Assembly: GCA_963674825.1 (NCBI GenBank)
Contig: OY771587.1
Location: forward strand, 2,208,001-2,272,000
Direction of reading: 5' to 3'
Length of the DNA: 64,000 nt
From: Candidatus Cloacimonadales bacterium
GTDB lineage: Bacteria > Cloacimonadota > Cloacimonadia > Cloacimonadales > JAIOQZ01
Under the pieces are notes generated by a model. The model was not told the origin of the DNA. It worked only from the letters and a program-made list of their open reading frames with translations, and did no database searches. Numbering within the stretch: position 1 is the stretch's first letter; every line of letters begins with the position of its first letter. The translations under genes were made by a program, and so were the position numbers. Shown here piece after piece: positions 1 to 64,000 of the stretch.

Positions 1-2
1 CA

Positions 3-392
3 CCACCAGAGCTCACGCCGGACGATCCGCGTTACCCTGGTAAGGATCCGCGCTATGCAAGCCTTCCAGATCACGAGCTGCCTAAGACGGAGAGCCTCAA
101 GCTTACGGTCGATCGTATGTTGCCATACTGGCACGAGGTGATCTCGAAATCGATCCTGGATGGTAAAAATGTGCTGGTCGCCGCGCACGGAAACAGCCTG
201 CGCGCCCTGGTCAAGTACCTCGATAATATCCCGGATGACGAAATCGTGAAGCTCAATATCCCCACCGGAATTCCTTTGGTGTATGAGCTGGACGAAGACC
301 TCAAACCAATCAAACATTATTATCTGGGTGACCAGGAAGCGATCAAAGCGGCTCAGCAGGCCGTTGCAAACCAGGGAAAAGCCAAGAAATAA
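3..392 (+). CDS. gpmA: 2,3-bisphosphoglycerate-dependent phosphoglycerate mutase (5'-truncated by window edge)
   Basis: Open frame from window start: ...DPRY...[12 protein letters not shown]...[13 protein letters not shown]...[14 protein letters not shown], typical dPGM C-terminal half. Confidence 0.95.
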
Positions 393-415
393 TTGAATTG
401 CGAATAAACATTGGG

Positions 416-440
416 CAGGCAGTTATGTCTGCCTTTTTTT
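416..440 (+). terminator. Intrinsic terminator after gpmA
   Basis: AGGCAG-ttatgt-CTGCCT followed by a T run. Confidence 0.75.
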
Positions 441-459
441 ATAGAGAAACCTCTGTTAT

Positions 460-601
460 GGATGGCATTCACCCGCATTTTCGCCCGATTGCTCCCTCTG
501 CGTAGATATAGTACACCTTCCTGTCTACCGGACATGAGAAAAAAGGTGTACAACACTACGCTACCGGTCGCAATCAAACAAATCTGCTGGGTGAAGCATC
601 C
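460..601 (-). ncRNA. Putative structured RNA / long imperfect hairpin (unassigned)
   Basis: Four nested stems (ggatggcattcaccc/gggtgaagcatcc; gattgc/gcaatc; gcgtag/ctacgc; gtacacctt/aaggtgtac); extra G-U pairs form on the minus strand. Confidence 0.4.
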
Positions 602-605
602 TTTT

Positions 606-629
606 GCCAAGCTGGAGCTTGGCGCTCCA
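606..629 (-). repeat. REP-like palindrome (minus strand TGGAGCGCCAAGCTCCAGCTTGGC)
   Basis: GCCAAGCT-gg-AGCTTGGC palindrome with a GGAG-type 5' tail; single copy in the window. Confidence 0.4.
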
Positions 630-652
630 ATCGGACGCTTGGGATTTGATTT

Positions 653-1213
653 CTACTTCACTATTTCGATCGCGACAAAATCGGTCTTGCGCCAGGCTGC
701 GAGAAAATCTGGCATCTTGATGCGTTGTGGGTATGCTCTACCCGTATGCGCGATGATGGTGCTGGTCTGTGATGAATAGCCGATCACGAGGACGTAATGC
801 TTGTCTGGTTTCTCGCCTGTAATCGCGCGAGCAATCGGCCCGAAAGGATTGGGATCATCGGTTTCGATCATGCAGATAAGCGGGATGCTAATGTCGATGT
901 GGTGTAGAAGATCGTCTTTGGAACTGCGATAGATTCGGGAGTCAAAACCCCTGGATTTGGCGAAAGCGAGTATATCCAGAGTCAGCGTCCCTTCGATCGC
1001 GTCGCGATGTGTTGCAGCTTCGATGGAATCAGGATTGACGGCATCGCCATAGTAGTTCAAGAGCGATGCGAGCGTAGCCGGACCGCAATTGCTGCCTGTC
1101 TGCTCATAGACAGGTATGCCTGGAAGGAAAACCTCATCACCGCGAGGCTGGAATTTACCTGCGGAGCATGCAACGAGGATCGCTGTCAGCAGAACAGACA
1201 GCAGGTGTTTCAT
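653..1213 (-). CDS. C39-like cysteine peptidase lipoprotein (PA2778-like)
   Basis: Lipobox LVAC; Q..NCGPATLAS (catalytic Cys) and HYVLVIGY (catalytic His). Confidence 0.8.
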   Translation of the reverse strand: MKHLLSVLLTAILVACSAGKFQPRGDEVFLPGIPVYEQTGSNCGPATLASLLNYYGDAVNPDSIEAATHRDAIEGTLTLDILAFAKSRGFDSRIYRSSKDDLLHHIDISIPLICMIETDDPNPFGPIARAITGEKPDKHYVLVIGYSSQTSTIIAHTGRAYPQRIKMPDFLAAWRKTDFVAIEIVK

Positions 1214-1551
1214 TCCGTGTCGGTTTCTTCAGCGAGCAGAAGCGTTGCCGCAACGGCTCCCGCGATAAGGCCGGCGATAATGAAAGTGACGACGAACTTC
1301 CCGCGCAATCCGGCGGAATCGATCAATCCCTGGTCTTGCGCCAGTTGGATGGCCTCTTCGTCGCTTAGCTTGCAGACCAGATCCTTTGCTTCATCAGCAG
1401 TCAGACCTTTCTCCAAAAGCGCTTCCTGCAATGCTTCACGTGCGTTGGTAACCGGTTGTGTATCTGCTTGTGAATTCGAGATACCATACAGTGAACCGCG
1501 CACCAGAAGCAGGAGCGTCAGGAAAATCAGGATGTGCGAGCGTCGGATCAT
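1210..1551 (-). CDS. Small exported protein, PA2779-like, paralog 2
   Basis: Signal peptide, L.EKGL..DEA...V..LSDEE..QLA....IDSAG, then a hydrophobic C-terminal helix; overlaps peptidase start. Confidence 0.65.
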   Translation of the reverse strand: MIRRSHILIFLTLLLLVRGSLYGISNSQADTQPVTNAREALQEALLEKGLTADEAKDLVCKLSDEEAIQLAQDQGLIDSAGLRGKFVVTFIIAGLIAGAVAATLLLAEETDTE

Positions 1552-1886
1552 CAGCTATTCGCGTCCACGATAAGCCAGGCGATGATGCCAAGAGTCAGGG
1601 TCCAGACCGCGACCTGCGTCCACATTCTCTTGCTTCTGCGGCTGCCGGCGCTGTCGATCTGTCCCAGATCGGAAGCTATGACGCTCAGTTGGCTGTCGTC
1701 GATGCTTTCGAGAAGCTGCGTGATCTCTTCGTCGGTAAGCTGTTTATCTTCCAGCGCGCCGCGTACAACCATTTCGTTCTGGGTGCGCTCAAGTGTTTTC
1801 GGGCCTTCGACCTTCGACGGCTCGGCAAAGACCATTCCCGTCGCAAGGAGCATGATGATCAGTAGTGCAATGGTAAGTCGCTTCAT
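1551..1886 (-). CDS. Small exported protein, PA2779-like, paralog 1
   Basis: Signal peptide, ALEDKQLTDEE...IDDSQL..IA...QIDSAG, then a hydrophobic helix; GGAG RBS. Confidence 0.65.
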   Translation of the reverse strand: MKRLTIALLIIMLLATGMVFAEPSKVEGPKTLERTQNEMVVRGALEDKQLTDEEITQLLESIDDSQLSVIASDLGQIDSAGSRRSKRMWTQVAVWTLTLGIIAWLIVDANS

Positions 1887-1948
1887 ATTGCTCTCCAGTA
1901 ATTTTTCACGAAAATCGGCGTGCGAACGTTATTTGTCCAGCGATTTTT

Positions 1949-2809
1949 CTACCACTCGTAATCGGGATCGTACATGATGTCGCCGTAGCCCCATTGAGAT
2001 TGATTTCCATTTGTATCGAGGATACGGTAGAAGATACGGTAGAGACCGGGAACAAGTGAATAATCTCCCGCATTGAACTCGATCGATGATTTCCCCGAGA
2101 GAACATCATCTGATAAAACTAAGAAATCATCTCCGGTGGCATTGTAAAGAACTACGTCGGCAGTGAATCCTTGCTTGATATTGTATAGAAATTCTCCCTT
2201 TCCATCGAATGGATTTGCGAAAAATCTAAATGCGTTTGTGTCGAGATCCGACAGATTCTCCGGACTGACTATAATTGACAGTGGGCCAGCAACGTGGACT
2301 ACATCATTGTTGCGAACCATTTTAACAAAATAGAAGGACGTGGCATCAACGTATGGATAATAGTCATAATACTTATAATCCATGTGGTTCGGAGTATTCG
2401 TCGCTGGGATAATCTCAAGATTAACATTCTCTGTTATAATATAATCAGGGTCTATACTTCTGAGACAGTAAAATCCCATGACATCTGTTTCAGTTTCTGT
2501 TGTCCATTCGATGCAAACGATTTCGAAACCGATGTCGGTAACTTTCAGTGAGGGAATCCAGTAATCGTTGAGTGTGTTTTTCGAAGTTCGATACGAATAG
2601 ACTTGCCAGTCGCGCGTATCGACGTCTCCGATCTCACCTTCATCCGAAATAATCGTGTATCCATCGAAATCACCTGCAAATACTTCATAGTCCAGTCCAT
2701 TGATTGCGAACCATTCACTGCCAGATTCCGTACTGGAATCACAACCGGTGAACAGCAATGCAACCGCGAAGAATGTCACAATAATTATTAGGCTTGAAAT
2801 CTTGTTCAA
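1949..2809 (-). CDS. Hypothetical lipoprotein with Ig-like domain and degenerate C-terminal sorting-domain-like fold
   Basis: Probable TTG start with GGAAGG RBS; lipobox FTGC; WTTETETD.MGF segment shared with the 37815..41873 protein; FANPF...VVLYNATG...PGLYRI. Confidence 0.7.
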   Translation of the reverse strand: MNKISSLIIIVTFFAVALLFTGCDSSTESGSEWFAINGLDYEVFAGDFDGYTIISDEGEIGDVDTRDWQVYSYRTSKNTLNDYWIPSLKVTDIGFEIVCIEWTTETETDVMGFYCLRSIDPDYIITENVNLEIIPATNTPNHMDYKYYDYYPYVDATSFYFVKMVRNNDVVHVAGPLSIIVSPENLSDLDTNAFRFFANPFDGKGEFLYNIKQGFTADVVLYNATGDDFLVLSDDVLSGKSSIEFNAGDYSLVPGLYRIFYRILDTNGNQSQWGYGDIMYDPDYEW

Positions 2810-3078
2810 TTTCCCTTCCTTTTTGGCACAAAAACGTGAATACGATTTCAGTTTCGTCAATCAGTTTTTCGATGTTGGGGATATCAAAGTGATATGAATG
2901 TACGTGGAATGATATGAAAGCAACGTCACTGTTCGATAGAAAGAATTGCGGATGGGAGTGCTCGCGTTACTCGTGTATGCATTAGCTCGGAAAAGTGATG
3001 GCTTTCAGCACGTTAGAATTTTCTGGCACAAAAAGTGTAACCATGGACAAGTAAATCCATTTTATGGTGTGAAAGCGT

Positions 3079-3627
3079 ATGAAACTGGAAGAAGAAATCA
3101 TCAGGGATGCCCGAAAGGACATTAAGTGCTTCGATGCACTGTACAGCGAATATTATCCGCTCATTGACCGGTTTGTATTCCATAGAGTGAGTGATACCCA
3201 GACCCGGCACGAGATCGTGTCGGACGTGTTTTACACTGCAATGAACAAGCTGAGTATGTTCCGCTGGTTTGGTAAGGGATCGTTCCAGGCCTGGCTGATA
3301 CGGATTGCCATGAACGAAGTGAATGGCTACTATCGGAGGTCGAAGCGGAACACAAGAATCAGGGAGAAGCTGCAATGGGAGTCGGACGTCCACATGGGGG
3401 ATATGGAGGACGAGAACGACAATTTTGATTACGGCGTGATCCGCAGCGCCATGCAGCAGCTTCCGCTGAAGGACCAGAACCTTCTGAGCCTTCGATTCTT
3501 CAACAAGATGAAGCATAAAGAGATTGCGGAAGTTTTCAAAACGACAGAAGGAGCTATCAAGGTTAGGCAGCATCGCGCACTGACCAGGCTCCGGGAGATT
3601 GTCGAGGGGGATAACAATGGATTTTGA
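3079..3627 (+). CDS. ECF-family RNA polymerase sigma factor
   Basis: Region 2 (EIVSDVF...SFQAWLIRIAMN) and region 4 (LSLRFF.KMKHKEIAEVF..TEGAIKVRQHRALTRLR). Confidence 0.92.
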   Translation: MKLEEEIIRDARKDIKCFDALYSEYYPLIDRFVFHRVSDTQTRHEIVSDVFYTAMNKLSMFRWFGKGSFQAWLIRIAMNEVNGYYRRSKRNTRIREKLQWESDVHMGDMEDENDNFDYGVIRSAMQQLPLKDQNLLSLRFFNKMKHKEIAEVFKTTEGAIKVRQHRALTRLREIVEGDNNGF

Positions 3628-4084
3628 AAGCAGACTGAACCATATGAACGTGCCAGGTCCAGAAAACGACGGGCACGAGACCAGATTGCGAACCGCTCTG
3701 AAAGAACGTTACTTTGGAGCCGAGAAAAAATACCAATACCGTTTTCGCCTATCGGTGGGATTTGCCTCAGTGCTTCTTGTGATACTGTTCGTTTTTATCT
3801 GGAATCCCGAGCTTGCCATTCGGGCCAACCAGATCGCCTTCCAGGGTGACGTTACGGAGCGGTTCGATCCCTCTTCCGAGATTGCGGACGAAGAATTCGT
3901 CGATTACACCTCGCTGTACAATCCGGAGATTTATCCGATGTTTCACAACGAGGAATACGAAGAGGAAAAAGCATACGTGATACGGAAATACAATTCGCCT
4001 GCGAAAGGCGAGCTGATGATCGTTTCCGAATTTGACCCGGTTGAGACGCTACCTGTCGGGAAAAACCTTCCCGGCAGTATATAG
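3617..4084 (+). CDS. Putative single-TM anti-sigma factor
   Basis: Overlaps sigma stop; short N-terminal soluble domain, one TM helix, acidic extracytoplasmic part. Confidence 0.65.
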   Translation: MDFESRLNHMNVPGPENDGHETRLRTALKERYFGAEKKYQYRFRLSVGFASVLLVILFVFIWNPELAIRANQIAFQGDVTERFDPSSEIADEEFVDYTSLYNPEIYPMFHNEEYEEEKAYVIRKYNSPAKGELMIVSEFDPVETLPVGKNLPGSI

Positions 4085-4111
4085 AACGATATTTTGTACA
4101 GGAGGTTAAAA

Positions 4112-5365
4112 ATGAAAAGATTCATGCTGTTACTGCTGATCCTTGCGATTGCGGGATTTGCATCACTTTCTGCGAAGCCCTTCATGGGGGTTTTCACCAG
4201 TACACTCGATGACGACGATTACGAGGACCTCGGCCTCAAAGATTACTACGGTATCCTTATCGAAGAGGTCATCGATGATACTCCCGCTGACAAAGCCGGA
4301 TTTGAAGACGGCGATGTTCTGCTCAAGATCGAAGGTGACAAGATCTACACCAGCGACCAGCTGACCAAGATGCTTTCGTCAATGGATCCCGGCAAGAAGG
4401 TCAAATGCACGGTTCTGCGTGACAAGAAAGAAATGACACTCAAGCTCGAAATCGGTGAACGCAGCGATTATACCGCCAAGAAACCCTTTATCGGAATCAA
4501 TATGAGCAACCTTAAGGCTTCTACACTCGAGAAGAAGGGTGTGACTGAAGGCTACGGCATTCTGCTCACCGGTATTGTGGACGATTCGGCTGCTGACAAG
4601 GCCGGACTGAAGAAAGGCGACGTGCTGCTTCAAATCGGTGACGACAAGATTTATACAACGGATCAACTCGGTAAGATCGTCGATCGGATGAAGATTGGCC
4701 AGAAGTCAAAGTTTGTCGTTTCGCGTGAAGGCGAACGCAAGACGGTTGATGTAACCATTGGAGAAAAAGAGCTTGGATTCAGCCGCAAGAACTCGTGGTT
4801 CAATAATATTCCTAATTCGATCAAGATCATCAAGGACATGAAGAAACACCCCAACGCGATTGGGTTCACGCTCAAATCGATCAATGCAGGCAAAGAAAAC
4901 AAGGGAAACCAGAAGGTTGTTATCAGCCGTATCGAGAAGGATTCACCTGCAGACAAGATCGGACTCAAGGTAGATGACGAGATCATCATGGTAGAAGGAA
5001 AAAGCGTCAGCGAAATCGACGATATCTTCGATATCATCGACGACAAGAAGGTTGGGGACAAGATCGAAGTGAAAGTCCTTCGCGATGGCAAGGAACAGAC
5101 CTTCAAGCCCGAATTGATGAAGCGTTCGGATATCTACGACGAAGAAATCAATATCCTCTACAATGACGGTGAACTTGTCATCGAAAAAAATGGTGAGCGG
5201 CTTGAACTCAACAGTGAAGAATACCTCAAGCAAATCCAAGGTCTTCAGGGCCTTGAGCAGCTAGAAAAGCTTGAAAAACTCGAGAAGCTTCAAGAACTTG
5301 AAGATCTGGACATCGACTTCGATTTCGACTTCGATTTCGATGTGGCAGGCTCAGGGGAAATCTGA
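4112..5365 (+). CDS. Exported triple-PDZ-domain protein
   Basis: Signal peptide; three PDZ-like units (PFMGV...PADKAGFEDGDVL; PFIGI...AADKAGLKKGDVL; AIGF...SPADKIGLKVDDEI); GGAGG RBS. Confidence 0.88.
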   Translation: MKRFMLLLLILAIAGFASLSAKPFMGVFTSTLDDDDYEDLGLKDYYGILIEEVIDDTPADKAGFEDGDVLLKIEGDKIYTSDQLTKMLSSMDPGKKVKCTVLRDKKEMTLKLEIGERSDYTAKKPFIGINMSNLKASTLEKKGVTEGYGILLTGIVDDSAADKAGLKKGDVLLQIGDDKIYTTDQLGKIVDRMKIGQKSKFVVSREGERKTVDVTIGEKELGFSRKNSWFNNIPNSIKIIKDMKKHPNAIGFTLKSINAGKENKGNQKVVISRIEKDSPADKIGLKVDDEIIMVEGKSVSEIDDIFDIIDDKKVGDKIEVKVLRDGKEQTFKPELMKRSDIYDEEINILYNDGELVIEKNGERLELNSEEYLKQIQGLQGLEQLEKLEKLEKLQELEDLDIDFDFDFDFDVAGSGEI

Positions 5366-5427
5366 TCTAAAAAAATCCGTCTCGCATTGACGGATCAATA
5401 AATCCTCCCTCTCCTAATGCATATCCT

Positions 5428-5500
5428 ACAAATTAGCCGGCTCCCCGCCGGCTTTTTTGCATCCCCTCAAACAAATTAGCCGGCTCCCCGCCGGTTTTTT
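5428..5500 (+). terminator. Tandemly duplicated intrinsic terminator
   Basis: ACAAATTAGCCGGCTCCCCGCCGG(C/T)TTTTT at 5428-5458 and 5471-5500. Confidence 0.75.
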
Positions 5501-5987
5501 ATTCTACTCTGATTCCGATTTCCATCACGCCCGATCGTATCGCGATGTCTGTTCCGATACCATCCAGCTTCTTTTTTGCTTCGGCAGGCATGTCGCTGAT
5601 GGAACGAATCCACCGGTCGGTGAGGTTGAGCGACAGCACGCCGTTGTTCATCTGCATATCCAGGCCGAACCGGCCGATCAGGTACGATATCGCCTTCTGG
5701 ATGATCATGTTGACGTTCAGGATTCTGGCCTTTATCACCATCCTGCGACTGCTAACCTCGATTGCCTCGACCGCGATCTGAGGCTTGATCTCGATCTGCC
5801 CGACGATCGGCGCTTTCATCGACGCGGACAGCTCAAGATAGCCGTCTCGGGATACGATGGACGATACGGGGATGTCTATATCCCGCTTGTATGCCTGCAA
5901 TAGACGGGCGAGTTGCGCGTCGGTCAGCTTCAGGGTGAAATGCCCGGACAGCCCGGGTAGCAAGTTCATCAATGTTTCGCGATCCAT
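5499..5987 (-). CDS. Hypothetical protein
   Basis: 162-aa ORF with GAGGAG RBS before ATG; no recognised motif. Confidence 0.7.
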   Translation of the reverse strand: MDRETLMNLLPGLSGHFTLKLTDAQLARLLQAYKRDIDIPVSSIVSRDGYLELSASMKAPIVGQIEIKPQIAVEAIEVSSRRMVIKARILNVNMIIQKAISYLIGRFGLDMQMNNGVLSLNLTDRWIRSISDMPAEAKKKLDGIGTDIAIRSGVMEIGIRVE

Positions 5988-6119
5988 ATTGGTTCTCCTC
6001 TGAGTCCAGAAGCAATCTTTCGCGCGGCGCGTCAAATTTCTTCTGATTTTTTCAGAAACTTCCGAACCATTTTGACAGAATTCTGTTTATCTGGCGGATA
6101 TTGTTTCGAAGGAGAGATT

Positions 6120-7343
6120 ATGAAACCCAAGCGCGAAGAAGAATGGCAACAGGACATCGTTGAGATCATTCCGAGGTTGAGGAACTGGATCCACCGCTAC
6201 ACCGGGAACAAAGAGGACACTGACGAAGTCTTGCAGCAAACACTCATCAAAGCCTTGCAAAGCCTGGTCGACTTCAGCGAGCCGTTCAACCTTCAATCGT
6301 GGCTGATGACCATCGCACGCAACCAGAGCTTCGACTATCTGAAGGAGCGCGGAAGGTTGGTTTACACCAGCTCGTTTGTCCTTGAACGGAATTTCAACGT
6401 AGATGAGATGAACGATCCGGCAGTGGTCGAATCGATGGGGAATCTACCTTTAAGAGATCAATATCTTCTTTTCATGAAATACTTTACGCATCAGAAGGTT
6501 TCGGAGATCAGCAAGCTTTTAAAGATTCCCGAAGGCTCGATCAAACGGCAATTGCACGATGCACGAAACCGATTGAAAAAGGAGATAACCATGCCACAGA
6601 AAGGTAAGTATATTGCACCTGAAATCAAGATAGAAACGGTGAATAATCCACCGGAAAGAATGGTTCAGCGCACCGGCTACGGCCTCTTCATGGGTTCACC
6701 TGTGAAAGGCATTGGTGACGTTGAGAAGATAGCAGGTTACGAACATCCCGGAAGAATTCATGTATTTGAAGCAGACAGCATCGTGACGCGACAAGCTGAA
6801 ATTCTCGGAAAGCAGGTGTGGGAAGTACACAACACGTACGACAAACGAGAAGGAGAAGCCGAACGATTTCTATACTATACGATAGAAGACGACACGATCG
6901 CAATGCCGTTTCGGGTGTTCCATTTCGGCGATCCTGACAAGATCAGAATCGATATCGATCAGAATGAACTGGTACAGCCGATGAATCTTACGATAACAGC
7001 GCCATCAACCGAGATCAGCGAGAAGGAAATTATTGAACGCGATATTGTCAATCTCACTATCGGAGAAAAAGTGTATGAAAATTGCATTCGCGTTCGAACC
7101 AGTGAGGACGACTTCCATGGCCGGAATTACACCGAGAGTTTCATCGACACGGAAGGTCGTGAGGTTCTGCACAAGACGTACATCTCCGAGGGCTGGAAGA
7201 TGGGTGGATTTGTTACCTGGGAGAAATGGAAGGATGCTCCTGAACTCGAATTCCATGGCGAGAAATTCCGCCTGTGGTTCGAGTTTGTGCTCCTCGGCAC
7301 CCGTAAGGCAACCGAAGAGGAGCTACCACGAAAACGCGGTTGA
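6120..7343 (+). CDS. ECF sigma factor with long C-terminal extension
   Basis: Region 2 (DEVLQQT...SWLMTIARNQSFDYLK) and region 4 (SEISKLLKIPEGSIKRQLHDARNRLKK), then ~250 extra aa. Confidence 0.88.
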   Translation: MKPKREEEWQQDIVEIIPRLRNWIHRYTGNKEDTDEVLQQTLIKALQSLVDFSEPFNLQSWLMTIARNQSFDYLKERGRLVYTSSFVLERNFNVDEMNDPAVVESMGNLPLRDQYLLFMKYFTHQKVSEISKLLKIPEGSIKRQLHDARNRLKKEITMPQKGKYIAPEIKIETVNNPPERMVQRTGYGLFMGSPVKGIGDVEKIAGYEHPGRIHVFEADSIVTRQAEILGKQVWEVHNTYDKREGEAERFLYYTIEDDTIAMPFRVFHFGDPDKIRIDIDQNELVQPMNLTITAPSTEISEKEIIERDIVNLTIGEKVYENCIRVRTSEDDFHGRNYTESFIDTEGREVLHKTYISEGWKMGGFVTWEKWKDAPELEFHGEKFRLWFEFVLLGTRKATEEELPRKRG

Positions 7344-7361
7344 AATAGGTTTTTTTATTCT

Positions 7362-7430
7362 GTAGGGGCAGGTCACTGTGCCTGCCCTCCTTAAGACAGA
7401 AAAAAGGCAACCACAGTGGGTTGCCCCTAC
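7362..7430. repeat. Inverted pair of GTAG-type REP elements (REPIN-like)
   Basis: GTAG-GGGCAGG-tcactgtg-CCTGCCC ... GGCAACC-acagtg-GGTTGCC-CCTAC between convergent genes. Confidence 0.7.
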
Positions 7431-7472
7431 GGGTGAACAAAGGTCATTGCTGGATAGTGGTATATTATTAGG

Positions 7473-8624
7473 CTACAGCACTATCCAGTCCTGCATCGCG
7501 GGGGACATGGAGTAGTCCGAGAAATTCAGCTCCTGTCCGACCTCGTAAACCAACTGGAAGGTATGGTCGCCGTCGGTGCGATTTGAATTGGAGATAACGG
7601 TGATGACCGTACCGCTGGGGACGTGGTACCACATCTCAGCCGCGTAACCGGGTGTACCGCCATTGTGGCCCATCAGGTTCATGTCCATGTGATAGCCGCA
7701 GCCATAGCCGTATTCGAAGGGGATATCTTCACCGAGCGGAAACCAGCTCTGCATGATCTCCATCGATTCCGAGCTCAGGATTTGTCCACCGAACAGTGCT
7801 CGTGCGAACCGACCCAGATTGTTCGCGGTTCCGACGAGGCAACCGGCGCTCCAGAACTGCGTCGGATTCCAGGTGGTGAGGTCGTCGAGAATCCCGTCGT
7901 CGTCGATATCGACGTAGCCGTGCGCAAATTCGTCTGGCGCAGTGTCCACGGTGATATCAGTCAGGCCAAACGGATCCAGGATGCGTGTCTTGAGCATGTT
8001 CGCGTAGGTGTTGCCGGTTATTTCTTCTATGATCAGACCGAGCAGAACATAGTTTGTGTTGGAATATTCCCACCAGGTTCCCGGCTGCATCTGGTCGGGA
8101 TCGGTGAGCTCGATGGCGTAGGCAATCTGCTCTTCGGGCGTGAAGATATGCTCGGGATCCTCGAGCATCTGCGTGATCATCATGTCGCCGTCGTTGGCGT
8201 AGTCCAGCAAGCCGCTGGTCATATTGAGCAGGTTTTCGACGGTGATGAGGCTGTCGTGCGGGACTGTGATATCCGGCAGATATTCATCCAGCGTGCTGTC
8301 GAAATCGAGCAGGCCGTCTTCGTGCAGCAGCAGGCAAAGGGTTGCGGTAAAGGTTTTTGTTGTGCTGCCCATGCGAAGCCGGTTTTGCGGATGCATTTCT
8401 TCGCCGGTATCCAGATTTGCCATACCGGCTGCGAGATCCCAGGTGCCGTAGGTTGGCGAATCGACGTAGAGTACGAATCCGGGATGAACATCGGTGACGG
8501 CGTCGTTGAGGATTGTCGGGATGTTAGTGCCGGGCGGGATTTTATCTTCATCATCGGATGTGGCGCAGCTTACGAGGAATAGGGCTAAGAGAATCGAAAG
8601 AGCGATCGATACACTGTACTTCAT
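7473..8624 (-). CDS. Serine hydrolase / beta-lactamase-family (D-Ala-D-Ala peptidase-like) lipoprotein
   Basis: Lipobox LVSC; SxxK (GSTTK), YSN and HNG motifs. Confidence 0.88.
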   Translation of the reverse strand: MKYSVSIALSILLALFLVSCATSDDEDKIPPGTNIPTILNDAVTDVHPGFVLYVDSPTYGTWDLAAGMANLDTGEEMHPQNRLRMGSTTKTFTATLCLLLHEDGLLDFDSTLDEYLPDITVPHDSLITVENLLNMTSGLLDYANDGDMMITQMLEDPEHIFTPEEQIAYAIELTDPDQMQPGTWWEYSNTNYVLLGLIIEEITGNTYANMLKTRILDPFGLTDITVDTAPDEFAHGYVDIDDDGILDDLTTWNPTQFWSAGCLVGTANNLGRFARALFGGQILSSESMEIMQSWFPLGEDIPFEYGYGCGYHMDMNLMGHNGGTPGYAAEMWYHVPSGTVITVISNSNRTDGDHTFQLVYEVGQELNFSDYSMSPAMQDWIVL

Positions 8625-8693
8625 GGAACCTCCGGGACAAGTTTGTCTACGATAGAGTAATGGACAGTGCACCGATCGTCAAGTTGCTTGTTG

Positions 8694-9260
8694 CTACACC
8701 TGCTTCTGGAGCACGATCGAGAAGCTGAGTTTTACATCAGGGTGATCCACGATTTTGAAGCCGATGCGCTTTGCCTCGTCGAGCGTGCGGGTGAATTCCT
8801 GTTTGTCGATATGCTGCCGGGGCTCCGCCAGGAAGAGGTGTCCCCCAGGTTTGAGCGCTTGATGTAGCATGGCGAGCGTACGTTTGTAGTCAGGCGTTTC
8901 ATGCAGCATCCAGAAAGCCAATGCGAAATCTGCATTCTCGACATCGCCGATGTTGAATGGACTGCATTGTACTGGTGTGATGCGGCTATCGAGGCCTTTT
9001 CTACGGGCACGCTTCAGCATGCGATCCAGCATTCCCTGCTGCATGTCGATCGAGAAAACCTGTCCTTCATATCCAACCATTTTGGCCATACCGATGCTCA
9101 TGAATCCCATGCCGCAACCCAGATCAAGCGCTTTCATGCCAGGTTTCAGATATTTGCCGTAAAGCTTTTCGGGCTGGTGAAACAATCCACGAAGCGGATT
9201 GTCGAATAAATACGCCATCCAAACGGGGCAGACTCGGCTTGTGTCATTCTTCATTGTCAT
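8694..9260 (-). CDS. Class I SAM-dependent methyltransferase
   Basis: ALDLGCGMG motif; LKPGG. Confidence 0.88.
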   Translation of the reverse strand: MTMKNDTSRVCPVWMAYLFDNPLRGLFHQPEKLYGKYLKPGMKALDLGCGMGFMSIGMAKMVGYEGQVFSIDMQQGMLDRMLKRARRKGLDSRITPVQCSPFNIGDVENADFALAFWMLHETPDYKRTLAMLHQALKPGGHLFLAEPRQHIDKQEFTRTLDEAKRIGFKIVDHPDVKLSFSIVLQKQV

Positions 9261-9326
9261 TATATTCTCCCAATAGGTTTCTTTATTAATGAACATAGTT
9301 CCCTTTTGTTCTTAAAAAAAATGGCG

Positions 9327-9941
9327 CTACTCCATTTTAGCGCCAAGCATTCCAGACCACCCGTGTATCACGAAGCTCATGATCTGTCGACCACTTTCCA
9401 AAGCCTTATCGACAGGTAGTTTATAACGTACTGAATCCATGATAAAATGCACCCACATTGCCCCAATGTAATGTGTCAGGTATTCTGAAGGCCTCTCTGC
9501 CTGAATACCGTATTTTTCCCGGACGGCTTCCACTGATAGCTGCATGATTCGGGCAAACCAGCGAGTCACCTCTTCAGGCAGATCGGAAAGCGAAGAGCCT
9601 TCGGAGTGATAAAGTAGCAGATCGAACATATCGCGATGCGCATAGACGTATTGAATGGGCTTATCCATCAATCGCATATGGTATTCCATATCATGGTGTT
9701 CTGGCCCTTTTTCCACGGTCTCAATGAATTTCTGCCCCAAACGAAGGTTTTCCAGGATTTCGGCAAATATCTCGCAGAACAGCGCGTCTTTGTCCGGGAA
9801 ATAATTGTAAATATTGCTGAGTGTGACATCGGCATCAAAAGCGATGGCTCTCATCGACGCTTTACGGAATCCTCTTTTCATGAATTCCTTGCGTGCGCTT
9901 TCAACGATTGCGTTACGAATATGTTCTTTTTGAATCTGCAT
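9327..9941 (-). CDS. TetR/AcrR family transcriptional regulator
   Basis: N-terminal HTH ARKEFMKRGFRKASMRAIA...NIYNYFPDKDALF. Confidence 0.92.
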   Translation of the reverse strand: MQIQKEHIRNAIVESARKEFMKRGFRKASMRAIAFDADVTLSNIYNYFPDKDALFCEIFAEILENLRLGQKFIETVEKGPEHHDMEYHMRLMDKPIQYVYAHRDMFDLLLYHSEGSSLSDLPEEVTRWFARIMQLSVEAVREKYGIQAERPSEYLTHYIGAMWVHFIMDSVRYKLPVDKALESGRQIMSFVIHGWSGMLGAKME

Positions 9942-10437
9942 AGAAATCTCCTTATCAGAACAGCGATCACTTTTATATCCGCCTGTATGGCTGTCAAGAA
10001 AAAAGAACGCCGATCATGTATGTTTTCTTGCGCCCAGTATACATCGTGCGCTTAACACCGATTTTTATTTACTTTAGGCTGATGGTTTTTAAACGGCTAG
10101 AAATCCTGCGTGCTGCACTCTGACTGCTGTAAATACCTTATTGTGCTCCGAATTGATATGTGATTGTTCAGGCAACAGAGCGAAATCACGAAAAACATTT
10201 GACAAGCAGGCTGATTGGCTGAAAAAGTGAAGTCTTGATATCCTGATAAAAAATAATCAGTTAGATGGAGGTTCTCATTTGGAGTCAGCTGTCCCTAATA
10301 TCGTACGACTCATAAATATAGATGATCATATGACATATCACACGATACGCTTCAACCGCATGAACGACTCCATGATATCCAATATTACAGCAATACAAAT
10401 CAATACACATAGCATAGATAACACAGAAGGAGAATGA

Positions 10438-13400
10438 GTGATGATTGTACGACGGTTCTTATCCGGCTTGTTTCTATCAGCACTCCTGATTCTGGTCTGC
10501 GTTCCGCTTGCAGCACAAGACATGACAGTAAAAAGTCTTGTGGTGGAGGACGTACCGGACGATGATGGTACGGGGTTGCAGATTAGTTGGGAGCCGCTTC
10601 CCAAAGAAGCGCGAATAATTGAGTACAGGGTATATCGTGGCGTAAGCAGCGATTCGCTGTTTTTTATCGGACGTATCCCTGTAAATCCGAAAACAGGTGT
10701 GGCTTCAGATCGTATGTATTTTTACGACAAGAGCTACAACTACTTTCTTGACGTTCGGGCGTCGGGCAAGCTGAAAAAAGAAAAGCAGCAGCCAGAAGAC
10801 AGCCCGCTCTACCAAGAGCTGCCCAAGGACCTTGCGGTTACCGGTCCCATGCTTAAGCATTACCGCATCCTGGGTGTGATCCCCAAGAAGGAATTCTATT
10901 ACCACACGACCAAAGTCGAGCGGGAAGTTCCTGATGAGGAAGATGGAACCGCAGACGCGGAAGAAGAAGGCGATGAAGAAGACGACGGTCCCGACGTGGA
11001 AACCTACGCCGGCCTGGAAATCCGCCAGCTCTCCATGTACAAGAAACTGATCCCGGATCATGATTACTACTACACGGTTCTGGCCGTGAATAAAACCGGT
11101 AAGTTTCTGCCTTACTGCGAACCGCAGAAAGGAGCCCCCCGCAACAACGCGCCGGAAAAGACCAAAGAATTTTATTCGGTGTATGTCAGCGACCTGAACC
11201 GCTTGCAGTTCGAGTGGTCACTTCCGCTGAACAATGAGGACATCCGTACGCACAACGTGTACATGATGCACAAGGACGATCTGCCTCAGTTTGAACAGTA
11301 CGTGAAGCAGATCAAGCAGGAAGAGATGAATCTTCTGGCGAGCAAGATCGACACCAGCGCAGTGATTCCTCCCATCGAGAATCCGGTGGATAATCCTGCG
11401 ACACTGATCTTTACCCGCCCGACTGCTTATCCTTACACTTCCGTCAAGACCTGCCTGGTCGATATCGAGGCTAACGAAGACGGAACCATGCACATCTACG
11501 ACGAAGATAACGGTATCGATGTGCCGTTCGATCCCGCGATGGTTGGCGACTACCTGTTCGTTTTCTCGTTGATCGAATATCCTGACGAAAACTATCCGGG
11601 CTACGAGACATTCTCCGAACCCATCCTGACAAAGACCATTACCGATAGCGATCTGCCGGAACTTCCCGCGATTACCGTTGAGGACAAAGAGAACGACAAG
11701 GGCGATTACAACACCATTTACTGGGGTAAACCGATTGTAAATCTTTCCAAAGCCGTTATCCTCAAGGAACAACGCGAAGAAGATGAAGAAGGTAACCTTA
11801 TCCACTCGAACATCGAGAAATTACTGGTAAACTATGAAATGCAGACGAACAAGCATTACAAGGTTTATAGCATCTACTTCGATGTCTTCGACAAGGACGG
11901 CAACCTGATCGACACGGTAAACGAGTTCTATCAGGACAACAAGATCAAAATCTCATCGTCCAATGGCTACAACCTGAAAGACGGCGTGAGCCTTGCAATC
12001 CGGTTCCATACCGATCACGACGATGAATTGGGTGAGGGCTACACGCTTTCACAGGATCTTTACTTCAACGATATTTCTCGTTCGATGGAACCGGGTGACC
12101 TGATGCATGGCGACGAGATCGTGGACGATTACTACTACATGATCACCAAGCAACCGGCTTCTTCTTCGAATTTCCGCGAAGCAAAGAAACTTACCGGCTT
12201 CATGCGTCAGCTCGACGATACCATTAACTACGAACGCAGCATCTTCAAGGGCGTATCCGAATACGATCTCGAAAAGAACATGCTTCTGGTAAGCCCTCCG
12301 ATGTCCGTTCGCTATGATTATGAAAACGATACTTCGATCAGTATCCCGATTTACGGATCAGTACTCGAAGAAAATATGGAAGACTATCAGGAAACCGTGG
12401 ATGAATACACAGCGAAACGCGATTCGGCTGCGACAGAGCAAGATAAAGAACGATATCAGATGTTTATCGATCACTACTCGGCTCAGCTGAACAATGAAGA
12501 CCTCAAGAAAGCGAGAGGATTCAAAAGCGATAAAAACCGCAATAAATTCATCGCCGGTATCCGCGAACACGCAGCCCGTAATTTCAAGTACAGGATGATC
12601 AAGTCTGACGGACAGGCAGCGTTCAGAATGTCTGAAGTGTATCAGGACGCCAACGGAAACGAGCGTTTCTTCCCGGTTCCAAACTGGTTCGATACATCCA
12701 AATGGGCTATGTTGATCGCGACGGTTATCTTCGGCTTCATGGTGTTCTACATGATTAGCAGAGCACGTAAGGGGCACGATTTCTACCTCAGACCGATCGC
12801 TGGTATCGAGGAAATCGATAACGCGATTGGCCGTGCGACCGAAATGGGACGTCCCATTCTGTTCGTCCCGAGTATGTCGGGTATCTCCGACGTGGCGACA
12901 CTGGCAGCGCTTTCCATTCTTGGAAAGGTTGCCAAGAAAGCGGCTGAATACGATACGAAGCTGATCGTACCATGCCGTGACTACATCGTCATGCCGATCG
13001 CACAGGAAATTGTGAAGGAAGCGCACTACGAGGCAGGTCGTCCGGATACCTTCGATAAAGGAAGCGTATTTTTCCTGACCACCTCTCAGTTCGCGTATGT
13101 CGCTGGTGTTAACGGTATCATGATTCGCGAAAGAACCGCGACGAACTTCTATCTCGGAATGTTCTACGCAGAGTCGCTTATCATGACCGAAACCGGTAGC
13201 AATACAGGTGCGATTCAGATCGCGGGAACTGACGCTGTTACGCAGATTCCGTTCTTCATTACCACCTGTGACTACACCCTGATCGGTGAAGAATTATATG
13301 CGGCCGCGGCTTACCTTGCCCGTGAGCCCCTGATGATGGGAACCTTGAAGGCTCAGGACTACGCCAAGTTCATTATTCTGGCGCTGGTCATCATCGGTAC

Positions 13401-13455
13401 GGCGCTTTCGTCGTCCCACCTGACCTTCTTCATCAGAGCGTTCCCGGATAAATAG
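10438..13455 (+). CDS. Large membrane protein of unknown function: exported Fn3-like region plus conserved C-terminal membrane domain (DUF6754-like), paralog A
   Basis: Signal peptide; LQISW...YRVYRG...YYYTVLAV Fn3-like strands; TM then RPIAGIEEIDNAIGRATEMGRP...QIAGT...TCDYTLIGEELYAA; family name from memory, not searched. Confidence 0.8.
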   Translation: MMIVRRFLSGLFLSALLILVCVPLAAQDMTVKSLVVEDVPDDDGTGLQISWEPLPKEARIIEYRVYRGVSSDSLFFIGRIPVNPKTGVASDRMYFYDKSYNYFLDVRASGKLKKEKQQPEDSPLYQELPKDLAVTGPMLKHYRILGVIPKKEFYYHTTKVEREVPDEEDGTADAEEEGDEEDDGPDVETYAGLEIRQLSMYKKLIPDHDYYYTVLAVNKTGKFLPYCEPQKGAPRNNAPEKTKEFYSVYVSDLNRLQFEWSLPLNNEDIRTHNVYMMHKDDLPQFEQYVKQIKQEEMNLLASKIDTSAVIPPIENPVDNPATLIFTRPTAYPYTSVKTCLVDIEANEDGTMHIYDEDNGIDVPFDPAMVGDYLFVFSLIEYPDENYPGYETFSEPILTKTITDSDLPELPAITVEDKENDKGDYNTIYWGKPIVNLSKAVILKEQREEDEEGNLIHSNIEKLLVNYEMQTNKHYKVYSIYFDVFDKDGNLIDTVNEFYQDNKIKISSSNGYNLKDGVSLAIRFHTDHDDELGEGYTLSQDLYFNDISRSMEPGDLMHGDEIVDDYYYMITKQPASSSNFREAKKLTGFMRQLDDTINYERSIFKGVSEYDLEKNMLLVSPPMSVRYDYENDTSISIPIYGSVLEENMEDYQETVDEYTAKRDSAATEQDKERYQMFIDHYSAQLNNEDLKKARGFKSDKNRNKFIAGIREHAARNFKYRMIKSDGQAAFRMSEVYQDANGNERFFPVPNWFDTSKWAMLIATVIFGFMVFYMISRARKGHDFYLRPIAGIEEIDNAIGRATEMGRPILFVPSMSGISDVATLAALSILGKVAKKAAEYDTKLIVPCRDYIVMPIAQEIVKEAHYEAGRPDTFDKGSVFFLTTSQFAYVAGVNGIMIRERTATNFYLGMFYAESLIMTETGSNTGAIQIAGTDAVTQIPFFITTCDYTLIGEELYAAAAYLAREPLMMGTLKAQDYAKFIILALVIIGTALSSSHLTFFIRAFPDK

Positions 13456-13465
13456 AGGAGGACAG

Positions 13466-14092
13466 ATGAAACGAACCATTCCATTGTTGATCGTGATCAT
13501 ATTGGGTTTTACCTTTGTGGCACAGGTCTTCATTCCTCATAAGATATCCCAGGATTTCTACTTCGAGTGGTACCTGGTATGGACCAAGGCGATGTCGCCG
13601 TTTCTTGTGCTCCTCGGTGTGATGAGTCTTTTTATGATTCATGGAACCAAGATTCAAAGAAGAGCACATGACTGGCAATACAGTATATTCGTGTTTGTGG
13701 GCCTGATCGGTACGGCTGCTGCCGGCTTCATCTGGGGTCGTCAGGACGGTACACCTTACATGTGGATATTCGAGAATATCCAGATGCCGCTCGGTGCGAC
13801 CATGTTCTCGCTGCTGGCGTTTTATATCGCGTCAGCTGCTTACAAGGCGTTCCGTGCACGTTCTATCGAAGCTACCGTGCTTCTGATTGCCGCTATCATC
13901 GTGATGCTGGGTCGTATCCCGCTGGGTGCCGCGCTCAAGATCGGTATCCCCGAGACCACAACCTGGATCCTCAACGTCCCCAACCTTGCTGCAAAACGCG
14001 GAATCGCGCTTGGCGTTGGTCTGGGCATGGTGGCGACTTCATTGAAAATCATACTCGGAATCGAACGCACCTATCTGGGTGGCGGTGATTGA
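13466..14092 (+). CDS. Conserved multi-pass membrane protein, unknown function
   Basis: About 6 hydrophobic helices; TMFSLLAFYIASAAYKAFRAR motif; GAGGAGG RBS. Confidence 0.85.
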   Translation: MKRTIPLLIVIILGFTFVAQVFIPHKISQDFYFEWYLVWTKAMSPFLVLLGVMSLFMIHGTKIQRRAHDWQYSIFVFVGLIGTAAAGFIWGRQDGTPYMWIFENIQMPLGATMFSLLAFYIASAAYKAFRARSIEATVLLIAAIIVMLGRIPLGAALKIGIPETTTWILNVPNLAAKRGIALGVGLGMVATSLKIILGIERTYLGGGD

Positions 14093-14105
14093 TAAGGAGC
14101 GAACC

Positions 14106-15434
14106 ATGAATTTCTTCGATAAACTGCAAAACCTCGACAGGCGATACATCTATATCGTGGTCGCCCTCGCGATTATCATTCCCTTCCTGATTCCGTTCAA
14201 CCAGCGGACCTACACGACCGAGCCGGTCGAGAACATCTACCAGCTCATCGACTCGTACGCCGGTACCGTCAACGAAGACGGAGAAAAGGAATTCCAGGAA
14301 AAGGCTATCCTGATGGTGTTCTCGCACGATGCTGGTACAATGCCCGAGCTCTTCCCGATGGAAATCTCCGTGCTGCGTCACTGTTTCCTGCGCCACGTGC
14401 GTGTGTTCACCCTTTGTTTCACGCCGGTCGCTTCTCCGCTGATGGACTATGCGATTACCACCGTGAAGGAAGAATTCCCGAACATCAAATCAGGTGAAGA
14501 TTACATCAACTTCGGCTACAAACCCGCCGCTCTTTATATGCCGATCGTTCTCGGTATGGGCGATAACATCGCCAAGGCTGTGGAAACGGACGCTGAAGGC
14601 CGTAACATCGAAAACCTCGATGCGATGAAAAACATCACCAACTACAATGAGATGAACTTCATCATCGAATTCTCCGCCTCGACTGCAGGCGTTACCTGGT
14701 ACACATTTGCCCGTGCACGTTTCGGCGCGAAAGTGGGCGCAGGTATCACCGCCGTTATGGCTGCCGACCAGTACCCCTACATCCAGTCGGGTCAGCTTGT
14801 CGGTATCCTGGGTGGTCTCAAGGGCGCTGCCGAGTATGAAGAGCTCGTCGATGTCTTCGCCAATCACAAGCTGGAAGCCAACGGCAAGAACCTGATCAAG
14901 GATCACGACGGCTACCTGATTAAAGTGAAAAAAGCTCAGAATATGGGCCCGACCGAAGACAAGACCTTCGACGAAATCGGCATGTGCATCTACGAGCGTA
15001 AAGACGGATTCCATATCAAAGACGAAAACGGAAACCTGATCAACGCTGAAGACGCACGTCGTATCCGCGACAAAGGCAATAACCTTGTGAAAGTCAATGA
15101 CACGAACCTTATCAAGAACAGCGAAGGCTTCTATATCACCTCTACAATGAAAGAGAAGATCGAAGCCGGAAACGAGAAGCAGATCGGTCGTTTTGACCGC
15201 TACGTACACCTCGGTGACGAGATGTTGCCGGATGGACGTCGGTTCAGTAAGGAAATCGTCAAAGATGGAGAAGAAGGGATCACCATCACCGGCGAAAGCG
15301 TTCTTTATAAATTCAAGATGGCGCGTATCGGCATGAATGCCCAGACCGTTGCCCACCTTATGATCATTTTGTTCATTATCCTGGGTAACATCGGCTTCTT
15401 CCTGCAGAAACGCCGCGAGAAACTTGGTAAGTAG
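14106..15434 (+). CDS. Membrane-anchored protein of unknown function (N- and C-terminal TM helices, soluble core)
   Basis: AAGGAG RBS; DYINFGYKP, QLVGILGGLKGAAEYE, MNAQTVAH...ILGNI motifs. Confidence 0.85.
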   Translation: MNFFDKLQNLDRRYIYIVVALAIIIPFLIPFNQRTYTTEPVENIYQLIDSYAGTVNEDGEKEFQEKAILMVFSHDAGTMPELFPMEISVLRHCFLRHVRVFTLCFTPVASPLMDYAITTVKEEFPNIKSGEDYINFGYKPAALYMPIVLGMGDNIAKAVETDAEGRNIENLDAMKNITNYNEMNFIIEFSASTAGVTWYTFARARFGAKVGAGITAVMAADQYPYIQSGQLVGILGGLKGAAEYEELVDVFANHKLEANGKNLIKDHDGYLIKVKKAQNMGPTEDKTFDEIGMCIYERKDGFHIKDENGNLINAEDARRIRDKGNNLVKVNDTNLIKNSEGFYITSTMKEKIEAGNEKQIGRFDRYVHLGDEMLPDGRRFSKEIVKDGEEGITITGESVLYKFKMARIGMNAQTVAHLMIILFIILGNIGFFLQKRREKLGK

Positions 15435-15445
15435 GGGAGGAAGAT

Positions 15446-16045
15446 ATGTTTGAAGTTGTAAGTAACACAGTAGCGGCTCTTTTGACGTTATCGATCTTCT
15501 CGTTCCTGTATAAGGACAATCCCTTCTACCGGTTCGCAGAGCATCTGTTTGTCGGCGTATCGATGGGTTATGCAATTCCGCTGATCTACGATTCAGTGTT
15601 CATTCCCTACGTTTATACGCCCATTTTCCTTCAGCACAAATACATCATTCTGATCCCGACGCTGTTGGGTCTTCTTTATCTGACCCGTTTCAGCAGAAAC
15701 CTCAGCTGGCTCTCACGCTATCCGATGGTCATTTTCATGTGTTCCACCGGTATGTACGTGCCGCTTTCGATGAACGCGCAGGTTCTTGTTCAGATGCGTA
15801 GCGCAATGCTTCCCATCGACAACATCAACACCGCGCTGATCTTCATCGGAACGGTCACCATCCTTATGTACTTCTACTTCTCGAAGTCACATCAGGGCTG
15901 GTATGGCAGAGTGTCCAAGATAGGTGTCTGGTACATGATGATCGGCTTCGGCGCTTCCTTCGGCTACACTGTGATGGCGCGTATCTCGCTCCTGATCGGT
16001 CGTATTCAGTTCCTGATGGGAGACTGGCTGGGTCTGATAAAATAG
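15446..16045 (+). CDS. Conserved multi-pass membrane protein, unknown function
   Basis: SFLYKDNPFYRFAEHLFVGVSMGY and MIGFGASFGYTVMAR; about 6 TM helices. Confidence 0.85.
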   Translation: MFEVVSNTVAALLTLSIFSFLYKDNPFYRFAEHLFVGVSMGYAIPLIYDSVFIPYVYTPIFLQHKYIILIPTLLGLLYLTRFSRNLSWLSRYPMVIFMCSTGMYVPLSMNAQVLVQMRSAMLPIDNINTALIFIGTVTILMYFYFSKSHQGWYGRVSKIGVWYMMIGFGASFGYTVMARISLLIGRIQFLMGDWLGLIK

Positions 16046-16070
16046 CGGTTCTACCGCATACGATTTCAAT

Positions 16071-16096
16071 CGGAGTGTTCCTGCGGGAACACTCCG
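16071..16096 (+). other. Intra-operon perfect hairpin without U-tract
   Basis: CGGAGTGTTCC-tgcg-GGAACACTCCG. Confidence 0.7.
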
Positions 16097-16132
16097 TTAT
16101 TCGTATCATACCGGAAATGAGGTTGTAACGAG

Positions 16133-18940
16133 GTGAAAATGAGAAGAATCTACCTGCTATTGATCTGCCTGATCGCGGTTCAGTTTCTTTCCGCCGATAT
16201 GTCGGAATATCAGGTTCAGGATCTGCAAGTATCCGACATTCCCAATGACGATGGCTCAGGCCTTATGCTGAGCTGGAACCCCCTTCCCAAAGAAAAGCGT
16301 ATCATCGAGTACCGTATTTATCGCGGTATCTCGCCAGACAGCCTCTTCCTGCTGGGCAGTATCGAAGTGAACGCGAAAACCGGTGTCAGCGGCGATAAGA
16401 TGTATTTCTACGATCGCGGATTCCTCGATTTCGTTTCCATTTATTCTCCCGCTTCAATGAAGCCCGATACGCAGCTCGAATCACCGTACTATCGCCCGAT
16501 TCCACGCGATATAAACGTTTACGGTCCAATGCTGGAGCACTTTTATATTTTGGGTGTGATTATCAACGATGAGTTTTACTACCGTGCCCAGAAGATCGAA
16601 ACGGATGACGGTGTCTCTGCCGGATTGAATCTGTATCAGTTCGACGGACTCTACGCGACAGTGCTTCCCGGAGAAACATATTACTACGCGATCGGCGTGG
16701 TGGACAAAGCCGGCAGGCACTATCAGCCATGCCCGGTTGCGAGCGGTTCGCCCGAGGATAACTACCCGGAGAAGCTGCATCGGTTCGACCCTGTCTATGT
16801 GAGCGATCTGAATCGTCTGCAATTCGAGTGGGACCTGCCGGTTTTCAAGGACGATATCCACTACCACAGCATCTATATGCTCGAAGAGAGCCAACTGGAA
16901 CAGTTCGACAAGTTCACTGAGGCGATCGGTGATACAACACAAACCGTCGAAAATCCGGCACAGCTTGTATTCAGACGCCAGACTGCATTTCCTTACGAGT
17001 CTATGGATATCGCGGAAGTCGAGGTAAAAGACGGCCGTATCGTGGATGAAAAGCATGATATCGATGTGCAGTACGATCCGCAGAAGAAGTACTTCTTCGC
17101 AATCTCGCTGGTTGACTATTACGATCGTGAGACGTTCTCCGATCCCAAACCGCTGGATGTGATTACATCGGAAGATTTACCGAAACTGCCTCCATTTGAG
17201 ATTCGCGATATGCCCAACGACAAGGGTGAATACAATGAATTGTTGTATGCGAAGCCCCTTGTGATGATCTCAGGAGCATCCTACAAAGGCGATAATCAAG
17301 TTGTGCTCAATTACGAAATTAACCTGAACGACGACTATCGTATCAACAACATCTTCTTTGACGTGTACGATCATGAGGGTAATCCTCTGGGTCATATCAA
17401 TGAATTTTACCAGGACAACATCGTGTATGTCGATGTCCCCGACCATGAAACCGTGGAAAAGGGCCTAACTGTAAGGATGAGCCTAAAAACCGGTAAGACT
17501 CCGGTGCCGGAAGATTACATCCTTTCTCAGGACGTCTTCTACAGTTCTGATATCAAAGACTTCCAGATATCACCTCTGAAGATCGGCAACGAGGTTGTGC
17601 AGAATTTTCAGTACAAACTTTATAAGCGCAGCCCGTCAGAGGCCGTGTATCGCACGGCGAAGAAGCTGAGCCCTTACCAGCGTTTCCATGACGACAACAT
17701 TCCGTACGAAACATCCATCTTCAAGCTGGTCAACCAGTTTGATGCCGCGAAGGGACTGCTGCTGGTATCACCAAGCGTGACGGTCTATTTCGATCGCGAG
17801 AAAGAGATGCCCGTTGAGACGAGCATTTTCGGTGATGAAGTCGCGAACTCGATTGAGGAATGGACCAAGGAAGCCGATGCTTATGCCGATTCCGCTGCTA
17901 CAGCGGCAACGGACGAGGAAAAAGCCTATTACGAAGAGGCTGAGAAATACTACCGCGGCATGATCAGCACGCAGCAGGATGATCCGTATATCAGTAAGGC
18001 AAACCAGATCAAGAGCAATCGTAAGCGCATGAAATACCTGTCGGATGAACGCCACAGGATGAAACGCAGCTTCGAATACCAGTTCTGCAAGAGCGACGGT
18101 AGAGGGCGCTTTACGCTCTCCGAACCTTACGCGCATGATGGCGAGACCTTCTTTTTCCCGAAATCGGAGTGGTTCGACACCAGCAAAATTCCTATGCTGA
18201 TCTCGACGCTGCTGTTCGGATTCTTCGTATGGTTGTTCATTATGCTGGCACGGCGTGGGCGCGATTTCTACATTCGCCCAATCGCCGGACTTTCCGAAAT
18301 CGATAACGCGATCGGACGCGCCACAGAGATGGGAAGACCGATGCTATTCGTACCGGGACTCTCATCCATCGACGACGTCGCAACCCTGGCTGGTCTGTCC
18401 ATCCTCGGGCACGTTTCTCGTAAGGCGGCCGAATACGACAGCCGGATCCTCGTGCCTGTGTGCGACTACATCGTATTGCCGGTTGCGCAGGAGATCGTCA
18501 AGGAAGCGTATTTCGAGGCCGGACGTCCCGATGCTTACAACCGTGGCGATGTATTCTTCATCGCGGAACGTCAGTTTGCATACGTCGCTGGTGTGAATGG
18601 TATTATGCTGCGTGAGCGTACCGCGACTAACTTCTTTATGGGTATGTTCTTCGCGGAAGCGCTGATCATGACTGAAACGGGTAACGCAGCAGGTTGCGTG
18701 CAGATCGCCGGAACCGACGCCGTGACCCAGATCCCGTTCTTCATCACCACTTGCGACTACACACTGATTGGTGAGGAACTCTACGCTGCGTCTGCATACC
18801 TTTCCAAGGAACCGCTGACGCTCGGAACTCTCAAGGCACAGGATGCCGCCAAGTTCCTGATCATTCTCTTCACGATCGTAGGAACCATCCTGTCTACATT
18901 CCACCTTACATTCCTCATCAACGCTTTCCCAAGCCAATAA
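16133..18940 (+). CDS. Large membrane protein of unknown function (DUF6754-like), paralog B of 10438..13455
   Basis: Colinear similarity with paralog A, e.g. D.P.DDG.GL..SW.PLPKE.RIIEYR.YRG and identical QIAGTDAVTQIPFFITTCDYTLIGEELYAA. Confidence 0.85.
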   Translation: MKMRRIYLLLICLIAVQFLSADMSEYQVQDLQVSDIPNDDGSGLMLSWNPLPKEKRIIEYRIYRGISPDSLFLLGSIEVNAKTGVSGDKMYFYDRGFLDFVSIYSPASMKPDTQLESPYYRPIPRDINVYGPMLEHFYILGVIINDEFYYRAQKIETDDGVSAGLNLYQFDGLYATVLPGETYYYAIGVVDKAGRHYQPCPVASGSPEDNYPEKLHRFDPVYVSDLNRLQFEWDLPVFKDDIHYHSIYMLEESQLEQFDKFTEAIGDTTQTVENPAQLVFRRQTAFPYESMDIAEVEVKDGRIVDEKHDIDVQYDPQKKYFFAISLVDYYDRETFSDPKPLDVITSEDLPKLPPFEIRDMPNDKGEYNELLYAKPLVMISGASYKGDNQVVLNYEINLNDDYRINNIFFDVYDHEGNPLGHINEFYQDNIVYVDVPDHETVEKGLTVRMSLKTGKTPVPEDYILSQDVFYSSDIKDFQISPLKIGNEVVQNFQYKLYKRSPSEAVYRTAKKLSPYQRFHDDNIPYETSIFKLVNQFDAAKGLLLVSPSVTVYFDREKEMPVETSIFGDEVANSIEEWTKEADAYADSAATAATDEEKAYYEEAEKYYRGMISTQQDDPYISKANQIKSNRKRMKYLSDERHRMKRSFEYQFCKSDGRGRFTLSEPYAHDGETFFFPKSEWFDTSKIPMLISTLLFGFFVWLFIMLARRGRDFYIRPIAGLSEIDNAIGRATEMGRPMLFVPGLSSIDDVATLAGLSILGHVSRKAAEYDSRILVPVCDYIVLPVAQEIVKEAYFEAGRPDAYNRGDVFFIAERQFAYVAGVNGIMLRERTATNFFMGMFFAEALIMTETGNAAGCVQIAGTDAVTQIPFFITTCDYTLIGEELYAASAYLSKEPLTLGTLKAQDAAKFLIILFTIVGTILSTFHLTFLINAFPSQ

Positions 18941-18952
18941 CGAAAACAATAG

Positions 18953-18984
18953 AAGAGGGCAGGTTGAACACCTGCCCTTTTTTT
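18953..18984 (+). terminator. Intrinsic terminator of the five-gene membrane operon
   Basis: AGGGCAGGT-tgaac-ACCTGCCCT plus T run. Confidence 0.85.
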
Positions 18985-19068
18985 ATGCTCGATGAATTGA
19001 TCTCAAGAAAAACTTGCGTGATTCGTATCGTTGTCTATTCTTAGATCAGAACTTTCTGGAGAGTATCT

Positions 19069-20094
19069 ATGGGCCATAAACGCGTTACGCTGAAAAAGAA
19101 AAGAAAGATTAAGCGAAGCTTCGTGGATCTTTTTCTTTTCAGCCTCTTTCTATTCATAGGCGTTATTGCCGCTTCAGCATTTTTCACACTATATACCAAT
19201 GATCCGGTAAGCTATTATAGTCGGGATATAGGGAAGATGCAGGAAGAAGAAGTACCCGGAAGATACTGGCTCCGTTGGCTTTACAATGCTCCAGTAGGTA
19301 AGCTTTCACTCAAGGCGATGGTATCAAGGAAGTTCGTTTCCGATTGGTATGGTAAAATGATGGATAAACCTTCCAGCGCGAAGAAAATCCAGGAATTTAT
19401 CTCACAACTCGATATCGATATGACGCCATTCCCACGAAAAGCGAGTGAATACAAGAGCTTCAATGATTTCTTCACCCGTCGTATCGACATGCAATATCGG
19501 CCTGTTGCCAAAGGTATAAATGTGGTTACATCGCCAGCTGACGGTAAGGTACTCGGATTTTCCAATATCACAACAGACCGTAAATTCCCAATCAAGGGCT
19601 TCGATCATGATCTGGCATCATTACTTGATAACCCGACACTGGCTGCACAATACGAAAACGGTTCCATGCTGATCTTTCGCCTTACTCCCGCAGATTACCA
19701 CCGATTCCATTTCCCCATTGATGGCACTCCAGGTGAGACCCGAAAGATTGATGGTAAATACTACTCGGTTTCACCGTTGGCACTTGCTAAAATGGCACGA
19801 ACATTCAGCGAAAACAAGCGCGAATATTGCTTGATCCAGAGCGAGCGTTACGGACAGGTGGTCATGATGGAAGTTGGGTCCACGCTAACGGGCGGAATTC
19901 ACCAGGACTACGTTCCCGGAAAGCCCGTGGCTAAAGGTGAAGAAAAGGGTTACTTCTTCTTCGGTGGCTCGACCGTCATCCTGTTGTTCGAACCGGGAAA
20001 GATTACGATCGATGCCGATATTCGTGAATGGTCGGAGCTGCGCATCGAAACATCTGTCAGAATGGGACAGCGCATAGCAGTGCTGAGAAGATAA
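19069..20094 (+). CDS. psd: Phosphatidylserine decarboxylase proenzyme
   Basis: SFNDFFTR, SPADG, RL.P.DYHRFH, ENKR and FFFGGST self-cleavage motif. Confidence 0.93.
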   Translation: MGHKRVTLKKKRKIKRSFVDLFLFSLFLFIGVIAASAFFTLYTNDPVSYYSRDIGKMQEEEVPGRYWLRWLYNAPVGKLSLKAMVSRKFVSDWYGKMMDKPSSAKKIQEFISQLDIDMTPFPRKASEYKSFNDFFTRRIDMQYRPVAKGINVVTSPADGKVLGFSNITTDRKFPIKGFDHDLASLLDNPTLAAQYENGSMLIFRLTPADYHRFHFPIDGTPGETRKIDGKYYSVSPLALAKMARTFSENKREYCLIQSERYGQVVMMEVGSTLTGGIHQDYVPGKPVAKGEEKGYFFFGGSTVILLFEPGKITIDADIREWSELRIETSVRMGQRIAVLRR

Positions 20095-20132
20095 TCTGTT
20101 TACAGCTATTTTCTAACGAACGACTAACCTGT

Positions 20133-20333
20133 CTATAACAATTGAGTTACAATATATAATATTGCGGATATAAATGCGATTAACAGTATAAGTCCCAACG
20201 CTTTCCCGAATACTTGAGTAAAATGCTCCGTATTCATGGAGAACGGTCTGTTCTGGTACATGTCCGACGAATGTTTACTATGCCTGCGATGCTTGCTTTT
20301 GTGACGTTTTTTCTTAACGATAACTTTTTCCAT
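20133..20333 (-). CDS. Small hypothetical membrane protein
   Basis: 66 aa; GAGGG RBS; basic K/R/H-rich N-terminus and one C-terminal TM helix. Confidence 0.55.
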   Translation of the reverse strand: MEKVIVKKKRHKSKHRRHSKHSSDMYQNRPFSMNTEHFTQVFGKALGLILLIAFISAILYIVTQLL

Positions 20334-20595
20334 GTATTCCCCTCATATTACAATAATCTAAAAATACGAAGGTTTATTGCAAGATATAAATCCTATTCAG
20401 ATTATGTATTACGCATTTTTCTTACAATCTAGCGCGAATCTTGCTATTGAACGCGGAGGTCCTGTAGGTTTTTGGAGCAAAATCCGGAATCTTCAGGCGT
20501 CCGCACCCCATCATCCTTTATCCATGAAATCGACATTCAGAAGATGACTTCAGGAGACCAGAGGAAAAGGCAGGCGCAGGGATCGGCCTTTGAAG

Positions 20596-20625
20596 AAAAA
20601 ACCCGGACTATGTAGGTCCGGGTTT
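20596..20625 (-). terminator. Intrinsic terminator after C10 peptidase
   Basis: Minus strand AAACCCGGAC-ctacata-GTCCGGGTTT plus T run. Confidence 0.8.
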
Positions 20626-20647
20626 GGATAGTATTCGATTGCTCCGA

Positions 20648-23600
20648 CTATTTCAGAAGGATCATTTTCTTGGTAGCTGTGTACCGTCCTGCTTTCATCT
20701 TGTAGAAGTAGATGCCACTTCCTACAGGTTTACCGTCATTGTCTTCACCGGTCCATCGTACATTGTGGTTGCCGATCTCGCGATGTTCGTTGAGCAGAGT
20801 CTTGACCAACTGTCCTTTGAGGTTGAAAACCTCGATGGTGACATCGGCTGCTTTTTCCAGCGAGAAGTCAATTTGGGTCACCGGATTAAACGGATTCGGA
20901 TGATTTCCCATCAACATGGTCGTGACACCAGGAACGTCGTTCTGGTCGTTGTCTACAACGGTCGCCATATTGGACATTCCGGACTCAAAATTACCTTCGT
21001 AAACAGCGGTGATGAAGTATTGATACACGCCACCAGGAACGTTATAGTCAATATAACCTGTGATGCCAGGATTATTCTGTGTATCGATGATGATGTAGTC
21101 GCGATAGATATTGTAGCGAATGATCTCGGGTCGGTTGCGGTCTGTGCGGGTGTTTGGCATGGCTGCGGAAAGGCGTGCGATTCCATCGTTTTTCAGCGAT
21201 CGATCGCTTGTTGCGAAGCGCGGCTCGCCAAGTGAACGCACTGGAGAGCTGACGAAGACATCGTCGAGTTTCAGCCAGTACATGTCGGTCACTTCATTAT
21301 GCACGAATGCGATATAGACGGTTTCACCCGCGTAATCACTCAGATCGAGATAAACCTGATGCCAGTTATCGTTCTGGAGTGTCTCTTCATAGATCAGCTC
21401 AGTGAAATCAATCATCTGGCTGCTGGAAGTTGAGAGACGGACTTCCAGGTGCTCCGCTGGCCAGGAAGCGTCCTGTGCCGAGATATAGAAAGCCATATAA
21501 GCGTTATCGTAAAGGTTAACAGCGGGTGTGACCAGCCAGTTATTGGGCGTGAGCGCGCCAATTTCGTTGATGTACGACGCCGAAGCCATGCAGAAGTCTC
21601 CCGAATTGGGTGTGAAGCCGTTCGGCGCGATTTCCCAGCATATTTCGTCACCATCTGCGTCATAGACCTGCCAGTTGGCTGGAAGATACCCATCTTCGAA
21701 ACCTTCTTCGATGAAATCGACAGCTTCAACATCGCCACCGTTGGGAGCATCCCAGTCAAGGTGGACATCGTCGCCTATGATGTTGTAGGTCAGATTTACT
21801 GGTGCAGGGTAGTTTCCGGAGATGAGAACTGTAGCTGTATTGGAAGGGATCGATTCGTCGCTTCCGTTGTAAACAGCGGTTACCCAGTAGGTGAATTCAC
21901 CGTCTTCAAGGCCTTCGTCGGTCCATGTAAGGGTATTGGTACCGTTGATTTGCTGAACGACATTCCCATCACGATAGATTTTATATCCGGTGAGGTCGCG
22001 ATCAGTACGGGTAGCACCTTGAGAAAGAATGCGTCCGTAACTGGCGTAACCAACGATGTTCCAGTTGTAGTCGAGGCTGGGATATTCCGTTGCAAGGGAA
22101 GTCCAGCCACCAAGATTAATGAGGTCGCCTTTCCAAAGCACAGCAGGGCCTTCCGCACAACCAGCGGGATGATCACCCTGTGTATCGCAGTTGTAGCCGA
22201 ACCACAGTTCTTCAGAAGAATCGATCGTCACAGGGTCGTCGAGTACGACGGTGTTCCATGTGTTGATGACGACATTGGTGACTTCCTGCTCGGCGACGAG
22301 GTCGCCGTCTGAAGCACTAGAGCCGTTACAGCTTCCGCCAGTCCACACTTTGATTGTGTAATCACAATCTTCGTAGCGTGGGAAAAAGGAGACTTCGGTG
22401 AGTGAGAGTCCATTGAAGGATGCCAGATCGTCAGTATCGAAGCGGATAGCGACATCAAAATCCGCAGCTGCATTAGTTCCGATACCATTGTAATTGATTC
22501 CATCATCCCAGCGCAGTTCGCCCGGTTCGCCGGTGGGCGCTTGCCAGGTGAGTTCAACATCCACATCGTTGACAACAGTAGCCGTGAGGTTGGTTGGTGG
22601 GTCGCCGTCAGAAGGTCCATCGGAAGGTTCGATTCCAATCAGCGCTTCCTGATCATCGGTGAAATCGTAGTATCCAGGGCTGAGGTCGTTCAGATAATAA
22701 TAACCATTGTAGCTTCCGCTCCAGCCGAAGTTGAAGTGGAAATAGGATGATCCCTGATAACCATCCAGAACGAATGCGTGACCGTAATCGCCGTATCCAG
22801 CATAAAACACTGGATGACCATCATCGAGTTCGCTGATCATGAGGTTGTTCCAGACCGCATCTGAATAGCTATCTTTGTGAACCAGTTGGATGCTGTTTTG
22901 GTAACCGAAGTATGTGGGAAAAGCATACTGGGTGTCGAGTGAGTTCGAACCAGAGCCATCAGGACTGTAGTCCATATCGACAGCAACGCCGCAATGGAAA
23001 AGAAGCTCTGCGATGTCTGAGTCGTAGGATGAGATCGAGTTGGGCATGCTGCTCCAGTTGTAGGTAGTGCTGCCAAAATCTGCGGATATCGTGCCGTAAT
23101 CGGGGTGATTGTAGGAGTGGGTTCCGGTTCCTGTTTCCGGGTGCTGCCAATAGCGCATAATCTGCCCCATGGTGGTTGCACCGCAACCAGCATACACGTG
23201 TCCGCCAGGACCGCTCGCGTCGTTGGGACAGTCACCGTTATAAGGATAGTCCTGATTCCAGATCGTGGTAACCAGCGGTGATACATCGCGCGTGAACTCG
23301 AAGTTGGAGAAGTTGTTCGAAAGCATCTGCTCCCAGATCGCGATCGTCTCCTCATTTCCGGTATTCGCGGCACGGATCGCTTCGATTTGTTTGATGTACA
23401 TGTCTGACAACCATTTAGCGCCGGGCTGATTAGCATCTTGTGGTGCGGAGTCAGTTGTCGAGTATGCGAGAACTGGATAGGACGCGTCGTCGGCTGCGAC
23501 TATTACGAATCCGCCTTCAGCGTAATTGAACACATATACTGCCGGATTTTGTGCATCGGGGCTGGAGAATGCATTGCTCAGAGAATAATTGGTGTGTCCA

Positions 23601-23716
23601 CTGCGATTTATATACCAGTTATTGGCAAGTTCGCGAGCGGTCTGCATGGTTACCGGTTCCGCAAGAAGCGTTACGAATAACGACAGCAGAATCAGCATAG
23701 GTACCATCTTTTTCAT
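20648..23716 (-). CDS. Secreted C10-family (streptopain-like) cysteine protease with prodomain, Fn3/adhesin-like domains and C-terminal sorting domain
   Basis: GGFVIVAADD prodomain; WNQDYPYN; AGCGAT (Cys); GHAFVLDGY (His); HFNFGW; NHPNPFNP...KKMILLK. Confidence 0.92.
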   Translation of the reverse strand: MKKMVPMLILLSLFVTLLAEPVTMQTARELANNWYINRSGHTNYSLSNAFSSPDAQNPAVYVFNYAEGGFVIVAADDASYPVLAYSTTDSAPQDANQPGAKWLSDMYIKQIEAIRAANTGNEETIAIWEQMLSNNFSNFEFTRDVSPLVTTIWNQDYPYNGDCPNDASGPGGHVYAGCGATTMGQIMRYWQHPETGTGTHSYNHPDYGTISADFGSTTYNWSSMPNSISSYDSDIAELLFHCGVAVDMDYSPDGSGSNSLDTQYAFPTYFGYQNSIQLVHKDSYSDAVWNNLMISELDDGHPVFYAGYGDYGHAFVLDGYQGSSYFHFNFGWSGSYNGYYYLNDLSPGYYDFTDDQEALIGIEPSDGPSDGDPPTNLTATVVNDVDVELTWQAPTGEPGELRWDDGINYNGIGTNAAADFDVAIRFDTDDLASFNGLSLTEVSFFPRYEDCDYTIKVWTGGSCNGSSASDGDLVAEQEVTNVVINTWNTVVLDDPVTIDSSEELWFGYNCDTQGDHPAGCAEGPAVLWKGDLINLGGWTSLATEYPSLDYNWNIVGYASYGRILSQGATRTDRDLTGYKIYRDGNVVQQINGTNTLTWTDEGLEDGEFTYWVTAVYNGSDESIPSNTATVLISGNYPAPVNLTYNIIGDDVHLDWDAPNGGDVEAVDFIEEGFEDGYLPANWQVYDADGDEICWEIAPNGFTPNSGDFCMASASYINEIGALTPNNWLVTPAVNLYDNAYMAFYISAQDASWPAEHLEVRLSTSSSQMIDFTELIYEETLQNDNWHQVYLDLSDYAGETVYIAFVHNEVTDMYWLKLDDVFVSSPVRSLGEPRFATSDRSLKNDGIARLSAAMPNTRTDRNRPEIIRYNIYRDYIIIDTQNNPGITGYIDYNVPGGVYQYFITAVYEGNFESGMSNMATVVDNDQNDVPGVTTMLMGNHPNPFNPVTQIDFSLEKAADVTIEVFNLKGQLVKTLLNEHREIGNHNVRWTGEDNDGKPVGSGIYFYKMKAGRYTATKKMILLK

Positions 23717-23951
23717 ACAGTTAACTCCTTATTTATTATTTATATGAATCTTTAAGTTCAATGTCTGTAATAATGACATGCATGGATCATTCCGTCAATC
23801 AAAAAAGTTTGAATAATAGGTCGGAAAACGAAATATTGAGGAAGATTCGTTTTTTTTGGGGAGAGGATTCCTTGGCGAGAGTGTCGATCCCGTTATTTGC
23901 GCCTTGCATAGCTGATGATAGATTATATACCATAGCTTCGACCGATATAGA

Positions 23952-23982
23952 AAAACCGCTCCCGAATATGTTCCGGGAGCGG
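23952..23982 (-). terminator. Intrinsic terminator after C25 peptidase
   Basis: CCGCTCCCG / CGGGAGCGG stem with T run on the minus strand. Confidence 0.75.
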
Positions 23983-24007
23983 CGTATATTGTATTAGCAG
24001 GTATTTA

Positions 24008-27000
24008 TTACTTCAGAAGAAGCATCTTGCGTACAGATGTGTAATCTCCCGCTTCGAGCTTGTAGAAGTAGACACCGGAAGAAACACTCTTTCCTGCGTC
24101 GTTCTTACCAAGCCAGCGAACCGAGTGCGGACCTGCTTTCAGTTTATCGTTAACCAGCGTGCGAACCCGTTGTCCCTTGATGTTGTAAACAACAAGCACT
24201 GCCTTCTCGTCATTGGCAAGCGAGAAGCGGATCGTTGTTTCAGGATTGAAGGGATTGGGGAAGTTGCTGCCGAGATTGTTTACGTACACCGGCACATCAC
24301 CATTGTTGACGCCATGCGGGAACCAGTCAACAGAGGATACGTGATTGGTTGTATCGCTAACGCCTGTAGCATATACGGCTTGCACATAGTACTGATGATC
24401 GCGTGTGGTGTCGATCACTTCAGAGTAGGTCATTTCTTCAGTTGATGCGAGCTCGATGAACGATCCAGTAGCGATCTGACGGTAGATATTGAAATGCAGG
24501 AAGTCAACGCGTTCATCCCTCTGTTCTCCACGATCCTCATCGGTGTTGTATTCCCAGTCGAGGACGATGGTGTCGTCTTCCATGACATAGGAGAGGTCGT
24601 ATGGCGGTGTGAAGTAGCTGAGGTTGAAGTCGTAGTCTTCGAGTGCATCGCCGAATTCCAGATCAAGATCGTTATAGGATGCCGATTCGAAGAAATAGCA
24701 TGCTCCTGTGAGTTCTTCGTAGGGTGACGGCGAGACATAAACCATGTAAAATCCGGTTGTGTCCGGATGCACCGCGAAATCCCCAATCGATACAGTCGCG
24801 GTCTCTGGCCCGATTAATTCGTTATCAAGTGTGACGACACCGGATATCGACGCGGAATTGCCAAGAATCGCGTTCAAGACGATGTCATCGATGAACCAGT
24901 AGTTGATATTGAACGAATTACCCGAGAGGTACCAGCCGAACTGAATATTGGTTGTGTTGACCATTTCCATCGGAATATCTACGTTAATCGTTTCAGGAGG
25001 TATGCTACCGGAGGGTGTAACTTCCCAAATAGTGGTCCAGTTATATGAATCGGATCTCATAGCTAGCCCGAGACTGTACTCGCTACCGCTATAGTCGTTC
25101 AGGCTGTGTTTGAACTGGATTGAAACGTTGGTTGCGCCAATCAGATTCATCGAATGTGTGGTCAGGTGGGAAATCCCATTGAAAGAGGGAGACCAATTGA
25201 GTTTGGCCTCAGGAGCGGTACCACCTGCATTATTAGAATTAGATGAGGTCCAGTTCTCAGAATGTTCGTCAATTGACCAACCTTCCGGGAGCCATGTGCT
25301 GAAATCTTCTTCCAGGATTTCCGGTGCCAGTCCTGAACCGATCGCCAGGTTAAACTGCACGGCATCCATGTTGTCTGCCGTTACATCGAGATCAAATGGA
25401 ATGACCGTTTCGGATGGCGTTGCACTGGATATATCGATCGTATAAGAGACCTGGATTGCCGAACCAGCTTTGATCGTGCCGTAACTCTGTTCCGGAGTAA
25501 GAATGTCAGCGTACCCACTATTGGTACTCATTGCACCAAAGACATTGAGAGCATCGATTTCGCTCGGATTTTCGATCATGATGGCGAAAACAATCGTCTC
25601 ACCAGCGTCGGCGTTACCGTTGCCATTGCCTTCGGAATCGTTAAGAAGACACAGCGAGACATTCAATTGCGGTTTGCGTACTATCCTCGAGAAATCGTAT
25701 GACCATACGTAACCGGTACAATCGATATCGAGCGTGAAAGCCATTACGTGATCTGCTGGTGCATCGGGGCTTAGGCTGAGTGAGAAATAGGTATCACCGT
25801 AAGCGCTATATCCACCTTCAATATCCGGAAAGAAAGAACCGGTTGACGTGATGTCAACATATGGATCGCTGGAAGAGAGGGTGGCATGAACATTTGTCGC
25901 GTCGCCCTGTCCTACGTTGTTCAGGAGGATGCCGAAGTTAACGGTCTCACCAGGCTCGATAATCCCGTTGCCGTTTGTCTCAGCCATGAGAATATCACCC
26001 ATCGTGAGGTAGGGGTTCTCGAGGCTGAGCGGAACTCCGGTAAACAGGATTGCCGTTCCATTGCTGAGCGGCATGGCTGCTGTCGGGTATTCATTATCAT
26101 AGGAGTATTGCAGACCAAGCAGGCCTGTTCCGTCTTCCAAGCCGATCGTACAATAGTTACCCTGGCTTCCACCGTTTGAATTGTTACCATCGACATTGTT
26201 GAATGTATGATACTGGATCTTGATCTCACCGTTACCGGAATTCGTTGGGTAAAACGCTGGATCGAAAAGAATAACCTCGAAGGTTTCTGTTGAGTAATCA
26301 GCGGAGTTTCGGCAGTTTGACCATTCGATAACAAAGTAATTCTCTGTAACGTCATAATATGTGAAGATACTGCCATCACCGGTTTGAAGATCATCCCAGA
26401 AAGCGGCGATCATCGGATTGGGACCCATTGGGCCAGGAATCGGGAAGTTGCGGAACGTGACCTGTTCGGTTTCTCCCATGGTGATCCAGCCATTTGAGCT
26501 GATGGTAATCTGGTCGTAGAGTTCGCCGTAGAAGCGGAAGGTAAACGGGAGGTTCACGGTAGCGATTCCATCGACACTTTCGCCTTCAGGTGTGTCATCG
26601 TTAATCCCGGTATTGGTGCCTTGGCCGCCAAGCGAAGGATTGATCTCTATCCAATCGTAAACGGGCGCTTGGTAATAGCCCGTATCGCCACTATCGTAGC
26701 ACATATAGCCATAGGTATCCGGTCCGAGCGGATCGGTCTCTGTTACGATGCCGATCGGGATATCGAAGGTCTCGTATTCACTATATCCAGCTTCATTATA
26801 GAAGTGAATCTGAACCGGCAATGTCATGCCGGTGACCACCGTTGATAACGCGGTCACGACAAATCCGTCCGTGTTGCATGAAGCTGAATGGTTTACAGTG
26901 ATGTCTCCGAAATATGCCGCGGAATCCCCGATTTCGAGCTTACTGCTGAGCGCTGTGAGTGTAGCGTAAACATCGTCGAGATCGTTCCCGCCGTTATTCT

Positions 27001-29425
27001 TGACAGTCACGTAGAATGAGGATGTTTCACCCGGATCAAGAGCACCGTTACCGCCATCGGATACGGTCATGCCAGTCACATCCAGGTCAACACCACGGAT
27101 CGGGATCCAGAACTTCACATCGCCCTGATTCGGGATGCTGAGCGTGAATTCCACGTCGTGGAAATCGGGGCAGTCGGGATGAATGTAGAAACCGAAGTCA
27201 TCCTGGCATTCTGCCGTACCACCAACGCTAATGGTACCGAAATCTTCCTCGTCATCGGTGATGTCGATATAAGGGTCATCAGTCGAGAGCGTAGCGGTGA
27301 GGTCATTGTAAGCGGAGGTTCCGTAATTCTTGAGGTTTAGGATGAGCTCGACGGTTTCTCCGGGATTAGGATCGCCATCGTCATTACCGATCGATTCTCC
27401 ATTCGAATCGTCGTCGATATCGGTGCCGAACACCGCGATACCACCAGAAGTCTGAACGTTGAATGTGGTCAGAATAGGCAGGTAATCGGGTTTGGTGATG
27501 GTCAGGTTGACATTGCCTGTGACAGAACCGTCGAACATGAGCGTAACGTGGCCGTTCTCATCGGTGTATTCGCTGGTACAGATCGTTTCGTCGGATACAC
27601 GAGCGGTTACCCAAACGCCTTCGAGCGGTTGCGAGAAAGCATCGACTACGTCAACGTCAAGATAGCCCTGGCCTTTCGGAATTTCTGTGTCATACTCGGC
27701 AGTCATCTCGATAGGCATTCCGGCCCAGATGTCGCAAGACGGATCGCCCATGAGGTTACACCAGTGGATGAACACCTGGGTCTGCGTCCAGTTTGCATTC
27801 TGGTAGGTTTGATACATGTGCATCTCACCGCGAACCAGCGCTTCACCCATAGTTCTCATACCGTCTTCGTAGATACCGGCCCAGGTACCGCCAGAGAGGG
27901 TGTTGTTAAACTGCGTGTGGGTTCCAAGCGTTGCCATACCGATGGATGTGATCGCACCGGTTGGGGCGTTGGATGTTCCTGCACGGATAAACAACTCGGT
28001 TCGTGATGTACCTGCGAATGTGCCGGTACCACAGGTGTTGATTACTGTATTGACCAGTCTATTGTAGTTGGTCAGTGAACTGATATGGCTATCGCTGTAA
28101 CCGCTCATGCCTGCGTAGCCGCGATAATTGAACATCACGGTTCCGGCATTCATGGCGTTGTTCATCATGTTCGGTGATGGATCACCGCTGTATAGTTCTG
28201 TGAATGTGAAGTCAGGATGATTATTAAGAATCATCTCTTTGATATTCACGTTGGTGATTTCGCATGAAAGACCTGAAGGCGAAGTGTCGCCCACGAGCAG
28301 GCCCTTCTCGTAGAATTCGGGTTCGTCCATATAGACTTCCCGTTCGTAGATGTTGATCTTGGAAAGATACACCATCATATCATTGATGTTGCTGATTGAG
28401 ATACGACCGATAAACATTTCGGGAAGATAGTCGTTTCCGGCAAGAAGTGTGAATGGGTAGTCACCCTCACCGCCGTATCCACTCAGGTTTTCGGTCCAGG
28501 TGGGAATGTTGAACGTTCCGCCTACGTCGCCGACCAGAACGCAATATTCGGGAGGATATTCCGAGTCCTCATAAACATCCTGGAGGTAATTCTTGATTAA
28601 ATTGGTGGAAGTTCCCGTCTCGGCGGTCGAGGCCAGTGTGACCTTGAATCCCTTATTCCGCTTCCAATCAACAAAGCTATTGATGTATGGCTCAAGAGTA
28701 GAGTTATTGGGATAGACGACAATGATGCTGCGTTTCTGATATTCGGGGTTCTCATCGCGGATCGCTTCGTAGTTAGGGATCATTGCCTGATAGGTTTTCT
28801 CGAAGCTGCGTGAGAGTTTGCGATTGGTGAGAATTTCATTTTCGCCGTTTCCGCCTTCGTTGCGGACATTCAGCTCAACGCGCTTGAACACATGAAGCTC
28901 ACGAGTCTGCGGATTATATTGCATCGGGTTGACGGTTACGGAAGCGACACGGATATCACGCATGATCATCGGTTCGCTGATCTCTACAGATGGCAGATTC
29001 CATTGTTTGCGGCCTTCGTAAAAACCGCGTTCGATGGTGAAATCGGGTTCCGAACCATCCAGACGAATTTCCTGAGCTGGGTAAATGTCCATATCCTGAT
29101 AGACCTGCTCTTCCAGAACAGTCATATCGAGAGAGACATTGCCAGTATTCGGGATCGCGACAAAGGTACTATAGGTCGGGAGTTCGGGGTAGCCGGTTTT
29201 CATGGTATACCCGGTTGATTCCAGATTAAATCGCTGGTATGTTTTTCCGGAAATGGTGACCTGTTTGATTTCGATATCAGGTAAGTTGAATTCGAGCGTC
29301 GTACCAGTGGAGTTGGTCTCAGCTGCTTCAAACGTGATGTCGGATCTGCTTCCGTCGATCTTGCTTGGGACCGCGTAAACAATTGCCGCAATCATGATAA
29401 ATAGGAAAAAGAGGTTCTTCTTCAT
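24008..29425 (-). CDS. Secreted C25 (gingipain)-family protein with propeptide, repeated Ig-like domains and C-terminal sorting domain
   Basis: GYPELP propeptide; WKRNKGF, YCVLVGD, PEMFIGRIS, NLMGDP; repeated NG..DPGET domains; NFPNPFNP...RKMLLLK. Confidence 0.9.
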   Translation of the reverse strand: MKKNLFFLFIMIAAIVYAVPSKIDGSRSDITFEAAETNSTGTTLEFNLPDIEIKQVTISGKTYQRFNLESTGYTMKTGYPELPTYSTFVAIPNTGNVSLDMTVLEEQVYQDMDIYPAQEIRLDGSEPDFTIERGFYEGRKQWNLPSVEISEPMIMRDIRVASVTVNPMQYNPQTRELHVFKRVELNVRNEGGNGENEILTNRKLSRSFEKTYQAMIPNYEAIRDENPEYQKRSIIVVYPNNSTLEPYINSFVDWKRNKGFKVTLASTAETGTSTNLIKNYLQDVYEDSEYPPEYCVLVGDVGGTFNIPTWTENLSGYGGEGDYPFTLLAGNDYLPEMFIGRISISNINDMMVYLSKINIYEREVYMDEPEFYEKGLLVGDTSPSGLSCEITNVNIKEMILNNHPDFTFTELYSGDPSPNMMNNAMNAGTVMFNYRGYAGMSGYSDSHISSLTNYNRLVNTVINTCGTGTFAGTSRTELFIRAGTSNAPTGAITSIGMATLGTHTQFNNTLSGGTWAGIYEDGMRTMGEALVRGEMHMYQTYQNANWTQTQVFIHWCNLMGDPSCDIWAGMPIEMTAEYDTEIPKGQGYLDVDVVDAFSQPLEGVWVTARVSDETICTSEYTDENGHVTLMFDGSVTGNVNLTITKPDYLPILTTFNVQTSGGIAVFGTDIDDDSNGESIGNDDGDPNPGETVELILNLKNYGTSAYNDLTATLSTDDPYIDITDDEEDFGTISVGGTAECQDDFGFYIHPDCPDFHDVEFTLSIPNQGDVKFWIPIRGVDLDVTGMTVSDGGNGALDPGETSSFYVTVKNNGGNDLDDVYATLTALSSKLEIGDSAAYFGDITVNHSASCNTDGFVVTALSTVVTGMTLPVQIHFYNEAGYSEYETFDIPIGIVTETDPLGPDTYGYMCYDSGDTGYYQAPVYDWIEINPSLGGQGTNTGINDDTPEGESVDGIATVNLPFTFRFYGELYDQITISSNGWITMGETEQVTFRNFPIPGPMGPNPMIAAFWDDLQTGDGSIFTYYDVTENYFVIEWSNCRNSADYSTETFEVILFDPAFYPTNSGNGEIKIQYHTFNNVDGNNSNGGSQGNYCTIGLEDGTGLLGLQYSYDNEYPTAAMPLSNGTAILFTGVPLSLENPYLTMGDILMAETNGNGIIEPGETVNFGILLNNVGQGDATNVHATLSSSDPYVDITSTGSFFPDIEGGYSAYGDTYFSLSLSPDAPADHVMAFTLDIDCTGYVWSYDFSRIVRKPQLNVSLCLLNDSEGNGNGNADAGETIVFAIMIENPSEIDALNVFGAMSTNSGYADILTPEQSYGTIKAGSAIQVSYTIDISSATPSETVIPFDLDVTADNMDAVQFNLAIGSGLAPEILEEDFSTWLPEGWSIDEHSENWTSSNSNNAGGTAPEAKLNWSPSFNGISHLTTHSMNLIGATNVSIQFKHSLNDYSGSEYSLGLAMRSDSYNWTTIWEVTPSGSIPPETINVDIPMEMVNTTNIQFGWYLSGNSFNINYWFIDDIVLNAILGNSASISGVVTLDNELIGPETATVSIGDFAVHPDTTGFYMVYVSPSPYEELTGACYFFESASYNDLDLEFGDALEDYDFNLSYFTPPYDLSYVMEDDTIVLDWEYNTDEDRGEQRDERVDFLHFNIYRQIATGSFIELASTEEMTYSEVIDTTRDHQYYVQAVYATGVSDTTNHVSSVDWFPHGVNNGDVPVYVNNLGSNFPNPFNPETTIRFSLANDEKAVLVVYNIKGQRVRTLVNDKLKAGPHSVRWLGKNDAGKSVSSGVYFYKLEAGDYTSVRKMLLLK

Positions 29426-29454
29426 ATTTCCTGCTCCAGGTTCAAGGTGTAAGG

Positions 29455-30528
29455 TCATTCAGCCATGTCCAGTATAACAACTCCATTGTCTCTGGATACG
29501 ACATAGATCAAGCCGTCATAGACGGTTACTTCACGGCAGTAGCCGATTTCGGATGAGTATACGCGCTGAACGAGTTCAGGCGTTGAGGGATCAGTAACGT
29601 CAAAAATAAAGAGGCCGCCGCCGCCCATCGCCACAAACATGTAGTTGTCCATGACATCGACAGAATAGCCGTAACCATAGGACGGATTGTAGCCGGCATC
29701 TTCAAGCAGGGTTGGGTTGGTCGGATCGGAGATGTCGATCACCTGAACACCGTCCTGACGAACTGCGATATAGGCGTAGTTGCCGTTGAGTACGACATCC
29801 AGCGCTTCGCCGGATGTATCGCACCAACCGACTATCTCGAGAGTCGTGCGGCTGAGAATATAGAGTCCGAGTTGCTCGGATGTGATGTAGATATAGTTAT
29901 CGTCCATGGTGAAGTTGTTGGCATCGCCTTCAATGGTGGCTCTTATCGAACCTCTCCAGTAATAGGTGTCCGGGTACAGCGGATAATCAACGTCGATAAA
30001 GCCGTACACAAGATCGGCGTCCTGCGTCCAGAGCACTGCGATTTCGCTGTCCATTGCACCGCCAACCATTGAGTTCGGGATATCCTTCGGGTTTTCCATC
30101 ACGTAGAGGGTGCTGATTCCAAGCGTTCCACCAAGAATTGTCGTGAGGTAAACCAGAGAATCTGGATTCGCCACATCAATCACGAAGATCTCATCGGAAT
30201 TGACAGTATTGTAGAGGAACAGCGCATCGCGGTTCTCGAGATATTGAACCAGTTTTGTGCGCTGAAGACTGTTGTTGTCCAGGTAGTTCTGGCCGGCAAC
30301 TCTTTCGTAGGTCGAACGATCGTACATGGTAAATCCGTTACGATCTTCAGCGACGCAGATGGTGTTCTCGGTTATACTAATGCTTTTAGGATCACCAACG
30401 GCGGGAATGGAGCGAACAATCTGAAAAATGGATTCCTGAGTGTCCGGTGATATCGGATCTTTCTTCTCAGCGCATGACACAATCATTATAATTGCGATGG
30501 CTATCAGGATAAGGCGTTTAATGAACAT
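29455..30528 (-). CDS. LVIVD-repeat beta-propeller lipoprotein
   Basis: Lipobox IVSC; repeats YAYIA...GVQVIDISDPTNP and FVA..GGGLFIFDVTDPSTP. Confidence 0.82.
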   Translation of the reverse strand: MFIKRLILIAIAIIMIVSCAEKKDPISPDTQESIFQIVRSIPAVGDPKSISITENTICVAEDRNGFTMYDRSTYERVAGQNYLDNNSLQRTKLVQYLENRDALFLYNTVNSDEIFVIDVANPDSLVYLTTILGGTLGISTLYVMENPKDIPNSMVGGAMDSEIAVLWTQDADLVYGFIDVDYPLYPDTYYWRGSIRATIEGDANNFTMDDNYIYITSEQLGLYILSRTTLEIVGWCDTSGEALDVVLNGNYAYIAVRQDGVQVIDISDPTNPTLLEDAGYNPSYGYGYSVDVMDNYMFVAMGGGGLFIFDVTDPSTPELVQRVYSSEIGYCREVTVYDGLIYVVSRDNGVVILDMAE

Positions 30529-30701
30529 TATAGTCCTCCAGAATGACTTTTTTCTTTGAATATGATGCAAGAAATATTCCGAAATGCAGATTATGGGGAT
30601 TCACGTGGCAAGAAAAAAATGCGATTGGACTATAAGAAAATTCTGCTTGCCATAACGACCATTCAGAAAGATGATATACCAAAATGAAAAAGGAGTGAAC
30701 C

Positions 30702-31127
30702 ATGGAATCCAGAGAAATCGGATTGCATCACATCTTGCGTCTCGATCCGGGCGAAGAGATTGTGTCGTCGATTATCGCTTACTGCGAATGGCATTCAATC
30801 AATCTGGGAACCGTATCAGCTATTGGCGCTGTCAATGAAGTCAAAATCGGATTGTTCGATCCCTCGACGAAGACCTATTCTGCGCAGTTACTCAAAGGTA
30901 ACTTCGAGATTATCGCTCTTTCGGGAAGTGTCACTACGAAGGAAGAACGAGTATATCTTCATCTCCATATCGGTGTGGGCGACGAAGAACATAAAATGTA
31001 TGGTGGTCATCTTGAGAAGGGGATCGTAAGTGCTACTTGCGAGATTTTTATTCACGCCATAGAAGGCGAAGTCGATCGTGCATTCAATGATAATATCGGA
31101 CTGAATCTTCTCGAATTCAAGGATTAG
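30702..31127 (+). CDS. PPC domain (DUF296) protein
   Basis: LRLDPGEE, AIGA, FEIIALSGS, HLHI, GGHL, TCEI. Confidence 0.9.
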   Translation: MESREIGLHHILRLDPGEEIVSSIIAYCEWHSINLGTVSAIGAVNEVKIGLFDPSTKTYSAQLLKGNFEIIALSGSVTTKEERVYLHLHIGVGDEEHKMYGGHLEKGIVSATCEIFIHAIEGEVDRAFNDNIGLNLLEFKD

Positions 31128-31135
31128 GAGCTATC

Positions 31136-31330
31136 ATGAAAAAGCATTGGAAAGAATATCTTATCGGATTCCTTGCCGCATGTCTGCTGTTTACACTTCT
31201 GGGTAGCGGTCAGGCCGGAAACACCGGAAAATATCAGGTTTCGGCAACCAACACCAAGCAATATCCAGCATATATAATCATCGATACCGAAACGGGAGAA
31301 GTGGTCAAGACCGGGTATTTCGGTAATTAA
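31136..31330 (+). CDS. Small exported hypothetical protein
   Basis: AGGAG RBS; hydrophobic N-terminus; GKYQ...IIDTETGEV. Confidence 0.6.
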   Translation: MKKHWKEYLIGFLAACLLFTLLGSGQAGNTGKYQVSATNTKQYPAYIIIDTETGEVVKTGYFGN

Positions 31331-31333
31331 TCA

Positions 31334-33640
31334 GTGATTCGCATTGCTGTTCGTAACCTGATCGAGTTCGTTCTGCGGTCGGGTGATTACCGGTACGAGT
31401 TCACCGCGCCGTCCCGGCCCGTGGAGGGAACGAAGGGACATCGACGCGTTCAGAAGTCGCGACCGGAAAACTATCGTAGCGAAGTCGCCGTGTCTCGTGT
31501 ATTTCGCAAAGGCGACCTGGAGATCGAAGTTCAGGGTCGTATCGACGGGATCTACGACGAGGTGCAAGGCCCGGTCATCGACGAGATCAAGACTACCTAT
31601 GGAGAGCTTCCGGACGAGGGATACTCGCTCCACTGGGCACAAGCGAAGTTTTATGCCTGGATAATAATGCTGGAGCATAATCTCGACACCATCGATGTCC
31701 AGCTCACTTACCTGCAACTCGACACCAACCAGACGCTCGAGATACGAAGAACGTTCACGCGAGAAAAGCTTGATACCTTCTGTAACGCAATTCTGGAATC
31801 CTATACTTCTTGGGCGAAGCTGCGTAGCGATTGGGAGATCACGAAGCTTGATTCCGCTGTCGCGCTCGAATTTCCTTTCGATACGTATCGCGAAGGGCAG
31901 CGCGATCTCGCGGTTGGCGTCTGGCGCGCGATAGACGCGGGAAGACGGCTTTACGTACAGGCTCCCACCGGCATCGGCAAGACCATGGGGACCATCTTCC
32001 CTGCCGTGAAGGCCTGCGAGCGTTTCGACAAGCTCTTTTACCTCACCGCCAAGACAACCGGCAGAGCAGTGGCCGAAACCACCTTTGATATTCTACGGAC
32101 ACGTGGCCTTAGGTTTAAGACACTCACAGTCACTGCGAAAGACAAAATATGCTTCCAGCCTGGAAGTGCTTGCGTTCCGGAAGAATGCCCGTTTGCGGAA
32201 GGGTATTTCGATCGTCTGCGTGGTGCGATGGAAGATGCGCACGAGCAGGATAGCCTGAACCGTGCCACCATCGAAGAAATCGCCCGAAGGCATCGTATAT
32301 GTCCGTTCGAGTTCTCGCTGGAGATGTCGCTGTGGGCTGATGCGGTGATCTGCGATTATAACTACGTTTTCGATCCCCGAGTGTATCTCCGCAGATTCTT
32401 CCAGGAGTCCAGTGCTCCGTATCTCTTCCTGATCGACGAAGCTCATAATCTTCCCGACCGTGCCCGTGAGATGTATTCTGCAACCTTATCCAAGAAGGAA
32501 ATCATGCAACTTCGACGCGATATCAAGGATGTCTCGCCGCCGATGGCCGAGACGCTGAAATCGCTGAACAAGCACATGCTGGGCGTACGGAAATCCTTGG
32601 AAGCAGAAGAGCGAGAAGCCGTGACTGATCGTGAATTGCCCCAGGATGTGCTGCTTCTAGTGAAGAAATTCATCGGTCAAGCGGAGCTTTGGCTGGTTAC
32701 GAACCGGTTTAATGAAACGAGGCTGCAAGTATTGGATTTCTATTTCAGTTGTCTATCGTTCGTGCGAACCGCAGAACTTTTTGATGAACGCTATCTGACT
32801 CTCTACGAGAAGCACCGGGATGAATTGACCGTCACACTCTATTGCCTTGACCCATCGTATCTCCTTGGCAAGGCCATGGACAAGAGCGTTTCGGCAGTGG
32901 TCTTCTCCGCAACACTCACACCTATCGAATACTATATGGAAATTCTTGCGGCTTCACCGGAAGATAGTAGCCTTCAGCTCGAGTCGCCGTTTTCGAGAAG
33001 GAATGTGGCAGTGCTGGTTGCGAATCGTATTCCAACTACCTGGAAGCTTCGCGATCAATCCGCGCCTGATGTGGCAAGGATGATCGAATCGGCCGTGGGC
33101 AGCCGGAAAGGTAATTACATTGTCTATTTCCCATCATACCAATATATGCGTACGATACTGGAGTTAATTGATCTGCCCGATGCGGACATTATAGAGCAGG
33201 AATCTGGCCTGAGCGAGGCAGCGCGGGATGAATTTCTGGCGCGCTTTGAGGTGGGTGGTGATAATACGCGCGTCGGATTTTGTGTTATGGGCGGTGTTTT
33301 CGGTGAAGGAATAGACCTGGTTGGGGATAGGCTGGTGGGTGCGATTATCGTGGGTGTCGGGCTTCCGCAGATCAATCCACGACTGGATCTGATTCGCGAC
33401 TACTATGACGAACAGGAAGGTACTGGTTTCCAATACGCGTATATGTTTCCAGGAATGGGACGTGTTTTGCAGGCGGCTGGGCGTGTGATACGGACTGCGA
33501 CCGACAAAGGGCTGATATTTCTGATTGACGAGCGCTTCACCCATCGGCGATACATGGAGCTTTTTCCGTCACTTTGGAAAAACTGGCGACCAATCGCGAA
33601 ACCGGAGGATGTCAAGCCGCTTCTGGCAAGGTTCTGGTGA
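31334..33640 (+). CDS. DinG/Rad3(XPD)-family Fe-S DNA helicase with N-terminal PD-(D/E)XK nuclease-like domain
   Basis: GRIDG...DEIKTT; QAPTGIGKT; four Fe-S Cys; DYNY; IDEAHN; FSATL; QAAGRVIR. Confidence 0.9.
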   Translation: MIRIAVRNLIEFVLRSGDYRYEFTAPSRPVEGTKGHRRVQKSRPENYRSEVAVSRVFRKGDLEIEVQGRIDGIYDEVQGPVIDEIKTTYGELPDEGYSLHWAQAKFYAWIIMLEHNLDTIDVQLTYLQLDTNQTLEIRRTFTREKLDTFCNAILESYTSWAKLRSDWEITKLDSAVALEFPFDTYREGQRDLAVGVWRAIDAGRRLYVQAPTGIGKTMGTIFPAVKACERFDKLFYLTAKTTGRAVAETTFDILRTRGLRFKTLTVTAKDKICFQPGSACVPEECPFAEGYFDRLRGAMEDAHEQDSLNRATIEEIARRHRICPFEFSLEMSLWADAVICDYNYVFDPRVYLRRFFQESSAPYLFLIDEAHNLPDRAREMYSATLSKKEIMQLRRDIKDVSPPMAETLKSLNKHMLGVRKSLEAEEREAVTDRELPQDVLLLVKKFIGQAELWLVTNRFNETRLQVLDFYFSCLSFVRTAELFDERYLTLYEKHRDELTVTLYCLDPSYLLGKAMDKSVSAVVFSATLTPIEYYMEILAASPEDSSLQLESPFSRRNVAVLVANRIPTTWKLRDQSAPDVARMIESAVGSRKGNYIVYFPSYQYMRTILELIDLPDADIIEQESGLSEAARDEFLARFEVGGDNTRVGFCVMGGVFGEGIDLVGDRLVGAIIVGVGLPQINPRLDLIRDYYDEQEGTGFQYAYMFPGMGRVLQAAGRVIRTATDKGLIFLIDERFTHRRYMELFPSLWKNWRPIAKPEDVKPLLARFW

Positions 33641-33667
33641 TCAAAATGAAGGGTTGAAATAAAAAAA

Positions 33668-33683
33668 GTTCCATAATTGCAAC
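33668..33683. promoter_or_regulatory. Candidate repressor operator GTTCC-ATAATT-GCAAC
   Basis: Imperfect palindrome matching sites at 33701-33716 and 37468-37483. Confidence 0.6.
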
Positions 33684-33690
33684 TTTTCCC

Positions 33691-33718
33691 TTGACGTGCA
33701 ATTCCAGATATGTAACCT
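33691..33718 (+). promoter_or_regulatory. Putative sigma70 promoter of the repressor gene, overlapped by operator ATTCC-AGATAT-GTAAC (33701-33716)
   Basis: TTGACG-16 nt-TAACCT. Confidence 0.55.
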
Positions 33719-33753
33719 TTGGTTTGTTACTTGATCGAGTATAAGGAGTCTTT

Positions 33754-34422
33754 ATGAACACCGAAGCTATTGAAATCGGGATACGGCTGAGAAAGCTGAG
33801 GAAGGAAGCGGGTGTGACGATCTCGAGCATCGCCAAGACGACCGGAATCAGCAAGTCGAATCTGTCGCGTTACGAACGCGGTTTGCATCAGCCAAGTATC
33901 AAGATTCTCAGCGAGCTTGCAGATTATTTCAATGTCGATTTCGACTGGCTTGCAACGGGTGAAACCCATGAGGAACATGGATCGAATGTTACAGAGTTTC
34001 CAAATGATGCGCCCGGTCTGATCGAGATGCAGATTGTGGCGGAGATTGCCGCTGGCGATCCTGTGGAAGCAATGAACGACGAGCCGCTCGGTAGCCTCTT
34101 CGTATCCTCCAGCCTGGTCAACAACGCTCCCAGAGATTATTTTGTTTTTCGCGTCAACGGCCAGAGCATGCAGCCGACAGTCGCTCACGAAGATGTTGTC
34201 TTCATTAAGAAGATGAGCGACTGGAACCGTGCCAACCGTAAGATCGTCGCGGTAAGGCTCGAGGGCGAAATCACGCTCAAGCGGCTTCAGATGAATCCCG
34301 ATACGGGTATGATTCTCTTGATTCCGATTAATCAGGAGATGGAGACCATCATGGTGAATCCCGAAAGCGTTCGTGATATTCATCTGATCGGAGAACTGAA
34401 GACGATTATAAGAAGATTTTAG
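33754..34422 (+). CDS. XRE-HTH plus S24 peptidase repressor (LexA/CI-like)
   Basis: HTH (GISKSNLSRYERG), Ala-Gly site IAAGDP, catalytic Ser VNGQSM, catalytic Lys TLKR. Confidence 0.9.
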   Translation: MNTEAIEIGIRLRKLRKEAGVTISSIAKTTGISKSNLSRYERGLHQPSIKILSELADYFNVDFDWLATGETHEEHGSNVTEFPNDAPGLIEMQIVAEIAAGDPVEAMNDEPLGSLFVSSSLVNNAPRDYFVFRVNGQSMQPTVAHEDVVFIKKMSDWNRANRKIVAVRLEGEITLKRLQMNPDTGMILLIPINQEMETIMVNPESVRDIHLIGELKTIIRRF

Positions 34423-34460
34423 ACTGTACCGAATACATACCCTGGTAAATGTATCGCTAA

Positions 34461-34576
34461 CCCCTCTCACCCCCGAGAGGGGTCCCCTTTTCATCACTCA
34501 GTTAAGGCTGGCCCAAGTGCCGGCCTTTTTTTATATGAAGTGGAAAACAAAAAGCCCGGATTTATGTTCCAGGCTT
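34461..34576. terminator. Cluster of hairpins/terminators between convergent repressor and uvrA
   Basis: CCCCTCTC/GAGAGGGG; AAGGCTGGC/GCCGGCCTT plus T run; AAAGCCCGGA/TCCAGGCTTT with A run. Confidence 0.65.
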
Positions 34577-34598
34577 TGTTACAGTTTCTGTAATGGGA

Positions 34599-37445
34599 TT
34601 ATTTAATCTTGATTCCTTCCTGCTCGAGATGCTTTTTCAGAAAATGACCAGTGAATGAATCCGGATTTGAAGCAACTTCCTCCGGTGTACCCTGTGCGAT
34701 AATGGTTCCGCCGTTGTCTCCGCCATCGGGGCCGAGATCGATGATATAATCCGCGCTCTTGATCACATCGAGATTATGCTCGATGACGATGACGGTATTT
34801 CCTTTCTCAACGAATTTCTTCAGCACGATGAGTAGTTTTCTGATATCATCGAAGTGAAGACCGGTAGTAGGCTCGTCCAGGATATAGACGGTCTTGCCGG
34901 TACTGATGCGACTAAGCTCTTTAGCGAGCTTGATACGCTGAGCTTCGCCGCCAGACAGTGTCGTGGACGACTGCCCGACTTTGATATAATCAAGCCCGAC
35001 ATCCGCGAGCGTTTTCAGCTTGTTCTTGATTGTGGGTACATTTCCGAAGATTTCCAACGCTTCCTGTACATCCATGTCCAGTACATCCGTTATGCTTTTA
35101 CCCTTGTACTTCACGCTGAGGGTTTCAGCATTGTAACGTTGGCCTTTGCACACTTCGCACGGTACATAGAGGTCGGCAAGAAAATGCATTTCGATCTTGA
35201 TCACCCCAGCACCCTGACATGCTTCACATCTACCACCCTTGACGTTGAAGGAAAACCGTCCGGGAGAATAACCGCGGATTTTAGATGCGGGAAGTTTGGC
35301 GAAGAGGTTACGGATGGGGTCGAAGAGCTTGATATAGGTAGCCGGATTTGAACGCGGTGTTCGACCGATAGGCTGCTGATCGATGCATATAACTTTATCG
35401 AGATGCTCGTCGCCGGTAATCTCGTCATAGTCGGACTCAGGCATTCGGGCGTGATTGAGCCGATTAGCAAGCGCTGGGTAAAGCGTCTGGTTGATCAGAG
35501 AGCTTTTACCGGAACCGGAAACACCCGTGATGCAGGTGAAAACACCGAGCGGAATGTCCACATCCAGGTTTTTAAGGTTGTTCTTTCGCGCGTTCCTTAT
35601 TGAAAGGTAGCGAATTTTCTCTACCTTACGTTTCTCAGGCGTCTCGATTTTCATCTTACCCGAGAGGTACTGTCCGGTCAGCGACGCATCGATTTCCGAT
35701 ATCTCATCCAGGGTTCCCTGTGCAACGATTTCGCCTCCGAAGATTCCGGCATGCGGACCGAAATCGAGAATCTGATCTGCGCAGCGCATCATTTCTTCAT
35801 CATGCTCAACGACCAGGATAGAATTGCCAATATCACGAAGCTGCTGAAGCATGGCGATAAGTTTTCCATTGTCGCGCTGATGGAGGCCGATACTTGGCTC
35901 GTCAAGGATATACATTACGCCAACAAGGCTGCTTCCGATCTGGCTGGCAAGCCTAATACGCTGTGATTCGCCACCGGAAAGAGTGGGTGCTTGACGGTCC
36001 ATAGCGAGATAATGCAGGCCAACATTTATAAGGAAACCGAGCCGGGCGCGAATTTCTTTAAGAATCTCTTCCGCGATAATCTTCTCGTTACCTTCAAGAA
36101 TGAGGTTCGTGAAGAATGCGTGTGCTTCGGAAACAGACATGGAAGTCGTACTATCAATAGCTATGCCGTTGATCTTGACTGCCAGGCTTTCTTTGCGAAG
36201 ACGTTTACCATGACAATCGGGACAAGGCTTATTACTAATATAGCGCAGGAATTCGCGACGACGCCACTCGGACTTGGTCTCGTGCATCAGCCGTTCCATG
36301 TTTGGAATTACGCCTTCGTGCTTTGTAAGGAACTCACCGGAACCATGACTACTTTCCCACTGGATGCGGATGCGCTTGCCCTTGCTACCGTACAGTAGGA
36401 TGTCCTGAATCTTCTCAGGCAGCTTTTTCCAGGGTGTGTTGAGGTCGAAGTCGTATTCACGCATCAACTGTTTCAGATAGCGATATCGCCAACTGGTTCG
36501 TTTGTCGGACATCACACCCCAAGGAAGGACTGCGCCCTGATTGATCGTGAGGTTTTTGTTTGGGACGATCAACTCGGGATCGAACTCCATGGTGGTGCCC
36601 AGGCCGTTGCAAGTCTGGCACATTCCGATGGGGCTGTTGAATGAGAAATGCTGTGGCGTGAGTTCCGGATAGCTGATCCCGCATTTTGTGCATGCGTTGG
36701 CTTCGGACAACACTTCGTCGCGACTCTCGTCTGGATAGTCTATCTTTACACTGCCGCTGGTAATGCGTAGCGCTGTCTCGACGGAATCAGTCAGACGTGA
36801 TCGAACATCGGGTTTAATCACGAGTCGATCGATAACCAGATCGATGGTGTGCTTGCTCTTTTTATCGAGCTCGATATCCTCGGCAAGCTCGCGCATAACA
36901 CCATTGATCATCACACGCACGAAGCCTTCACGCCTCGCTTCGTCGAGTTCTTCCTTGTGGGTTCCCTTGCGGTTCTGCACAATGGGTGCGAGAATCTGAA
37001 TTCGCGTTCGTTCTGGTTTCTCCATCAGGTGATCAACGATCTGATCCACGGATTGAGAGCCCACCGGGTCGCCACAATTGTAGCAATGTTGATGCCCTAT
37101 ACGCGCGTATAATATACGTAAGTAATCGTAGATTTCGGTGACGGTACCGACCGTTGAACGCGGATTCTTGCTGGCGCTTTTCTGCTCGATGGAGATGGCG
37201 GGAGAAAGTCCTTCGATGTAATCGACTTTCGGCTTCTCCATCTGGCCGAGGAATTGTCTGGCGTATGCGGAAAGCGATTCGACATAGCGTCGCTGCCCTT
37301 CTGCATAGAGTGTATCAAACGCCAAAGAGGACTTTCCAGAGCCTGAAACACCGGTGAACACGACAAGCTTATTGCGTGGTATGGTTACATTTATGTTTTT
37401 CAGGTTGTGTTCCTGAGCGCCTTTGATAATGATTTTGGTCTTCAT
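34599..37445 (-). CDS. uvrA: Excinuclease ABC subunit A
   Basis: [36 protein letters not shown], second ABC cassette, zinc-finger Cys pairs; GGAGG RBS. Confidence 0.98.
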
Positions 37446-37467
37446 CAGAGCCTCCTGACGGGTTCTT

Positions 37468-37501
37468 GTTGCAAATATGTAACGCGCGTATTTTTTGTCA
37501 A
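37468..37501 (-). promoter_or_regulatory. Putative uvrA promoter (TTGACA -35) with operator GTTAC-ATATTT-GCAAC over the -10 region
   Basis: Minus strand TTGACA at 37501-37496; palindrome at 37468-37483. Confidence 0.6.
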
Positions 37502-37658
37502 CGAGAAAAGTGACAAATGTGGAAGGAAAAAAATCCATCGCATCAGTGAAAAATATTTATAAAATGAATTTTGAAAATTGAGTGAAAGCAAGCTCAAGTA
37601 TTTCATAGTGATCTGACTCTGATAGTATCACGAAAAGAGCCTAGCTAAGAAAAAAAAA

Positions 37659-37686
37659 TTGACAAGGATAATCAGTATGGTAAATT
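37659..37686 (+). promoter_or_regulatory. Putative sigma70 promoter for the large secreted protein
   Basis: TTGACA-16 nt-TAAATT with TGG just upstream of the -10. Confidence 0.55.
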
Positions 37687-37814
37687 CAAGCTGAGTAAGT
37701 TTGAAGAGAACTGCTCTGGTCTGAGTGACGGCGGGACAGTGAGTTACGCCGGTCTCATACTTGAAAAGAGGATTGATTAGAATGAATATAAAAAAGATAG
37801 ATACTGGAGGAAGT

Positions 37815-40800
37815 ATGAAAAAGTTATCTTTGCTTGTTGCTTTTACCTTGCTTTCGATTGGTTTGGTATACGGGCAATCGTTGGACATTAACTACATCAC
37901 ATTCCATGGATCAGATGGCGTGACAGATGATGTATTCTCGGCAGGTGAAACCGTCACTGTGCGAGCAAGGTATGACGCAGTTTCGCTGCAGTCGATAACT
38001 GGCGTTTTTCGTGCGAGTGACTACTCGGGCACATCGGAGATCTATGTATTGTGGTACACTGGCACTCCGGATAGTTCTCCCGATGGATCCAATATTGTGA
38101 GCATTTCGAACTTCAACTATAACGGTTTAAGTGAAGATGGGTATGCTGAGTTTGATATCACCTTGCCGACTCCTGCAGCAGGCGCAACAACTTTCCAGCT
38201 CGCGTTCGGTATTTATGGCGAAAGTTCAGACTGGCGAGCCACTGCCTACTCTGACCGTAATACAAGCTATGCTACCGTTGGCACGATGACGGTATGCCCC
38301 GGAGACGATAGTGACGGCAGTGGAACCATTTCTCCTGAATGGGAAGTTTACGGAAATCTGGATAGCACAACCGAAACACCGACATTGATCGATCCTGAAG
38401 ATGGTGCGTCAGACAACGCTTCGATGTACATTGCGTTCAACCTTCCCGAAGACGCAACGAATAGCACCGTGAAGTTATATGTCGATGACGACTCGAATCA
38501 CACAAACGGATATTATAACGTTCTGACACTGTTGAATGATTATACCACATCTGGTAATCACTCTATGTATATCAACGGTGGCGACTTGGACGACGATCCA
38601 CAAGCGGGTGATGCAACCGACGATGTGATGTCTGTTTCAACTCCTGGTAATAACTCGTTGACAAATGGCTCAACGTATTATTTGGCAATTGGCTATCAGG
38701 ATGAAACCGGTAACGCCGAAGCCAAGAGCGCTTGGGCAGAATTTACATATGATACCTCTGTCACGAACGTGTCCAGCGTCATCGCAACCGACCTGGATCT
38801 TGATGAAGTGCAATTGTCGTATTACTTGCCAGAATGCTCACAGGACTGGAAAGTGACTTTCTGCTTCGATACAGACACGAACTACAGCAACGGATATACT
38901 TCCGAAATTGTACTGGCAGACGAGACAAATGTCGGTTCACCAGGTACTCGCACGGTATTGTTCAACGGTAATGAACTCTCGACAACAGATTATTACATCA
39001 GCCATTCTGGCGCTGAAGCGGGATCTCTTACATCAGGTACTCAATACTATGTAGGCGTTCAATACACTGATTGCGCTGGAAATACATCCTCCATAACATA
39101 CTCCGGTGTATTCACATATGTGTACGATACACAGACCGAAGAAGCAACCAGTGTTTCGATTGATGAAGAAGCCAATGCGAGTGAGGGGCCAGTTCTCGAT
39201 GTTTCTTACACGCTACCGGAAGATGGTGGTGCGAATAGCGTCTATCTCCTGATCGACGATGATGAAATTCATGGTACTTCCGGCCAGGAAACAGCGACTG
39301 ACGTGTTGTATCTGATTCGTATTAGCGGAAACTACCTGACAGGATCTCACAATTTCAACCTGTCCATACCCTTCGTGACGCTGGATGGTGGTGGAGATGG
39401 TGATCAAGTTTTATCTATCACCACCAACGAATTAGCGCCGTATGGCCTTAACGATTCTCAAACCTACTATTCCGCGATACGCTACTACGATAGCACAGGC
39501 AATCCGGCCGTTACGACAACACCGTGGGTCTCTTTTACGTGGGATGATGTTTCAGAAGCGCCAACCTGGAGCGGATCACAGCCGACAGCAGATAATCGTG
39601 CATTTACTTTCGCATACACTCTTCCGGAAGATGGCGAAACAAATTCGGTCAGAATTCAGATAGACAATGATGCAACCCATACGACAATCTGGACAACGCT
39701 GAATATTCTTGCGAACGATGATCTGGGTGACAACAGCTTTGTTGTTGATGCAAATCAGCTCAACGATGCAACAGCTTATGATGACGGTACCGACGACGTG
39801 ACCAATACGCCTACTCAGAGTGCGCTTCCGCAAGGATCCAACTACTACTATCGTATAGGCTACCAGGATCAGTACGGCAATGCTTATGCTTACTCAGACT
39901 GGATGCAGATTCTTTATGATAGCATCACGCAGACTCCGACGCTCGATTACCCCGCTGCAAGCACAACGTTTACAACAAACTTCACGCTTCAGTACGATCT
40001 GCCGGAAAATGCTTACGAAGGTTCGCTCTATGTAATGTTCACACGTACCAGCGGTACAGCTGACTCTAATTCACCGCACAAGCTTGAAATCGTCAGTGAA
40101 ACAGCTGGAAACAATATCCAGATTACCGGCCTTGATCCCGATAATCTGACAAGCAGCGCTGCAATTGCCAATACTCCGATTAGCGGTACCGGTACTCTTG
40201 TTGATGGTGCAATTTACACGATCACAATCGGTTACCAGGACATTTATCAGAATACTGAAGCAACCGATTCTCATACTAGCTGTGAGTATTCCAGTGGAGC
40301 AGCGGTTCTTGAGGTTTCTAATGAAGTTCTTGATCTCCTGCCACTTGCTGGACCGAGTAACACGAATCAGCTGATCTTCGGCTTCAACCTGAACACAACA
40401 TCCGGTTCTGCAGATTTCTCAGCTGTTACATTCAGCCGTTCAGGAACAGCAGCTTCTGGTGAAATTACCGCTTCCAGCTTCAAGCTTTGGCTTGACGATG
40501 GCGACGATGTATTTGAGCCTGCTCAGGATGATGACATGAGCACCGGCACGGGATATAATGACTGGACAACCGGTACCTATTCAAGTATCGCAATGACTGG
40601 TACTGCAGTATCGATTGATGCGTCCGGCGAAACATTCTGGGTAACGATCGACGAAACTGCATCTGCTGTGAAAAATCACTCGATCAAGCTTGGGCTCAGC
40701 TCAGCAGCCAGTGTGATATCCGATGCTGATAACACGATCGGTACTTTCCCGATCAATGGTAAAGAGCACGAGATGGACGGATATGTGATCATCAGTGTTG

Positions 40801-41873
40801 ATACCAGCTTCAGTGGTGGTCAGCTCTATCATGGAAGCAATCGGGCTATTCATAAGTTCTCCATGAGAACGAACCAGGGTACAGCATACATCAGCCAGGC
40901 AATCATCGATTTCACGGGCTCTGGTGCAGCTGCTGGAAACTTCGAAGGTTCAACTCCGATGAAACTTTGGATGTCAACTGATGAAACCTTCAACAGCAGC
41001 TCTGACTCTGTGGTTGGCGGCCCTCTTGCTTATAACAGTGCTTTGACCTTCAACTGGAGCGCTCGCGCACTGCTTAGCGTCGATGCAACAGAAGAATGGT
41101 ATTTCGTTACGGGAGATATTGCTGAAACAGCCGAGGGCACAATCCAGGGCTCAATGGACCAGGATGCCGTGACATCCGACTACGGAATCGAAACTGACGC
41201 TGATGGCAACGAAACATGGACCGATGCTGGCGGTACTTCTACATTGCCGGTTGAGCTGTCCGTATTCTCAGTTACCAACTCAGGTCATACGAATATCCTC
41301 TCCTGGACTACTGAAACTGAAACTGATAACCTCGGTTTCAACGTTTACCGTGGTCTTTCTCTGGATGATATTTCTTCCGGTGATGCGATTCAGATCAACC
41401 ATAGCCTTATAACAGGCGCTGGTACCACATCTGAGCCTACTAACTACAGCTACACCGACGAGTACTCGGTTGAATACAATGTAACATATTGGTATTGGCT
41501 TGAGTCTGTCGAACTTGGTGGCATCACGGTTCTGTTCAGCCCCAGAAGTTATACTCCGGCTGAAGGAGGTGGCTCTGAGACTCCGGATATCGAATTCTAC
41601 GGTCTTGGAAACAACTACCCGAACCCGTTCAATCCGAGCACAACGATTACCTTCTGCCTGAAGAAGAGCGAATATGCTACACTCGACATTTACAATGTCC
41701 GTGGCCAGCTTGTGAAGAATCTCTTCAATGGCACAGTTAGCGCTGATGACGAGAAAACCGTTAATTGGGACGGTAGAGACGAATCCGGGAAAGAAACCGG
41801 TTCCGGTATCTACTACTATCGTCTGAAACATGGCTCGACAAGCGAAATGAAGAAGATGATCCTTCTCCGCTAA
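37815..41873 (+). CDS. Large secreted acidic repeat protein with C-terminal sorting domain
   Basis: Signal peptide; five ~130-aa repeats; LPVELS..F...W.TETE..N.GF; NYPNPFNP...KKMILLR. Confidence 0.85.
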   Translation: MKKLSLLVAFTLLSIGLVYGQSLDINYITFHGSDGVTDDVFSAGETVTVRARYDAVSLQSITGVFRASDYSGTSEIYVLWYTGTPDSSPDGSNIVSISNFNYNGLSEDGYAEFDITLPTPAAGATTFQLAFGIYGESSDWRATAYSDRNTSYATVGTMTVCPGDDSDGSGTISPEWEVYGNLDSTTETPTLIDPEDGASDNASMYIAFNLPEDATNSTVKLYVDDDSNHTNGYYNVLTLLNDYTTSGNHSMYINGGDLDDDPQAGDATDDVMSVSTPGNNSLTNGSTYYLAIGYQDETGNAEAKSAWAEFTYDTSVTNVSSVIATDLDLDEVQLSYYLPECSQDWKVTFCFDTDTNYSNGYTSEIVLADETNVGSPGTRTVLFNGNELSTTDYYISHSGAEAGSLTSGTQYYVGVQYTDCAGNTSSITYSGVFTYVYDTQTEEATSVSIDEEANASEGPVLDVSYTLPEDGGANSVYLLIDDDEIHGTSGQETATDVLYLIRISGNYLTGSHNFNLSIPFVTLDGGGDGDQVLSITTNELAPYGLNDSQTYYSAIRYYDSTGNPAVTTTPWVSFTWDDVSEAPTWSGSQPTADNRAFTFAYTLPEDGETNSVRIQIDNDATHTTIWTTLNILANDDLGDNSFVVDANQLNDATAYDDGTDDVTNTPTQSALPQGSNYYYRIGYQDQYGNAYAYSDWMQILYDSITQTPTLDYPAASTTFTTNFTLQYDLPENAYEGSLYVMFTRTSGTADSNSPHKLEIVSETAGNNIQITGLDPDNLTSSAAIANTPISGTGTLVDGAIYTITIGYQDIYQNTEATDSHTSCEYSSGAAVLEVSNEVLDLLPLAGPSNTNQLIFGFNLNTTSGSADFSAVTFSRSGTAASGEITASSFKLWLDDGDDVFEPAQDDDMSTGTGYNDWTTGTYSSIAMTGTAVSIDASGETFWVTIDETASAVKNHSIKLGLSSAASVISDADNTIGTFPINGKEHEMDGYVIISVDTSFSGGQLYHGSNRAIHKFSMRTNQGTAYISQAIIDFTGSGAAAGNFEGSTPMKLWMSTDETFNSSSDSVVGGPLAYNSALTFNWSARALLSVDATEEWYFVTGDIAETAEGTIQGSMDQDAVTSDYGIETDADGNETWTDAGGTSTLPVELSVFSVTNSGHTNILSWTTETETDNLGFNVYRGLSLDDISSGDAIQINHSLITGAGTTSEPTNYSYTDEYSVEYNVTYWYWLESVELGGITVLFSPRSYTPAEGGGSETPDIEFYGLGNNYPNPFNPSTTITFCLKKSEYATLDIYNVRGQLVKNLFNGTVSADDEKTVNWDGRDESGKETGSGIYYYRLKHGSTSEMKKMILLR

Positions 41874-41895
41874 GCGGAAAGGGTTAAGATAATGC

Positions 41896-41919
41896 GAAGA
41901 CCGGTTAATGCCGGTCTTC
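41896..41919 (+). terminator. Hairpin/terminator after secreted protein
   Basis: GAAGACCGGT-taat-GCCGGTCTTC. Confidence 0.6.
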
Positions 41920-42042
41920 GCGCGTTTTGAAACGATAAAACGCTGATAGATAGAAAATTGATTGACACCTGATTGCATCAAAAGATTATTGGCGCCTGTA
42001 TCGTAAAAAAGTAATATATGGTTGATAATAGAAGGAGTAACA

Positions 42043-42255
42043 ATGAAAAACGACATTCATCCGAAGTATGAAACCGTTACGGTGAAATGCGTATGCGGAA
42101 ACGTCTTCGAAACCAAGTCAACCCGTAAAGACCTTACGGTTGATATCTGTTCGGAGTGTCATCCGTTTTATACCGGCAAGCAGAAGCTGATGGATACCGC
42201 CGGTCGTGTTGAAAAATTCCAGAAAAAATACGCGAAGCATAACAGCAATAAATAG
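42043..42255 (+). CDS. rpmE: 50S ribosomal protein L31 (Zn-binding type)
   Basis: MKNDIHPKY...CVCGN...[24 protein letters not shown]. Confidence 0.97.
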
Positions 42256-42348
42256 CTTCTATCACTTTGAGGCGCCACTACCTTATCTTTTTAGGGAGTG
42301 GCGCTTTTTGCGTAAAACGGATACTCACCCGGTAAAAAAGGGAAACTG

Positions 42349-43320
42349 ATGAAAGAGAAAAAGGAAATTGCAGTCGGTGGACAAGCTGTGATCGAAGGGG
42401 TCATGATGCGTGGTCCCGAGTACATCGCAACCGCAGTTCGTAGAGAAAGTGGAACGATCGAGCTAAGCCGCGATCGATTCGAATCCAGGACCAAGTCTCA
42501 TCCCATCCTCAAGCGACCGGTTATTCGTGGTTTCGTCTCGCTCATCGAGATGTTGATCATCGGATATAAGTCACTGACCTTCTCTGCGAATCGCTGGGAA
42601 CTGGATAACGTAGAGGAAAACGCCAAAGAGAAGTCCGAGAGCCGTAAAAAGGTGGAGGAGTTCTTCAGCTTTGCGTTCGCGATCGTGTTGGCGCTTGTGC
42701 TATTCGGATTCGTTCCGTACCTCATCAGCTACTTTCTGAAGCTAGGTAAGGAAAATCTATATTTCAACCTCGTTGCCGGAATTATCCGAGTGATCTTCTT
42801 TGTGGGATACGTATGGATTATCAGCTTCCTGAAGGATGTCGGCAGGCTGTTTGAATACCACGGCGCAGAGCATAAATCGGTGTTCGCCTACGAGAACAAC
42901 GACAGCCTCACCCCGAAGGATATACAGAAATACACCACGCTACACCCGCGTTGCGGAACCAGTTTCATCTTTTTCGTTCTGTTGATCTCGATCCTCGTGT
43001 TCACGCTGGTCGATTTTGCTGTTGCGAAAATTATTGGTTTCCTGCCGTCGTTTGCGATCCGATGGTTGTATCATATCCTGCTTATACCGTTTATCTCTGG
43101 AATATCCTATGAGGTGCTGAAGATGTCAGGCAAGAAGCAGAACAACTTCTTCGTGAAGATAATGATGGCACCAGGACTCGCTTTGCAACGTATAACGACA
43201 AGACAGCCAGACGATAGCCAGGTGGAAGTGGCCGTTTGCGCCATGAAAGCCGCGCTGGAAATGGATTTACCCGACAACCTAGAATATACATGGATTCATG
43301 ATGATAGAAAACATACCTGA
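42349..43320 (+). CDS. DUF1385 membrane protein
   Basis: [39 protein letters not shown]; usual position between rpmE and prfA. Confidence 0.9.
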
Positions 43321-44377
43321 AGAAAAGATTAATGAACTGATCAAAGAACACGAGACGCTCAAGATACGCATTATCGACCCCGCAGAAATGCAGGATCAAA
43401 GAGGCTACGGTAAGCTCAGCAGAAGGCTGAAAGAACTTGATAGGCTTGTAACGTGCTGGACTGAACTCAAAGAACTCAAGCAAACAATGGAAGACAACCG
43501 TGACCTCATGCATAACGCGGAAGAAGAAGAGTTACGCGAGATGGCTGCCGAGGAAAATGAAGAACTCGAGCAGGAATACGAGAAGAAGTTCGAAGATCTC
43601 AAGCAGATGATGACGCCCAAGGATCCTAACGATGACAAGGACGCGATTGTAGAAATCCGTGCCGGAACCGGCGGGGACGAAGCGGCGTTGTTTGCAGCGG
43701 ATCTATTCCGTATGTACCAGTATTTCGCGGAGCGCCGTGGCTGGAAGCTGCAAATCCTCTCATCCAACGCGATCGAACTCGGCGGGTTCAAGGAGATATC
43801 CTTCTCGCTTTCGGGTGAGAATGTTTATGGCATCATGCGTTTCGAGAGCGGAGTACATCGCGTGCAGCGAATTCCTCAGACCGAATCGAGTGGACGTATT
43901 CACACATCTGCCATATCGGTCGCAGTGCTTCCCGAGGCCGACGATGTCGATATCGAGATCAACGATAACGATCTTCGTATTGATGTATATCGCTCATCCG
44001 GTCATGGTGGACAGAGTGTTAACACTACCGACTCCGCTGTACGTATCACGCATATACCGACGGGTCTTGTGGTTACATGCCAGGACGAGAAATCGCAGCA
44101 CAAGAACAAAGCGAAAGCGCTCAAGGTCTTGCGTGCAAGGCTACTTGACCAGGAGATCGCGAAACACGAAGCCGAGATTGCACATCAGCGGAAATCACAG
44201 GTGGGAACCGGCGACCGCAGCGCGAAGATTCGTACGTACAACTTTCCGCAATCGCGCGTGACCGATCATAGAATAAATTTGACATCCTACAAGCTTAACG
44301 CTATTCTTGTTGGCGAGTTAGATGAATTCACCGATGCCCTGAGATTGGCATACAACAACGAGAAGATAAATAACTGA
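43298..44377 (+). CDS. prfA: Peptide chain release factor 1
   Basis: [21 protein letters not shown] (PxT), [13 protein letters not shown]. Confidence 0.97.
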
Positions 44378-44378
44378 G

Positions 44379-45629
44379 ATGTTTCTACTATACCTGTTTC
44401 TGTTTCTGTTTTTCTTCGCGTCGGCGGCATTTTTTGCCGGACTGGAGACTGGTCTCGTATCGATTGACAGGCTAAAGCTCGAGACCGAAGCGAAGACGGA
44501 TAATCGCAAGAACTATCTGCAGAAATTCACGACCAATCCAGATTTGACCTTCGGATTGACGCTGATCGGTACCAATATATCCCAGGTTATTGTCTCTACC
44601 ATTTTCACTGCCTACTTCATTAAGAACTGGCTCCACATCGATGAGAAGCTTGGTTCACTCATTCTTGCCGGCGTGGTATTGATCTTCGCTGAGATCATTC
44701 CAAAGGCGATTTATAGGGATTATCCGGATAGACTGGTCATGAGTTCCTATCCGTTTATCAGGATCGCTCATTTCATTTTGAAGCCATCAATAAACGTGAT
44801 TTCCTGGTTCAATAATCAGCTTGCGCGGTTACTGAAGGTTGAGAATGGAATGCATGTTCTAAGCCGTGACGACCTCTCCTATATCTTCTCTGAGACAGCT
44901 TCTTCGAATGCAATACAGCAGGATCAGAAAGAGATGCTCGAAGACGCGCTGGAATTCAGCGAACTCGTAGCCCGCAATGTGATGATTCCCCGTATCGATA
45001 TCATTGCCATCGATGCGGATTCGCCACTGGATCACGTAATAGAGATTGCCCGGAAAGAGGGCTACACACGTTATCCGGTCTATGAGGACAGCCTCGACCA
45101 TGTGATTGGCATCTTGATTATTTACGATCTTATCGATCGCGATAAGAGCCAGAAGCAGACAGCTCGCGATTTTCTTAGAGACGCGTTCTTCGTGCCGGAG
45201 AACATGGATGTAGATGTCCTTCTCAAGGAGATGCAGACACTCCGAAAATCGATGGCGATCGTTGTCGATTCCTACGGAGGTACGGCCGGTCTTCTGACTA
45301 CCGAGGATATTCTGGAAGAGATCGTCGGTGAGATCGAGGACGAGTACGATAACGAAGAAGACAAAGATGTCGAAAAGATTGATGATCATACATATATTGT
45401 TAAGGGTTACGTCGAAGTCGATGACCTGATCGATGTCTACGGGATCGATCTTCCTGACGAAGGGGATTACGAGACCCTGGCGGGACTGATCATCGATAAA
45501 ATTGCTCGCATCCCGGCAAGAAACCAATTGATCCGGATTGGTGCCTGGAACGCGCAGATCATGCAGGTCTCCAGTCGAAAAATCATCAAGGTCAAGCTTA
45601 CTCGCAAACAACAGAAAGAACAATCATGA
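44379..45629 (+). CDS. Hemolysin/CorC-HlyC family protein (CNNM + CBS pair + CorC domain)
   Basis: FFAGLETG, EIIPK, VMIPRIDI, YTRYPVY, VDSYGGTAGLLTTEDILEEIVGEI, YETLAG. Confidence 0.92.
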   Translation: MFLLYLFLFLFFFASAAFFAGLETGLVSIDRLKLETEAKTDNRKNYLQKFTTNPDLTFGLTLIGTNISQVIVSTIFTAYFIKNWLHIDEKLGSLILAGVVLIFAEIIPKAIYRDYPDRLVMSSYPFIRIAHFILKPSINVISWFNNQLARLLKVENGMHVLSRDDLSYIFSETASSNAIQQDQKEMLEDALEFSELVARNVMIPRIDIIAIDADSPLDHVIEIARKEGYTRYPVYEDSLDHVIGILIIYDLIDRDKSQKQTARDFLRDAFFVPENMDVDVLLKEMQTLRKSMAIVVDSYGGTAGLLTTEDILEEIVGEIEDEYDNEEDKDVEKIDDHTYIVKGYVEVDDLIDVYGIDLPDEGDYETLAGLIIDKIARIPARNQLIRIGAWNAQIMQVSSRKIIKVKLTRKQQKEQS

Positions 45630-46831
45630 TACGAATAAAGACCAACCTGCTGAATCCGGTTTCGCCGGGCTCGGCACAGTTGCAGCGTAACTGCGTTCTG
45701 ACCATTCATGACGGACGAATCCACAGTATTACGGAATCAGGCGAATTCGATCTCGATTACAGTGATTGCGTCTGCACACCCGGATTTATCGACGCGCATG
45801 TGCATCTATCGCAGTACCATGTGCGTGGCATGCACGCTCCGCACCTGATCAAGTGGCTGGAAACCTATATCTTCCCGGAAGAGGCGAAGTCCTTTGACCC
45901 CGTCTATGCCAGAAAGACAGCAGAAGATTTCTTCGACGCGCTGATTAAGGCCGGCACTACTACAGCGGTGATCTACGTCTCTGCATCGAAAGTGGCGACC
46001 GATATAGCGTTTCAGGTAGCGCAGGAAAAAGGCGTTCGGGCGATTATAGGCAAGGTGATGATGGATGTGAATTCACCGGAGGCCTTGCAGGAGGATCCGA
46101 TCCAGTCCATGAAGGACAGCCTGGAACTTTACGAAAAGTGGCATGGCAAGACGGCCCTTCTGGATTACGTTTTTTCTCCTCGATTCGCGCCTGTTTGCAG
46201 CAGTGGATTGATGCGCGAGATCGGCCAGGAAGCTTCCAGGCGGAACGCATATATTCAGACGCACCTCTCCGAGAACCATGACGAGATTAAATGGGTGCGG
46301 GAGCTTTTCCCACAATGCAAATCCTACACGCACGTGTACGACAGAGCAGGGCTTCTGACGGATCGTACGTTGCTGGGCCATTGCCTGCATCTGTCCGAGC
46401 AGGAGATCGAGTTAATCAAGGAACGAGATTCGAAGATTATCCATTGTCCCGATTCGAACTTCTTCCTTAAAAGCGGCGCTTTCCCGTGGAAACAAATAGA
46501 GGCTGCTGGTGTCGATTTTGCGCTTGCAAGCGATGTTGGTGCTGGAACAACACTCTTGATGCCAGAGATCATGAAAATGGCCGTCTATCGTCAGGATTTC
46601 TCGCTTACGCCGGAAGAAGTTTTCTACCGTGCGACAGTATCAGGAGCGAAGGTGCTTTCACGAGAGGGAGATCTTGGTCTCTTGAAAGAGGGTATGCTGG
46701 CGGATATGGTATTTCTGCGGATGCATGATTTGGACGGGAAAACTGAGAATGAACTACTTTCTCAGATGATCTACTTGACGGATTTACGGCAAATCGTAGC
46801 TGTTTACGTCAATGGGGTGCAAATAAACTAA
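45626..46831 (+). CDS. guaD: Guanine deaminase (amidohydrolase)
   Basis: PGFIDAHVHLSQY, WLETYIFPEE, PRFAP, QTHLSEN, HCPDSN..LKSG, SDVGAG. Confidence 0.82.
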   Translation: MIRIKTNLLNPVSPGSAQLQRNCVLTIHDGRIHSITESGEFDLDYSDCVCTPGFIDAHVHLSQYHVRGMHAPHLIKWLETYIFPEEAKSFDPVYARKTAEDFFDALIKAGTTTAVIYVSASKVATDIAFQVAQEKGVRAIIGKVMMDVNSPEALQEDPIQSMKDSLELYEKWHGKTALLDYVFSPRFAPVCSSGLMREIGQEASRRNAYIQTHLSENHDEIKWVRELFPQCKSYTHVYDRAGLLTDRTLLGHCLHLSEQEIELIKERDSKIIHCPDSNFFLKSGAFPWKQIEAAGVDFALASDVGAGTTLLMPEIMKMAVYRQDFSLTPEEVFYRATVSGAKVLSREGDLGLLKEGMLADMVFLRMHDLDGKTENELLSQMIYLTDLRQIVAVYVNGVQIN

Positions 46832-46861
46832 ATATAGAACGTTAAATGACTTGGAGGTTGA

Positions 46862-48526
46862 ATGAAACTTGTCGAATGTGTACCGAACTTCAGTGAAGGC
46901 AGGAACAAGGGTATTCTCGATGAAATCTCGAACGCGATCCGTTCAGTTGCGAAAGTGACGCTTCTGGATGTCGATCCGGGCCAGGATACGAACCGCACCG
47001 TCTATACGATGGTTGGCGAGCCGGACGCGGTTGTGGAAGCTGCGTTTCAAGCGATTAAAAAGGCTTCCGAGCTGATCGATATGTCTAAACACTCCGGCGC
47101 ACATGCGCGTCAGGGCGCTTGCGATGTCTGTCCTTTCGTTCCGGTATCCGATATGACCATGGACGAATGTGTCGAGCTGGCAAAAAAGCTTGGCAAGCGC
47201 GTCGGTGACGAGCTGGGTATCCCTGTTTACCTCTATGAATATGCCGCGAGCAAGCCGGAATGGAAAAACCTGGCAGTGGTTCGCAAGGGTGAATACGAAG
47301 CGCTTCCCGAGAAAATGAAAGACGACTACTGGAAGCCCGATTTCGGTCCGCAGACGTTCAATAAAAAATCCGGTGCAACCGCGATTGGTGCGCGTGAATT
47401 CCTGATCGCCTATAATATCAACCTGAATACTCGCGACAAGAAGAAGGCGCATGACCTGGCGCTCAGCATTCGAGAAAAAGGCAGAGTAAAGCGTGACGCC
47501 AAGGGTAAGATCGTAAAGGACGAGAACGGCGAGAAAGTGTACGAACCTGGTTTCTTTACGGAATGCAAGGCTGTTGGCTGGTACATCGACGAATACAACC
47601 GTGCGCAGATCAGCATAAACCTGACCAATTATAAGATCACTCCGCCGCATTTGGTGCTGGATAAGGTACGTGAACTGGCATGGGAGAAGAATATTCAGAT
47701 CACTGGTAGTGAGCTTGTGGGTCTGATTCCCAAGGACGCCATGATTATGGCTGGTAAATATTACCTCAACAAGCTGGACGAGAGCCCGGGAATCCCTGAT
47801 CGGATGATTATCGAAACCGCGATTCAATCGTTGGGACTCGAGGATCTTGGCCCGATCGATGTCGATAGCAAGATTATCGAGTATGCGATCGAGAATAAGG
47901 ACAACCTGGTGAACATGAAGATCAATGACTTCATGGATGAGCTTTCCAGCGATTCACCGGCCCCCGGTGGAGGAAGCGTTGCCGGTGTATGTGCCGCACT
48001 TTCCGGTTCTCTCTCCGCGATGGTGGGTAACCTCACTGTCAACAAGAAGGGTTACGAGAAGGTGCAAGCCGATGTGAAGGAAGTGGCAGAGATTGGTCAG
48101 CAGATCAAGCTCGATTCGCTCTATCTTATTGACAAGGATACCGATGCGTTCAATATCATGATGGATGCTAACCGTCTTCCCAAGAAGACCGACGAAGAAA
48201 GCGCCATTCGCGATCAGGCGATCGAAGCTGCGACGCAGAACGCGATCCAGATTCCACTCGAGACCATGAAGATCTCGCTCGATGCGGTCAAGCTGGCACA
48301 ACGTGTATCCGGCGTTGGTAACTCGAACGCGCTTTCAGATGCGGGTGTTGCGGCGATTACCGCTAACGCCGCCTGCAAGGCTGCCTATCTCAATGTCATG
48401 ATCAACATGGCCGGCATCACCGATGAGGCGTTCAAGACCAGAACCGTCGAAGAGGCGAAACAGATCTTGAACGAAGTGAATCAAATCGCGCTGGCAGTTG
48501 AAGAAGATGTGAAATCCAGAGTGTAA
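46862..48526 (+). CDS. ftcD: Bifunctional glutamate formiminotransferase / formiminotetrahydrofolate cyclodeaminase
   Basis: ECVPNFSEGR, IDMSKHSGAH, GAREFLIAYNINL, SELVGLIP, SPAPGGGSVA. Confidence 0.95.
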   Translation: MKLVECVPNFSEGRNKGILDEISNAIRSVAKVTLLDVDPGQDTNRTVYTMVGEPDAVVEAAFQAIKKASELIDMSKHSGAHARQGACDVCPFVPVSDMTMDECVELAKKLGKRVGDELGIPVYLYEYAASKPEWKNLAVVRKGEYEALPEKMKDDYWKPDFGPQTFNKKSGATAIGAREFLIAYNINLNTRDKKKAHDLALSIREKGRVKRDAKGKIVKDENGEKVYEPGFFTECKAVGWYIDEYNRAQISINLTNYKITPPHLVLDKVRELAWEKNIQITGSELVGLIPKDAMIMAGKYYLNKLDESPGIPDRMIIETAIQSLGLEDLGPIDVDSKIIEYAIENKDNLVNMKINDFMDELSSDSPAPGGGSVAGVCAALSGSLSAMVGNLTVNKKGYEKVQADVKEVAEIGQQIKLDSLYLIDKDTDAFNIMMDANRLPKKTDEESAIRDQAIEAATQNAIQIPLETMKISLDAVKLAQRVSGVGNSNALSDAGVAAITANAACKAAYLNVMINMAGITDEAFKTRTVEEAKQILNEVNQIALAVEEDVKSRV

Positions 48527-48547
48527 CAGCTCAGTTTACCATATTAC

Positions 48548-48582
48548 AACCGCGGATGAGGAGACTTGTCCGCGGTTTTTTT
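48548..48582 (+). terminator. Intrinsic terminator after ftcD
   Basis: AACCGCGGA...TCCGCGGTT plus T run. Confidence 0.82.
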
Positions 48583-48596
48583 GTCTTCAGTTGAGA

Positions 48597-48682
48597 CCCT
48601 CACCCCAGCCCTCTCCCATTTCATGGGCGAGGGGGTAGGGAAACCCCATCCCGGTCTTCCCCTTTGGAAAAAGGGCAAGGGG
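48597..48682 (+). repeat. Two tandem C-rich/G-rich palindromic repeat units (CCCTCACCCCAGCCCTCTCCC...GGGCGAGGG type)
   Basis: Units at 48597-48635 and 48644-48682. Confidence 0.6.
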
Positions 48683-48870
48683 TAGAGAGTGCTGTTTACA
48701 GATGGTGGTCACGCCGGCATATATTTCCCAATTTATGATCTATCATAGCGGAAATTGTCTAACACCACGTCTTCGAAGTGGATGAACACGGCTGCTCGGG
48801 CTTGAACGAATCTGCTGCGTGGAAAAGCACTAGAGCGAAAGAATGGAGTATGGGTGCGTAACGTTTGTGA

Positions 48871-49770
48871 TTATCCCAGCCACCAGATGAGGATGGGGAA
48901 GTAGATCATACCGGTGAGGATGGAGAAAGAAACCAGAGATGCCGCGAATTTTTCGTCGAGATTCTCCATGACCGAAAAGACCAGAGTATTGTAGCCGACA
49001 GGTGCTGCACAGCACAGAATGACGATTTTACTGAGAACGCCTTTCCATCCGAAGATGGAACATATACCGATACCGACCATGAATCCCCCGAGACTGCGGA
49101 TCAGCATTGCCGGAAGGATGTGTTTGATCGATTGCAGACGTGGTTTGAAGTAAATGCCCAATGATAGCATCACCAGCGGTGTGATCATCGCACCAAGCAG
49201 CTTCAGCCATTCCGAGGCTATCTCCGGCAAGGGTAGGTGGAGGACGTTCCAGAGCAGTCCGCCGAAGAGCGCCCAAACGGGCGGCAACCCGAAAATCTTC
49301 TTCCAGGGGACTTTCCCTTCAGAACCCATTCCGTAGCGTACCGCGAGAAAATAGCAGAACGCGAAGGTCATAAAGCCGTTGCCGAGGTTGTAAAGCGAGA
49401 GATAGGCCATGCCTTCTTCGCCATACACAGAAATGACGAACGGAATGGCGAAGGCAATGTTCACGATGAGGCTTCCGACGATGAAAGAGCCTCGTCGTTT
49501 GCGGTCCATATTCAATCTTCTGGTGGTAAGATAGCTGATGCCCCAGATCACGATGTAGGTACCGATTGCGACCAATGGCAGGCAAAGATGGTGGGGTTCA
49601 AGCTCGATCGTAGCGACCGATTCGAAGGCATAAGCAGGCAGCGCGACGTAGAGTACCAATTGCAGGAACAGCGCCGCGCTGCTTTCATTGAAAAGCTTGA
49701 TTTTACGAAGGAATATCCCTAGTATGAACGTACCAATAATCGGTAGCAATTTGATAAGGATACTCAGCAT
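48871..49770 (-). CDS. AEC (auxin efflux carrier) family transporter
   Basis: About 10 TM helices; YVALP, N.AFAIP, PPVWAL, LGAMITPLVMLSLG, AAPVG. Confidence 0.85.
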   Translation of the reverse strand: MLSILIKLLPIIGTFILGIFLRKIKLFNESSAALFLQLVLYVALPAYAFESVATIELEPHHLCLPLVAIGTYIVIWGISYLTTRRLNMDRKRRGSFIVGSLIVNIAFAIPFVISVYGEEGMAYLSLYNLGNGFMTFAFCYFLAVRYGMGSEGKVPWKKIFGLPPVWALFGGLLWNVLHLPLPEIASEWLKLLGAMITPLVMLSLGIYFKPRLQSIKHILPAMLIRSLGGFMVGIGICSIFGWKGVLSKIVILCCAAPVGYNTLVFSVMENLDEKFAASLVSFSILTGMIYFPILIWWLG

Positions 49771-49779
49771 CGAGTGTTG

Positions 49780-50985
49780 TTAATTCCTGTGTCTGCGCGG
49801 AACCGTGAACCGCTCTGAATCAATTGTGACGCCCAGCATACCCATGGTTACGGGGGCATCGCCGATAACATCCGACATGATGCCGAACGATACATCAGCG
49901 ATTGATGACTTGATGGTGAAGCCACCGGTTATAAATGCCTGGTCGTTGTCTTCAATAAGACCGTAGTCATAGCCCTCAGCTGGGTAGTACGGGTTCTGGT
50001 TTCCGCCGAATCCGCCATCCGGGTAGTCATATTCGCCGGTGAATACGCCGGGAACATACATGAAGCCGCAACGGAGGGTGGAGTACATATAATCGTACTC
50101 GAAACCGAGTTTCATGCGGGTGCGATCGTCGAAATCGTCGGCCTGCTCGCTGCAACGTTCGTATTCGATATCGGCGGCAGCGCGAAATTCTTTGTAGCGA
50201 AAGAGCACTCCCGCTGTGAGGACGGACGGGAAGGTCACGTCGTATTTCTCATCGTTATCGAGATCGAAGGTCTTGGTCGTCTTCGGCATGTAGCTTGCGC
50301 CGATTGTGACAGACTTGAAGTCGTACTGGAACCCGGGCTGGAAGCGGAATGCTGTCTCCTGGACATCGGTTCGATTGTTCTGGTAATAGTACCGGTAGTC
50401 ATCCAACGTGTAGATGCAGTAGTGGACGTTAAGACCGAGCCGAAGATTATTGAACGCATACGATGTTGCCAGTGATAACCTCGATTGCACATATGATGGC
50501 TCGAGTGTGTAAAAAGAGTCGTCGCTCATCTCACGGGTGAAGTCCATGTACTCCAGAGATTGATCCATGGAGTAGCTGAGCCCGACTGAGAGACCATTTA
50601 CAGGCTGGAATCCGATGCCGACATAGGCGAATGGATTGTTTGACTGGTAACTTTGCAAAGAATTGGTCTCGTAGATGCTTGTGGCATCGTGCTGGCGGAA
50701 CCGGGTATGATTCATCTCTTCCATATCGGTTTTATGGATGAATTCAAAGTGGAAAGTCGTCAGTTCGGTGGTGAATCCCGCCGGATTAATCATGGCGTTT
50801 TCCACGCCTTCCTGGAAAGCTGCGCCAGTGTTGCCGCGTCCCATGGCGTTGATGTTCAGGTAGTTACGAGAGTACTGGTCGTAAATGCACTGCATGAATT
50901 CAGGTGCAGTGTATTGGTAGCGGTCCAGGGCGACCACTTGCAGGAACATGCTCAGAACAAGAAGAATAAGCATGCTGCGTTTCAT
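49780..50985 (-). CDS. Putative outer-membrane beta-barrel (FadL/PorV-like)
   Basis: Signal peptide; NAMGRGNTG...NPAG N-terminal motif; aromatic-rich alternating strands. Confidence 0.65.
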   Translation of the reverse strand: MKRSMLILLVLSMFLQVVALDRYQYTAPEFMQCIYDQYSRNYLNINAMGRGNTGAAFQEGVENAMINPAGFTTELTTFHFEFIHKTDMEEMNHTRFRQHDATSIYETNSLQSYQSNNPFAYVGIGFQPVNGLSVGLSYSMDQSLEYMDFTREMSDDSFYTLEPSYVQSRLSLATSYAFNNLRLGLNVHYCIYTLDDYRYYYQNNRTDVQETAFRFQPGFQYDFKSVTIGASYMPKTTKTFDLDNDEKYDVTFPSVLTAGVLFRYKEFRAAADIEYERCSEQADDFDDRTRMKLGFEYDYMYSTLRCGFMYVPGVFTGEYDYPDGGFGGNQNPYYPAEGYDYGLIEDNDQAFITGGFTIKSSIADVSFGIMSDVIGDAPVTMGMLGVTIDSERFTVPRRHRN

Positions 50986-50996
50986 AAAATACCCCT

Positions 50997-52250
50997 TCAT
51001 GTACGGTAAATGGTTTGTTTTCTGTCAGGTCCAACCGAGATGACGGTGAACCGGATACCGATCACCTCTTCCAATTTCGCTATATATTTCTTTGTGTTTT
51101 CTGGTAACTGGTCGTACTCGCGAATGGTGGAGATATCCTCACGCCAGCCATCCATCTCGATGTAGATGGGCTCGGCGTGTTCGAGGTCTTCCGCGTTGAA
51201 CGGCATTTCGCGCGTGCTGATCCCTTCAATGCAGTAGCCGATGCATATCTTGATTTTATCGAATCCGCTGAGAACGTCCAGCAGGGTGATCGCACCGTCC
51301 GTGAGGCCGTTGATCATGGCGGTGAAGCGAGCAGCAACGGCGTCGAACCAGCCGCAGCGTCTTGGTCGGCCTGTTGAAGCGCCGTATTCGTGGCCCTGCT
51401 CGCGGATGCGGTTTCCTGTCTCGTTATTGAGTTCGGTGGGGAAGGGACCTTCGCCAACGCGCGTCGTATAGGCTTTGTAAACGCCAAGGATGCGGTCGAT
51501 TTTGTTTGGTGCGAATCCGCTTCCTGCCGATATACCGCCGGCGGAAGTGTACGATGATGTCACGAACGGGTAGGTTCCGAATCCGACATCCAGAAGCGTC
51601 CCTTGTGCGCCTTCGAACAGCAATTCGCGACCTTCGCTGTGGAAACGATCCAGCAGGTACGGCACCTGTGCAAAATATGGTTTGAGCCTTTCGCCGGCAG
51701 CGAGTAGCTCAGTGATTACGTTATCGATGTCTTGTGTATCTTTCTTGTGGAATGCATAAATACGTTCGAGTCTGGCTCGGAGTTGGACTGGATTTGTGAG
51801 ATCGATGATCTGCGGAGCAATACGCGATGCGCGATCGGCGTAGGTTGGCCCGATACCGCGTCGGGTCGTGCCGATCTTTGTCTGACCAACAGAGTCCTCT
51901 CTGCTGGAATCGAGTTCTTTATGCAGAGGAAGAACCAGGGTTGCGCGAGGATCGATGAAAAAGCGTCCTTCAAACGACAGACCGCGGCTGCGCAGTTCGT
52001 CCATCTCCTGAAGAAGCATGATCGGGTCGATCACGGTTCCTGCTCCCAGAAAACAATTTTTCTCGGGATAGAGCATTCCGGATGGAACCAGATGAAACAC
52101 AAACTTTTCGCCATCCTTGATGATGGTGTGACCTGCGTTGCTGCCTCCCTGAAAACGGATAATGGCATCCGCCTTTACTGCCAGGGCATCGACGATTTTG
52201 GCTTTGCCTTCATCGCCCCAAAGGCATCCCAGTACTGCTGTTACGGACAT
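50997..52250 (-). CDS. purA: Adenylosuccinate synthetase
   Basis: WGDEGKAK, QGGSNAGHT, GTTRRGIGP.Y, EGAQG, TRVGEGPFPTE, TGRPRRCGWFD. Confidence 0.98.
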   Translation of the reverse strand: MSVTAVLGCLWGDEGKAKIVDALAVKADAIIRFQGGSNAGHTIIKDGEKFVFHLVPSGMLYPEKNCFLGAGTVIDPIMLLQEMDELRSRGLSFEGRFFIDPRATLVLPLHKELDSSREDSVGQTKIGTTRRGIGPTYADRASRIAPQIIDLTNPVQLRARLERIYAFHKKDTQDIDNVITELLAAGERLKPYFAQVPYLLDRFHSEGRELLFEGAQGTLLDVGFGTYPFVTSSYTSAGGISAGSGFAPNKIDRILGVYKAYTTRVGEGPFPTELNNETGNRIREQGHEYGASTGRPRRCGWFDAVAARFTAMINGLTDGAITLLDVLSGFDKIKICIGYCIEGISTREMPFNAEDLEHAEPIYIEMDGWREDISTIREYDQLPENTKKYIAKLEEVIGIRFTVISVGPDRKQTIYRT

Positions 52251-52331
52251 AATCTCTCCTAAGTGTATGGATACACCATTCATACGACGGAAAGAAATGA
52301 TGTCAAGCAAGGAAACGAGGAAACTTGCCCA

Positions 52332-53402
52332 CTATGGCATTGCGATCTTCTGAATGAAGCCAGTCAATCCGAATAATGGATGACCGACATGCCCATACAG
52401 GATGATCGATTCACCGTCGCGGACCGCGTCAGGTATCATCAGCACTTTGGGATCGAAGGAACTCAACATCTCGATCTTGCCGTCTTTGGTTATTTTCTGG
52501 ATGGCCACCAGCGTTGTGAGGTCAGGTTTTTCTTTTGATTTCTGTACGCCCAGTATCAGGTTATCAAGGAACTTCACCACGTATCCTTCGTAGGGGATTT
52601 CCATACCGGATTCGAGCATAAACAGGCGACTGTCTGATGGAACCGGTCCCGCGTCAGTTTTTGTGTATAGCGCTACCAGGCCGGTATTGCCGGTTGTGAA
52701 GTCTTTAACGCCAAGATTTGCATCAAATCCATCGACTGTCTTGATAGGCGTGATGGCGTGATTTTCCATATCCAGTTCGCTTATGGTAAGGATGCCGTCA
52801 TTTTTTGCACCTGCAAGGAGCATTCCTGAATCCTGCTTGATTCGATCGATCTCCTGTGGTATCAACCACGGACTTATCGCAATTTCATCTTCCGTAAAGG
52901 AATAGAGAAACGTGGAATCGTGATCGTAAACTACCAGGATTCCGCTATTGCCGGTAGAGAACAGGTCCATGCGAATAATGCGATCTGCGTCCATGATTGC
53001 TTCCGCATGCAACGGGTTTCCATTCTGATCGATATGCACGAGGTCGTAATGATAATATTCCGGATGCACGTATGTCTGCTGTAGCAGCCAGTAGCCATGA
53101 TTTGACTCAACGCACTTCTGGATTACTGCTAAAGAATCCAGATGGATCGTTGTGCGCCCGATTTCATTCAAATCCTGGTCGTACTTCAGTATCATATGTT
53201 TGGTTATTGGCTTGAGCACTTCCAGGGTACTCGCGAGAATTTCATAGGAGCCATCGCTTTGCGGAAAGACGCCGTGAATCATTGTGTTGGCATCTGGATT
53301 GACGATCTTGTATGGTGCATCTTTGAGTGCTGGAAATCCACACGAAATCAGAATCAGAAAAGTGATCGAGAGCATGAAAAGTATGCGAGTGTGCGTTTTC
53401 AT
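52332..53402 (-). CDS. Hypothetical lipoprotein (possible beta-propeller)
   Basis: Lipobox LISC; AAGGAG-like RBS; no recognised family. Confidence 0.7.
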   Translation of the reverse strand: MKTHTRILFMLSITFLILISCGFPALKDAPYKIVNPDANTMIHGVFPQSDGSYEILASTLEVLKPITKHMILKYDQDLNEIGRTTIHLDSLAVIQKCVESNHGYWLLQQTYVHPEYYHYDLVHIDQNGNPLHAEAIMDADRIIRMDLFSTGNSGILVVYDHDSTFLYSFTEDEIAISPWLIPQEIDRIKQDSGMLLAGAKNDGILTISELDMENHAITPIKTVDGFDANLGVKDFTTGNTGLVALYTKTDAGPVPSDSRLFMLESGMEIPYEGYVVKFLDNLILGVQKSKEKPDLTTLVAIQKITKDGKIEMLSSFDPKVLMIPDAVRDGESIILYGHVGHPLFGLTGFIQKIAMP

Positions 53403-53467
53403 AAGGAACTCCTTGGTCAGGGTCGCTGATCTACTGCGTCTTTGGTAAATTTATTGATTATCCGTGA

Positions 53468-54568
53468 TCACAGAAGCGTGTTGATCACCTCATTGGAAAC
53501 GAAATAGCCCTTTGGCATAAGGCGTAGATGACCATCGATAATGCAGATATAGCCGTCGCGGATCAGCCGGAAGATTTCGGTTCCCTTCTCTTTCAGCAGG
53601 TCATGATGAAACCGCTCGTTATACTCATCGAGGTTGAGCCCGACGGTCTTACGCAGACTGAGCAGGATTATCTCTTTGCGGAGCTCTTCTTCGTATAGTT
53701 GGATCGCGTTGGGCATGATGTAGTTGTGTTCAATGTTCTCGATGTAAGCCTGGATATCCTCGCGGTTGGTGTAGCGCTTGCTGTCGATGAAGCCGGATGC
53801 GCCGGCACCGAGTCCAAGGTAATCGACCCCGTTCCAGTACGAGGTGTTATGGCGGCTGTGAAAGCCATCTTTGGCAAAGTTGGAGATCTCGTATTGCCCG
53901 TAATCGGAGAGACCTTTTCGTAGCGTGTCGTAAAAGTCCGTGACCAGATCGTCGTCCGGCAGGGTAGCGCCGAACATGGGTGCGTCGGGTTCCAGGCTGA
54001 GGCAGTAGGTGGAAATATGCTCTGGCTTCATCTCGCGAACGCGCTCGAGATTGTAAGCGATGTCATGCATCGTCTGGCCGGGGAGGCCGTACATCAGGTC
54101 GATGGAGATATTGTCGAAACCAGCTTGCCGTAGCTCATGGATCGTGTTGCGTGCCTGTTGTGCGTCATGGAGTCGGCCAAGGAGCATAAGCTCGCGGTCG
54201 ATGAACGATTGCACGCCGAGGCTGACACGGTTGATCAGTCTGCGGTAATCAGCGAGTGGTGCGGCGATGACAGCCGGATTCATTTCGATGGTTATCTCGG
54301 TATCGTCTGGGTAATCGAAGCAGGCGAGGATGGATTCGATATCCTGCGGTGTCAGCAGCGATGGCGTACCGCCCCCGAAGTAGATGGTTGAAGGCTGGAT
54401 ATCGTATTGCTCGTGGAAGAGATGGATTTCTCGCCGGAGTGCGCTGAGATAGCGTTTTCTATGAGATACAAAGCTATTATCGTCGATTGGCAGTGAGAAG
54501 AAGGAGCAATAGCCGCACTTCCTCTTGCAGAAAGGGATGTGGATATAGACGTGCCGGATCGGCGTCAT
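53468..54568 (-). CDS. hemW: Radical SAM heme chaperone HemW (HemN-like)
   Basis: YIHIPFCKRKCGYCSF, YFGGGTPS, RVSLGVQSF, YEISNFA, HNTSYW. Confidence 0.88.
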   Translation of the reverse strand: MTPIRHVYIHIPFCKRKCGYCSFFSLPIDDNSFVSHRKRYLSALRREIHLFHEQYDIQPSTIYFGGGTPSLLTPQDIESILACFDYPDDTEITIEMNPAVIAAPLADYRRLINRVSLGVQSFIDRELMLLGRLHDAQQARNTIHELRQAGFDNISIDLMYGLPGQTMHDIAYNLERVREMKPEHISTYCLSLEPDAPMFGATLPDDDLVTDFYDTLRKGLSDYGQYEISNFAKDGFHSRHNTSYWNGVDYLGLGAGASGFIDSKRYTNREDIQAYIENIEHNYIMPNAIQLYEEELRKEIILLSLRKTVGLNLDEYNERFHHDLLKEKGTEIFRLIRDGYICIIDGHLRLMPKGYFVSNEVINTLL

Positions 54569-55401
54569 CGGATCAGATTGAAGAAACGCTCCCAGCGGAT
54601 TCGTGAGGGAGGTTTCTTGCCCTGCTGCATCAACCTCATGGTGTAGGCGTATTCGTTCATGTTCTTGATCGGTTCTTCGCCAACGGAGAAGAAGATCAGC
54701 AGCGGTGTTCCGGTGATGCGTCTGCGATCAAGGAAGCCCCAGTAGCGGCTGTCGAGACTGCGATCGCGGTTGTCCCCCAATACGAAGTAGCTTCCTTCCG
54801 GTACAATAATCGGTCCGAAGTTGTCGCGCGTTCCCATCTCCTGTCCTTCGTACTCGCCGAAGTTGACATCAGCACCCGGGTAGCTCCCGCGGCTCCAAAC
54901 GATCTGATCTTCGATCAATTCGCCCTGGCGATTTCTGCCCATCCAATTCTGCGGATCGACGTGCTGCTCGTAATCGCGGATCATCACTTCGCCGTTAACA
55001 TAGACGCGCTGGTTGACGATCCTGATGCTGTCGCCCGGCATGCCGATAACCCGTTTCACGACGTTCTTGGGCGCGTGATAGGTGAAGAACATCTTGTCTC
55101 TGTCCCAGAAGATCGGGCCCAGCAATCGTTTGTAGTTCTCCGGCGGTTGCGGCGTGACCGGATCGGCTGGATACCGGAACGTGACGATGTCTTCCCATTC
55201 GGGGTCTTCAAACAGGAAGCTGATCTTGTCCGCCACCAGGTAGTCGCCGATAAGCATGGTCGATTCCATGGACGAAGAGGGAATCATGAAGTTCTGGAAG
55301 GTGTAGTTTCGGATCACCATCGCGACAACAAACGCGAACAGCAACGCCTCTACGTAATCCTGAACGATATTCTTTTTGCGCTGAATTTTCTTCTTTCTCA
55401 T
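54565..55401 (-). CDS. lepB: Signal peptidase I
   Basis: IPSSSME (Ser), VKRVIGMPGD (Lys), GDNRDRSLDSRYWG. Confidence 0.95.
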   Translation of the reverse strand: MRKKKIQRKKNIVQDYVEALLFAFVVAMVIRNYTFQNFMIPSSSMESTMLIGDYLVADKISFLFEDPEWEDIVTFRYPADPVTPQPPENYKRLLGPIFWDRDKMFFTYHAPKNVVKRVIGMPGDSIRIVNQRVYVNGEVMIRDYEQHVDPQNWMGRNRQGELIEDQIVWSRGSYPGADVNFGEYEGQEMGTRDNFGPIIVPEGSYFVLGDNRDRSLDSRYWGFLDRRRITGTPLLIFFSVGEEPIKNMNEYAYTMRLMQQGKKPPSRIRWERFFNLIR

Positions 55402-55562
55402 ATTGATACCTGTAATCCAAACGCATTTCCAGATGAGTCGTGTCAAGAAAAACGTGGTGGAGGCTGTTATATTGAGGAGTTGATCTTTTCAGAAAGAAAT
55501 CATTTGACAGTAATTGAGCGACAAAGCATTCATTTAATAAATAAGTTAGGTGTCGAGAAAAG

Positions 55563-56395
55563 ATGCAATACTATTGTTTGAATAACACACATTGCGATTA
55601 TGAAGGCTTCAGGCAGATAATTGAGTTGTATCATTACTGTCGTAAATTCGAATTTACTCAAATTCCAATCCAATTGAATTCATGGTTCAGCGCTAACCTA
55701 TGCTCATGCCTTGGTGGAATTCTTGATCTAACTGATAATAATTTTCTTTTTCAGTTTCAAGAGCCGAAAACACAAGAAATATTTCAACGTAATGGTTTTT
55801 ATCTCATTTCTCTTATCCGAGAATGAGAGATGGGTATCAGACAACAATTGAATACTTAAAATTAAAGCCAGAGCATGGAAGGTATTTTACGGAGGTATTG
55901 GTAACGAAATTATTGAGCCATCCAGAATACCCTGATTTGGCAAGTGAAGCGAAAAAGAAAATTTACGAGTCGATATTAGAGATTTTTGATAACGCTAAGC
56001 ATCATAGTGAAACTATGCAAATTTATACTTGTGGGCAATATTTTCCCCAAAAGAATTCTATTAAATATACAATTACGGATACAGGGATTGGAATTCCGGA
56101 ACGGATTTTCAAAACCTATGGTAGAAAACTCGATTCGAGACGGGCTATTGAATGGGCAATAGAATATGCTAACTCAACGAAGCAAAATGCATCAGGGGGA
56201 ATTGGACTATATGACTTAAAAGATTTCATTGCCAAAAATCAAGGACGGATTCATATTGTCAGTGCTGATGGATTTTATGAATTGGATCCTTCGGGTGAAA
56301 GGTTTTTGCTATTTGATAAGCCTTTCCCGGGAACGATTGTTAACATGGAATTTTGCACTAAGAGTGCGCCTGTAAGTGCAGAATATGAAGTTTAA
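55563..56395 (+). pseudogene. STAS-like + HATPase (anti-sigma kinase-like) gene split by a 1-nt frameshift into ORFs 55563..55826 and 55823..56395
   Basis: EIFDNAKHHS (N box), ITDTGIGI (G1), STK...GGIGL (G2), FPGT; adding one T to the T5 run at 55796-55800 joins the frames as ...QRNGFLSHFSYPRMRDGYQTT... Confidence 0.7.
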
Positions 56396-56406
56396 GGGGA
56401 GAAGTA

Positions 56407-56754
56407 ATGGAGCAGTTCAAGTTAGATATCTATAATATTGTGGGGAGCGAATATTGCATTGAATCGGGAGATGGTGAGCACGTCTTCAGCGTGATAAATA
56501 GAGCGCTTGATAGTGGAAAGCAAGTTCTGCTTTCTTTTAATAACATTGATATTGTCACTACAGCTTTTCTAAATCCTGCGATAGGTAGGCTCCTTGAAAA
56601 GCACGCAAAAAGTGAGATTTATAGTAGGATCATTTTTTCGGATATCTCTGAGTCTGACATGATAAAAGTAGAACGTGTTATCGAAACAGCGGAATTGTAT
56701 TACAAGGATCCTGATAGAATGCAAAGATCTGTTGATAGCGTTTATGAGGATTAA
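56407..56754 (+). CDS. STAS-like domain protein (DUF4325-like)
   Basis: DGEHVF..I..AL...KQVLLSFNNIDIVTTAFLNPAIGRL. Confidence 0.8.
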   Translation: MEQFKLDIYNIVGSEYCIESGDGEHVFSVINRALDSGKQVLLSFNNIDIVTTAFLNPAIGRLLEKHAKSEIYSRIIFSDISESDMIKVERVIETAELYYKDPDRMQRSVDSVYED

Positions 56755-56757
56755 TGT

Positions 56758-57300
56758 ATGAATCGGCGATACTGCAAAGGAGACATCGCTTCTTTTTCAG
56801 ATCAGACCGTATTCTTCGATGCAAATGTATTGCTGTATTTATTCTATCCTGCATATTCCAAGAATCATTGGGTACCGAAATATTCAAGTATTTTTGGCGC
56901 ATTGATGAGAGACAAAATAAATATCGTTGTGGATTTCATGGTTCTTTCTGAATTTGTAAATCGCATATTAAGGGAGTCTTACAAAGATAGATGCAGGAAA
57001 AAAAAGGTGTCTCAACAAAAGTATTCATACAAAAAATTCAGGAATTCAAGGGTATGCATAAAATTGGAAAACAGTATATATGATTGGATTAGAAATGACA
57101 TTTTAAAGGTGTGCTCAATTTATTCATATTCAATATCCGAATCGGACGTACAGTCAATACTTACAGTGAGTGAGCTCGATTTCCAAGACAAACTCATTGA
57201 AAAAGTATGCAGGGATAACGATTTCATTCTCTGCACAAACGACTCAGATTTTAAAAATTCGGATATTGATATTCTGAGCGCACATCCTGACTTAAGCTGA
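56758..57300 (+). CDS. PIN-domain ribonuclease-like protein
   Basis: FFDANVL, VLSEFVN, LDFQD, TNDSDF acidic active-site pattern. Confidence 0.85.
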   Translation: MNRRYCKGDIASFSDQTVFFDANVLLYLFYPAYSKNHWVPKYSSIFGALMRDKINIVVDFMVLSEFVNRILRESYKDRCRKKKVSQQKYSYKKFRNSRVCIKLENSIYDWIRNDILKVCSIYSYSISESDVQSILTVSELDFQDKLIEKVCRDNDFILCTNDSDFKNSDIDILSAHPDLS

Positions 57301-57428
57301 TCTTCTTCCCAATAATATCGTCAATTTAACAAGCTCCTCGCTCCCATCTCTTTTTCCTTGACGGAAATTGTATCGAAACCAGATTTTTATGGTACGATAC
57401 GAAAATGTATGGTACACAGGAAGGTTCG

Positions 57429-58106
57429 ATGATATATTCAAAATTACTTGAACGCTATGATAATATCGTGCATGGATTTGGCACGGTCAGAGATTCATTG
57501 CTGGACATACAGAACGCCTGCAAGCCGCTTTTTGGCGGAGCGAATCCAGCGCTGATTCAGGCGGAACAGGTGCACGATGCCAAAGTGGCGATTGTGCACA
57601 ACAACATTTACACAGGTAGCGCCCCCATCCGTAACATGGACGGGCTGATCACTCGCGATATGGATACGGTGGTCATCGTTCGCAGCGCGGACTGCATCCC
57701 GATCCTGATCTACGACCCGGTGAAGAAGGTTTGCGGAGCTATACATGCCGGACGCAGAAGTATCACCAAGGGCATCGTCGAGAACGCTGTGCAGATGTTC
57801 AAGGGACGCTTCAGCAGCCAGGTGGAAAACCTGCTGGTGGTGCTCGGTCCCGCAATCTGCAAGGATCACTACCAGGTGGACCAGAAGACACAGGATATCT
57901 TCGTCTCGGTAACGGGCATCGCGCAGGAGAAAGGCGTGATCGACCTCACCGGTGCGGTTGTCCAGAAGCTGGAAAAGCTCGGGCTGCCGAAGAAGAATCT
58001 GGACGTGATTGATATCTGTACATTTGAGCACGAAGATTTCCATTCCTACCGTCAGAAGAAGACGGAACAAAGACAATACTCCTACATCGGATTGAAGCAT
58101 GACTGA
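57429..58106 (+). CDS. pgeF: YfiH/PgeF peptidoglycan editing factor (laccase-domain)
   Basis: HGF, QVH, DGLIT, ADCIPI, IHAGR, GPAI, CT, FHSYR. Confidence 0.9.
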   Translation: MIYSKLLERYDNIVHGFGTVRDSLLDIQNACKPLFGGANPALIQAEQVHDAKVAIVHNNIYTGSAPIRNMDGLITRDMDTVVIVRSADCIPILIYDPVKKVCGAIHAGRRSITKGIVENAVQMFKGRFSSQVENLLVVLGPAICKDHYQVDQKTQDIFVSVTGIAQEKGVIDLTGAVVQKLEKLGLPKKNLDVIDICTFEHEDFHSYRQKKTEQRQYSYIGLKHD

Positions 58107-59415
58107 TATTCTTACCGATCCCAATGGACTCTTGACACTGCAAATACGTGATGACGGCGCATGGCTTACCATGCTCAACGCGAATGAGATTATCAATGAA
58201 CAGGCGATCTTGGAGCTTATCGAAGGCGCAGGAATCGTGGAAGGTTTTGAGCGTGCGCGCGACTACATGGATGTTCACTACCTGGAGCGCAACTTCGGCG
58301 AACCGTTTCCCATCGCGCTCAATCAGATGCCGGCTCAACCACAGATCGAATTTACACCGCTGTTCGACGAGAATAGATGTATCGATCCGGATCATTACAG
58401 CTTCAACGAGCTGGGAAATCTTGTTACAACAGAACCGGGCAAGCCACTGGCGCACCTCTTCGTGACGCGCTCAGGCAGTCCCGGGAAAGACATCTATGGC
58501 GACGCTATCTCGCCCTCCATGGACGATCAGGAAGCGTTGGAATCGAAGCTGGGTACGAATGTCCGATTCGATGAGGATATGAGTCAGATTATTGCGGAAT
58601 CAGCCGGATATCCATATATCGATGCTGAAGGCCGTGTCTGCGTAAAAAGCGAGTTCGTGGTGGAAGGTGATATCGACCTGAACCAGGATAATTTCAAGCT
58701 CTTTGCCAGTCTGATAGTCAATGGTAATATTCAGGACAAGATCAACATCGAACTTGCCGGAAATCTGGAAGTAAATGGCGATATTGTCGATTCTTCGATC
58801 AAGGCAGAGGGCGATATCAAGGTTTACGGAGATATCTTGAATTGCCAGGAGGCAGGCATCTTCTCGCGCGGCAATATCGAGTTCGAGAACGCGGAAAACG
58901 CGTTCTTGATGGCGGCCGGAAAGATTCGCTTTACCGAGCATGCCAATTTCTGTAAGATGATCTGCGAACGCGCGATTCAGGGCGATGCCGAGAAGAGCTC
59001 GGTTGTTGGGGGCATGGTTCAATGTGGTGGCGATGTGGAAGTTGCGGTTCTTGGCAGTACAGGTGCGATTGGAACGGAAGTTGAGATTACCATCAGTCCC
59101 TACAACAAAGAGCGGATGCTGCATCTAACCAAGAAACTGAGCGATTTACGCCGGAATGAAACAAACAACGAAGCTGAAATCGCGTTCATTGAAGCTACGC
59201 TGGAAGATCTGGAAAATCGGCTTGAAGAAGAGATCAACCGCACGCTTCTTTCCGACGAAACAAAACCCAAACATATCGTTGCATATAAAAAGGTATTTCC
59301 TGGAACATATGTCCGGATTCTGAAGAAATCCCGAACCATCACCGAAGAGTATGATAAGATATCTTTCTCGCTGATCGATGGTGATTTGGTGATGGAATCG
59401 TATCTGGTGGACTGA
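58099..59415 (+). CDS. FapA (DUF342) family protein
   Basis: G.PGKDIYG, beta-helix repeats (V.GDI, VNGNI, AEGDIKV.G), IVGG...LGS..AIGT, coiled coil, VFPGT.V.I. Confidence 0.8.
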   Translation: MTDILTDPNGLLTLQIRDDGAWLTMLNANEIINEQAILELIEGAGIVEGFERARDYMDVHYLERNFGEPFPIALNQMPAQPQIEFTPLFDENRCIDPDHYSFNELGNLVTTEPGKPLAHLFVTRSGSPGKDIYGDAISPSMDDQEALESKLGTNVRFDEDMSQIIAESAGYPYIDAEGRVCVKSEFVVEGDIDLNQDNFKLFASLIVNGNIQDKINIELAGNLEVNGDIVDSSIKAEGDIKVYGDILNCQEAGIFSRGNIEFENAENAFLMAAGKIRFTEHANFCKMICERAIQGDAEKSSVVGGMVQCGGDVEVAVLGSTGAIGTEVEITISPYNKERMLHLTKKLSDLRRNETNNEAEIAFIEATLEDLENRLEEEINRTLLSDETKPKHIVAYKKVFPGTYVRILKKSRTITEEYDKISFSLIDGDLVMESYLVD

Positions 59416-59440
59416 CAGATAGAAACAGATTGGAGAGAGC

Positions 59441-59674
59441 ATGATTTTTATTGTACTTGGAATTCTACTGGTCGTTGGATTCCTCAGTTACAAGACCTAC
59501 CGCGCGGATAAGGAACACAATGTTTTTTACTACTACACAGCTGTTGCTGTACTGATCTTTGTTCTGGGCGGTAAATTCGTGACCGGAACGAACATGACGC
59601 ATTTGATTCTGGCCGTGAGCTTCCTTGTTGCGCACATGGTGGGTGTTTTTGCCCGCACATGGGATCAGTGGTGA
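59441..59674 (+). CDS. Small hydrophobic membrane protein
   Basis: GGAG RBS; about 3 TM segments. Confidence 0.6.
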   Translation: MIFIVLGILLVVGFLSYKTYRADKEHNVFYYYTAVAVLIFVLGGKFVTGTNMTHLILAVSFLVAHMVGVFARTWDQW

Positions 59675-59735
59675 TCCCTTCTGAAATCCCGATAGAAATC
59701 GCATTACGATACTATACAATCAGAAGGAGGAATCT

Positions 59736-61259
59736 ATGGCGATTGTCCTGAACGGAACTGGTTTAACAGTTGAGAAACTTGTCCGGATCGCACGTCACAA
59801 CGAGAAGGTGGAGCTTCATCCAGACGCGGTGGGGCGCATCAACAGATGTCGCGAGATGCTCGAGAAGAAGATACGTCAGCATGAGATCATGTATGGCGTT
59901 AACACGGGTATCGGAGAATTTTCCGAGGTGGTTCTGAGCGATGAGCAGATCAAGGATTTTCAGAAATACTTGATCTATAATCACGCAGCCGGAATCGGAG
60001 ATCCTGCTCCGATCGAGTACGTGCGCGGCGCAATGACAAGTCGTGCGAACATCCTTTCCAAAGGGCATTCAGGCTGTCGTCTGCAGATCGTTGAGACGCT
60101 TATTGCGATGCTCAACGAAGGCGTAACTCCTTATGTATGCCAGAAAGGTTCTGTGGGAGCCTGCGGTGATCTTGCACCGATGTCGCAGATTGCGCTGATG
60201 ATGATGGGTGAAGGCCATGCCTATTACAAGGGCGAACTCCTTCCCGGCAAAGAAGCGCTTGATCGCGCCGGCATTCCGATCCCCGGACTGGAAGCGCGCG
60301 ACGGGCTTGCGACAATCAATGGCTCGAATCTCCTTACCGCAATGAGTGCGATCATGCTTTATGATACGGATCGCTGGCTCCGCCAGGCTGAGATCGCATG
60401 TGCGATGTCGCTGGAAGCTTTGCTGGCAAACATGAAGCCGTATCATCCGCTTCTGCATGAAATTCGTGGATTCCAGGGCGCACAGCGTGCCGCCAAGGCA
60501 ATCCGTACGGTTCTTGAAGGCGGCGACGTCTATGAAGGCAACATCAAGATGAAGGTTCAGGACGCCTACTCGATGCGTTCCGCTCCGCAGGTTATCGGCG
60601 CTGCGCACGACCAGGTGCGCTGGGCGAAATCGCAGGTGGAAATCGAGCTCAACAATGTGGGCGACAATCCAATCTTTTTCCCGGAACACAATCTTCAGCT
60701 TTCCGGCGCAAACTTCCAGGGATCACCTGTTAGCGTACCCATGGATATGGTCGGCGCGGTTGTGACGATGGTATCGGTAATGTCCGAACGCCGTATGAAC
60801 CGGCTCAATCACCCAGCGCTCAATATCGGCCTGCCGGCGTTCCTGACCAAGGGCGCGGGTATGATGTCCGGTTTAATGTTGAGCCAATATACAGCCGATA
60901 TGCAGATCGTCGAGCAGCGCATTCTCTCCATGCCTGCCTCGATCCAGTCCATTCCCGCGGCAGCAGATCAGGAAGACTTCGTATCGATGGGGATGAACAC
61001 CGCGATCAAGAACTTCCAGATCATGGACAACGCCTACGGAATCTTGGGAATCGAATTCATGGCGGCTGCACAAGCGCTTGATTTCCGTGATCTGAAGTTG
61101 GGCAAGGGAACCGGCAAAGCGAAGGAAATCATACGCAAGTACGTCGAGTTCCTCGATATCGATCGACCGCTCTATCCCGATCACACCAAGATGAAAGAGC
61201 TGGTCAAGTCATGTGAAATCCTGGAGGCGGTCGAAGAAGTCGTCGGACCGCTCGAATAA
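59736..61259 (+). CDS. hutH: Histidine ammonia-lyase-family (MIO) lyase
   Basis: YGVNTGIG, GHSG, GSVGACGDLAP, QDAYSMR..PQ, DNP, NFQG, QEDFVSMG; ftcD in the same window. Confidence 0.8.
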   Translation: MAIVLNGTGLTVEKLVRIARHNEKVELHPDAVGRINRCREMLEKKIRQHEIMYGVNTGIGEFSEVVLSDEQIKDFQKYLIYNHAAGIGDPAPIEYVRGAMTSRANILSKGHSGCRLQIVETLIAMLNEGVTPYVCQKGSVGACGDLAPMSQIALMMMGEGHAYYKGELLPGKEALDRAGIPIPGLEARDGLATINGSNLLTAMSAIMLYDTDRWLRQAEIACAMSLEALLANMKPYHPLLHEIRGFQGAQRAAKAIRTVLEGGDVYEGNIKMKVQDAYSMRSAPQVIGAAHDQVRWAKSQVEIELNNVGDNPIFFPEHNLQLSGANFQGSPVSVPMDMVGAVVTMVSVMSERRMNRLNHPALNIGLPAFLTKGAGMMSGLMLSQYTADMQIVEQRILSMPASIQSIPAAADQEDFVSMGMNTAIKNFQIMDNAYGILGIEFMAAAQALDFRDLKLGKGTGKAKEIIRKYVEFLDIDRPLYPDHTKMKELVKSCEILEAVEEVVGPLE

Positions 61260-61270
61260 ATTATTAACAC

Positions 61271-61296
61271 GCCGTCGGGGATTTCTCCCCGACGGC
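61271..61296 (+). terminator. GC-rich hairpin after hutH
   Basis: GCCGTCGGGGA-tttc-TCCCCGACGGC with a weak U-tract. Confidence 0.6.
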
Positions 61297-61311
61297 ATAC
61301 TTTGGAATAGA

Positions 61312-63546
61312 ATGATTAAACGAACGCTGTATCTCGCCATCATGATCGGCAGCTTGATCCTCTCGAGCTGCACATTTGCATATTTTAACGTATTTTACAA
61401 TGCCGAACAGTATTTCAAAGATGCACAGGCAGCCCCGCTTCGCGATAATGGAAAACCAAGCGCGAACGCGGTGCAGGATTATAATAACGCGATCAAGAAA
61501 TGCGGTATTATTCTCACCGATTACAAGGATAGCCGCTGGGCAGACGATGCTCTTTTCATGCTTGCGCAGTGCCTCTATTACAAGGGAAACAGCAACACAC
61601 AGGCGCAGGAAAAGTTCCAGGATGTTATCAATTTTTACCCTGAAAGCCCGTTTGTTGCCGATTCATGGCTCTATATCGCCAGATGTTTGTATCAGCTCAA
61701 CCGCAAGGACGAGGCAATCAAGACGCTGAAGGATTTTATTGAAAAGCCTGAATTCAGTGACAAGCATCCCGACGCACTGCTATTGATTGCCGATTTCTAT
61801 GTGCAGGAACGTCAATACTTGCTTTCCGAACGCTATCTACAGAAGCTTCTGGACGAGTACAAAGATTCCGATCAGTATTCTGAAGCCTTCTTCTTGCTTG
61901 GCAGAATGCACAAGGAACAGGGTGAATACGAACTTTCGAACCAGGTTTACATGGAGCTTCTCGATTCACGGCTGGACCGGCGTATGAAGCTCGATGCGCG
62001 TTATATGATCGCTGAAAACTACATTGATCTTCACGAATACGAGAAAGCGCTCGATATTGCAAACCGTCTGATGAAAGACGAGTATCTCAGCGAAAAAATT
62101 GCTCAAGCACAGCTCTTGCAGGCAAGGGCATTCGCCGGTATCAACCGCCATGACGAAGCTATCGACCTTTTCGAACGCATTATCAAAGACAACGCCAGAA
62201 CCACGCTCGCTGCTGCAGCGTCTTATTATATGGGGGAGATGTATTTCCGCCAGTTGCTCGATTACGACCAGGCTGTGGAAGCTTATAAGCAGGTTTCGAG
62301 GCACAATCGTAATTCCGAGTATTACGAACTGGCCAAGAAGCGCGAGGAGATAGCTAACGAGATCAAGACCTTCATGAATCCGGAACGGGAAGTGGCTATG
62401 AAGGATCGATTCGATGAGCACCTTCGCCTTGCTGAGCATTACCTTTACGTGCTCGAGCTGCCCGATTCATCGCTTGCGGTTTATAACCGACTCGAACACT
62501 TCGAAACCACCATTCAACTTAAGCTGGACACACTTGCCGTGCAGTTCGACAGCCTTTCAACACTCGATGACTCACTGGTGGCAGCGCGGATCGACTCTCT
62601 GAACCTTGTGCGAGACGCGCTAAAAGACGACTCGAACATGCTGATGAGCGAACAGCTTCCGTTCAGTAAGTTTGTCACGGTCTGGATCTATCTGAACATC
62701 AAGAATGATCCTGATGGCGCTCAGCAAGTATTGGACGACATGAAGGCGCGTTTCCCGGATAACAAATACACATACGCAGCCGAAAGGATGATCGCCGGAG
62801 ACGAGATCGAGATCACTACTTTGAGTGAGAAACAGGCCCGGGCCGAATATCAGGCGGCTATACCACTGATGGAGTCGGAACCGGAAATTACCCTCAACCG
62901 CATGCGGGAGATTATCGATCGATACGATAACGCGGTGTCTCGACAGGCGAAATTCACGACCGGATACATCTACTATTTTATTCTGGACGACTCAACTTCT
63001 GCCAGACCATGGTTTGAAGACATTCTGGAGCAGGATGACGAATATTCCGATTACGTGAGAAGCTTCTATCAGGATAGCGTGTTTGTCAGGACAGATAGGC
63101 TTCCCTACCTGATCGAACTGGAGGAGCTTGAACAGCAACGGCTTCAAGCAATGCAGGACAGTCTTCTCGCCGCCGACTCACTCGGAGTTTTGCAGGACAG
63201 CCTTCTTGTGAGTGATCCCGAGCATCAACATCCACGTGGTCCCAAGCCTGACGACAGCGATGTTGATAGCGTTCCAAGAGCGCTCATTCAGGAGATGCCG
63301 TGGTATCCGCCCGATATGAAGGAAGATGGCCCAAGCGGTGCGGTCGTTCTGAATTTACTTGTACTGCCGGATGGCTCGGTGGGTGATATCCGTGTGGAAA
63401 GTTCGCTCATGCCGAGTCCGAATGTGTTCGATGAGATCGCCATTCACGCAGCCGAGAAGTGGATTTTCACACCTGCACGTCGTAATGGCGAGGCTGTGCC
63501 GTATCGTATGACGATTCCGGTGCCATTCGAAAAGCCGAAAGAATAG
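61312..63546 (+). CDS. TPR lipoprotein with C-terminal TonB-like domain
   Basis: Lipobox LSSC then YFNVFYNA; many TPR units; YP....GPSGAVVLNLLV..DGSV...FDEIAIHAAEKWIFTPA..NG..V...MTIPVPF. Confidence 0.8.
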   Translation: MIKRTLYLAIMIGSLILSSCTFAYFNVFYNAEQYFKDAQAAPLRDNGKPSANAVQDYNNAIKKCGIILTDYKDSRWADDALFMLAQCLYYKGNSNTQAQEKFQDVINFYPESPFVADSWLYIARCLYQLNRKDEAIKTLKDFIEKPEFSDKHPDALLLIADFYVQERQYLLSERYLQKLLDEYKDSDQYSEAFFLLGRMHKEQGEYELSNQVYMELLDSRLDRRMKLDARYMIAENYIDLHEYEKALDIANRLMKDEYLSEKIAQAQLLQARAFAGINRHDEAIDLFERIIKDNARTTLAAAASYYMGEMYFRQLLDYDQAVEAYKQVSRHNRNSEYYELAKKREEIANEIKTFMNPEREVAMKDRFDEHLRLAEHYLYVLELPDSSLAVYNRLEHFETTIQLKLDTLAVQFDSLSTLDDSLVAARIDSLNLVRDALKDDSNMLMSEQLPFSKFVTVWIYLNIKNDPDGAQQVLDDMKARFPDNKYTYAAERMIAGDEIEITTLSEKQARAEYQAAIPLMESEPEITLNRMREIIDRYDNAVSRQAKFTTGYIYYFILDDSTSARPWFEDILEQDDEYSDYVRSFYQDSVFVRTDRLPYLIELEELEQQRLQAMQDSLLAADSLGVLQDSLLVSDPEHQHPRGPKPDDSDVDSVPRALIQEMPWYPPDMKEDGPSGAVVLNLLVLPDGSVGDIRVESSLMPSPNVFDEIAIHAAEKWIFTPARRNGEAVPYRMTIPVPFEKPKE

Positions 63547-63553
63547 ACCAATC

Positions 63554-64000
63554 ATGTGTAACGGTCAGCTATTCGCGCTGATTGCCTACAGTATTGTCTT
63601 TATTTTCAGCGCGATTGCAGATGCTAATGCACTTTACGTCATCGTTGCACTAAGTGCGATCCATGCTTTCACCGATCCGCGAGCAATCCTGCAGTGGATA
63701 CGGTTCGTGGCGCGGATATCAATCTTTCTGATCGTGCTGGTCGCTGTCGGAATGCTTTTTAACCAACCTTTTCCACAACAAATGCTGCTGATTCTTCGTA
63801 TTATGCTATTCCTGCTTATTTCTGCGATGCTAACCCGTTTGATCACCCTGGATGGATTGTATCGTTCGGTGTCTGGGGTAGCATCCCGCAGGATGCGCGA
63901 TTTCTTCTTTTACCTTTTCTGTACGCTCATGTTCATTCCTATCTTATTCAGCGAGTATGACAATTTGCGAAAACAAGATGGTAAACGGTCATTACAGACA
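63554..64000 (+). CDS. Membrane protein, possibly ECF transporter T component (3'-truncated)
   Basis: Open frame to the window end, translated by hand: hydrophobic helices, ILRIMLFLL...LMFIPILFSEY. Confidence 0.5.
   Translation, partial: MCNGQLFALIAYSIVFIFSAIADANALYVIVALSAIHAFTDPRAILQWIRFVARISIFLIVLVAVGMLFNQPFPQQMLLILRIMLFLLISAMLTRLITLDGLYRSVSGVASRRMRDFFFYLFCTLMFIPILFSEYDNLRKQDGKRSLQT

Follow-up and report, generated by a model that had tools for sequence, protein, structure and literature searches.

Between two core genes of a Candidatus Cloacimonadales bacterium lies a compact, AT-rich group of open reading frames, which raises the question of what these genes encode, where they came from and whether they still work. 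The window analysed here, a stretch of 64,000 nucleotides in its entirety, had received an initial annotation from its letters and reading frames, which proposed a module whose kinase/STAS switch would gate a PIN RNase, possibly directed against phages. The tight packing described there is exact, with gaps of 11 and 3 nt, and Pfam identified the divergently oriented core genes on both sides as lepB (minus strand) and pgeF (plus strand). The operon itself (55563-57300, plus strand) comprises four open reading frames of 87, 190, 115 and 180 amino acids. The features of the locus are as follows.

54565..55401, minus strand: lepB, signal peptidase I, core gene forming the left flank (Pfam Peptidase_S26, E=9e-43)
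55457..57349, plus strand: AT-rich cassette with approximate limits, flanked by genus-shared sequence upstream of lepB and of pgeF
55563..55826, plus strand: vapK 5' piece, 87 aa, consisting of about 79 residues of the N-terminal domain (STAS-like by homology) followed by 8 out-of-frame residues
55796..55800, plus strand: frameshift site, a T5 run that is one base short in comparison with intact relatives (single gap in the DNA alignment with the relatives G002 and G018)
55823..56395, plus strand: vapK 3' piece, 190 aa, GHKL/HATPase domain (Pfam HATPase_c, E=2.2e-6)
56407..56754, plus strand: vapS, 115-aa STAS (DUF4325) antitoxin with a C-terminal extension (Pfam DUF4325, E=2.2e-12)
56758..57300, plus strand: vapC, 180-aa predicted PIN-domain RNase toxin (Pfam PIN, E=0.003, below Pfam's cut-off)
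57429..58106, plus strand: pgeF/yfiH, core gene forming the right flank (Pfam Cu-oxidase_4, E=1.5e-46)

The composition of the cassette sets it apart from its surroundings. The two 60-nucleotide lines used by the initial annotation as an example, starting at 55561 and 57661, contain 21 and 37 G+C residues, respectively, as it had counted. The module as a whole has a G+C content of 35.8% (0.33-0.39 along the cassette) whereas the genome has 49.6%, and among 2239 genome tiles of the same length just 2 reach such a low value. Third-position G+C amounts to 0.30-0.38 in the cassette versus 0.56-0.74 in four flanking genes. As both measures lie far below those of the genome and the flanks, a foreign origin of the module is well supported, and the suggestion of horizontal acquisition stands. 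DNA alignments with the genomes G002, G003 and G001 place the borders, as the identity shared within the genus drops after approximately 55456 and resumes at approximately 57350. The flanking genes themselves are conserved: lepB is 88-90% identical across the genus and pgeF is present in 36 of the 41 genomes searched. No terminal repeats or target-site duplication stood out around the cassette. Promoter-like sites occur at chance level (8 versus 8.4 in shuffled sequences) and no terminator was found, while no Rfam family was detected in 53000-60000 and a search of the window ORFs against NCBIfam gave no meaningful match. Both cassette flanks, 55441-55452 (minus strand) and 57350-57363 (plus strand), carry a genus-conserved, outward-pointing motif made up of a T-tract and TTGAC; the two motifs, found by eye and absent from the promoter-scan output, likely serve lepB and pgeF as -35 promoter boxes. 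Further along, pgeF is coupled to a gene of the FapA family (flagellar assembly protein A-like, 58099-59415), an arrangement that recurs in all five family members with an examined pgeF region, and two secreted-looking proteins of 406 and 356 aa, lacking Pfam matches at E<=0.001, are encoded on the minus strand at 49780-51000 and 52332-53402.

Judged from its protein sequences and their order, the operon is a member of the VapKSC anti-phage toxin-antitoxin system (Chambers et al., EMBO J 2026, PMC13373217). VapKSC consists of the kinase VapK, the STAS antitoxin VapS and the PIN RNase toxin VapC, and the proposed model states that VapK senses ssDNA and phosphorylates VapS, which frees VapC (PMC13373217). 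The VapC protein of Escherichia is toxic and is bound and neutralised by VapS, yet rescue from VapC is lost with the phosphomimetic S48E or a C-terminal deletion of VapS; a crystal structure of VapS with VapC revealed a 2:2 complex (PDB 9Z7O; PMC13373217). The Escherichia operon provided approximately 2-log protection against one phage, Bas42, and this protection was abolished by VapC D28A, VapS S48A or VapK F54A (PMC13373217). The activity of VapK itself was not demonstrated in that study due to the insolubility of the protein, so that ssDNA activation of VapK, direct phosphorylation of VapS and the RNA target are deductions in the published work, too (PMC13373217). The kinase/STAS switch gating a PIN RNase that had been proposed for the window therefore corresponds to the published model, and since VapKSC has already been characterised, an outcome that the initial annotation had itself named as counting against its proposal, the novelty of the module is gone. 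Among the literature records listed, the term "vapKSC" is used only in the work of Chambers et al. The part of a 2017 PIN classification that concerns cluster PIN.4 couples it to DUF4325 genes and gives no function (PMC5499597); the PIN-DUF4325 link is common to that cluster and the window, and the window PIN is assigned to it via its DUF4325 neighbour only. A DUF4325 gene is also among the entries of a Francisella prophage table.

The stand-alone STAS-like protein with its TTAF motif, already recognised in the initial annotation, is encoded by vapS. Among 177,635 PDB sequences its best and only significant match is Escherichia VapS (9Z7O_A, E=1.8e-11), which covers query residues 5-114 and reaches into the C-terminal region. 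Thr52, the second Thr of TTAF, lies opposite the phospho-site Ser48 of Escherichia VapS, and all eight rows of alignment A5 have either Thr or Ser at this position. A single-sequence query of viral contigs with the window STAS protein found no relative. The full acidic active site ascribed to the PIN protein could be verified as well: D21, E65, D141, D144, D162 and D164 are invariant in all 15 aligned relatives. A profile built from 15 sequences, including the PIN protein of Deinococcus gobiensis (A4), matched Escherichia VapC (9Z7O_C, E=5.7e-8) as its sole match below 0.1, with D21 opposite D28. The 9Z7O VapC chain was missed by the window PIN alone and by a narrower profile of 10 sequences (A1). 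Since only the wider profile reached it, the window copy represents a distant subfamily, to which a function is assigned despite low sequence identity. The D. gobiensis PIN protein also matches 9Z7O_C (E=1e-8). A structure prediction of the window VapC (pLDDT 94) would fit this assignment, as the top Foldseek rows are VapC/PIN proteins (E of about 0.002-0.01); 9Z7O is not listed there, and the entry is possibly absent from the library, which ends in April 2026.

The kinase is represented by two pieces. The HATPase without a HisKA domain that had been noted is found in the 3' piece, and Pfam gave no HisKA match for the window kinase. This piece retains the N-box (Asn57) and the G-boxes DTGIG, GGIGL and FPGT, and a protein search that covered lengths of 104-333 aa yielded 29 relatives besides itself, 28 of them with 284-300 aa. 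The link to the characterised VapK runs via the Escherichia-type kinase of another genome of the phylum (G210; 29% identity and E=2e-24 to the intact kinase of G002) and a check by eye. Asn57 shares a column with the catalytic Asn of this Escherichia-type VapK, and Trp41 of the 5' piece aligns in the column of its Phe, which corresponds to F54 when compared by eye with Table S2 (the paper's VapK numbers F54/N160/K180-181 run 5 higher than the count by eye in that table). One of the two predicted ssDNA-contacting lysines of VapK is replaced by Gln in the window copy. The N-terminal domain of the kinase gave no Pfam match, the hhalign comparison with VapS remained at E=0.05 and a probability of 1%, and a single-sequence model of the intact G002 kinase reached a pLDDT of 34; the putative STAS nature of this domain rests on homology to VapK as the paper describes it (PMC13373217). 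When a kinase profile was compared with the PDB, the sole match was the HATPase domain of an ethylene receptor (E=9e-4).

The order vapK-vapS-vapC is shared by the window, the genomes G002, G018, G178, G208 and G210, and D. gobiensis. The latter was retrieved from 72,556 plasmids, among which the G002 kinase and the window STAS protein each match a single record, plasmid P5 of D. gobiensis I-0. The kinase, STAS and PIN proteins of this plasmid are encoded in the same order and match the window with E=5e-33 (31% identity to the vapK 3' piece), 2e-14 and 5e-11, respectively, and D. gobiensis I-0 is a row of Dataset EV3 of Chambers et al. An HTH regulator gene is located directly upstream of the P5 operon (L042:4465-4926) and has no counterpart at the window copy. 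A term search of the whole Dataset EV3 file did not return the string "Cloaci", and unnamed bins listed there could belong to the phylum. PADLOC-DB 2.0.0, a library from 2023 that predates VapKSC, contained no match better than E=0.002 for the four window ORFs and none at E<=0.001 for the three intact G002 proteins. Taken feature by feature, the window copy shares with VapKSC the gene order, a GHKL kinase that retains the catalytic Asn and has no N-terminal HTH, an aromatic residue at the predicted ssDNA site, homology of VapS including its C-terminal extension, a conserved Ser/Thr at the Ser48 position, homology of VapC with its PIN active site, and direct sequence similarity to both crystallised chains. 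It differs by Thr in place of Ser, Trp in place of Phe, the replacement of one of two lysines and a frameshifted vapK. The single intact vapK frame that is absent here is present in the G002 copy at the same site. This frameshift lowers the case for a working system, not for membership of the VapKSC family.

Several named systems resemble parts of the cassette. The SpoIIAB/SpoIIAA and RsbW/RsbV pairs likewise employ a GHKL Ser/Thr kinase that acts on a STAS protein, but the window cassette contains no sigma factor. VapBC also has a PIN toxin held by a protein antitoxin, and VapC proteins are the top Foldseek rows for the window toxin. VapB is a DNA-binding antitoxin that is removed by proteolysis; in contrast, the window antitoxin is a STAS protein that would be released by phosphorylation, and none of the four cassette ORFs gave an HTH match, in line with the initial annotation, which had noted the lack of a DNA-binding antitoxin. 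CapK and CapS similarly consist of a STAS-GHKL kinase followed by its STAS substrate, and for this pair activation by ssDNA and serine phosphorylation were demonstrated biochemically (PMC13373217). However, CapK carries an N-terminal HTH and CapS a C-terminal wHTH, and CapS represses a downstream operon. The window cassette does not fit the CapK-CapS pair, as the 115-aa STAS protein contains DUF4325 only, the cassette gave no HTH match and a PIN toxin gene followed by pgeF lies downstream. The CapS chains (9Z71-9Z73) are absent from the PDB matches of the window STAS protein.

The HATPase of the initial annotation is thus present, but its gene is not one open frame, which had only been hinted at by a reference to a "repaired kinase". 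In alignments with full-length relatives of 284-300 aa, the window kinase is covered in two frames, with the switch at 55796-55799; in a tblastn comparison, the 5' piece (frame 3) is 31-41% identical to them. Apart from the frameshift, the operon has no visible lesion and both vapS and vapC are free of decay; neither a second vapK nor a second DUF4325 gene was found elsewhere in the genome. The three-gene homology, the preservation of gene order and of key residues, the frameshift and the failure to find a second vapK are the observations behind the reading that we favour and regard as probable: an acquired vapKSC operon with a frameshifted kinase, in which the intact VapS likely keeps the intact VapC bound and silent while the trigger is without function. 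As a single missing base splits vapK, the toxin of the window strain is likely locked for good in its inactive state; this presumes that the window VapS binds the window VapC and that the split kinase is dead. In an intact copy, the trigger would be ssDNA that arises during phage infection or DNA repair and docks on VapK between the STAS and the GHKL domain. The kinase would then phosphorylate VapS at the Ser48 equivalent, Thr52 in the window, as suggested by the S48 genetics and the CapK biochemistry. Phosphorylated VapS would leave the VapS2VapC2 complex, judging from the behaviour of the phosphomimetic in Escherichia, and the freed VapC, whose toxicity was shown in Escherichia, would cut its presumed RNA target, stop growth and abort the infection.

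At E<=1e-10, vapK was detected in 10 of 232 genomes of the phylum, many of which are incomplete. The co-conservation of the three genes, left as a check by the initial annotation, was borne out, as five of the nine other phylum genomes with vapK contain complete vapK-vapS-vapC operons, in addition to D. gobiensis P5. Three further copies, truncated at contig ends, are consistent with this arrangement, and the remaining one has decayed (L004, G034:C269): its vapK contains an in-frame stop, and vapS and the 5' part of vapC are deleted. When genome contigs were scanned with the intact kinase of G002, this genome was the only one retrieved; the statement on co-conservation thus rests on the search of the phylum genomes. 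An association with defence genes, also listed there as a check, held for part of the family: three phylum copies adjoin type I R-M, AbiE/PDC-M59 or PDC-S02 genes, but the neighbours of the window copy are housekeeping genes by Pfam and do not form a defence island. Two further copies, for which few neighbours were tested, gave no convincing defence match. In G018 (L038:1352-9207), a type I restriction-modification operon adjoins vapK, which starts 37 nt behind hsdR, an arrangement similar to the R-M links reported in the paper. A second vapKSC subfamily within the phylum, of the Escherichia type, is represented by the copy of G210 (L062, G210:C117), which adjoins an Mrr-type PDC-S02 gene and whose VapC matches 9Z7O_C with E=2e-45.

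The site between lepB and pgeF varies within the genus. G002, which belongs to the same genus, has an intact vapKSC at this site, and the sister species G003 contains an AAA_21 and RloB pair there (L036:5124-7063; PADLOC AbiLi E=1e-73, AbiLii E=4e-20). In G001, lepB and pgeF are approximately 660 kb apart, no lepB was found within about 5 kb of pgeF in G004 and G007, and an empty lepB-pgeF site was not seen in the genomes examined. Defence-type cargo is thus found in the slot of three of four genus genomes, and the intact operon of G002 together with the AbiL-like pair of G003 marks the gap as a variable slot, pointing to a small defence hotspot.

A comparison of the two vapKSC copies at this site revealed that the kinase has diverged most. 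Identity between the window and G002 is 48% for the kinase (window 55563-56395 versus L035:4497-5354), 62% for the STAS protein and 74% for the PIN protein, and the corresponding tree distances between the window's genome (G000) and G002 are 1.62, 0.58 (vapS) and 0.31 (vapC). The kinase divergence falls on both branches. Replacement of vapK was considered because its fourfold sites are saturated between the two genomes, with 6 of 41 identical compared with 31 of 59 in vapS and vapC together (Fisher p=1e-4). Replacement by an unrelated allele is not shown, as a tree of 20 of 34 rows, from which long-branch and near-duplicate rows had been dropped, still recovers the two kinases as weakly supported sisters (88/96, not starred). 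The divergence of the kinase is compatible with rapid evolution of the sensor as well as with an exchange involving a related allele.

Two other readings concern the break in vapK. The frameshift could stem from an error in sequencing or assembly, or represent a minority variant, with a fully working vapKSC in the strain; it lies in a homopolymer run, the usual place for such errors, and the operon shows no other damage. Against it, Logan contigs from two runs of one sample (X1 and X2, depth approximately 38-40), which may be the assembly's own source, span the whole region without any difference from the window, and a 301-base contig (X3, depth 7) that belongs to another sample of this study and spans 55699-55970 is identical as well, with the proviso that such contigs drop rare variants. 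Split genes are also rare in the window's assembly, where 2 of 177 orthologues were split (220 ORFs of a sister genome tested, from 400 kb); the 22 of 177 matches with an internal stop in this control may be antisense frames or over-long starts. As contigs of two samples lack an indel and split genes are rare, the break is probably real and biological, and an error is improbable. Slightly less so, and nevertheless unlikely, is an operon that works with a split kinase, in which ATGA re-initiation or ribosomal slippage at the T run would supply both halves for an assembled VapK that still responds to ssDNA. The TGA stop of the 5' piece overlaps the in-frame ATG of the 3' piece (ATGA, 55823-55826), and this overlap, together with a break near a likely domain boundary, means that both halves could be made. 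The 5' piece retains Trp41 and the 3' piece all GHKL motifs, and vapS and vapC are undecayed. The same unlikely reading extends to a reversible on/off switch at the T run within a genus-level defence slot, with a kinase that evolves several times faster than antitoxin and toxin, as would be expected if phages target the sensor. However, Met at the position of the internal ATG is not conserved in relatives, and no Shine-Dalgarno-like sequence was seen by eye before it. Any ATG-A in the shifted frame creates a TGA, and one of the nine stops in this frame is of this type, so that chance suffices to explain the overlap. Furthermore, none of the intact relatives examined within the search range is split like the window, and a split kinase would miss approximately 9 linker residues.

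Two broader readings concern the system as a whole. The vapKSC genes might serve this lineage in general DNA-damage dormancy, or be maintained selfishly as a toxin-antitoxin unit that is hard to lose, rather than protect from phages. Of the 289 published vapKSC operons, only 103 have further defence genes nearby, and the authors call the boundary between stress response and immunity fuzzy (PMC13373217); moreover, vapS and vapC persist intact after the loss of the kinase. Since one member was shown to need each of the three genes for phage protection (PMC13373217) and the same slot holds an AbiL-like system in G003, we regard such a role as very unlikely, and it is in any case compatible with the preferred assignment to VapKSC. 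A different kinase-STAS-PIN system with another signal or target that merely resembles VapKSC is hardly credible: the identity to the Escherichia proteins is low and the kinase diverged unusually fast within the genus, but the best PDB matches are the two crystallised chains of VapKSC, the order and key residues agree, and D. gobiensis from the paper's own list carries the orthologous trio.

The window copy is therefore best described as a new and probably disarmed member of the known VapKSC system; with its kinase broken, it probably does not work as written. Its description extends VapKSC to this phylum, where it was missed by the 2023 library of defence models. As a distant subfamily with Thr and Trp in place of Ser and Phe, of which G002 holds an intact copy, it could allow a test of the ssDNA-dependent phosphorylation of VapS that was blocked by the insoluble VapK of the original study. 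Losing the kinase while keeping toxin and antitoxin intact is a way of disarming the system that should be safe according to the model, and the gap between lepB and pgeF provides a small defence slot that is worth mining across the genus.
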